NCBI GenBank assembly: GCA_038869175.1
Contig: JAWCRP010000001.1
Span: forward strand, 1 to 37,522
Reading direction: 5' to 3'
DNA: 37,522 nucleotides
Source: Candidatus Nitrosotenuis sp.
GTDB lineage: Archaea > Thermoproteota > Nitrososphaeria > Nitrososphaerales > Nitrosopumilaceae
In this document: one piece after another, positions 1 through 37,522 of the stretch
Numbering within the stretch: the stretch's first letter is position 1
How the letters are laid out: each line of letters opens with the position of its first letter
Notes under the pieces: model-generated
Told to the model about the DNA's origin: nothing
The model's input: only the letters and a program-made list of their open reading frames with translations
Databases searched by the model: none
Position numbers and translations under genes: made by a program

Positions 1-363
1 CACCGACTCTGCCATATCGAAATCGGAAAACCAAAAGAGCACAAACGTGGCATCAGATAGATCCGTCATCGCAGCATCCTCACATTTTAGGTAGGTGCAT
101 GACAGATTTTCACTTTTTACAAATTCCATGGCAGCATCTATCTTTTTGGCATCGTTGTCGACTCCGACTGCCTTTTTTACGCCAAACTCTTTTTCCGCAA
201 TGGCAAGCGAGCTTCCAGTGCCGCACCCAAGATGATAAAACACATCATTCTTGCCTAGTCCTGCAAAGCCAAAGATCTCCCTTAACGATTTCTGACCAAG
301 CTCGACATCCTGTCCTGAAATTATCGATGGCGGAAGCGTCGAGATGTACTCTTCAATCTTCAC
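1..363 (-). CDS. Class I SAM-dependent methyltransferase, 3' end truncated by the window edge (not in the ORF track)
   Basis: Manual translation from GTG at 363 gives MKIEEYISTLPPSIISGQDVELG...VFYHLGCGTGSSLAIAEKEFGVKKAVGVDND..., with motif I (LGCGTG) and an acidic motif II (GVD). The frame is open to position 1. Confidence 0.8.
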   Translation of the reverse strand, partial: MKIEEYISTLPPSIISGQDVELGQKSLREIFGFAGLGKNDVFYHLGCGTGSSLAIAEKEFGVKKAVGVDNDAKKIDAAMEFVKSENLSCTYLKCEDAAMTDLSDATFVLFWFSDFDMAESV

Positions 364-433
364 ACATAATCATCGTCTTTGCGAAATTTAAAGGACGCGA
401 GAAGATAATTCAGAAACTGCTGTGCGCGCACAA

Positions 434-706
434 CTATTCTCTAATGGACTCTAGCGTAGAGACTGCCTGCCACAAAGTGACTCGCACGTATGATGGCATG
501 TTTGGATCCTGTGTTATATCGTCAAGCTGACTTATTGCGTTTGCTGCACGGACCGACATCGACTCTTCACTATTTTTTAGACTGGATATCAAATCCGTGA
601 GATTTTTTTTAATATTTTTGGGAGTTGTTGGGTTTGCAGCAACCTGCGTCAGGGTCTGCAGGGCACTCTCAAACGACTTTAGATTTTGTGCCTTTTTGTC
701 TGCCAT
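434..706 (-). CDS. UPF0147 family small archaeal protein
   Basis: 90 aa helical protein with TPKNIKK...RAANAISQLDDITQDPNMPSYVRVTLWQAVSTLE, typical of archaeal UPF0147. Confidence 0.85.
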   Translation of the reverse strand: MADKKAQNLKSFESALQTLTQVAANPTTPKNIKKNLTDLISSLKNSEESMSVRAANAISQLDDITQDPNMPSYVRVTLWQAVSTLESIRE

Positions 707-736
707 GCCAGTACTGCCATCTCACTTGTTTTAAAT

Positions 737-1045
737 CTACACCTCAACAAAGACGTTATCTGATTCAACCACCGTCTTGTACGATTTGAGATCGGCTATC
801 TTGGCAGGAAATTTTTCAAGCTTGCCAGTCTGGCAGCTGAATTTTGCCCCATGCCAGCCGCACGTGATTGTGGTTCCTTCAAGTCCGCCCTCAGAAAGAC
901 TTGCACCTGCATGTGTGCACGTGTCATCACATGCATAAAAACTTCCATTAATGTTTGCAACCAAGATGTCACGGCCATCAACTGAGACCTTTTGCATTTT
1001 GCCTGCGGGAATATCTGATATTTTGCCGACTATTATCTTGCCCAT
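737..1045 (-). CDS. Rieske-type [2Fe-2S] ferredoxin
   Basis: CTH...CGWH Rieske ligand motifs. Start reassigned to ATG 1045 (MGKIIVG); the ORF-track start at 1066 is possible. Confidence 0.9.
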   Translation of the reverse strand: MGKIIVGKISDIPAGKMQKVSVDGRDILVANINGSFYACDDTCTHAGASLSEGGLEGTTITCGWHGAKFSCQTGKLEKFPAKIADLKSYKTVVESDNVFVEV

Positions 1046-1077
1046 GCCGAACAAAACTGGCAGCATTTATTATTTTT

Positions 1078-1941
1078 TTAGTCCGTAAACCTGACGGTGT
1101 TCTCCAGTCTGCCAAGCCCGTCAATTTCCATCTGTATTTTATCCCCGTCTTGCAAAAATACCGCATTTGGCTTGTTGAGCATCACGCCTGCCGGAGTCCC
1201 GGTGGATATAATATCTCCCTTTTCCAGCGTCATCACCCTGCTAATCTTTGAGACTATCTGTGGGATCTTGATGAACATGTTTGCAGTAGTAGAATCCTGC
1301 CGTATCGTGCCGTTCACCCACGTCCTCAGTCGCATATTCTGTGGGTCGGGCACCTCATCAGCACTTGTTATCCACGGACCGCATGGGGCAAATGTGTCAA
1401 ACCCCTTTGCGCGCCCAAACTGCTTATCCTGAGCCTGAATGTCTCTTGCGGATACATCATTAAACACCATATACCCAAAGATGTGCTTGTACGCCTCCTC
1501 CTCGACAATGTTCTTTCCGCCCTTGCCGATAATCAATGCAAGCTCCACCTCGTAGTCAAGTTGTTTTACAAACCTAGGACATACGATGTCTGCGTTGGTA
1601 GAATTCAAAGTCGTCCTTGGAATCATCACTATTGCCGGATCATGCGGGGGAGTTAGATTCTGCTCTTTTGCATGATCTACGTAGTTGAATGCAAGGCAGA
1701 TTATCTTTGGTGGATTTGGAATCGGCGCAAGTATCTTTACATCTGATATCTTTGTAGAGTATTCTAGAGGTGGATTCTGTGATATGACTTCTTCATACCA
1801 TCCATCAAAGAGAAACTCTCTGATGCTAATCGGTATTGGTATTCCGGTCTTTGTTATTATCTCCTCCTTTGTGGCAATTCCCCGGTCGCTGACAAACCCA
1901 TAAGTCTCCTTACCTGAAATCAAAAATCTGCCTATCTTCAT
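1078..1941 (-). CDS. Fumarylacetoacetate hydrolase (FAH) family protein
   Basis: Motifs KIICLAFNYVDH, LDYEVELA, NDVSARD, KGFDTFAPCGP and GDIISTGTPAGV. Confidence 0.92.
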   Translation of the reverse strand: MKIGRFLISGKETYGFVSDRGIATKEEIITKTGIPIPISIREFLFDGWYEEVISQNPPLEYSTKISDVKILAPIPNPPKIICLAFNYVDHAKEQNLTPPHDPAIVMIPRTTLNSTNADIVCPRFVKQLDYEVELALIIGKGGKNIVEEEAYKHIFGYMVFNDVSARDIQAQDKQFGRAKGFDTFAPCGPWITSADEVPDPQNMRLRTWVNGTIRQDSTTANMFIKIPQIVSKISRVMTLEKGDIISTGTPAGVMLNKPNAVFLQDGDKIQMEIDGLGRLENTVRFTD

Positions 1942-1947
1942 ATCAAA

Positions 1948-3651
1948 TCACTTGTGTGTGTATATTGCCTGCAGCTGCGAGTCCTTTCTGCAGTAGCCGA
2001 ACCTGACAAACTGAATCTCTTTTCCCTCTTTGAGCTCGTTGTAGTAAGGCTCTGTAAAAACGTTAATCTCCTCAAGGCTGCCTTCGTTGAACTCCTCTCC
2101 TATGAAGAGCTGGCTTGGAATCAATATCTTTATTCTGACTGCCGCTTGCTCTGAGACCCAGTGTATTTTTGGAATCTCCTGCCGCATCTCATCGCCAACA
2201 TACTGCCCTTCTGCCTCAGAATTGTTTCCTGTTATCCTGATGTTGCCAAGCCCCATAAAACGCATCTCATCGCCAATCTTTGCCTTTTCCAAATCCTCCT
2301 CCTCAACAAGTATGCCCTCCCCAAGCTCAACTACCCTTTTGCCCATGTCTTTTGTTGGGTGATTGTGCATCGTTATCGTCTTTGGCAGCCCGCTTACTCT
2401 GATTACCTTTGGCCTTTTCACCATGTGCAGCCTGATGCTTTCTCCGTCGACTATCTTTCTGTTGAATGACTCTAGCGTTTCAAATGGTGCAAGAGTGTCT
2501 GCCTTTGTAAATCCAAGTGAGAGGACGAACTTGCGTATTGCCTCAGGCCTAATGCCCCTTCTTTTTAGCGCCTCAAGCGTTGGAAGACGCGGATCGTCAT
2601 ACCCGGAGACCTTGCCCTCCTCAATTAGCGGGCGGAGTACCCTCTTTGATACTGGCATTCCCTCAAATCCCAGCCTTGAGAACTCGATGACTCGCGGCTT
2701 GCGCATCTTTAATGCGTCAAGTATGGAATAATACAATTCATTTCGCAGCTCGTATTCCTTGGTCCTAAATGCGTGCGTTACACCATCGATGCTGTCCTCG
2801 ATTGCTACTGCAAAGTCGTAGCTTGGATACACCCTGTACCTGTCTCCAAGCAACGGATGCTTTGTGTCTATTATTCTAAACATTACGGGATCGCGCATCA
2901 CTGTGTTTTCCGAACTCATGTTGCCGCGAAATCTCACTATCGCATCGCCAGGCTTGTATTTGGCAAACATCTTTTCCCATCTTTCCATGTTCTGCTCCAT
3001 CTGACCAAGACTGCACTTGCATGCCTTCATGTTCCGCCTGTTGGCAGATATCGTTTCCTGCTTGCACGTGCAAACATAAGCAAAATTGCCATCAAGCAGC
3101 TCCTTGCCTTTTTTGTAGAGAATCTCCATGTCATCAGATGTGTTCTTTACCATGTCGTACTTTACGCCAAGCCAGTCAAGGCCCACCTTTATTGCAGCAT
3201 AATACTCTAATCTTTCCGCCTCAGGATTGGTATCGTCAAATCGCAAGATTAGCTTGCCCCCGTACATCCTTGCATACTCTTCATCGATTATTGCCGCCTT
3301 TGCATGTCCTATGTGTGGATACCCGTTTGGCTCAGGCGGAAATCTTGTTATGACCTTTCCATGCTCTGCATCGGAAAGCGGCGGAAGGCCATGCTCCTCC
3401 TGCTTTTGCGGCTTTTGCTCAAGTAATGATGCAAAACCTGCCTCCATCTCGGTCCTTATCTGCTCAGGCGACATCTGGTTTATCTTGTTTACAATATCTG
3501 AAATCTCCGGCATTATCTCCCTGATGCGGGATCTCAAGTCGGGCATCTGGCCCAATACCTTTGATAGAACTATCTTGTCCGCAGTCCTTCCATGCTCAAG
3601 TGCATTCTGCATGGCAATTCCGCGTATCTTGTTTTTTGTATCATCGTCCAA
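1948..3651 (-). CDS. gltX: Glutamate--tRNA ligase (archaeal type)
   Basis: RFPPEPNGYPHIGH (HIGH motif), RFDDTNP, VSKR (KMSKS equivalent), DDPRLPTL and C-terminal QFVRFGY; TTG start. Confidence 0.97.
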   Translation of the reverse strand: MDDDTKNKIRGIAMQNALEHGRTADKIVLSKVLGQMPDLRSRIREIMPEISDIVNKINQMSPEQIRTEMEAGFASLLEQKPQKQEEHGLPPLSDAEHGKVITRFPPEPNGYPHIGHAKAAIIDEEYARMYGGKLILRFDDTNPEAERLEYYAAIKVGLDWLGVKYDMVKNTSDDMEILYKKGKELLDGNFAYVCTCKQETISANRRNMKACKCSLGQMEQNMERWEKMFAKYKPGDAIVRFRGNMSSENTVMRDPVMFRIIDTKHPLLGDRYRVYPSYDFAVAIEDSIDGVTHAFRTKEYELRNELYYSILDALKMRKPRVIEFSRLGFEGMPVSKRVLRPLIEEGKVSGYDDPRLPTLEALKRRGIRPEAIRKFVLSLGFTKADTLAPFETLESFNRKIVDGESIRLHMVKRPKVIRVSGLPKTITMHNHPTKDMGKRVVELGEGILVEEEDLEKAKIGDEMRFMGLGNIRITGNNSEAEGQYVGDEMRQEIPKIHWVSEQAAVRIKILIPSQLFIGEEFNEGSLEEINVFTEPYYNELKEGKEIQFVRFGYCRKDSQLQAIYTHK

Positions 3652-3652
3652 C

Positions 3653-4630
3653 TTAGAGGCTCCTTTTTACAACAAAATCAAGAAGCGAGACCATCTCGGA
3701 TTTTGCGGGGCCAGAATACGGCGCAAGAGATCTTCTTGCCTTCTCTGCATACGATACTGCGATATCTCTGATGTCGCGTTCTATGTCAAGTGAGCGCATG
3801 GCATCAACTGCTACATCTATCTTTTTTTGTGTGGCCTTTTGATTTCCAAATACTGCCATGATGTCCCTTCTCTTTGATGGACCTGCCTTTCGTATCGCCA
3901 AAAGAATTGGCAATGATTTTTTACCCTCGCGAAGATCGTTCCCTACCGGCTTTTTTGTCACCTTCGGATCCCCCAGAACTCCAATGTAATCATCCGTTAT
4001 CTGGAATGCGACTCCAAGATTCCTCCCAAACGATGCCAAGTTTGTCACATCACTTTGTTTTCTTTTTGCACATATTGCGCCCATTGCGCATGATACCTCA
4101 AAGAGTGCTGATGTCTTTTTTTCAACCATCCTAATGTATTCCGATCTCTGCGGAATCTTTTTGCCCTCTGCCATCTTTATGTCCATGACCTGGCCCTCAC
4201 ACACATCAACACAGGCATCTGCAAGCCTTAAGACAAGCTGCGATGAGACCTTCTGGTCTCCCACATTGTGCGTTGATACCATCTGAAATGCCTTTGAGAA
4301 CAAAACATCGCCCGCAAGTATGGCAAGCGGCACGCCATATCTTTTATGAACTGTAGGAACACCGTGTCTTACATCGTCCCTGTCCATTATGTCATCGTGA
4401 ACTAGGGTGAAGTTGTGAATCATCTCTATTGCTGATGCTGCAGCAAGTGCTGAGCTTGCAGAGCCGCCAAGCATCTGACAGCTTTTGATGACAAGGTATG
4501 GTCTTAGCCTCTTTCCGCCGTTTATTATTAGGTGTGATGCTGCCCTGTACAGCTCATCCGGATTGCCCCTAAGCTTTGCCCCAAGGTATTTGTTGACACG
4601 TCTTGCAGTCTGCGGCAAACTGGATGTCAA
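3653..4630 (-). CDS. Polyprenyl (geranylgeranyl) diphosphate synthase
   Basis: GGKRLRP, FTLVHDDIMD (FARM preceded by Phe, typical of archaeal GGPPS), GQVMD, KT and FQITDD; lies in the isoprenoid cluster. Confidence 0.93.
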   Translation of the reverse strand: MTSSLPQTARRVNKYLGAKLRGNPDELYRAASHLIINGGKRLRPYLVIKSCQMLGGSASSALAAASAIEMIHNFTLVHDDIMDRDDVRHGVPTVHKRYGVPLAILAGDVLFSKAFQMVSTHNVGDQKVSSQLVLRLADACVDVCEGQVMDIKMAEGKKIPQRSEYIRMVEKKTSALFEVSCAMGAICAKRKQSDVTNLASFGRNLGVAFQITDDYIGVLGDPKVTKKPVGNDLREGKKSLPILLAIRKAGPSKRRDIMAVFGNQKATQKKIDVAVDAMRSLDIERDIRDIAVSYAEKARRSLAPYSGPAKSEMVSLLDFVVKRSL

Positions 4631-5265
4631 TTCACAAGCCTCCAGTTGTTTGTTGGAAAATGATGCTTTAGCGATTTCTCAAGTGCCGCCTTTAGTCTGC
4701 CTTCCATCCACAAAGACAGCATCTTGTCGTGTTTTAGCAGCATCTGCTTGTCTGACTTTGGAAGAAGGTATAGTGCGAGAAGCATCCATGGGCAGTATAT
4801 CTGCGGATTCTTTTCAATATCTGATGCCGCCTCATCATTTGATACCCACTTTGTCTCGCTTATCTCGTCCTTTACCAATCTAAGCGAGAATGGCTCATCT
4901 ACTATGCCGATTAGCGTTCCGCAGATCTCGTTTTCAGAGCCCACATCCTTGTATGGCACATGGTATTCAAATTTGAAAAGATAGTCAAGCTTGCACGATG
5001 CACCAATCTCCTCTGGCAGCCTCCTTTCTGCGGATGAGACGTACGTTTCCGTCTTTCTTGGGTGGCTTGCAACAGTTCCATCCCAGTCGCCAGGCCATAG
5101 CATCTTGCTGCTGCTCCTTCTTGTGAGGAGTAGCTTTCCTTCTCTGTTAAACAAAAGAACTGTAAATGCCCTGTGGAGCTTTCCCTGCGGAAGATGACAC
5201 CTTACCTTTTCCTCGGTGCCTATTGGGTTGTCGTCTTTGTCAACTAAAATCAGATACTCTTCCAT
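4627..5265 (-). CDS. idi: Isopentenyl-diphosphate delta-isomerase, type 1 (Nudix fold)
   Basis: LHRAFTV, LLLTRRS..K..WPG.WDGTVASHP, RRLPEEIG, ENEIC and CPW; located between ipk and GGPPS. Confidence 0.9.
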   Translation of the reverse strand: MEEYLILVDKDDNPIGTEEKVRCHLPQGKLHRAFTVLLFNREGKLLLTRRSSSKMLWPGDWDGTVASHPRKTETYVSSAERRLPEEIGASCKLDYLFKFEYHVPYKDVGSENEICGTLIGIVDEPFSLRLVKDEISETKWVSNDEAASDIEKNPQIYCPWMLLALYLLPKSDKQMLLKHDKMLSLWMEGRLKAALEKSLKHHFPTNNWRLVN

Positions 5266-6009
5266 CTACTTTCCTCCAAACAGCGTGCCGTTGAATTTGT
5301 TTTTTTGTATTGCTGAGACAATTCGTTCAGGCATGTTGCCATTAACAAAGAATGCCTTCAGTCCCATCTTTGCTATCTTTGATGCCTCCTCTACCTTGCG
5401 CTTCATACCGCCAGTTACGTCCATCTTTACATCCTCAAATGAGAATGACTCTTCTCCTATGTTTCGTATGAGCCTGTGCGTTTTTAGATCAGAGTACAGT
5501 CCGTCCACATTTAACACAAATATGCAAAGCCTTGGCCTGAGTGCCTTTGCAAGTATGCTCATTATTCTATCACCTGACAAAATGTACGACTTGCCATCCC
5601 CATACCATAACGCATCACCATACGTGATAGGAACCAGGCCGGACTTGGCAATCTTTTCAATCTCATTTATCTTGCTTGGAATCGGCTTGTCGCCTTTCAT
5701 AAAGTCAGTTGGAGGCAGGCAGTATGTGTTTATCTTGTTTTTCTCAAATATCTCCAAAATTATTCTGTCAAGCTCTACCATCGAGTTCTTTACTATGGAA
5801 ACTCCGCGCACATTGTATCTGGCAGGTTTTGTATGCATGTCGTATTTTACCGACCAGTAGTGACCAAATGAGCCGCCGCCATGAACTAAAACTAGCGGCT
5901 CTTTTATCTTGCGCAACTGCACCGCAATCTTGTTTATCGCAACCATCCTTGGCGAGAGAGGCTTTTCCTTGTTTGTGATTATAGAGCCTCCAAGCTTGAT
6001 TAGGATCAT
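5266..6009 (-). CDS. ipk: Isopentenyl phosphate kinase
   Basis: IKLGGSIITNK, VHGGGSFGH, ILSGD and DVTGGM..K amino-acid-kinase-family motifs; start reassigned to ATG 6009. Confidence 0.92.
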   Translation of the reverse strand: MILIKLGGSIITNKEKPLSPRMVAINKIAVQLRKIKEPLVLVHGGGSFGHYWSVKYDMHTKPARYNVRGVSIVKNSMVELDRIILEIFEKNKINTYCLPPTDFMKGDKPIPSKINEIEKIAKSGLVPITYGDALWYGDGKSYILSGDRIMSILAKALRPRLCIFVLNVDGLYSDLKTHRLIRNIGEESFSFEDVKMDVTGGMKRKVEEASKIAKMGLKAFFVNGNMPERIVSAIQKNKFNGTLFGGK

Positions 6010-6066
6010 AATACTATTTCCAAAAAATAGGCAGTTAAATAGGCTCACATGAGAGGATTTTTCTTC

Positions 6067-7026
6067 CTATGTGTTATCTATCTGGTGCTGGACTCCACGC
6101 AGATCCATTCTTGCCGCAAAGCAATCGTAGCCTTTTTCCAAAAGATCTCTTATCACAGCCTGCTGGTTTGAGTCGTCCACAATAGCAATTATGCATCCGC
6201 CATCTCCTGCCCCCGTTATCTTGGCCCCATACGATCTCTGGTATGCAACATTTAACATGGCATCAAGCGTGCTGTTTGAGACTCCTATCTGATCAAGATA
6301 TTTCTGATTCTGCGACATTTTGCGTCCTACCAGCGCAAGATCGTTTGACTGCATGGCAGATATTGCATCATCAATCAGCCTTTCCTCCTGCGTGCGTAAC
6401 AGTGAAAATATTGCCGGATTTTCATCCTTGTACTTTTTGACCCTTGCCACCACTTGGCTTGTTGAATGCGGCATCTTCGAGTCGGCAATTACAAGTGAGA
6501 ATCTTGGTTCAAAGTCAAGTCGCACTATCTGTCCGTCCCGGTGATATTCGATTAGGCCGCCATACGTGCACACGCTGCAGTCAGCACCTGATGTGTTCTC
6601 AAAGATTGTCCTTTCTGCCTCGATTGCAAGCTCAAGTATCTGCTCCTTTGTACATTTTGAAAAAAGACCTGCAATTGAGCTTGCGGCAGCAACGCAGCAC
6701 GCAGAGGATGAGCCAAGTCCTATGCCGGATGGAAACTCGGCTGTCACATTTATCGTGATGCCTGACTGTCCGCCTGACTCGGAGAGAATCTTTTGCGCAA
6801 TATACACGATGGGTCTTAGCGTTGACTCTATCTCAGATAGCGGCATATCTTTTGCACAACTAATGCTGCCAAGTGAGGATCTTACCTCTATTTTGCCAGA
6901 ATCGGTGAGGGCCGACTCGACTGTGATGCGCTTGTCAATTGAGCAGAGAACTGCCTTTCCGCCGTACACAATAAAGTGCTCGCCAAACAGGATCACCTTT
7001 CCTGGTGCAGATGCGATGGACTTCAA
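6067..7026 (-). CDS. mvk: Mevalonate kinase (GHMP family)
   Basis: APGKVILFGEH, PSGIGLGSSSA, SGAD and KITGAGDGGC motifs. Confidence 0.95.
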   Translation of the reverse strand: MKSIASAPGKVILFGEHFIVYGGKAVLCSIDKRITVESALTDSGKIEVRSSLGSISCAKDMPLSEIESTLRPIVYIAQKILSESGGQSGITINVTAEFPSGIGLGSSSACCVAAASSIAGLFSKCTKEQILELAIEAERTIFENTSGADCSVCTYGGLIEYHRDGQIVRLDFEPRFSLVIADSKMPHSTSQVVARVKKYKDENPAIFSLLRTQEERLIDDAISAMQSNDLALVGRKMSQNQKYLDQIGVSNSTLDAMLNVAYQRSYGAKITGAGDGGCIIAIVDDSNQQAVIRDLLEKGYDCFAARMDLRGVQHQIDNT

Positions 7027-7850
7027 CTAAACACGATGGAGGCGTATCCTACTACAGAGTCCTTGCTGCCTGCAACATCGCCGCTTGTGGCGTATTTGAG
7101 AAGCTGGCCTTTACCTGCCCCAAGCTCCTTGCATGCTACGATGGTTGCCGCAATTGCTCCGTATCCGCACGCACTCACCCTCCTTTTTTTCAACACGTCG
7201 TAAAATAATGGAACGTCCATCTCAAGTATTGGCTCAATCAACGCTTTGTCCTGATTGTGCGCAACCTCGTTCTGCTCGTAATGTGTAAGGTCTGAAGAAC
7301 CAATAATGATTGATTTTCTCGTCTTTGCAATCTTGGCAACTGCTGCTCCTACCTCCGATGCACACTCTATCTCCTGATCAAGCATGCAGATTGGTAGAAT
7401 GGCAAACTTGTTCTTGCAAAACTCTTGCATCATGGGAACTTGAACTTCGATACTGTGCTCCTTTATGTGAGAGAAGAAATCAATCTCTATAGTTTTGCAA
7501 ATCCGGTTTATCATTGATGCGGCATCCGAGTCGACCTGGACATCACCGATTGGAGTCCTCCACGATGCATCCTTCATCGTGGCCACCTGACACCCAAGAC
7601 CCCAGTGGTTGGGCCCAATTATTATTGCAAGCTCAAAGTCTTGCTCTGCAATTGCCGCAAACGAGTGTGTTGCAACCGGGCCGGAGTACATGTAGCCTGC
7701 ATGCGGACACACTGCCCCGTAAATTTTTTTACCAATCTTGAAATCTCCAACGCCATACTGATGCATGATGCAGTCTTTGACAGTCTCCACAAGTTCGTTT
7801 TTCTCATTTGGATAGAACATGCCAGCAACAGCCGGTGTTCTAACACGCAT
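7023..7850 (-). CDS. MEMO1 family protein (AmmeMemoRadiSam protein B-like)
   Basis: RTPAVAGMFYP, PHAGYMYSG, GPNH, EHSIEVQ, SSDLTHY, ACGYG and VVGYAS motifs. Confidence 0.93.
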   Translation of the reverse strand: MRVRTPAVAGMFYPNEKNELVETVKDCIMHQYGVGDFKIGKKIYGAVCPHAGYMYSGPVATHSFAAIAEQDFELAIIIGPNHWGLGCQVATMKDASWRTPIGDVQVDSDAASMINRICKTIEIDFFSHIKEHSIEVQVPMMQEFCKNKFAILPICMLDQEIECASEVGAAVAKIAKTRKSIIIGSSDLTHYEQNEVAHNQDKALIEPILEMDVPLFYDVLKKRRVSACGYGAIAATIVACKELGAGKGQLLKYATSGDVAGSKDSVVGYASIVFS

Positions 7851-8473
7851 TACTCGATTTCCTCGTCTGTTATCTTTGTCTCAAAGTCGTCTATTTCGTA
7901 CTTCATCGGCTCGCTCTCTTGAAGCTGGCCCTTTTGTATGAGAATCTCGCGAGCCAACAGCCAGAACACCGTGGCAAGAGATTTTCTTCCCCGGTTGTTT
8001 GCTGGAATCACCAAATCAATCTTTGATGTGACGTTGTCTGTGTTTGAGACGCCTATTACCGGAATTCCCGCGTTGGTTGCCTCGATAATTGCCTGCGAGT
8101 CCACCTGCGGATCTGATATGATGACGAGCCTTGGCTCAGTATAGTATGGAAGAGACGGATTTGTAAGTGTGCCTGGCATGAATCGTCCAAGCATCTTTCT
8201 TGACCCAGTCATCTCGCAAAATCTTTCAATTGGTGTACTGGCATACTCTCTTCCGGAGCATACAAGAACAAGATTTGGCTCAATTCTATTGACAAACTTG
8301 GCAGCCGTCTTTATTCTTGCAAGCGTTTTGTCAAGGTCTATCATGTATAGGCCTTCGGGGCTTGCTTTTGTTATGAAAGGCTGCATGAATGTGGTCTTGA
8401 CAGTAGTTCCTACTCTGATTCCTGTTGAGAGGATCTTCTTTTTGATGTCTTGACTTTCCGCTTGTTGTGCCAT
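7850..8473 (-). CDS. rps2: 30S ribosomal protein S2 (uS2)
   Basis: GRFMPGTLTNP, DPQVDSQAIIEA and IPANNRGRKS motifs; conserved position after eno. Confidence 0.97.
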   Translation of the reverse strand: MAQQAESQDIKKKILSTGIRVGTTVKTTFMQPFITKASPEGLYMIDLDKTLARIKTAAKFVNRIEPNLVLVCSGREYASTPIERFCEMTGSRKMLGRFMPGTLTNPSLPYYTEPRLVIISDPQVDSQAIIEATNAGIPVIGVSNTDNVTSKIDLVIPANNRGRKSLATVFWLLAREILIQKGQLQESEPMKYEIDDFETKITDEEIE

Positions 8474-8480
8474 AGCGATT

Positions 8481-9719
8481 TTAAATCTCTGCCATACCCG
8501 ATATTAAACTATACTCCGAGAGGCGTATCAGCTCGTTGAGTTTTGATATCCTCTCGCCCCCAAGAACGCCCACCTTGAGCATCTTTGAGCCGGTGGCAAC
8601 ACCAATATGGGAGATCTGATGGTCCGTGGACTCGCCTGACCTGTGCGATGTTATTATTCCGATCCTGTTCTTTGTTGCAATCTTGGCAAACTCTAATGCA
8701 TCGTATAGGCTCCCTGCCTGGTTTACCTTGAGTATGACGCCGCTGCATGCCTTTTTTGATACTGCCTTTTTGAGAATTTTTGGGTTTGTCACAGTAAGGT
8801 CGTCTCCTGTCACCAAAACCTTTGGAAATTTTTTTGTAATCTTTGCCATATCGGAAAACGCCTCCTCATGCACTGCGTCCTCAGCGTAGATGAGCTTGTA
8901 TTTTGATATTATTTCTGCCGCAAAGTCAATCTGCTCTTCCGGCGTGTTCTCAAATCCTGCACGCTCGTAGACGTATTTTTTCTTCTTTGAATTCCATTGA
9001 GTCGATGATGCAAAGTCCACTCCAAGTGCTACCTCTTTTCCCAGTGTGTAGCCAAGACTCTCGCAGGCCTTTGCGGATATCTCAAGTGCCTCCTCGTTGT
9101 CCATCTGCGGTGCCCATCCGCCCTCATCGCCGCGGCCGTTGGTAAATCGCAAGTCTGCCTCCCTCAAAAGTCTTCCAAGCTCCTTGTGTACTGCAAAGTT
9201 CATCTCGATTGCCTCCCTTGGCGACTTGGCACCCTTGGAGCAGATGAGTATCTCCTGTATGTCAGGTGTGCCGGGCCCAGCATGAGCACCGCCCCCAAGA
9301 ATGTTGCCAAGCGGGAACGGGAATCTCCATCTTTTTGCATTTGATAATATCTTAAACATCGGCTGATCAAGCGCCTTTGCTGCCGAGTCGGTGGCGGCAA
9401 TTGTGATGGCATAGGCTACTGCTCCTCCTATCTTAGAATAGTTTGGCGTCTTGTCTATTGCCCTTATCTGTCTTTGAATGGATTTTAGATCATCCGCATC
9501 AAGGCCGACAAACCTTTTTGCATTCTTGCTTAACATCTGCAAGCTCTTTTCTGGACTGTTTGCCGCAAAACTCTGGGCCTCGTACTTGCCTACGCTTGCA
9601 CCAGATGGGGCGCACGCACGCCCAAGGTGCCTGTTATCTGAAATGATATCTACCTCTATTGTCTTGCTTCCTCGGCTGTTGTAGACCAGCCTTCCTTTAA
9701 TGGAGGTGATCTTTGGCAA
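8481..9719 (-). CDS. eno: Enolase
   Basis: NSRG..TIEVD, PSGASVG..EA, GDEGG, GDDL.VTN, LKVNQAG and SHRSGES motifs. Confidence 0.96.
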   Translation of the reverse strand: MPKITSIKGRLVYNSRGSKTIEVDIISDNRHLGRACAPSGASVGKYEAQSFAANSPEKSLQMLSKNAKRFVGLDADDLKSIQRQIRAIDKTPNYSKIGGAVAYAITIAATDSAAKALDQPMFKILSNAKRWRFPFPLGNILGGGAHAGPGTPDIQEILICSKGAKSPREAIEMNFAVHKELGRLLREADLRFTNGRGDEGGWAPQMDNEEALEISAKACESLGYTLGKEVALGVDFASSTQWNSKKKKYVYERAGFENTPEEQIDFAAEIISKYKLIYAEDAVHEEAFSDMAKITKKFPKVLVTGDDLTVTNPKILKKAVSKKACSGVILKVNQAGSLYDALEFAKIATKNRIGIITSHRSGESTDHQISHIGVATGSKMLKVGVLGGERISKLNELIRLSEYSLISGMAEI

Positions 9720-9720
9720 A

Positions 9721-9957
9721 CTACTCTAGCTCTGACTGGACTTCCAAGTATCGTCGCTGAATTGCCTCGTAGAACGGAATTATCTGCTGCATCGTCTCAA
9801 CTGATGTGAGCATCATCCTTCTGCAGCAATATCTTTTGAGTTCAAGTGAGTCAAGAACCTTTCCTGGCTCCTCTCCTGCCTTCACTCTGTTTTGATAGTC
9901 CTCATGTTTATCTGCAATTAGGTTGCCGCAAGTAAAACATCTTACCGGAATTAACAC
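9721..9957 (-). CDS. rpoN: DNA-directed RNA polymerase subunit N (Rpo10)
   Basis: IPVRCFTCG...RYCCRRMML zinc motif. Confidence 0.98.
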   Translation of the reverse strand: MLIPVRCFTCGNLIADKHEDYQNRVKAGEEPGKVLDSLELKRYCCRRMMLTSVETMQQIIPFYEAIQRRYLEVQSELE

Positions 9958-9977
9958 GAATCAAAGGGTAATCAAGG

Positions 9978-9993
9978 AATATAAAAACCCTGC
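9978..9993. promoter_or_regulatory. Overlapping divergent TATA region for rpoN (minus) and tRNA-Leu (plus)
   Basis: AATATAAAAACCCTGC lies in a 49-bp gap. The minus strand reads GCAGGGTTTTTATA about 24 nt upstream of the rpoN GTG; the plus strand has ATATAAA about 22-28 nt upstream of the tRNA. Confidence 0.6.
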
Positions 9994-10006
9994 ATGGAAG
10001 TTTACC

Positions 10007-10091
10007 GCGGGAGTTGCCAAGCCCGGCCAACGGCGCTAGCTTGAGGGGCTAGTATCTTAGGATTTCGTGGGTTCAAATCCCACTTCCCGCA
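10007..10091 (+). tRNA. tRNA-Leu (anticodon GAG), intronless, long variable arm
   Basis: Acceptor stem GCGGGAG/TTCCCGC plus discriminator A; anticodon stem CTAGC/GCTAG with loop TT-GAG-GG; T arm GTGGG-TTCAAAT-CCCAC; 85 nt. Confidence 0.95.
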
Positions 10092-10256
10092 CCTTTTAAG
10101 TCAAGCATGGTGCAACGGATCTGCTAATTATTCTAAAATGATCGTGATGTAATCTATGTTAATTATTTTGGAAGATTGCGGTATAACTCGCAAGGAGTTC
10201 ATATCTGATAGTAAACAATAATTCTACAATGATTCTTCATCTAGAAACAAGTTGTT

Positions 10257-10862
10257 TCATTTTTTATTCATGCTTTTTATCAGCTCAGAGCGTCTAATCT
10301 CCTCTGTAATTGCAATCCTTGTCTCCTCAACCAAAATCCTAGCAACGTCAAGCTTTTTTCTTGCCTCCTTGACGACCTTGTCAAAATGGGCAAACGGATA
10401 CAGCATCAAGTACATCTCCTCCATCACAGAAAAGATCTTTTGAGCTTCCTGCGCGTTACCGATTCTTATCTTATCGTATATGTTGCGCCTTAGCTCGCCT
10501 ATGCAGTCAAGCAAGCCAAGCACATATGCCTCCTCGCTGACCTTCAGATGCTCTGCTGCAGGAACTGCCTTTCCGCCAATTATTGCTAACAGGGCAGAGG
10601 CCTCTACAAACTCTTGCTCTGGCGTAACAAGATATCTGTGAAGGCCAGGGTCTGTCTGTTTTTTGTATTTTTGCAAGAGTCTTTGCGCCTCAACTGTCTT
10701 TTTTGCCGCAACCTTTTCGTTATTTCGGTGGCATTCTATTATTGCCTCGCTGCATAGATTGACAATCTGGCGAGTGTTCTTGAGCAAAAGCTCTCTATCA
10801 TCAAACGTCTTTTCCAGCACCTTTGATATCTTGGCCAGCGACGTCTTGGCGTTCTTGAGCAT
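10257..10862 (-). CDS. Translin/TRAX (C3PO) family protein
   Basis: DDRELLLKNTR, QEFVEA, YVLGLLDCIGELRR and RKKLDVAR motifs. Confidence 0.88.
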   Translation of the reverse strand: MLKNAKTSLAKISKVLEKTFDDRELLLKNTRQIVNLCSEAIIECHRNNEKVAAKKTVEAQRLLQKYKKQTDPGLHRYLVTPEQEFVEASALLAIIGGKAVPAAEHLKVSEEAYVLGLLDCIGELRRNIYDKIRIGNAQEAQKIFSVMEEMYLMLYPFAHFDKVVKEARKKLDVARILVEETRIAITEEIRRSELIKSMNKK

Positions 10863-10958
10863 ACCAAAAAATTACTTCACTAAGATAAGATACTTTCCAA
10901 TATGCGCGACTTGATACCATCCAATTAATTTAATTTGTGCAGGGTGCAACGTTCATTC

Positions 10959-11603
10959 ATGGAAATTTCGGTAAGTCAGATGTATCAGATAGAGGAAAAC
11001 GGCCACAAGATGGGCTTTCCAAGACAGCTTATGATGGAAAACGCAGGTGCCTCAATGGTCAAAAATCTAGTCAATCACTTTGGCGATCTTGCATCAAAAA
11101 AGGTGCTAATCTTTGCGGGTCTTGGCAATAACGGAGGCGATGCGCTTGTGGTTGCAAGACATCTTGCAGGGCATGGAAGTGACGTATCCGTAGTATTACT
11201 TGGGGATCCAAATGAGATCAAGACGGTGGAATGCAAGATGAACTGGGATGTGCTAAAAAAGATGAAGTCAGTAAAGATTCAAACTATTGATGATGCAAAA
11301 AATACAAAGCCTGACATTGTAATCGATGGAATACTTGGCACCGGCATATCGGGGGCAATACGTCAGCCTCACGCATCTGCAATCGATCTTATCAACAGTC
11401 TTTCCGCATTCAAGGTGGCAGTGGACGTTCCATCTGGAGTAAATCCCGACACTGGCCAGACTGCAGAAAAGTTCGTCAAGGCGGACATGACAGTAACATT
11501 TCACAAGATGAAACGGGGGATGCCAAAAAGACAGGATCTTTGCGGCAAAATATTTGTGGAAAAAATAGGCATTCCACCGGAAGCAGAGATGGGCGTCCTA
11601 TGA
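10959..11603 (+). CDS. nnrE: NAD(P)H-hydrate epimerase (YjeF N-terminal domain)
   Basis: LMMENAG, GLGNNGGDALVVARHL, IDGILGTG and VDVPSG motifs; start reassigned to ATG 10959. Confidence 0.93.
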   Translation: MEISVSQMYQIEENGHKMGFPRQLMMENAGASMVKNLVNHFGDLASKKVLIFAGLGNNGGDALVVARHLAGHGSDVSVVLLGDPNEIKTVECKMNWDVLKKMKSVKIQTIDDAKNTKPDIVIDGILGTGISGAIRQPHASAIDLINSLSAFKVAVDVPSGVNPDTGQTAEKFVKADMTVTFHKMKRGMPKRQDLCGKIFVEKIGIPPEAEMGVL

Positions 11604-12211
11604 AGGTACACCAAGTGGAGGTAGGAAATATGCAGAACTTTACCTATGTGGTAGAGGATGAGCAGACGCGCCAAGCCATAGTAATAGACCCGTCATGGGA
11701 TCTTGAAAAAATAAACGACATCATACAAAGAAACAACCTCTCAGTAAAGTACATCGTAAACACGCACTATCACTTTGATCACACGATTGGCAATGATGCG
11801 ATGGCAAAGCAAACTGGAGCAAAGATAATCCAGTACGCAACATCTGAAATCAAACACGACATCAAAGTATCCGACGGTGACAAAATAAAGTTTGGAAGCT
11901 CGGAGCTTTTAGTGGTGTACACGCCGGGCCACTCAAAGGACAGTATGTGCCTTGTCGGCGACGGAAAGATATTCTCAGGTGATACGCTATTTGTTGGAAC
12001 GTGTGGCAGGGTGGATCTTCCCGGTGGAAGCGCACGCGAGCTGTACTACAGCCTAGTCCACACGCTTCGAAAGATGGATGATAATCTGATAGTATATCCA
12101 GGTCACAACTACGGCCATGTGCCTATCTCGACTCTTGGGGAGCAAAAAAAGATGAACCTTGTAATGCAACCAAGGACGGAAGAAGAGTTTTTGGAGCTGA
12201 TGGGTCGGTAA
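11600..12211 (+). CDS. MBL-fold metallo-hydrolase (glyoxalase II-like)
   Basis: THYHFDH, TPGHS, FSGDTLF and YPGH motifs; ATGA overlap with nnrE sets the start at 11600. Confidence 0.92.
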   Translation: MKVHQVEVGNMQNFTYVVEDEQTRQAIVIDPSWDLEKINDIIQRNNLSVKYIVNTHYHFDHTIGNDAMAKQTGAKIIQYATSEIKHDIKVSDGDKIKFGSSELLVVYTPGHSKDSMCLVGDGKIFSGDTLFVGTCGRVDLPGGSARELYYSLVHTLRKMDDNLIVYPGHNYGHVPISTLGEQKKMNLVMQPRTEEEFLELMGR

Positions 12212-13273
12212 TTGCACAAAAACATTGACGTGCTTGTAGATCCAAACGGAACTAACTTTGTCCAAAGTCTGGAAAACAAGCACTTTCTATTCTCACTTGC
12301 AATCTCTTACACGGAGACATGTGTCATTCCAGGAATCACAATTGCCGGAAGAAATCCTGACCTGCTCCAGTATACGCCTCCTGCTGATGCAGAGTTTCTC
12401 AACTTTGGATACTGCAAGTGTGTAGATGCCGTCCCAATGTCTCCTGATGGCAAGCCAACACCAGGACTTCTCACAAAGACTGCGCTGGAAGCTGCCAGTA
12501 TACCAAACGTTGTGATTAACGCGGGAAGCAAAATTCTTCCAAATCTACCGTATTTTGAGACCGGCCTGCCGTATGGGAAAAACATCTCAATTGAGCCGGC
12601 CATGTCGCTTGATACGGTGTCTCGTGCAATAGAGTACGGCAGGATGATAGGACGCTGTCTTGGCTCGGCCACCGACTGCCTTGTCATCGGCGAGAGCATC
12701 CCTGGCGGCACCACGACGGCGCAGGCAGTCCTGTTGGGCCTTGGGTATGATGCCAGGGTGAGCAGCAGCATGGAACAAAATCCTACTTCACTAAAAACTA
12801 AAATCGCACTTGAAGCGCTCTCAAGGGCCGACAAGAGCAGTCCGTTTCATATTGTTGCAGCAGTAGGTGATCCAATGATACCGACGGTGGCAGGAGTACT
12901 TTCTACTGCATCGTCGCTGACCAAGGTGATACTGGCTGGCGGCACACAGATGGCAGCGGTGCTTGCATTTGCCAAAACTGCAGGATTCAACAAAGACAAC
13001 ACCGCAGTTGCCACAACATCGTACGTAATAGACGACAAGTCTGCCAATCTTGCAGATACAATACGCCAGATAGATAACATCCCAGTATTTGGGGTTCGAC
13101 TTGGACTTGACAAGTCCACAATAGACGGACTTAGGTCCTACTCGCAGGGATTTGTAAAGGAGGGGGTTGGAGCAGGCGGTGCATGGCTTGCAGCAATGCT
13201 CAAAATCGGAGTCGACACAGAGCGCCTAATGCATCTTTGCGAAATTCAGTACAAAGATTTTATTTTACGGTAA
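12212..13273 (+). CDS. cobT: Archaeal nicotinate-nucleotide--dimethylbenzimidazole phosphoribosyltransferase (cobamide lower-ligand activation)
   Basis: TPPADAE, PTPGLLT, GESIPGGTTTA, GDP, LAGGTQMAAV and VKEGVGAGG motifs. Confidence 0.88.
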   Translation: MHKNIDVLVDPNGTNFVQSLENKHFLFSLAISYTETCVIPGITIAGRNPDLLQYTPPADAEFLNFGYCKCVDAVPMSPDGKPTPGLLTKTALEAASIPNVVINAGSKILPNLPYFETGLPYGKNISIEPAMSLDTVSRAIEYGRMIGRCLGSATDCLVIGESIPGGTTTAQAVLLGLGYDARVSSSMEQNPTSLKTKIALEALSRADKSSPFHIVAAVGDPMIPTVAGVLSTASSLTKVILAGGTQMAAVLAFAKTAGFNKDNTAVATTSYVIDDKSANLADTIRQIDNIPVFGVRLGLDKSTIDGLRSYSQGFVKEGVGAGGAWLAAMLKIGVDTERLMHLCEIQYKDFILR

Positions 13274-15017
13274 CTGATTTGGCAAGATTTCTTGGATAGT
13301 CCGGATCGGCATTTTTTTCCACTGCCGAATAATATGCCAAAAGCTGTATCGGTATTATCTCAATTAGCGGGTAGAATACATCATCGATTGCTGGAATCGC
13401 TATCCAGTGATCGTACACGTCACTTGGCTTATCGGAGATTCCAATTATCTTTGCGCCGCGAGCCTTTATCTCGCGAGCACTGGTCAGCGTGTCGGCGTAG
13501 GTGTAGTCGTTTGGATTTATTATGATGACATATACGCTGGAATCCATGAGTGCAAGCGGCCCATGTTTTAGCTCGCCACCTGGAATTCCTTCCGCATGAA
13601 TGTATGTCAGCTCCTTTAATTTCAGAGCTGCCTCAGATGCAATTGGATAGTGGACTGCCCTTCCCAAAACATAAATGTCCTTTATTTCGCGCAACTCCTT
13701 TGCTATCTCCTTTATCTTGGCGTGATCTCCAAGTATCTTCGATACCGTGTCTGCCAACTTTTTTTCGTCCACCTTGATGCATCCATCGCATAGCTTTTCT
13801 GTTATCTTGTAGATGACGCTAAGCTGCGATGTAAAGCTCTTAGTTGCAGCAACTCCTATCTCAGGGCCGCAATTCATTCCTATCACAAGAGATGACTCTT
13901 GCGCAAGAGATGAGGTGAGTATGTTTACTATGGAGATTATCTTTGCATTCGATTTTTTGGCAATGTTGACTGCCTCAAGCACATCCGCACTTTCGCCACT
14001 CTGTGAGATTGCAACCAGTATGGAGTTTGATTCTATTGCATCTGGAGCAAAGAACAACTCACTTGACATTATCGGCTCCGACTTTATCTTGGCGTATTTT
14101 TGCCACAGGTGCTTTGCCACAAGCGCTGCATTGTAGCTAGTGCCGCTTCCGGTGATGTAGATGTTGGCAGCTCTCCTGACAAACTCGGTCGTACTATCTA
14201 TTGCATCGCGTGAGTTTTCGCCTGCGCGTGGTATCGTCTCTGGCTGCTCTGATATCTCTTTTAGTGTAAAATGTGCAAACTCTCCTTTGTATGCGTCGGC
14301 AAACTCCTTTGAGACCTTTGTAACTTGGTGCTTTACGGGATCCCCATCAAAACTGTATATTTGGACCCCAAGCCTGTCCAGCATGACAAACTCGCCATTA
14401 TCAAGATAGATGACATCATCGGTTTTTTCGATAAATCCTAAAACGTCGCTTGACAAAAAGTATCCGTTCTTTCCGATGCCAATTATTAACGGTTCATGAT
14501 ACTTGGCTGCCACAAGCATGCCGTTCTGAAACATTGCGACAAAGGCATAGTGGCCTTTCAGCTGCAAGACTGTCCTCATGACTGCTTTTTTCACATCCAA
14601 CATCTCGTCAAAGTTGAACTGCAAAAGATTGGCTATTACCTCGCTGTCTGTTTGGCTCTGGAACTTGTATCCGCGCTTTTCAAGATCTGCCTTTAGTTCT
14701 TCGTAATTCTCAATTATCCCGTTGTGCACTATTGCTATCTTGCCTGAGCTGCTAGGGTGCGGGTGTGCATTTGCGTCTGTGACGTTTCCATGTGTTGCCC
14801 ACCTTGTGTGGCCTATTCCTATGCTGCCTGGCATCTGATCAAGTTGCAGCTTGCTGTTTACGTCGGAGACCTTGCCTACTCCCTTTTTTACTACGATGTC
14901 GTCATTCTTTGTGGCAACTCCCACACTGTCGTATCCACGATATTCCATCCTCTTGAGGCCGCGCACAAGAATCGGCGCAGCAGAGCCGTCGCCATAATAC
15001 CCTATTATTGAACACAT
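13260..15017 (-). CDS. glmS: Glutamine--fructose-6-phosphate transaminase (isomerizing)
   Basis: N-terminal MC, EYRGYDS, GHTRWATHG, HNGIIEN, SQSGE, ELKHGP and C-terminal PRNLAKSVTV. Confidence 0.97.
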   Translation of the reverse strand: MCSIIGYYGDGSAAPILVRGLKRMEYRGYDSVGVATKNDDIVVKKGVGKVSDVNSKLQLDQMPGSIGIGHTRWATHGNVTDANAHPHPSSSGKIAIVHNGIIENYEELKADLEKRGYKFQSQTDSEVIANLLQFNFDEMLDVKKAVMRTVLQLKGHYAFVAMFQNGMLVAAKYHEPLIIGIGKNGYFLSSDVLGFIEKTDDVIYLDNGEFVMLDRLGVQIYSFDGDPVKHQVTKVSKEFADAYKGEFAHFTLKEISEQPETIPRAGENSRDAIDSTTEFVRRAANIYITGSGTSYNAALVAKHLWQKYAKIKSEPIMSSELFFAPDAIESNSILVAISQSGESADVLEAVNIAKKSNAKIISIVNILTSSLAQESSLVIGMNCGPEIGVAATKSFTSQLSVIYKITEKLCDGCIKVDEKKLADTVSKILGDHAKIKEIAKELREIKDIYVLGRAVHYPIASEAALKLKELTYIHAEGIPGGELKHGPLALMDSSVYVIIINPNDYTYADTLTSAREIKARGAKIIGISDKPSDVYDHWIAIPAIDDVFYPLIEIIPIQLLAYYSAVEKNADPDYPRNLAKSVTVK

Positions 15018-15052
15018 TGCTGATGTCGATCTGTATACTCTGCTAGATAAAA

Positions 15053-15640
15053 TTAACTTTGAATTTCTTCGTTTGCAGGCGCCGACTCTGATTGGCCTTC
15101 AATCGCGCCGCCTTCTACTGCAGGTGCCTCAGCTACGGGCTCTGCCTTGGCTTTTAGGTTTTCCAAAATTCTCTCTGAAAGGGTGATTCCATGTTCCTCA
15201 TCGGTAGTCACAATGTAGGAAGGTACGGTGATTATCTGATCGCCTATCTTGACATGGCCATGCACTATTGCCTGCCTTGCTTGGTATGGCGTCTTGAATG
15301 CAAATTTCTTTTGCACTATGGTCTGCAGTCTTCTTGCAAGCATGGTGTTGATGTCAAGGTTCAACACATCATCAAGTGTTGCACCGTCCTTTACAAGTCC
15401 GATCTTTACAAGCGATCTCATAAGAATTGGTTCCTTCTGCTCTCTTACCTCCTGCCTTAGCGCCAAAAGTGATCTTGCTTGGTGTCTTACACGTGACAGC
15501 TCAGTCCTTGCCTTCCATAACTCTCTTTTATTTTTCAGACCATAAGTTCCAAGCGTGTTCAGGTCTTCCATCATAAAGTCGTAGTTAAGTGGACGCTTTG
15601 GTTTTCTCCAGACTCGAGTCGGATATTTTGGATCTCCCAT
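15053..15640 (-). CDS. rps4: 30S ribosomal protein S4 (uS4) with an acidic C-terminal tail
   Basis: MGDPK, YGLKNKRELW, RRLQTIV and QARQAIVHGHV motifs. Confidence 0.97.
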   Translation of the reverse strand: MGDPKYPTRVWRKPKRPLNYDFMMEDLNTLGTYGLKNKRELWKARTELSRVRHQARSLLALRQEVREQKEPILMRSLVKIGLVKDGATLDDVLNLDINTMLARRLQTIVQKKFAFKTPYQARQAIVHGHVKIGDQIITVPSYIVTTDEEHGITLSERILENLKAKAEPVAEAPAVEGGAIEGQSESAPANEEIQS

Positions 15641-15649
15641 TCACTCCAC

Positions 15650-16237
15650 CTATTTCTTTGCCTTTGCATCAGCTGCTGGCTTTGCAGCTGCCGCTGGCTT
15701 TGCTGCTGCTGCAGGTGCCGCCGCTGCCGCCGGTGCTGCTGCTGCAGGTGCCGCCGCTGCCGCCGGTGCTGCTCCTGCAGGCATTACCTTGCCGCCCTTC
15801 TTTACTCCAACTGATGCTCCCTTTCTTCCTGTAGTGCGTGTTCGTTGTCCTCTGACCTTTAGGCCATACATGTGACGAAATCCTCGCCAACTGTTTACCT
15901 GCTTTTCACGCTCGATATCATTTCTAATTGTAAAATCAATATCTGATGTAATAAGATGAACTGTGTTTCCAGACTCCAAGTCGCGCCTCCTGTTAAGAAG
16001 CCATGCCGGAAAGTTGACAGACGTTGTGTCTTTTAGCGCCTTTTCAATCATCTCGACCTGAGAATCCGTAAGGAATCCGATGTTGCTGTTTGGATTCAAA
16101 TCAAGCGATCTTAGTAGGGCGTTTGCAAAATTCTGGCCTACTCCCTTTATGTGGGTCAGTCCTACCAGAAGCTTTCTGTCCCCTGGGATGTCTTTTCCTA
16201 CGATCCTAACAATGTGTCTATAGTCTTGTGCAGACAA
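15650..16237 (-). CDS. rps13: 30S ribosomal protein S13 (uS13) with an Ala/Pro/Lys C-terminal extension
   Basis: [20 protein letters not shown] and [21 protein letters not shown] motifs; TTG start. Confidence 0.97.
15701..15780. repeat. 33-bp perfect tandem repeat (2 copies plus a partial third) inside the rps13 3' end
   Basis: TGCTGCTGCTGCAGGTGCCGCCGCTGCCGCCGG at 15701-15733 and 15734-15766, followed by the partial TGCTGCTCCTGCAG. Confidence 0.9.
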
Positions 16238-16262
16238 GTATTGGAAGGTCGACCCAACCCCG

Positions 16263-16275
16263 ATAAAAACCCTGC
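16263..16275 (-). promoter_or_regulatory. Putative BRE/TATA promoter of rps13-rps4
   Basis: GCAGGGTTTTTAT lies 26 nt upstream of the rps13 TTG and is identical to the 13-mer upstream of rpoN. Confidence 0.65.
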
Positions 16276-16334
16276 TCAGCGGCTGCGAACAAACTTGCTA
16301 GTATTTTTAAGATAATTCCTCCAAGGTATGGTGC

Positions 16335-17963
16335 TTGACCGATCTTAAAGAATCAATCCGCAAAGTCTACTCCTCACAGCCCCAGTATGATGAAACCAAG
16401 GCAGGACTGCCTGAAAACTATTTGGAACTTAAGACAATCGGAGATCTTCTTGATGTAAATTACAAACTGCTTGACGCAAAAGAGCAGCTGCGGCGCAACC
16501 TCGTATTGCTGATGCGCTCTGGTGGAAAGAAATACCCTGGTATCATCGGGTATGATGATGATGTGATTCCTGCACTTGACAGAGCAATACTCTCAGGCCA
16601 CGACATATTTCTTGTCGGCCAGATAGGGCAGGCAAAGACAAAACTTGTGGAAACAATAGCAAAAAACCTCCTCTCGCCAATACCTGTAATTGAAGGAAGC
16701 ATAACAAACGATTGCCCGATGGATCTGCCTGCAGATGAACTTGCATCATTACTTGAGGGTAACGAGGTGGACCGAACATCGCCGAACTTTTACGTCAGCC
16801 CCGAGAGCGCAGAAAAGATACTTGATAACAAAATTGACACTAAAGTAAGATGGATAGATGGAATCAGGCGATTCAAGTACGTCCTTGCAACGCCTGACAT
16901 CTCAGTAAAGGACCTTGTTGGATATATTGATGCAATAAAAGTCGCAAAAAAGGGAGTGGAGATGTTCAAAATAGAATCATACTCTCCAGGACAGATACTT
17001 CAGGCAAAACACGGAATATTTTGCATTGATGAGCTTCCAGTATTGGATCCAAGAAAGCAGGTCGCACTCTTGTCGGTACTACAAGAAGGAAGATACACTA
17101 CGGGGGCGTATCCTGTAGTCTTTGAGCCAAAGACCGTCTTTTTTGCAACTGCAAATCCAATCGATTACACTCATGCAGGAAAGATAATAGAGCCTCTATA
17201 CGACCGACTAAAAAGTCACATACACACTCACTATCCAAAAACAATCGAAGATGAGATGGTCATAATACTGCAGGAGGCAAAGCTTCCATCCTGCCTTGTC
17301 CCGTATTTTGTTCTAAAGACACTTGCACGCATTGTGCACAAATCGCGCAACCATCCTGAGGTAAACCAGGCAAAGGGAGTCAGCGTCAGATTCGGAATCC
17401 ACGGACTGGAGATACTTGTGGGCGAGTCGGAAAGAACACGAGCAATTCCTCATAACACAGCTCCTGTCCTAAGACACTCTGATATGTACTGCCTCTTGCA
17501 GGTTGCCAAGTTTGAGCTCTCCGAGATTGATGATACGCTTGAAAACAGGCAGAAGGTGTTCTTGCAGGTACTTGAAGAGTCCGTCCGCCAAACATGTCTT
17601 GAATGCCTAAATGGAGTTGATGCTGCAACGTTGGATGCAATCAAGGCCGAGTTCGCAGGAAAGACGTTTTTGGCATCGCCCAAAACAGTCTGGCGCAACG
17701 GTGCGACCTCGTATGAACACCAGATTGCCTCATTCTCAAAGCTTGCCGATCTTGTGGCATCAAAGGTGGAGCAAATTCGTGCAGAACAACAAATCTTTCA
17801 AGGTGTGTTAAAAAACCACAACATAGACGCCTCAAGGGTTCGAGTTGACGAGGCTTTTGCAGACGAGCTCAAATCGTCCATTACGGAAACAATACTTGAT
17901 GGCCTGTGCTATGTGGAGCCAAAGGTACTTGATAAAAAAGAGTCATCCTATGTCGCATCGTAA
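16335..17963 (+). CDS. AAA+ ATPase, MoxR/ChlI-like clade
   Basis: Variant Walker A GQIGQAKT, Walker B CIDELP, sensor ATANP, YDRL and SVR motifs. Confidence 0.85.
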   Translation: MTDLKESIRKVYSSQPQYDETKAGLPENYLELKTIGDLLDVNYKLLDAKEQLRRNLVLLMRSGGKKYPGIIGYDDDVIPALDRAILSGHDIFLVGQIGQAKTKLVETIAKNLLSPIPVIEGSITNDCPMDLPADELASLLEGNEVDRTSPNFYVSPESAEKILDNKIDTKVRWIDGIRRFKYVLATPDISVKDLVGYIDAIKVAKKGVEMFKIESYSPGQILQAKHGIFCIDELPVLDPRKQVALLSVLQEGRYTTGAYPVVFEPKTVFFATANPIDYTHAGKIIEPLYDRLKSHIHTHYPKTIEDEMVIILQEAKLPSCLVPYFVLKTLARIVHKSRNHPEVNQAKGVSVRFGIHGLEILVGESERTRAIPHNTAPVLRHSDMYCLLQVAKFELSEIDDTLENRQKVFLQVLEESVRQTCLECLNGVDAATLDAIKAEFAGKTFLASPKTVWRNGATSYEHQIASFSKLADLVASKVEQIRAEQQIFQGVLKNHNIDASRVRVDEAFADELKSSITETILDGLCYVEPKVLDKKESSYVAS

Positions 17964-19281
17964 TCTGGTATATTTTGCATCGCAGAACGAAAAAAGAAAA
18001 AAACACGAGAGCACCGAGCCTGATCAAAAGACACTTGAGAAAATACTCGAGTCCCTTGCAGGACAGTCGATGAAAGAAAAGGCACCGACCATCGATGAGC
18101 TTGAGGGAATACTACAAAGCAGCATCAAGGCCGACTCTGATGCTGCAGATGCGACTCAATCGGATGAGGCCCCAAAATCCGATGATGCCCACTCAATAAC
18201 AAAGTTCCTGCTGGAGAGCGGCTACTTGAAAAACGAAAAGAACTGGCTTACGATGAAGGGATTTTTGGCAATAGGAAACAAGATACTTGGCGACATCATG
18301 GGCCAGCTGAAGACAGGCGACTTTGGACTGCACCAAACAAGATCGGTCGGCTCAGGAACGACGGTGCTTGATACTACAAAAAAATTTGAGATTGGAGATG
18401 AATTAAAGCTAGTAAGCGTTCCACATACAATCCTTAACACAATAAACCGGCTGACAAAGGAAGGCCGCAGCCTTGCATTCCCTCTTGCCGTAGACGTCGA
18501 CGACTTTGAGCAGCATGAGACGGTTGAGGACGTAAAGGCATCCGTTGTATACTGCATAGATCTCAGCTCTACGATGAAGTCGTCCCTTGCAGATTCTGGC
18601 ATGAGCCGTATCGAGGCTGCAAAGAAGGCACTCTGGGCCCTCTACATACTAAATCACCGATTCTTTCCAAATGATTCTGTTCACATTGTGGGATTTGCAT
18701 CGATGGCATCGGTGGTAAAGCCGCTGGACATTCCATTCCTAAAGACATATGATGCAAACGACGAGTTTCTGCACTATACCAACTACCAGGCCGCATTCAG
18801 ACTTGCAAGAAAGATACTCCAAAAGGATGCGACAGCAAACAAGAGAATTGTGATGATAACTGACGGCCAACCAAGTGCGTGCTTTGTTGACAACAACTCG
18901 CAAAAACAAAGCATACTCTCAGACAAGCCATACTCTAACTTTTACCAGCCAAATCCCGACCTTCTCTTAAAAATACAAGAGCAGAAAAACATGAAGATAG
19001 AAGACACTGCAAGCCTTGTCTACTTGTGCTACCGCTACAAGAAGATAGACCCAAAAATAGAGGAGCGAACACTGCTTGAGGCAAAAAAATGCAGGCGACA
19101 CAATATAGAGATCGACTCGATAGTGGTAAGCGAGGAGACGGAACTTTTAAGCTACGTACAGCAGATGGAAAAGGAACTGCGGGGCCGCACATATCACATC
19201 AGCCAGAACAACATGGACAAAGTACTTGTAGTAGACTATCTTTCCAACACAAAGCGAATATTAACTTCGCAAAACCTCTGA
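17950..19281 (+). CDS. von Willebrand factor A (vWA) domain protein
   Basis: MIDAS-like CIDLSSTM, TNYQAA and MITDGQP motifs; start reassigned to ATG 17950, overlapping the ATPase stop. Confidence 0.88.
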   Translation: MSHRNLVYFASQNEKRKKHESTEPDQKTLEKILESLAGQSMKEKAPTIDELEGILQSSIKADSDAADATQSDEAPKSDDAHSITKFLLESGYLKNEKNWLTMKGFLAIGNKILGDIMGQLKTGDFGLHQTRSVGSGTTVLDTTKKFEIGDELKLVSVPHTILNTINRLTKEGRSLAFPLAVDVDDFEQHETVEDVKASVVYCIDLSSTMKSSLADSGMSRIEAAKKALWALYILNHRFFPNDSVHIVGFASMASVVKPLDIPFLKTYDANDEFLHYTNYQAAFRLARKILQKDATANKRIVMITDGQPSACFVDNNSQKQSILSDKPYSNFYQPNPDLLLKIQEQKNMKIEDTASLVYLCYRYKKIDPKIEERTLLEAKKCRRHNIEIDSIVVSEETELLSYVQQMEKELRGRTYHISQNNMDKVLVVDYLSNTKRILTSQNL

Positions 19282-19287
19282 GATCAA

Positions 19288-19578
19288 ATGTCTGACGACA
19301 AAAAAATAGTGGAAACCCTTTTTGATCCGAACGTCTCAATAATACTTGCAGAACTTGAGCACGGACCAAAAGAATCAAGCCAGCTTGCGCAAACACTTGG
19401 AATCTCAGAACAAGAGATAGGCAGCAGGCTGTCCTATCTTATCAATTCCGGCATCGTCCGCCTTGAAAGTGCCGCATACTCGGTAGATTCCGAAAGGATT
19501 GCCAAGATAATGGAAAACGATGAAAACTACAAGGGGGTAGTTGACGGCCTAACAGAGCTGGACAGCTATCTTAACTAG
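19288..19578 (+). CDS. Small winged helix-turn-helix protein
   Basis: ILAELEHGPK..SQLAQTLGIS...IGSRLSYL...GIV pattern (ArsR-like wHTH); starts 6 nt after the vWA gene. Confidence 0.7.
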   Translation: MSDDKKIVETLFDPNVSIILAELEHGPKESSQLAQTLGISEQEIGSRLSYLINSGIVRLESAAYSVDSERIAKIMENDENYKGVVDGLTELDSYLN

Positions 19579-20074
19579 TCCGCTTCCTTGTCTTTACTGC
19601 ATAAATGACTGCTATGCCAACACCTACAAAGCCACACAGTATTGCAGCCTGACCAAATATGTTGAGCGCAATTACCGACTTGTCTGGCATGTGGGCAAGC
19701 CCTACAAGTGCGCGTACCTCTTGCGAATCAGAGTTTTCCAACACCAGGCGGTGCTCGCCCCTACTTGTTACCCTAAATTGCTCTTCAGTGGAATCTGAGT
19801 CTATCTTCTTTGCCACAATCTGGCTGCCAAAAGGATCAAAAACCCTTGCAGTCATCTTACCGCCTTGCGCCGTTGTATGAACTACAAAGACTCCAGTATC
19901 GCTTATTGCCGGATCAAGCTCGCGCGTTACCTCAACTGGTGTTGACACGCTTGACTGCCCCTCAGAGATTGAGACGCCTTGGGATATCATAGATGAGCCG
20001 GTATAGGAGATTATCATGCCTACTGCGACAAGGCCGCCTGCAATGAAGATCATAAGATGAGATTTTTTCATCAT
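19571..20074 (-). CDS. Hypothetical membrane protein (N- and C-terminal TM helices flanking a beta-rich domain)
   Basis: Hydrophobic segments LMIFIAGGLVAVGMIISY and AAILCGFVGVGIAVIYAV followed by a basic tail. Confidence 0.7.
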   Translation of the reverse strand: MMKKSHLMIFIAGGLVAVGMIISYTGSSMISQGVSISEGQSSVSTPVEVTRELDPAISDTGVFVVHTTAQGGKMTARVFDPFGSQIVAKKIDSDSTEEQFRVTSRGEHRLVLENSDSQEVRALVGLAHMPDKSVIALNIFGQAAILCGFVGVGIAVIYAVKTRKRTS

Positions 20075-20128
20075 CCATCAGATTTTTGATGCTATATATT
20101 GAGTTGTTCTTTTTTGGCGGCTGCGTAA

Positions 20129-20174
20129 AAAGTTAGCCTTCTCTAATAAATTTAGCCTAGGCTAACTTTAAATA
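20129..20174. promoter_or_regulatory. Tandem palindromic operators (TTAG-N6-CTAA) abutting the TATA box of the multicopper oxidase-ZIP operon
   Basis: TTAGCCTTCTCTAA at 20133-20146, perfect palindrome TTAGCCTAGGCTAA at 20152-20165, and TTTAAATA at 20167-20174. Confidence 0.7.
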
Positions 20175-20203
20175 AACAAAAAATATACCATACAATACAC
20201 AAG

Positions 20204-21223
20204 TTGAAGCCGTTTTCAAAGATGACATTTGTACTAGTAGTAACTGCGATCGTAACTACTTTGTACTTTGCGTATCCGCTTACATCCGATGCCGACAAGC
20301 AGGAGAAGACATTTGTAACGCACAACGGCATGGTAGTCCGCACAACGGGCGAGATACTTGATCCAGTATACCTGCCACAGACAGTTGAGATAGACCCGGA
20401 CAAGTACCTGCGGGAGTTCAACTACGGACGCGTATCGCAACTTGCAGACGGGACGACTCTTCGCGAATTTACGATAATTGCCAGAGACGATCAGATAATG
20501 GAGATATCGCCTGGCGTATACTACAATGTGTGGACGTTTAACAACACCGTTCCCGGCCCTACAATTAGGGCAACTCAGGGGGATCTTGTGCGAGTGCACT
20601 TTATCAACGAGGGCAACAAGCCGCACACAATACACTTTCACGGAGTACATGAGGCAAACATGGATGGTGTCTTTGAGATAGTAGGACCAGGTGGAGGGCG
20701 CTTTACATACGAGTTCTACGCTGATCCGGTCGGCGTACACCCATACCACTGCCACGTAATGCCGCTTGAGGAGCACATCTCGCACGGCTTGTACGGGGTG
20801 TATATTGTGGATCCAAAGGAGCCAAGGCCAAAGGCAGACGAGATGGTGATGGTTCTCAACGGCCTTGACACCGACTTTGACATGGAAAATAACTTTTACG
20901 CTGCAAACACAATTCCTTTTTACTATCAACACCATCCAATCAAGATAAAGCAACACGAGCTTGTGAGAATCTATGTAGTCAACATGCTCGAGTTTGATCA
21001 GATAAACAACTTTCATCTTCACGGTAACCTGTACCACTACTATCCTACAGGAACATACACTGTTCCAAGTATGTTCACCGACATGATAACTCTCTCACAG
21101 GGCGAGCGCGGCATAATGGAGTTTGAATATACATATCCTGGCAAGTACCTCTTCCATGCCCACAAGACAGAGTTTGCAGAAAAAGGCTGGGTCGGCCTAT
21201 TTCTAGTCGAGGAGGCGTCCTAG
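20204..21223 (+). CDS. Two-domain multicopper oxidase with an N-terminal signal/anchor
   Basis: PGPTIRATQGD, HTIHFHG, YHCH...H, FHLHG and FHAH (four HxH motifs); hydrophobic N-terminus. Confidence 0.92.
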   Translation: MKPFSKMTFVLVVTAIVTTLYFAYPLTSDADKQEKTFVTHNGMVVRTTGEILDPVYLPQTVEIDPDKYLREFNYGRVSQLADGTTLREFTIIARDDQIMEISPGVYYNVWTFNNTVPGPTIRATQGDLVRVHFINEGNKPHTIHFHGVHEANMDGVFEIVGPGGGRFTYEFYADPVGVHPYHCHVMPLEEHISHGLYGVYIVDPKEPRPKADEMVMVLNGLDTDFDMENNFYAANTIPFYYQHHPIKIKQHELVRIYVVNMLEFDQINNFHLHGNLYHYYPTGTYTVPSMFTDMITLSQGERGIMEFEYTYPGKYLFHAHKTEFAEKGWVGLFLVEEAS

Positions 21224-22387
21224 TTGGAGGTAAAGACATCAAAGGCAAAGCTTGTCGCAAGTGGCCTCATACCGCTGGCACTGCTGGGAGTGATGATATT
21301 TTACATATTCGGACCCGGCTCTGACCTATTGGAATTTGGAGTAGCGCTTCCGAAGATAACTATGGAGCGCATTGACTTTGTCGACTCGGAGATTCAAGTA
21401 CTAGTAAGAAACACAGGACCGATTCCCGTGTCGATAGCGCAGGCAGATATCAACGATAGAATCCAGCCTGCAGCAATAGAGCCTGGAAGAAACCTTGAAC
21501 GATTTGAGACGGCAAAGGTACGAATTCCTTACCTGTGGAATGAGGCGGAACCCTACGAGATAGGTCTTACACTAAGCGATGGAACGCGCTTTGCAACCTT
21601 TGTTGAGGCAGCAGCCCCGGCACTCAAGCCGAGCACAGATCTTGTAGTGTACTTTGCAATTATAGGAACTTATGTTGGAATTCTCCCTGTGATGATTGGC
21701 CTTTTGTGGTTCCCGTTCATATCGCGTCTGAGTGCTGCCAAGTACACGTTCTTTTTGGCAATAACGGTCGGTCTTTTGATATTTCTTGGAATCGATACCA
21801 TAGAGGAGGCACTTGAGATATCCTCAACGCGCCTTGCCGGCGTATTCAACGGCCAGCTGCTTGTCGCAACGGTGGTAGTATCGTCATTTATCGGATTGTA
21901 TTATGTCTCAGAAAAGCTCATCAGCAAAAAGTATGCCAACATCTCCAAATCAGTGGCAATCGCACTCATGGTCTCAATTGGAATAGGGCTGCACAACTTT
22001 GGCGAAGGACTTGCAATAGGTGCTGCAATAGGACTTGGCGAGGTTGCACTGAGTACATTTCTGATAATCGGGTTTACCTTACACAACACTACGGAAGGCC
22101 TTGCGATTGCGGCCCCGATGGCAAGACAAAAACCCATGATAGGCAAACTTGCAGCAATGGGATTAATTGCCGGCACCCCAGCAATATTTGGGGCATGGAT
22201 GGGCGGCTTTGACTACTCACCGCTATCTGCAATCATATTTCTCTCAGTTGGGGCTGGCGCAATATTTCAGGTGGTAGTCTCGATCCTCAACTGGGTAAAA
22301 CAGGATCAAAAAATAATGTCTGCACCAGTTGCCGCCGGAATTGCAGTTGGCATGATAATTATGTATGTGACAAGCATCATCATCTAG
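21224..22387 (+). CDS. ZIP family divalent metal transporter with an N-terminal extracellular domain
   Basis: IGLHNFGEGLAIG and LHNTTEGLAI transport-site motifs; multiple TM helices. Confidence 0.92.
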   Translation: MEVKTSKAKLVASGLIPLALLGVMIFYIFGPGSDLLEFGVALPKITMERIDFVDSEIQVLVRNTGPIPVSIAQADINDRIQPAAIEPGRNLERFETAKVRIPYLWNEAEPYEIGLTLSDGTRFATFVEAAAPALKPSTDLVVYFAIIGTYVGILPVMIGLLWFPFISRLSAAKYTFFLAITVGLLIFLGIDTIEEALEISSTRLAGVFNGQLLVATVVVSSFIGLYYVSEKLISKKYANISKSVAIALMVSIGIGLHNFGEGLAIGAAIGLGEVALSTFLIIGFTLHNTTEGLAIAAPMARQKPMIGKLAAMGLIAGTPAIFGAWMGGFDYSPLSAIIFLSVGAGAIFQVVVSILNWVKQDQKIMSAPVAAGIAVGMIIMYVTSIII

Positions 22388-23742
22388 AACGGCTCTGGGT
22401 GTATTGTAATGACAGAGTTCTTAAAATGACTGCGCAGATCGTGCTCTATCTGCGTTGTGAGATCGTGCACGCGCTCTATGCTAAGGTTACCATCAAATGA
22501 GCAACTGATGTCTATTTTCACCAAGTCTCCGTAGCTTAGCGTGACTATCTTTCCGATCCTTCTTACTTCGATGTGTTCCTTTAGTATGGCTGCAATCTTT
22601 TCGTCTGCCGTGCTGAACTCTGTCATGTCACTTGGTATGGCAATATGCGGTTCTAGGTGAATTGTGATGTTCTCTATTTCTGGCATCTGTTGGCGTATTC
22701 TATCCTCTATGGTGTCTGCAAGATTGTGAGCATCTTGCAGGCTCATGCTTCCATCCACCATTACGTGCAGGCTGACAAACTTGGCCCCCTTTGTGACATG
22801 ATGTGAGACGTTGTGAATTCCCTTAATGCCTGCAACACCTGATGCGATTTCGTAGATCTTGGCGTTTATTGGAACATCCTTCCAGCTTGGCTCAAAGTGT
22901 ACAGTTATCTCTGAATTTGGAATCGATCTTTTGATATTGTCCTCAACATTACTACTTATCTCATGCGCTCTCTCAAAACTGACATCTGCTCTAAGGGATA
23001 TTGTGACGTCGGCAAATACGCCGTCCCCCGACTTGCGCATTAATACATCTCCGACACCAGTTACGCCATCAGTAGATCTTGCAATCTCCCTTACATCCTT
23101 TACCAACTGTGGTGAGATAGTATCGGTCAGCTCCTGTGCGGTGCGCCAGACAAGCTTTAAGCTGAGAACGCACAACAGAACACCTAGAACTAGGGCTGCA
23201 GCAAAATCAGCATCATAAATCCCCATGTTTGCAAGAACTATTCCTGCCACCACAACAAGCGTGGAGCCAAGATCCATGAACGCATGATAAAAGTCGGCCC
23301 TGACTGTAGAGCCGCCGATACTTTTCAATGCCCTCCTCAACAGAACGATTCTGAAAATATCGATTCCAATTGTATAGAATGCAGCGCCAAGTGCAAATAG
23401 GCCTGGCACCGATGTATGTTCTGGACTTTGAATTCTAGTTATGGCCTCGTATATGAAAAATATAGCAATCAGAAATATCGAAATTCCGCCTATCATTCCT
23501 CCAAGCGACTCTACTTTTCCATGTCCGTAGGTGTGTTCTGCATCAGGGGGCTTGATTGCATATCGTGCAGCCAAAAGGAGTACCATGGTGACTACGCCAT
23601 CAAGCAATGCATGAATGCTGTCAGTTAATAGCGCAAGACTGCCGGAAATTATTCCAAATACAAACTCTACTACAAATGCCGACAGTATTGCGCCAAGCGA
23701 TATCTTTAGGACTCCAGTCCTCTGGGAAAGCAGATTCATCAA
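22384..23742 (-). CDS. Cation diffusion facilitator (FieF-like) with three C-terminal domains
   Basis: SLALLTDSIHALLD, PPDAEHTYGHGKVE and HAFMD motifs; three C-terminal repeats ending VHFEP, IHLEP and IHPEP. Confidence 0.92.
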   Translation of the reverse strand: MMNLLSQRTGVLKISLGAILSAFVVEFVFGIISGSLALLTDSIHALLDGVVTMVLLLAARYAIKPPDAEHTYGHGKVESLGGMIGGISIFLIAIFFIYEAITRIQSPEHTSVPGLFALGAAFYTIGIDIFRIVLLRRALKSIGGSTVRADFYHAFMDLGSTLVVVAGIVLANMGIYDADFAAALVLGVLLCVLSLKLVWRTAQELTDTISPQLVKDVREIARSTDGVTGVGDVLMRKSGDGVFADVTISLRADVSFERAHEISSNVEDNIKRSIPNSEITVHFEPSWKDVPINAKIYEIASGVAGIKGIHNVSHHVTKGAKFVSLHVMVDGSMSLQDAHNLADTIEDRIRQQMPEIENITIHLEPHIAIPSDMTEFSTADEKIAAILKEHIEVRRIGKIVTLSYGDLVKIDISCSFDGNLSIERVHDLTTQIEHDLRSHFKNSVITIHPEPF

Positions 23743-23829
23743 AACAGTATGTGGACAGCTTCTAATAATTCAACTTACGGACAACTGATGCGATAACGTT
23801 ATTTTCGACAAGCCCCAAAATACGTCAAA

Positions 23830-26799
23830 TTGAACGCTCTTTTGCTATTATTGCCAGCATTAGTACTCATCCCGCTAGCATCGGAAGCATATGCGGCAAA
23901 CCCAAACCTGTATGTGTCGGCAGAAAATCCGCAATATGGAAACCACTTTGCAGGCTCGATGGTGGTGGAAGTGGTGGTAAGCGATGCTGCGCTCTCAGAC
24001 ACCGGGGAAGGCAAGGGCGAGCCAAACGTTACCGTTAATGGAAAGACATTGAGGATGGTGCAAGCAACTGATGGCAGATGGTACGGATACTTTGCCAATT
24101 CTGCCAAGGCCAGAATTGCGGATGCGACGGTGACGATGGAAGGCAAAGGACTTGACTTTGGCCAATTCTGTGCCAGAGAGACATCGTCACTTGGTGTGTC
24201 ATTTACACAGACTGACGGAATCGCAGTGCCAAGAAATATCAGCGGTGGAACAAACGGCAATTCTGGATTTGGTGCATGCACGGGAGTACCGTCTGGCAAC
24301 ATAATCAACAACGTAGTTAGATATCCAAGATCGATTAACACAAACCCAAACATACCTTCAGGACAGATAGGACTTGATCCGGCAGCATGGCCGATAATTC
24401 AGCTTTACTCTTTTAGCAGCAACGTCGTCATACAGTATAGCGGAGCAGGTGGCACACAAAGCGTCACACTACAATACAACGACATACCAAACATCTCACT
24501 TGAGCTTGACAGACCGGCGTATCCGCCAGGCTCTGAGGTATTTGCAACAATCAGGGACATGCAGCTGAACCAGGATCCTACTGCAAGAGACTCGTGGACC
24601 TTTAATGTCGCCTCACCTCATGCAGTATTTTATGGTGCCTTTACGGAGAACGGAGACAACGCGGCAAGCCAAACACCAGGACTTGCAAACATAGAGTCCA
24701 AGCTGTCAAATATTGGATTTTCCAAAAACGGCAAACTCACTATGAGTCTTGGAAACATACTGCAGCTAAAACAAAACCAATTCCAGTCTGCAACCGCAAG
24801 TGACACTTTTACCATTTACGATAAGATTGTGACGTTTGTGGAGACGGAGCCAAACTCTGGCATTTTTATGACTGCCGATTATACCAATACATCAAACATA
24901 GGAGTTCTTTCTAGTGCTCCAAGGGGACAGGCAGCATCAATTCAGTACAACTCTAAATCAACATCGATTCTCTCCGGTCTTGCAACTGCAACCATCTCGC
25001 TTGGTACAACTCAGCTACAGCCAGGACAAAAGGTGCCACTTAGCGTAACTGACCAAAACCAGAACACAAACAACGGCGTAAGGGAAATACTTGACGTCTC
25101 AAAAAGCTCAACTATAATTCCAACACTCGTAATAGGTGAGCCTCTCACTCTCCGTGGTGCAGGCAGCGTCAAAGTCTATCTGAACTCTGCAGACAGCCTT
25201 GCGGCAGGAACTGCCATTCCATCATCGGTTCCGGACCTAAAATCCGCACGCCTATTTCTTGATGCAAGGTCCGTACCAAGCCAGAGCTTTGAAAAGATGT
25301 CAGTCAATCTCAATGTAGGGGCTCAGCAACTGAACAATCTTTTGATAAACACGTCATCGCAAAACAACATTGGAACCAACTGGGTAAACTATGACTTTAG
25401 ATCACTTGAGCAACTTGGAATTTCCGACTATACTGATACATCAATTCAGCTTTTCTTTGGATTAGGTGACACAAGCCCGGTGACTCTTGTTCCGGCAGGC
25501 CAGATGACAGGTGCAAGGGGGCTCATACAGATACCTGATGGCGCAGTTGCCGCAATAAACTCCAAGTCTGGAGCCGCATTTTTGGTAGTAAACTTTGATG
25601 CATCAAACAACTCTTCTCCCCAAGGCGCAATCTCTTCAGAGTCTGATACACAACCAATAGTCTTTGATATATTCTCGTTTGGACAAAAGAGTGAGACTAG
25701 TATCAACAACGCAATTTACAGATTTGAGCTGCGCGAGACGACTGCAAGCTCTGCTACATTTTCAGGAACCGTTGAATACGTGATGGCAAGTCAGCTCAAC
25801 CAATCTGATCCAAACCTGATCAAAACACTGCGTCCAATAAGTGAGGACGTAAAATTCTTTGTCAACCAGAGACTAGTAGATGAGAGGGGAGTTAACATAT
25901 CGTATTCCGATCTTGATGCAACCGGTACCATCACCGCAGTCTCGACAAAAACTGACATACAAAGTCACACTGGCACTGTCACACTTGGCGGCGGCACAAT
26001 AAGATTCGGATCTACAGTAACGGTGGTACTAGTGGATCCAGATCTTAATGTCAATAACAACGCAATCGATACATACTCTGTAATCAATGATCCAACATCT
26101 CCGTATGCGGACGCAGTCGGCGGCCAAGGCGGCAAACTACTCGAAGTAATGATAAAAGGAATACCGTACAAACGATGCACTATAAACGGAGTGGAACATG
26201 GGGGGCTTGGTGCTACTGGCTTTGCTCTTGTAGAGACGGGGCCAAATACAGGCAGATTTGAGGGCACATTCAAGATGCCATCTCAGATATGCAACGAACG
26301 CGGAACGGAACTCATTTCTGCTGCAGGCGGAATAATTGATGTGCGATATTACGACTTTAGGGACTCGATGGGACAACCACGTACAATCACACTGTCGCGA
26401 GCAGAGCAAGTACCAACGCAACCAACACCTGTTCCACAACCAACGCCGCAACCAACACCACCGCCTGCCCAAACGACACCTGTTCCAACAATGCCAAAGA
26501 TACCTACAACAAAGATCTTCTCACTGCCGCAGGCAGGCAAGACAACTGAGATATTTCTCACAGGAAAGATCCACAATTACGTGGAGGGAACAAAGATCGA
26601 AATGTTGGTAACTGCGCCAGACGGAAAGACCACCAAGATTGAGGTGACTGCAACAAAACAAGGAAACTACAAGGCCGCAATTGCACTAAAGAACGACTCA
26701 CCAACTGGAAGATATACAATAGATACAATGTATCAAAACTACCAAGTTGGCAAACTTGCATTCGGCGTAGCCGATTTTCGCTCAATTCTTAATCGATGA
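23830..26799 (+). CDS. Large secreted protein homologous to the thaumarchaeal S-layer protein, with a Pro/Thr linker and C-terminal Ig-like domain
   Basis: Signal peptide ending AYA; N-terminus ANPNLYVSAEN...GEPNVTVNGKTLRMVQATDGRWYGYFA resembles AOA S-layer proteins (from recall); repeated ETxPNxGxF motifs. Confidence 0.75.
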   Translation: MNALLLLLPALVLIPLASEAYAANPNLYVSAENPQYGNHFAGSMVVEVVVSDAALSDTGEGKGEPNVTVNGKTLRMVQATDGRWYGYFANSAKARIADATVTMEGKGLDFGQFCARETSSLGVSFTQTDGIAVPRNISGGTNGNSGFGACTGVPSGNIINNVVRYPRSINTNPNIPSGQIGLDPAAWPIIQLYSFSSNVVIQYSGAGGTQSVTLQYNDIPNISLELDRPAYPPGSEVFATIRDMQLNQDPTARDSWTFNVASPHAVFYGAFTENGDNAASQTPGLANIESKLSNIGFSKNGKLTMSLGNILQLKQNQFQSATASDTFTIYDKIVTFVETEPNSGIFMTADYTNTSNIGVLSSAPRGQAASIQYNSKSTSILSGLATATISLGTTQLQPGQKVPLSVTDQNQNTNNGVREILDVSKSSTIIPTLVIGEPLTLRGAGSVKVYLNSADSLAAGTAIPSSVPDLKSARLFLDARSVPSQSFEKMSVNLNVGAQQLNNLLINTSSQNNIGTNWVNYDFRSLEQLGISDYTDTSIQLFFGLGDTSPVTLVPAGQMTGARGLIQIPDGAVAAINSKSGAAFLVVNFDASNNSSPQGAISSESDTQPIVFDIFSFGQKSETSINNAIYRFELRETTASSATFSGTVEYVMASQLNQSDPNLIKTLRPISEDVKFFVNQRLVDERGVNISYSDLDATGTITAVSTKTDIQSHTGTVTLGGGTIRFGSTVTVVLVDPDLNVNNNAIDTYSVINDPTSPYADAVGGQGGKLLEVMIKGIPYKRCTINGVEHGGLGATGFALVETGPNTGRFEGTFKMPSQICNERGTELISAAGGIIDVRYYDFRDSMGQPRTITLSRAEQVPTQPTPVPQPTPQPTPPPAQTTPVPTMPKIPTTKIFSLPQAGKTTEIFLTGKIHNYVEGTKIEMLVTAPDGKTTKIEVTATKQGNYKAAIALKNDSPTGRYTIDTMYQNYQVGKLAFGVADFRSILNR
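26407..26510 (+). repeat. Low-complexity Pro/Thr/Gln linker repeats
   Basis: Encodes QVPTQPTPVPQPTPQPTPPPAQTTPVPTMPKIPTT with recurring CAACCAAC units. Confidence 0.75.
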
Positions 26800-26909
26800 C
26801 CAAAAAACTCTATTACTACCTTGTCAACTAGGTTCAAGAAAAGTATAATCAAGTCAATTTTTCTTTCATAGAATACATAAATACCCTGAAAGGTTGTACA
26901 AGCCTAGAA

Positions 26910-28010
26910 ATGAGAATAATTGGATGGGTTTCACTGTTATCTTTGATCATAATTTCACTTGGCGCCGTCACCGCGTATGCACAATTGGTTTTAGATGATG
27001 ACGATCATAGACTCCAGCTGCCTCTTGCAGTCTGGACCGATCTTCCTTTGTATGATGCCGGTGATCCGGTCGTCTTTAGGGGTCACGTCAAAACTCTAGA
27101 TACAAACAACCTAATTGACGTTACAATCCGGGTTGTTGGGCCTTTGGTGAATGGCACTTCTACCAATATAGTTCAGGTAAAACAGATAAAGCCGCAACTT
27201 GACGGCTATTTCCAGGATTCCTTCTTTGTTTCAGGCCCTCTGTGGACAAAGAAGGGAGATTACAAAATTATAGCTAATTATGGACCTCAAAAGGCAGAAA
27301 CCACATTCTTCTACAATGGCGGAACAGGAGACCCAATCATATCCAGACCGCCACCGCAAATAAAATGTGGACCAAACGAGGTACTTCAGAATAACGTATG
27401 TGTTCCATTAGAGCCGCAAAGACCAGTATGTGGCGTAGGAACTGTATATGATCCAGCTACTAATACATGCATAGTTGCGCCTCCACCAGAGTGTCCTCCA
27501 GGACAAGTACTATCAGGTGGCAAGTGCATTGACAAAGAGCCAGAGCCACAAAAACCAGTTTGTGGCCCTGGAACTGTGGCAAATGCACAAGGCATATGTG
27601 TGCCAGTTCAGCAACCTGATGAAAAGAAGGGATGCCTTATTGCAACTGCAGCCTTTGGCTCTGAGCTTGCACCACAAGTCCAGCTCCTAAGAGAGGTAAG
27701 AGACAACGTGTTACTTGGCACCAGCTCCGGAACCGGCTTTATGACGACGTTCAATGCGTTCTACTACTCATTTAGCCCAACTATAGCTGACTGGGAAAGA
27801 GACAGCCCGATATTCAAGGAAGTGGTAAAGACTGCAATCACGCCAATGCTCTCGACACTGTCGATACTCAACTACGTTGACATTGACTCTGAAAGCGAGA
27901 TGCTAGGATACGGAATCGGTATCATCCTGCTCAACATAGGCATGTACTTTGTAGTTCCGGCAGTAGTGATAATCAAAGTAAGGGATCTTTTGAGAAAAAA
28001 GTCCCCCTAA
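26910..28010 (+). CDS. CFI-box-CTERM surface protein: signal peptide, Ig-like domain, four Cys-pair repeats and C-terminal anchor
   Basis: GCLIATAAFGSELAPQVQLLREVRD...FYYSFSP...TM helix plus basic tail; signal peptide ending AYA. Confidence 0.88.
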   Translation: MRIIGWVSLLSLIIISLGAVTAYAQLVLDDDDHRLQLPLAVWTDLPLYDAGDPVVFRGHVKTLDTNNLIDVTIRVVGPLVNGTSTNIVQVKQIKPQLDGYFQDSFFVSGPLWTKKGDYKIIANYGPQKAETTFFYNGGTGDPIISRPPPQIKCGPNEVLQNNVCVPLEPQRPVCGVGTVYDPATNTCIVAPPPECPPGQVLSGGKCIDKEPEPQKPVCGPGTVANAQGICVPVQQPDEKKGCLIATAAFGSELAPQVQLLREVRDNVLLGTSSGTGFMTTFNAFYYSFSPTIADWERDSPIFKEVVKTAITPMLSTLSILNYVDIDSESEMLGYGIGIILLNIGMYFVVPAVVIIKVRDLLRKKSP

Positions 28011-28040
28011 GAATATAAACGCCGAAACTTTACCTAATTC

Positions 28041-28367
28041 ATGCACGTAGAATACGAGGAATTCGAATCGATTCCAGACATCTTTTCCTACATGACATCC
28101 GTGATGCCGCCAATGAAGAATACTATGCCGATAAACTACTACAAAGGCTACGTCTTTGCATTCATACCGCTCACACATAGCAACGACAACGTCTATCTTA
28201 TGATATACACCAAGGGAAACCTGGATGGCAGAATACTAGAGTTTGACATCAACACAAACACATACCGCAAGGTACCGGCAATAGAGCGCGCAGACAAGAC
28301 CTACTTTATAGTATTGAGCCCAAAAAGAAACACGCTTGCCGATGTAGCAATTAAGACTTTACAGTAA
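28041..28367 (+). CDS. Small hypothetical protein
   Basis: 108 aa ORF with ATG and an ATATAAAC TATA-like box about 21-28 nt upstream; fills the intergenic gap exactly. Confidence 0.75.
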   Translation: MHVEYEEFESIPDIFSYMTSVMPPMKNTMPINYYKGYVFAFIPLTHSNDNVYLMIYTKGNLDGRILEFDINTNTYRKVPAIERADKTYFIVLSPKRNTLADVAIKTLQ

Positions 28368-29936
28368 TTATCGAGTATAGGTTGGCGCAGCAACTGATCT
28401 GCTTCTTGCGTACTTTTCCACGATATCTTCTGGTAGCTTGCCGTTAAACAGATCCTTGCACAGTCCGCGCAAATACCTCATGATGGCCCACGTTCCTGCC
28501 TTTATCAGGCCGTACATGAAGACCTTCATTGGCGGGCCATATGTCTTGTTTCGAAGTATTATTGGAACGATATCATTTATGACGCGCAGGTTGTTCTCCC
28601 AACATCTCCAAAACAGGGTGAACTGCGCCTCGTTGAGATTTCCAAAGTGCATCGAGTTTTTCTCCGAAAAGTCCTGGTAGAGAAGCGGCGCAACAAGTCC
28701 CCTAAAGTTGGTCTTTCTAAAGTCCTCAATTAGGTCTATTGTATACTGTGTCTCATCTGGTGTCTCATCTGGCCATCCAATAATTAGTGTGGCTGCCGGG
28801 AACCAGTGGTTTTCGTTCATTACTCTGGCTCCTTCCCTCACAACCCATCCCCATTCATCAGTTGAGAACGGCTTTGTCTTTACGCCAAGGTGTTTTTTGA
28901 CCATCCTTGGAGCCACAGTCTCTATTCCAAGATTTGTGGCAAGCCATCTTCCATTGGTGTGCATCTCATTTATCTCGGACATCTGCTTGAGCAATAACGG
29001 GTCTGCTGCAACCGCCGAAAACGTCATGTGAGTGGTGCCGACAAAGTTTGCTCCCATCGACTTGAGGCTGCGCCACAGCTCAGTTATTGCATCGCGATTT
29101 GGCTGAAAGTCCTTGTTGTCGCATCCGTAAAGCAGCATCTCATCTGAATGGAGCCAGATGGAATCAAAACCATAATCCAGATTTATCTTGGCCTCATGCT
29201 GCAGCCTCTCAATTGGAAGGTCCTTCTTTGATCTCTTGTTGACATCGCAAAAGTCGCATCCCCTGCCGCACCCTCTCATGGCCTCAATAAGCGAGTTGAC
29301 TGTAGGTCCTTCAATAATTGGAATATTTTGTATGTTCTTGACAAAGCAGTGCATCAATTCCGGTGCATCGCCTTTTTCCAAGTCCTTGAACAGGTCAAGT
29401 GCAAGCTCGTCTGCCTCGCCTACTACAACAGTATCGATTCCGTGAATCTTCATCCTGTCTGACTTTGCAAGCTCCCATGCGCCGTTGCCGCCAACTACAA
29501 CATGAAAGTCATACTTTTTCTTTAGCTGAATTATGTTTGCGCACATGCGCTTGAACTTCATCGCAACGTATGACAGCTTTTCTGGCGACATTGTGGTGGT
29601 AACGGGGGCCATTCCAAGAGGATCCATTACGTTGATTCCAACCACCTTTGTGTCAGGACCTATTGCCTTTTGAAGATAGTCCGGGTTTGCAACAAAGACC
29701 TCGTCTCTTTTGTATCCCTGTAATAGTGCGGACTCGACGCGTCTTAGGCCGACCTGGGCCACCTTTGCCTCACCGGTGTTCGGATCCGTCTCAACTGCAG
29801 GACAAAACACCTTGTCAAAGACCCACTCTGGAAGCAGCTCATAGGGGCCGCATGCTATAAAACCGTAAAGAAAGTTACCACGATAATTTGTCATAAGACT
29901 GCGGTCTGCAGTCAATACTATTCTCTTGCCAGCCAA
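28368..29936 (-). CDS. B12-binding radical SAM enzyme, probable GDGT ring synthase (Grs)-like
   Basis: CGRGCDFC (CX3CX2C); B12-domain motifs VVGINVMDPLG, VVVGGNGAW and VVVGEAD; N-terminal IVLTADRSLM and GLRRVESALL resemble the tetraether-lipid-modifying family (from recall). Confidence 0.8.
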   Translation of the reverse strand: MAGKRIVLTADRSLMTNYRGNFLYGFIACGPYELLPEWVFDKVFCPAVETDPNTGEAKVAQVGLRRVESALLQGYKRDEVFVANPDYLQKAIGPDTKVVGINVMDPLGMAPVTTTMSPEKLSYVAMKFKRMCANIIQLKKKYDFHVVVGGNGAWELAKSDRMKIHGIDTVVVGEADELALDLFKDLEKGDAPELMHCFVKNIQNIPIIEGPTVNSLIEAMRGCGRGCDFCDVNKRSKKDLPIERLQHEAKINLDYGFDSIWLHSDEMLLYGCDNKDFQPNRDAITELWRSLKSMGANFVGTTHMTFSAVAADPLLLKQMSEINEMHTNGRWLATNLGIETVAPRMVKKHLGVKTKPFSTDEWGWVVREGARVMNENHWFPAATLIIGWPDETPDETQYTIDLIEDFRKTNFRGLVAPLLYQDFSEKNSMHFGNLNEAQFTLFWRCWENNLRVINDIVPIILRNKTYGPPMKVFMYGLIKAGTWAIMRYLRGLCKDLFNGKLPEDIVEKYARSRSVAAPTYTR

Positions 29937-29991
29937 CTAAACATAGACTTCTAACATGGTATAAATTATTTTCCAAGATTTGCCTTAAATC

Positions 29992-30005
29992 CTAGATGCA
30001 TCTAG
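29992..30005. promoter_or_regulatory. Perfect 14-bp palindrome, putative operator of the VIT1 gene
   Basis: CTAGATGCATCTAG lies immediately downstream of a TTAAAT TATA-like box (29985-29990). Confidence 0.5.
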
Positions 30006-30013
30006 TCAAGACA

Positions 30014-30733
30014 TTGAAACCAGTAGAGCCTAGACACATGGAGCCGCATCTTACAGAATCAAGCGGAGTGCGGGATTTTGTTTTTGGATTCGGTGATGGC
30101 ATCAACACATCGCTTGGCATAGCCGCAGGTGTTGGCGGAGCAGATGTCTCATCCAATATAATCATACTTGCGTCGCTTGTAGGGATGTTCACCGGGGCAA
30201 AGGCAATGGCAGTCCAGAACTATCTTGCAGTCAAGGCCCAAAAAGAGCTTTTACGATCCGAGATTGCGCGCGAAGAGTGGGAAATAGAAAACATGCCAGA
30301 TGAGGAAAGAAAGGAGATAGAGGAGATCTACAAGGCAAAGGGATTCTCAGGAGAGCAGCTTGACATGGTAGTAGACAAGATAACTTCAAACAAAAAGGTC
30401 TGGCTTCAGACAATGCTGACAGAGGAACTACAGCTGAATCTTGAGGTGGTAGGAAATCCACTAAAGAGCGCATTTAGAATGTTTGGCGCATTCCTGCTTG
30501 GAGGAATACTTCCTATAATTCCGTTCTTCTTTTTGCACGGACACGCCCCTCTTTTGATTGCAATTGGAATCAGCCTATCAAGCTCGTTCATGGTAGGCGC
30601 AGCAAAATCAAAAATGGCAAAAACAAACATCATCAAAGGTGGCCTTGAGATGGCAGGACTTGGAACTGGAATTGCACTTGTCGGATTTGGCATCGGCACA
30701 GAGCTTGCAAATCTTGGGATTATTGATTTTTGA
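30014..30733 (+). CDS. VIT1/CCC1 family Fe/Mn transporter
   Basis: RDFVFGFGDG, AMAVQNYLA, Glu-rich cytosolic domain and GGILPIIPF. Start placed at TTG 30014 from TATA spacing; ATG 29996 is the alternative. Confidence 0.9.
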   Translation: MKPVEPRHMEPHLTESSGVRDFVFGFGDGINTSLGIAAGVGGADVSSNIIILASLVGMFTGAKAMAVQNYLAVKAQKELLRSEIAREEWEIENMPDEERKEIEEIYKAKGFSGEQLDMVVDKITSNKKVWLQTMLTEELQLNLEVVGNPLKSAFRMFGAFLLGGILPIIPFFFLHGHAPLLIAIGISLSSSFMVGAAKSKMAKTNIIKGGLEMAGLGTGIALVGFGIGTELANLGIIDF

Positions 30734-31493
30734 ATCTTGCCCTGTTTGCAATGTTTGCAGCAACGGCGCCTGCCCCAATTCCATTGTCGATGTTGACTAC
30801 AGAAAGTCCAAGTGTGCAGCTTTGCAGCATTGATGCAAGTGCTGCCACGCCCTTTTCGCCGTATCCGTATCCTACCGACGTTGGAAGTCCAACTACTGGA
30901 ACGTCGACAAGTGATGATACAACGGATGCAAGTGCCCCCTCCATACCTGCTGCAACTATGATGACATCAACGTCCTCCTCGATTAGCTTTTTTACAACAG
31001 GAAACATCCGATGCATCCCTGCAATTCCAATGTCATAACTGCATATACAAGTGCAGCTCATTGCCTCACACGTCAGCCTTGCCTCCTCGGCAACGCCGAT
31101 ATCTGACGTTCCTGCCGCAACAATTCCCACCTTTCCACCAGATGCGGCAAGCTTTTTGTATACAAGAACTGTGCTTGTGTTCTTGCCCTCTTTTATCTTG
31201 AATTTGTTTTTCCTTGCAAAATTGACCACCTTCTTGTAGTGTTTTTCTGGAATTCTGGATATGAGAACAGAGTCCGACCTTGAAAGCACCTTGAGCATTA
31301 TCTTTTTGACCTCATCAAGCTGTTTTCTTTCCGCAAGTACAACCTCAGGTATTCCCTTGCGATATTTTCTTCCTATGTCTATTTTGGCAAATTCTTCAAT
31401 CTTTTCAATGGAGTAAAGCGAGAGAAGCTTTTTTGCCTCGGCAACTCCAATGTCGCCATTCTTTAACGAATTTAAAACGTCGTGAATCTCCAA
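30720..31493 (-). CDS. larB: Nickel-pincer cofactor biosynthesis protein LarB
   Basis: RKGIPEVV, AGTSDIGVAEEA, AGMEGALASVV, PTSVGYG and SC..GLSVVNIDNG.GA motifs. Confidence 0.93.
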   Translation of the reverse strand: MEIHDVLNSLKNGDIGVAEAKKLLSLYSIEKIEEFAKIDIGRKYRKGIPEVVLAERKQLDEVKKIMLKVLSRSDSVLISRIPEKHYKKVVNFARKNKFKIKEGKNTSTVLVYKKLAASGGKVGIVAAGTSDIGVAEEARLTCEAMSCTCICSYDIGIAGMHRMFPVVKKLIEEDVDVIIVAAGMEGALASVVSSLVDVPVVGLPTSVGYGYGEKGVAALASMLQSCTLGLSVVNIDNGIGAGAVAANIANRARFKNQ

Positions 31494-31528
31494 CGGTATA
31501 CTGTCTACGTAGACTCTAAAAAAACTGA

Positions 31529-32437
31529 TCAGATGCCTGCAAGCGCAGACTTGATGCCGTTTGCACCCTTGTCAAACCATTCCTTCTCTTCTGGCAGAAG
31601 GTCAAGCTCTACTATCTTCTCAACTCCTCTTCTGCCAATTACTGCCGGAACTCCTATTGTTACATCAGAGTGGCCGTACTGCCCACTTAATGGCGTTGCA
31701 ACCGGGATGACCTTTCTTCTATTCTTTAGTATGGCTTCAACTATTGCAGAGATTGCATTTCCTGGCGCATGTACTGTGGCACCCTTTAGCTCAATTACCT
31801 TTGCAGCAACGCCCCGCGTGTCTTGGACTAGCTGGTCAAGCTTTTCCTTTGGAAGGATGCTTGAGAGTGGCATTCCTGCAACGGTGGAAAATCTTGGAAG
31901 CGGCAGCATGTTCTCGCCGTGCTCGCCTATCACAAGTGCCCTAATCGAGTCGCGTGAATATCCTGTTGCCTCGTGAATAAACTGAATAAATCTTGATAGG
32001 TCGAGCATGTTGCCCATGCCAACGATCCTTCCTGCCTCAAATCCGGACGTCTTGTACGTGATGTGCGCCATAGGATCAAGTGGGTTTGTAACAGGCACTA
32101 TTATCGAGTTGTCTGCATACTTTTTGATGTTCTCAACCACACCCTTTACAATTCCTGCGTTAATCTTCAAAAGGTCCATCCTTGTCATACCTGGCTTTCT
32201 TCCAGAGCCGGCAACTACTACTACTACGTCGGAGCCCTTCATGTCAGAATAATCATTTGATCCCCTGACGCGAACGTCTACTCCCTGTTCTGATAGCATG
32301 TGGTTTAGATCCATCGCCTCGCCCTGCGGCAGGCCATTTACAACATCCAAAAGCAAAATATCTGTGTCGACTCTGCGGAGCGCAGAAAACAGGGCAGCAT
32401 CTCCGCCAACTTTACCTGAGCCGATTATAGTAAGCAT
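31529..32437 (-). CDS. mdh: Malate dehydrogenase (LDH-like family)
   Basis: GSGKVG Rossmann motif, [11 protein letters not shown] (Arg at the specificity position), VTNPLD, LDLSRF and GEHGE. Confidence 0.92.
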
Positions 32438-32537
32438 ACTGTGCGACTTTTGCGCTCAATAATTAAATCTATTGTGTGATTTGTAATCCCAAAACACCAA
32501 GCTGAGAATTTATATCCGCTTTACAGCTTGCTTTGTC

Positions 32538-33746
32538 ATGGTCGTCATAGTGGATTCACAGATTGCAGGAATATCCGGCGACATGTTGCTCTCATCACTT
32601 GTGCATCTTGGAGCATCCAAATCAAAAATAGTGAATGCAGCACTAACATCGCAGAACTATCTTCCAAATTCCAAAATAAAAAAAATCAACTTCAGGCAGG
32701 TCAACAAGCATGGAATACGCGCAACCTCGCTACTTCTCCAGCTGGACGAGCACCACCATGAAAGAAAGGCATCCCAGTTACGCACCTGTATTGTCAAGAC
32801 GGTAAAAAAACTCGGCCTCTCAGATGACGCATCACAATTTGCAGTCAACTCTATTGACACGCTAATTTTAGCAGAATCAAAAATACACGGGGTGCCAAAT
32901 GACTTGGTGCACTTTCATGAGGCATCAAGCATGGATACGGTGGTGGATATAGTAGGGTGTGCAACGGCCCTTGACGATCTTGGATATTTTGATCAGGAAA
33001 TTATTGCAACGCCTGTGGCAGTGGGCGGCGGCACGGTGACATTTTCGCATGGAACAGTATCAAATCCGGCAGGCGCCATACTTGAGATATTCAAAAAATC
33101 CGACATTGCAATATGCGGCAACGCATCAGGTGAGGAGCTTACAACGCCAACTGGCGCAAGCATGCTTGTAAATCTTGCAGATAGACACTCAGAGTTCTAC
33201 CCAATGATAAAGGTGGCCAAAGTAGGATACGGTGCAGGACAAAAAGACTTTGAGGGATTCTCAAACGTACTCAAAGTAGTTGAGGGCAAGTCATCTGAGA
33301 TGGGTGTGGACAGGGTGGCAATACTTGAAACCAACGTCGATGATGTATCAGGTGAGGCACTTGCACACGCAGTAGAAAAGATGATGCAGCATGGAGCAAA
33401 GGATGTCACAGTAATTCCGACGTTGACAAAGAAGGGAAGACCCGGACATGCGATCTCAGTAATATGTGATACATCGGCAGTCTCAAGCCTTGCAGCTTTG
33501 CTGGTATCTGAGACTGGAACTCTTGGAGTGAGGGTGAGATCGTCTGACAGATTCATAATATCGCGACAGATCCTAACTTTGCAGGTAAAACTGCGCAGCA
33601 AGACATTCTCTGTAAGATGCAAGATGGCAAACAACAAATTCAAGGTAGAATACGAGGACGTAAAGACGATCTCAAAACAACTTGGAATGCCGCTAAGACG
33701 AACCGAAGAATTAATCAAAGAAGAAGTAAAGAAACAGTTGAGATGA
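32538..33746 (+). CDS. larC: Nickel-pincer cofactor biosynthesis protein LarC (nickel insertase), single uninterrupted ORF
   Basis: AGISGDM, EHHHER, VHFHE, ELTTPTGA, GYGAG, LETNVDD, KKGRPG, ETGTLGVR and EYED motifs. Confidence 0.94.
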   Translation: MVVIVDSQIAGISGDMLLSSLVHLGASKSKIVNAALTSQNYLPNSKIKKINFRQVNKHGIRATSLLLQLDEHHHERKASQLRTCIVKTVKKLGLSDDASQFAVNSIDTLILAESKIHGVPNDLVHFHEASSMDTVVDIVGCATALDDLGYFDQEIIATPVAVGGGTVTFSHGTVSNPAGAILEIFKKSDIAICGNASGEELTTPTGASMLVNLADRHSEFYPMIKVAKVGYGAGQKDFEGFSNVLKVVEGKSSEMGVDRVAILETNVDDVSGEALAHAVEKMMQHGAKDVTVIPTLTKKGRPGHAISVICDTSAVSSLAALLVSETGTLGVRVRSSDRFIISRQILTLQVKLRSKTFSVRCKMANNKFKVEYEDVKTISKQLGMPLRRTEELIKEEVKKQLR

Positions 33747-34537
33747 GCAAGCTGAATTTATTATTGGATTGGTTTTCTGACAAGGACAGCGCAATAGTTG
33801 CACTGTCGGGAGGAGTCGACAGCGCCCTTGTCGCATACGCTGCCCACAAAACACTACAAGATGCTGCACTTGCAGTAACTGCCGACTACAAGACGCTTGC
33901 ACAGGAGGAGCTTGACTCTGCAAAGAAAATCTGCGCCGAGATTGGAATAAAACACAAGATAATATCGTACAGCGAGCTTGAAAACGAGGACTTTGTAAGA
34001 AACGACCAGAATAGGTGTTTTTACTGCCGGAGCGAGCTTGCAGAGCACCTCAACAGGATATCGCAACAGGAAAACATCCATCTAATTCTGGATGGTACGA
34101 ACGCAGATGATCTTGGGGAGTATAGACCGGGAATTGAGGCGCTAAAAAGCGGCGGCATCCGTAGCCCATTGCTTGAGGTGGGTCTGACAAAAGAGCAGGT
34201 TCGCAAGCTTGCAAGACAGGCCGGACTTTCAGTGTATGATCGTCCGTCAAACTCTTGTCTTGCATCAAGAATTCCGTGGGGCCAGCAGGTTACAGCAGAA
34301 AGGCTGGCGCGAATAGAGATGGGGGAGAGATTTGTAAGGCAGGCAACTGGGGCAAGGCAGATCCGAGTCCGCGACATGCAGGGTGTCGCAAAGATAGAGG
34401 TGGCAAAGGATGAGATTCCATTATTGCAGACAAACATTGCAGAACTCACAGAACAACTGGTCTCAATAGGATTTGTGTCGGTGCAAATAGATTCTGAAGG
34501 GTACAGGCCCGGCAAGATAAATGTGATCGCAGATTGA
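33743..34537 (+). CDS. larE: ATP-dependent sulfur transferase LarE
   Basis: PP-loop SGGVDS, RCFYC, DGTNADD..YRPG and SCLASRIP motifs; ATGA overlap with larC sets the start at 33743. Confidence 0.94.
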   Translation: MSKLNLLLDWFSDKDSAIVALSGGVDSALVAYAAHKTLQDAALAVTADYKTLAQEELDSAKKICAEIGIKHKIISYSELENEDFVRNDQNRCFYCRSELAEHLNRISQQENIHLILDGTNADDLGEYRPGIEALKSGGIRSPLLEVGLTKEQVRKLARQAGLSVYDRPSNSCLASRIPWGQQVTAERLARIEMGERFVRQATGARQIRVRDMQGVAKIEVAKDEIPLLQTNIAELTEQLVSIGFVSVQIDSEGYRPGKINVIAD

Positions 34538-35685
34538 TATACCTTGACCATGCCGCATCAACTCCGATGCGCGATGAAGTAATACAGGAGATGATGCCAT
34601 ATTTTAAAGAAAATTATGGCAACCCGTCATCAATTCACAGATATGGCAGGATGGCAACAAAAGCAATCGAGAACGCAAGAAAGAGAATTGCCGACTTGAT
34701 AAATGCACATCCTGACGAAATACTTTTCACATCTGGAGGAACTGAGTCAAACAACACGGCACTCTTTGGTGCAGTTCCGCCTAACGGCCAACTCATAACA
34801 TCCTCAATAGAACATGATGCTGTATTGGAGCCGTGCAAAAAACTGCATGCACAAGGATGCACTGTGAGATATCTCTCAGTGGACGGCCTTGGCACGGTAA
34901 ATCTTGATGATCTGAAAAACTCTATCACAAAATCAACATCGCTTGTGAGCATAATGTATGCAAACAACGAGGTGGGGACGGTTCAACCAATACGTGAGAT
35001 TGCCAAGTTGTGCCAAGAAAACTCGGTTCTGTTTCATTCTGATGCAGTGCAGGCTGCAGGCAAAATCCCAATCGATGTAAAGGAGATTGGAATTGACCTG
35101 ATGTCGATTTCATCCCACAAGATAAACGGACCAAAGGGTATTGGCGCGCTGTATGTAAAACGCGGAACAAAGCTTGCCCCATTCGTTCTTGGCGGAGGGC
35201 AAGAAAGCGGAATGCGTTCAGGAACCGAAAATGTGGCAAGCATAGTGGGATTTGGCAAGGCGTGCCAGATTGCCAAGGATGGCCTGGCGGAAAACTCGAC
35301 ACACATGAAATCGCTTTGCGACCGCCTAATAGAAAAGGTGACAGGCCAAATATCACACGTAACAGTCAACGGTCACAGACAGAACCGGCTGCCAAACAAT
35401 GCACACTTTACATTTCTTGGAGTAAACGGTGAGGATCTCATAATCAAGCTGGATGAGCATGGAATTGCAGCATCCACCGGCTCTGCATGCTCTGTAAAGA
35501 CGCAAAAGGCATCGCACGTGCTTGCCGCGATGGGTTTTTCCCACGAGCAGATAACCGGCTCGCTGCGACTTACTGTCGGGCTTGGAAACACAGAAGACGA
35601 AATAGACAAGACAGTTGACGCACTAAAGAAAATAGTTGTTGAGCTACGTGCAGTCTCGCCGTTTAAAGCAAAGTACGGCTTTTAG
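34534..35685 (+). CDS. iscS: Cysteine desulfurase (IscS/NifS type)
   Basis: IYLDHAAST, FTSGGTESNN, SSHKINGPKG (PLP Lys) and STGSACS (catalytic Cys); overlaps the larE stop. Confidence 0.93.
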   Translation: MIYLDHAASTPMRDEVIQEMMPYFKENYGNPSSIHRYGRMATKAIENARKRIADLINAHPDEILFTSGGTESNNTALFGAVPPNGQLITSSIEHDAVLEPCKKLHAQGCTVRYLSVDGLGTVNLDDLKNSITKSTSLVSIMYANNEVGTVQPIREIAKLCQENSVLFHSDAVQAAGKIPIDVKEIGIDLMSISSHKINGPKGIGALYVKRGTKLAPFVLGGGQESGMRSGTENVASIVGFGKACQIAKDGLAENSTHMKSLCDRLIEKVTGQISHVTVNGHRQNRLPNNAHFTFLGVNGEDLIIKLDEHGIAASTGSACSVKTQKASHVLAAMGFSHEQITGSLRLTVGLGNTEDEIDKTVDALKKIVVELRAVSPFKAKYGF

Positions 35686-36500
35686 AGTCTTGGAATTCTT
35701 TTTGCATAAATTATTGCGGCGGTGGTGCCTACAACAAGTATCATTGCGGCAATTGCGCCAAACTCTGGAACCACCCACGTTCCAATAATCTCAATGTCTG
35801 ATGCTCCGCGCTCAAACTGCACCGTAATTCTTCTAAACTCTGGATTTGTCGACGTCTCCTGATAAGGCACTTGGATTCCATCTATCTGTATTATGTAAGA
35901 GTCGTCGTTTCCACTGCGACCATCAGAACCTCTACGTGCATCAATGAGGCCTCGTTCAAGATCCAATACGAGTGAGCCATCGCCAGTGGCGTTTATCTGG
36001 ACTATCAGCGAGAACATGTCTGGGTCTATGAACATATTGGTAACAGTCCCGCCACGAATCGAGTATGGAACATCAAACGTGCCGCTGCTTCCTGGGATCT
36101 TGACATCAAATATGTTGGTGGCACCTGATGTGTCTTTTGTTTGGTATTCAAAATTTGACTCGTAGACATTGGTGCTAATTCCATATGTTGCTTTGATTGT
36201 GTACTTGCCACTGGTCCTAAAGTAAGAGCCGTCGGCAACAATTCTGTGAGTAAAACTTCCATCCTGTGACACATCGACCTGCGCCACCTCTACAAGATTC
36301 TGAAGTGGGTTGAAGACCTGGATTATGATGGGCGTCTTTTCAAGAACTACATCCACTTTGCCTGTGATTACTATCGTGTCGCCCTGCTCGTAAAAGCTGC
36401 GTGTGGTGCATATCCGGCATTCCGTTGTTTGCGCCTCAGCCTGCTCAAACACTACAAAAAATACAACTAGCGCAAAAATCAGGATGGCGTGTAGTTTCAC
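35682..36500 (-). CDS. PEFG-CTERM sorting domain surface protein
   Basis: C-terminal IEIIGTWVVPEFG plus TM helix and basic tail; signal peptide. Start placed at GTG 36500; the ORF track starts at 36518. Confidence 0.88.
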   Translation of the reverse strand: MKLHAILIFALVVFFVVFEQAEAQTTECRICTTRSFYEQGDTIVITGKVDVVLEKTPIIIQVFNPLQNLVEVAQVDVSQDGSFTHRIVADGSYFRTSGKYTIKATYGISTNVYESNFEYQTKDTSGATNIFDVKIPGSSGTFDVPYSIRGGTVTNMFIDPDMFSLIVQINATGDGSLVLDLERGLIDARRGSDGRSGNDDSYIIQIDGIQVPYQETSTNPEFRRITVQFERGASDIEIIGTWVVPEFGAIAAMILVVGTTAAIIYAKRIPRL

Positions 36501-36571
36501 AACAAAGCTGGCATGCAATTGTATATTTCCTTTTCGTGTGATTTGTCTAAAAAATGAAAAAAGTAGTGGCC

Positions 36572-37492
36572 TTAGTATCTTGGGAAGATGCTAAGTCGTG
36601 TTCTTGCCGTAACTGCAATTATGGATATAATTGCCACTGCAAGAATTATTACTGCTATTGTGCCAAATTCTGGAACTGCCCAAGTACCAATTATCTCAAT
36701 TTGTGTTGCACCCTGTGTGAAGAATATCTCGACCGTTCTTGACATGTTGTCTTTTCCGATCTCGATAAAGTCCGCCTCATCATCATTTACTAGTATGATG
36801 AATGGTGTATCTCCTGTCGTAGATTCTGATCTCAAAACACTCTTTGGAATTGTAAGAGCGATTGAGCCGTCGGTGCGTGCGTCAATATTCAACACAATTG
36901 ATTTCGTCTCGCTGTCTACAGTAGCGCTCCTTACGGTTGCGCCAAATACCTCATATGGCAGACAGTATACATTGCCACCTTGGATTGCTTTCACCATGAG
37001 CTCGTTTGTTTTACACTGAGCTGTCGGCGATGTGATTCCCGGTCCTCCAACCATCTCGACGATTACTTTGTCGTTGATCTGTTGTGGGCCATACTGTGCG
37101 CGTATGGTGTATTTGCCGTCTTGTTTGAAGAGCGGTCCTGATGTGATGAATGCTGTTTCGAATGTGTTGTCGCTAGCAATTGCAACTTGTCTTACCGTCA
37201 CAAGGTTGTTCTGTGGACCGTACACTGTGATTGTGACTGGTGAGTCTGCCCTCAGATTTGCGACAGAGCCGAAGACTCGTATCTCAGACCCATAGTCATA
37301 TACTGTCTTGTCTGTCTTTACCTGTATTGGAAGACTGGCCTTCTTGATCAACTCCGCTTTGTAGTAGATATCATCACTACCACAGTCCGGACACGGTTGC
37401 TGGTCAATGAAGGATGCATAAGCTGGTACTATTGCTAGCATGCCTGCTGCAGCCATTATGGCAATTAGCACTGATAGTGCGTAATTATTCAT
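36572..37492 (-). CDS. PEFG-CTERM sorting domain surface protein
   Basis: C-terminal IEIIGTWAVPEFG plus TM helix and basic tail; signal peptide ending PAYA. Confidence 0.9.
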   Translation of the reverse strand: MNNYALSVLIAIMAAAGMLAIVPAYASFIDQQPCPDCGSDDIYYKAELIKKASLPIQVKTDKTVYDYGSEIRVFGSVANLRADSPVTITVYGPQNNLVTVRQVAIASDNTFETAFITSGPLFKQDGKYTIRAQYGPQQINDKVIVEMVGGPGITSPTAQCKTNELMVKAIQGGNVYCLPYEVFGATVRSATVDSETKSIVLNIDARTDGSIALTIPKSVLRSESTTGDTPFIILVNDDEADFIEIGKDNMSRTVEIFFTQGATQIEIIGTWAVPEFGTIAVIILAVAIISIIAVTARTRLSIFPRY

Positions 37493-37522
37493 CTTGATTG
37501 GCGATTAGAGTACTGACTATTT

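What the first reader, a model, noticed from the sequence alone, without database searches (positions are those of the whole stretch)
20129..22387. Candidate metal-repressed oxidase-plus-ZIP uptake system with tandem DtxR/MntR-like operators
Seen: two TTAG-N6-CTAA boxes (20133-20146 and the perfect palindrome at 20152-20165) lie inside a larger inverted repeat AAAGTTAGCCT...AGGCTAACTTT (20129-20169). Box 2 covers the BRE position next to TTTAAATA. Directly downstream, an exported multicopper oxidase and a ZIP transporter abut with zero gap. Known: TTAG-N6-CTAA resembles operators of DtxR/MntR/SirR Fe/Mn-dependent repressors, and oxidase-permease coupling is established for Fet3/Ftr1, where the permease is not a ZIP. 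Inference: this is a metal-limitation-induced module in which the oxidase sets the redox state of the metal carried by the ZIP. MCO-ZIP adjacency in AOA has, as I recall, been noted before, so the operator is the new clue.
Basis: partly seen in the sequence, partly recalled or inferred. Interest (0 to 1): 0.72.

Follow-up and report, generated by a model that had tools for sequence, protein, structure and literature searches.

The report
Manganese-switched oxidase and metal importer
Two repeated DNA sites sit on the promoter of a copper-oxidase/metal-importer gene pair in this ammonia-oxidising archaeon and its relatives, and the same sites precede manganese-type importers in relatives that lack the pair, so the pair is likely a manganese-uptake system shut off by the repressor MntR rather than the copper-uptake or ammonia-oxidation part it was proposed to be.

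Summary
Confirmed. The two TTAG-N6-CTAA boxes (19-bp period) abut the TATA box of the known AOA pair MCO1-ZIP (genome close to Ca. Nitrosotenuis). In loci chosen by ZIP homology, 26 of 37 carry the tandem, against 1 of 151 control windows. The new point is the metal. The same array fronts MntH or a TroA/MntABC importer in relatives lacking MCO1-ZIP, often in the same genomic slot. Of two AOA DtxR clades, only the one with B. subtilis MntR's Mn ligands and dimer-dimer residues lies beside these operons, and 19 bp is the MntR cooperative spacing. Published proteomics shows no induction under Fe limitation; Cu chelation induces weakly. Best reading: MntR-repressed Mn(II) uptake (0.7). Binding, repression and transport are untested. 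The pair also occurs in bacteria and haloarchaea. Adjacency and an oxidase-permease (Cu) hypothesis are in print; I found no paper on the operator, but Leyn and Rodionov 2015 was unreadable. This scan found the same before on other DNA (e1-2522163, e1-2599591).

The parts
20133..20146 (.). Distal operator core (18-bp site 20131-20148), predicted second MntR dimer site
   Evidence: third-best site of a genome-wide matrix scan; arms conserved while the centre varies
20152..20165 (.). Proximal operator core, perfect palindrome (18-bp site 20150-20167, 1 bp from the distal site), overlapping the BRE position
   Evidence: best genome-wide site; abuts a TATA-like element in Nitrosopumilaceae promoters for MCO1, MntH and TroA
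20129..20169 (.).
   Evidence: 19-bp period equals the B. subtilis MntR array spacing
20167..20174 (+). TATA-like element TTTAAATA
   Evidence: Sequence; conserved position 1-4 bp after the proximal box; function inferred
20204..21223 (+). MCO1: two-domain multicopper oxidase, 339 aa, T1 site in domain 1 (H141, C183, H191, axial L196), eight T2/T3 histidines, N-terminal hydrophobic helix
   Evidence: Pfam Cu-oxidase_3 and _2; closest structures 3gdc and 7rab; ligands invariant in 45 of 45 aligned sequences, L196 in 44
21209..21215 (+). Shine-Dalgarno-like GAGGAGG inside the MCO 3' end, 8 nt before the ZIP TTG (translational coupling inferred)
   Evidence: Sequence
21224..22387 (+). Divergent ZIP-family transporter, 387 aa: extra N-terminal helix plus pilin/FlaG-like beta-sandwich (residues 7-127) fused to an 8-helix ZIP core with HNxGEG and HNxTEG motifs
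   Evidence: Pfam Zip below cut-off; profile hits BbZIP at E 1.9e-16 and archaeal pilin 8fk7 at 6.6e-8; model pLDDT 91.5; Foldseek BbZIP, 8fk7, FlaG
19571..20074 (-). Divergent 167-aa membrane-protein gene: marks the genomic slot, probably not part of the regulon
   Evidence: Also flanks operator-TroA loci; not found at the C49 paralogue or the 8 MntH loci tested

Best explanation
The two boxes are a conserved array on the promoter of the MCO1-ZIP gene pair that likely binds two cooperating dimers of the manganese sensor MntR, which would block transcription when Mn2+ is sufficient, so that the pair is predicted to be made under Mn shortage and the ZIP likely imports Mn2+. Shown: the array, its position on the BRE/TATA, its conservation, its recurrence before MntH and TroA importers, and an MntR with Mn-type ligands that is linked to these operons in relatives. 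Inferred: binding, repression, Mn2+ transport. The oxidase step is the weakest. I commit to a gatekeeper role (about 0.35 within this model): the exported O2-reducing oxidase would convert Fe2+ and Cu+ near the transporter into forms that are not mis-imported or do not react with peroxide, leaving the harder-to-oxidise Mn2+ for a low-selectivity ZIP. Next come oxidative release of Mn from organic ligands (about 0.25) and capture of Mn as surface oxide (about 0.2).
For: (1) Regulon content. Of 30 loci returned for the tandem pattern, 20 front MCO1, 7 NRAMP/MntH, 1 a TroA-type ABC binding protein, 2 FeoB (a TTAGG variant, outside the order). (2) Replacement. In family f1 the ZIP is found in 139 of 180 genomes and Nramp in 37; 30 of the 41 ZIP-less genomes have Nramp against 7 of 139 ZIP-bearing ones (genus g14: ZIP 0 of 26, Nramp 26 of 26; g8: 0 of 3, 3 of 3). 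The array fronts mntH in 5 of 5 g14 genomes, 2 of 2 g8 and G156, and TroA in G032, G114, G211, G221, G274, G280 and G250; six TroA loci share the window's flanking gene. (3) Regulator. AOA carry two DtxR clades. Clade B has E7-D8-E11-H77-E99-E102-H103 (B. subtilis MntR numbering; Mn ligands per PMC9861239), the G000 member passes the NCBIfam MntR equivalog cut-off narrowly (138.2 vs 138), and it lies next to MCO1-ZIP (L067, L070, L078, L131, L133, L230, L231, L233, L235) or mntH (L009, L090, L136, L137). Clade A has Met/Cys ligands and was not beside a transporter in the 8 loci read. (4) Geometry. B. subtilis MntR binds 18-bp sites 1 bp apart (PMC11882963); its interface residues Y22, E55, G59 are kept in 15 of 15 clade B proteins and the set in 0 of 19 clade A. 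(5) Outside AOA the Haloferax mediterranei copy has a box matching the ChIP-defined Mn-type SirR motif and not the Fe-type TroR motif, and the Cytobacillus copy matches the B. subtilis mntH site at 14 of 16 bases. In 96 AOA half-sites the base after TTAG is never G, unlike TroR. (6) N. maritimus proteomics: Nmar_1131 and Nmar_1130 not detected, Nmar_1663 0-3 counts, in Fe-limited as in Fe-replete cells (PMC12974425 supplement).
Against: No binding, expression or transport data under Mn limitation exist in what I saw. Kin are not independent: the MntH and TroA swaps amount to perhaps 4-6 events. MntH and TroA families also carry Fe2+, Zn2+ or Cd2+, and TroA with the array also occurs in a genome that has MCO1-ZIP (G080). 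MCO1 and its ZIP rise 0.81 and 1.33 log2 under Cu chelation in N. viennensis. 19-bp MntR arrays activate efflux genes in B. subtilis. Only 7 of 23 distant (mostly bacterial) copies have a perfect box, and their linked regulators are of another DtxR clade. For the gatekeeper step there is no direct evidence; the acidic pair beside the T1 His (E189/E190) is basic in the 2 bacterial sequences aligned, so a Fet3-like Fe2+ pocket is not universal, and MntH needs no oxidase. The MntR gene is unlinked in this genome (contig C11).
Confidence: 0.7

Rival explanations
1. Same repressor and layout, but the sensed and imported metal is mainly Fe: an Fe-limitation module, with or without Fet3/Ftr1-like hand-over of the oxidised ion.
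For: ZIP and Tro families were named as the only candidate Fe importers of N. maritimus (PMC6776035). A related tandem fronts FeoB in two genomes outside the order. Genomes are annotated zinc/iron permease.
Against: No induction in Fe-limited N. maritimus proteomes (spectral counts, membrane proteins are poorly seen, orthology inferred from locus tags). The linked regulator has Mn-type ligands; the Met/Cys clade is the other one. FeoB boxes are TTAGG-type, never seen in 96 AOA half-sites. The ZIP core has fewer acidic residues than BbZIP (N for D208, no E240), which disfavours a trivalent ion (inference).
Confidence: 0.1
2. Published hypothesis: MCO1 oxidises Cu+ to Cu2+ and the ZIP imports it; the operon serves Cu uptake.
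For: Proposed in PMC7785015; NVIE_000600/000590 up 0.81/1.33 log2 under Cu chelation. Chemically consistent with a divalent carrier. P-type ATPase or other Cu genes lie near 3 of 6 plasmid copies and a P1B ATPase precedes the C49 paralogue.
Against: The response is small beside MCO4 (4.27 and 6.99 log2), the second pair does not respond (-0.01, -0.24), and N. maritimus gave conflicting patterns. A Cu importer under an MntR operator shared with MntH is hard to rationalise.
Confidence: 0.08
3. The array activates: Mn-loaded MntR recruits TFB/TBP at high Mn and MCO1 oxidises surplus Mn2+ (detoxification or oxide storage), as MntR arrays activate mneP.
For: Same 19-bp spacing and interface residues as the activating B. 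subtilis array; the array lies upstream of TATA in Nitrosopumilaceae; 4 of 120 close homologues are auto-annotated manganese oxidase; moxA-like genes were reported in thaumarchaeal MAGs.
Against: Identical geometry fronts the importers MntH and TroA; in six f2/f4 mntH promoters the array lies downstream of the TATA-like element; the proximal site is a near-perfect one, whereas activating sites are weak, and paired sites also repress E. coli mntS. MCO1 is near-undetectable in standard cultures.
Confidence: 0.07
4. MCO1 is a core nitrogen-oxidation enzyme (hydroxylamine oxidation candidate) and the operator mainly serves the ZIP.
For: Hypothesis of Kerou et al. 2016 as cited in PMC5767755; AOA-wide conservation.
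Against: Absent from Nitrosotalea; near-undetectable in nitrifying N. maritimus; the ZIP-less paralogue on C49 keeps the same array; the pair occurs in non-nitrifiers.
Confidence: 0.03
5. The boxes are chance or a by-product of BRE/TATA composition.
For: 6 of 100 window shuffles give 2 or more matches; the right arm of box 2 doubles as the BRE.
Against: Tandem in 164 of 301 genomes against about 30 for the reversed control (counted by eye); 26 of 37 against 1 of 151; arms conserved, centres variable.
Confidence: 0.01

Closest known systems
AOA MCO1 + ZIP permease pair (Kerou et al. 2016, seen only as cited in PMC7785015, PMC5817080, PMC5767755)
   Same: Same gene pair: two-domain MCO with T1 axial Leu directly upstream of a ZIP.
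   Different: In the passages read it is tied to Cu uptake or hydroxylamine oxidation; no operator, MntR or Mn is mentioned (0 hits for DtxR, MntR, manganese in PMC7785015).
Bacillus subtilis MntR regulon (mntH, mntABCD repressed; mneP/mneS arrays activated; PMC9861239, PMC11882963)
   Same: Regulator with the same Mn ligands and dimer-dimer residues; 18-bp sites 1 bp apart; MntH and ABC importers as targets in relatives.
   Different: Archaeal BRE/TATA promoter; different core sequence (TTAG-N6-CTAA); an array in front of importers; the usual target is an oxidase plus ZIP.
Haloferax volcanii SirR (Mn) and TroR (Fe) regulons (PMC10783522)
   Same: Archaeal DtxR-family palindromes; SirR binds before mntH and mtsABC; the H. 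mediterranei MCO-ZIP copy carries a SirR-type box.
   Different: AOA factor is the short MntR form; AOA consensus differs from both motifs; no MCO-ZIP target named in the passages read.
Yeast Fet3/Ftr1 (as described in PMC7785015; otherwise recalled)
   Same: Metal-limitation co-regulation of an exported multicopper oxidase with a permease.
   Different: Three-domain ferroxidase and an FTR1 Fe3+ permease; here a two-domain MCO and a ZIP fold that carries divalent ions; hand-over and physical contact untested.
Mn-transporting ZIPs TmpA (Streptococcus sanguinis) and BmtA (PMC8844249); BbZIP structure 5tsa
   Same: ZIP fold; Asn at the M2 position where BbZIP has Asp (N288 invariant in 78 of 78; equivalence to TmpA N173 inferred).
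   Different: Extra N-terminal helix and pilin/FlaG-like domain; no E240 equivalent; near-obligate MCO partner. The Asn is common in ZIPs (recalled) and is not diagnostic for Mn.
Two-domain MCO structures 3gdc and 7rab
   Same: 56% and 49% identity over the fold, TM 0.91 and 0.85.
   Different: Entry titles give no physiological substrate; the 7rab paper was not held.

Membership tests
MntR operator / regulon | Palindromic site conserved at orthologous promoters | tested here: met
   31 of 37 perfect box, 26 of 37 tandem; controls 2 and 1 of 151
MntR operator / regulon | Cognate factor with D8/E11/H77/E99/E102/H103 in the genome and linked to targets | tested here: met
   G000 C11 gene; adjacent to MCO1-ZIP or mntH in 13 loci of relatives; unlinked in G000
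MntR operator / regulon | Same site before established Mn importer families | tested here: met
   MntH and TroA-type loci
MntR operator / regulon | 18-bp sites 1 bp apart with interface residues for cooperativity | tested here: met
MntR operator / regulon | Mn2+-dependent binding and repression | not testable with these tools
   Needs EMSA and expression data
Fe-type DtxR/TroR operator | TTAGG-N4-CCTAA core and Met/Cys-type regulator linked to targets | tested here: not met
   0 of 96 half-sites have G after TTAG; clade A not beside transporters in 8 loci read
AOA MCO1 (two-domain MCO, T1 in domain 1) | Two cupredoxin domains, T1 H-C-H-L in domain 1, none in domain 2, eight T2/T3 His, ZIP adjacent | tested here: met
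   no direct alignment to named NVIE/Nmar proteins was made
NirK copper nitrite reductase | Passes TIGR02376; T2-only catalytic site | tested here: not met
   94 bits vs cut-off 296; full T2/T3 His set present
ZIP (PF02535) | 8-helix ZIP fold with TM4/TM5 metal motifs | tested here: met
   Profile and fold match BbZIP; 71 of 78 family members hit PF02535 at E 0.01
ZIP (PF02535) | Pfam gathering score; ZupT equivalog | tested here: not met
   22 vs 35.1 bits; ZupT 28 vs 252: a divergent subfamily
Fet3/Ftr1-type oxidase-permease | FTR1-family permease for the oxidised ion | tested here: not met
   Permease has the ZIP fold
Fet3/Ftr1-type oxidase-permease | Physical complex and substrate channelling | not tested

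The most novel reading that the evidence does not exclude
MCO1-ZIP is an unrecognised fourth route of prokaryotic Mn uptake beside MntH, MntABC and lone ZIPs: a cross-domain module in which a trimeric oxidase docks on the ZIP's pilin-like outer domain and confers Mn selectivity by oxidising competing metals or ligands. It would be the default Mn supply of most AOA, swapped for MntH or TroA under one MntR operator, and it removes MCO1 from the list of hydroxylamine-oxidase and Cu-uptake candidates.
Probability: 0.3. Interest if true: 0.75.

Novelty: new variant of a known kind. Interest (0 to 1): 0.55.

Why it matters
MCO1 has been discussed as a candidate for the missing archaeal hydroxylamine-oxidising enzyme and as a Cu-uptake partner. 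An MntR operator shared with MntH and TroA gives a different, cheaply testable assignment (one Mn-limitation experiment, one gel shift) and points to Mn as a regulated nutrient of very abundant nitrifiers. It also defines an uncharacterised ZIP subfamily with an outer pilin-like domain that sits behind a two-domain oxidase in 72 of 75 testable loci across archaea and bacteria, and suggests a physiological role for the 3gdc/7rab class of oxidases.

Tried and rejected
Leyn and Rodionov 2015 (archaeal DtxR regulons) was not held under DOI, PMC id or PubMed id; it may already predict this regulon. A citing paper lists Eury-, Cren- and Korarchaeota only, while I recall a wider genome set and ZIP targets. 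The 7rab paper was not held. Searches for a printed AOA MntR/DtxR regulon listed nothing on it; one search was swamped by general AOA papers and is weak. Complex prediction of MCO trimer with the ZIP outer domain: tool not available, no result. The sigma-70 scan does not apply to archaeal promoters. Rejected: the inverted repeat as an RNA hairpin or terminator (explained by two palindromes; not folded); the divergent 167-aa gene as target; NirK identity. G144's tandem hit matched none of MCO, ZIP, TroA or MntH and L085 fronts an unrelated gene; both are probably chance. Misses: L068 and L079 have no box within 1 mismatch; L238 has none convincing; 4 ZIP-less f1 genomes (G123, G263, G157, G190) have no replacement identified, G190's MCO being cut by a contig end.
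Full report
Observation. Every stated feature is in the sequence: boxes at 20133-20146 and 20152-20165, the 11-bp inverted arms, TTTAAATA at 20167-20174, a 339-aa MCO (20204-21223) and a 387-aa ZIP-like protein (21224-22387) with zero gap and a GAGGAGG 8 nt before the ZIP start. The closest ZIP homologues with names are Ca. Nitrosotenuis proteins at 77-78%. Two matches in the window are not rare by themselves (6 of 100 shuffles). In the 1.1-Mb, 72%-complete genome there are 10 single boxes (6.5 expected), and 4 form two tandems of 19-bp period: the window's, and one on contig C49 in front of a second MCO1 (78% identical protein, 72% DNA) that has no ZIP behind it. A matrix built from relatives ranks these four sites first in the genome (29.9-15.2 bits; next 11.5).

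Conservation. The tandem pattern (1 mismatch) is in 164 of 301 genomes of the class and 137 of 180 of the family; the reversed control is in about 30 (counted by eye). For an unbiased test I used 44 loci chosen by ZIP homology; 5 had no MCO and 2 too little upstream DNA; of the other 37, 31 have a perfect box and 26 the tandem, against 2 and 1 of 151 windows before other ORFs. One miss (L064) is an MCO with an internal deletion that keeps the tandem. Arms are conserved, centres vary, some promoters have three units, and in Nitrosopumilaceae the proximal box ends 1-4 bp before a TATA-like element; in six f2/f4 mntH promoters the array lies downstream of it (these 40 rows were selected by the pattern, so arm conservation there is partly built in).

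What the array controls. Of the 30 loci that one search returned, 20 front MCO1 (19 with ZIP; one cut by a contig end), 7 an NRAMP/MntH, 1 a TroA-type ABC binding protein and 2 FeoB, the last with a TTAGG-type variant outside the order. In family f1 the ZIP was found in 139 of 180 genomes and Nramp in 37: 30 of 41 ZIP-less against 7 of 139 ZIP-bearing. In ZIP-less genomes the array fronts mntH (5 of 5 g14 tested, 2 of 2 g8, G156) or TroA (G032, G114, G211, G221, G274, G280, G250), and six TroA loci have the window's divergent neighbour gene, so the cargo was swapped in one slot. g14 fits the description of Nitrosotalea, which lacks MCO1 and has mntH (PMC5767755 passages); the tool gives no genus name. 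These are a handful of independent events, not hundreds. TroA and MCO1-ZIP can coexist (G080).

The regulator. G000 yields one DtxR-family gene (C11), closest to B. subtilis MntR in the PDB (E 1.6e-27). Complete relatives have two or three. A tree of 56 rows separates clade B, with E7-D8-E11-H77-E99-E102-H103, from clade A, with Met/Cys (several rows are partial or on long branches). The B. subtilis ligands are from PMC9861239 passages; selectivity for Mn2+/Cd2+ over Fe2+ is from the abstract start of PMC6860424. Clade B genes lie beside MCO1-ZIP in 9 loci and beside mntH in 4; clade A was beside no transporter in the 8 loci read. B. subtilis MntR binds 18-bp sites 1 bp apart through K20/Y22/D27/E55/R58/G59 (PMC11882963, passages and section 6). 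The AOA period is the same 19 bp; Y22, E55, Y57 and G59 are kept in 15 of 15 clade B proteins, and the set in none of 19 clade A. The same paper shows such arrays can activate, hence that rival; importers as targets, a strong proximal site and arrays downstream of TATA favour repression.

Beyond AOA. In 80 metagenome loci plus 6 plasmid regions, an MCO directly precedes the ZIP in 72 of 75 testable loci, and a DtxR-family gene is in 27 of 86 (lower bound, short contigs); perfect boxes are in 20 of 24 close and 7 of 23 distant promoters. 149 plasmid records match the ZIP; I opened 6, all with the MCO, 3 with a DtxR gene. The H. mediterranei box fits the SirR (Mn) motif of PMC10783522, not TroR; the Cytobacillus one fits the B. 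subtilis mntH site at 14 of 16.

Proteins. MCO1 has its T1 site in domain 1 with axial Leu, none in domain 2, and all eight T2/T3 His; it is not NirK; nearest folds are 3gdc and 7rab. The ZIP is below the Pfam cut-off but its family profile and model match BbZIP. It carries an extra N-terminal helix and a beta-sandwich like archaeal pilins and FlaG/FlaF, a candidate docking or binding domain of unknown role. Against BbZIP it has His for Q207, Asn for D208 and no E240.

Expression in print. N. viennensis under Cu chelation: MCO1 +0.81, its ZIP +1.33 log2, the second pair unchanged, MCO4 +4.27 and +6.99 (PMC7785015 passages and supplement rows). N. maritimus: Nmar_1131 and Nmar_1130 not detected, Nmar_1663 0-3 counts in Fe-limited and Fe-replete cells, against 124-318 for Nmar_1667 (PMC12974425 supplement rows). 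That these are the MCO1-ZIP pairs is inferred from PMC6776035 and PMC5817080 passages; the medium's Mn status was not checked. This fits an operon held off by a metal other than Fe or Cu, and argues against a core catabolic enzyme.

Mechanism. Shown: array, position, conservation, interchange with Mn-type importers, a matching regulator. Inferred: Mn-MntR dimers bind cooperatively over the BRE and block TFB; low Mn releases the operon; the ZIP imports Mn2+ (0.7). The oxidase is unresolved. Hand-over of an oxidised ion suits Cu+ to Cu2+ but not Mn, and ZIP-only copies exist (L065, L069, L073). I favour a gatekeeper that oxidises Fe2+/Cu+ (0.35 within the model), then ligand oxidation, then oxide capture (title of PMC3798386 in listing 34 shows Mn oxidation can raise cellular Mn). 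Binding between the two proteins was not tested.

Known and new. The pair, the hydroxylamine idea and the Fet3-like Cu idea are in print (Kerou 2016 not seen). I found no paper on the operator, but Leyn and Rodionov 2015 and its supplements, which I could not see, may contain it. Two earlier notes of this scan reached the same reading on other genomes; they are not independent support. I had the Mn reading before the first look-up; the 19-bp MntR paper came, after note e1-2522163 had named the mneP arrays. Verdict: real, a new variant of a known kind (an MntR regulon whose usual target is an oxidase-ZIP module), interest 0.55.

Noticed in passing
G000 C49, L001:837-4299 (minus strand): A second MCO1 with the same tandem operator but no ZIP lies behind an ArsR gene and a P1B-type heavy-metal ATPase; an ArsR-ATPase pair also flanks the Cytobacillus MCO-ZIP (L224).
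   Followed up: partly
window 22384-23742 (-): CDF exporter with three ZT_dimer stretches, convergent with the ZIP and overlapping its stop by 4 bp; noted earlier by the scan (e1-2522031).
   Followed up: no
window 29996-30733 (+): VIT1/CCC1-family protein, a possible Fe/Mn exporter; not among the top operator sites of the genome scan.
   Followed up: no
L064:3740-4000: Nitrosotenuis MAG with the MCO1 gene internally deleted while operator and ZIP remain; real loss or misassembly.
   Followed up: partly
L226, L227, L228, L229, L079: Distant MCO-ZIP copies are often flanked by small redox genes (Rieske in 2, cupredoxin in 2, DoxD and TlpA in 1), hinting at an electron-transfer partner not seen beside the AOA copies.
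   Followed up: no
L123, L125, L127, L129 and others: The second, AOA-wide DtxR clade (Met/Cys ligands, altered N-terminal site) sits behind a TrmB-like gene in 6 of 8 loci read; its regulon is unknown and it may be the AOA Fe sensor. L140 has a TTAGG-type tandem (17-bp period) about 440 bp upstream of it.
   Followed up: partly
L079:977-2761 (-): DtxR-family repressor in one reading frame with a C-terminal outer-membrane-barrel-like region (594 aa; fold judged by eye), divergent from MCO-ZIP in an acidobacterium.
   Followed up: no
L131:643-2400, L133:2521-4233: In some Nitrososphaeraceae the ZIP is 570-585 aa with a long low-complexity N-terminal extension.
   Followed up: no
L076:2900-2935: Bacterial MCO-ZIP-DtxR cassette with two TTAG-N6-CTAA boxes at 15-bp rather than 19-bp period.
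   Followed up: partly
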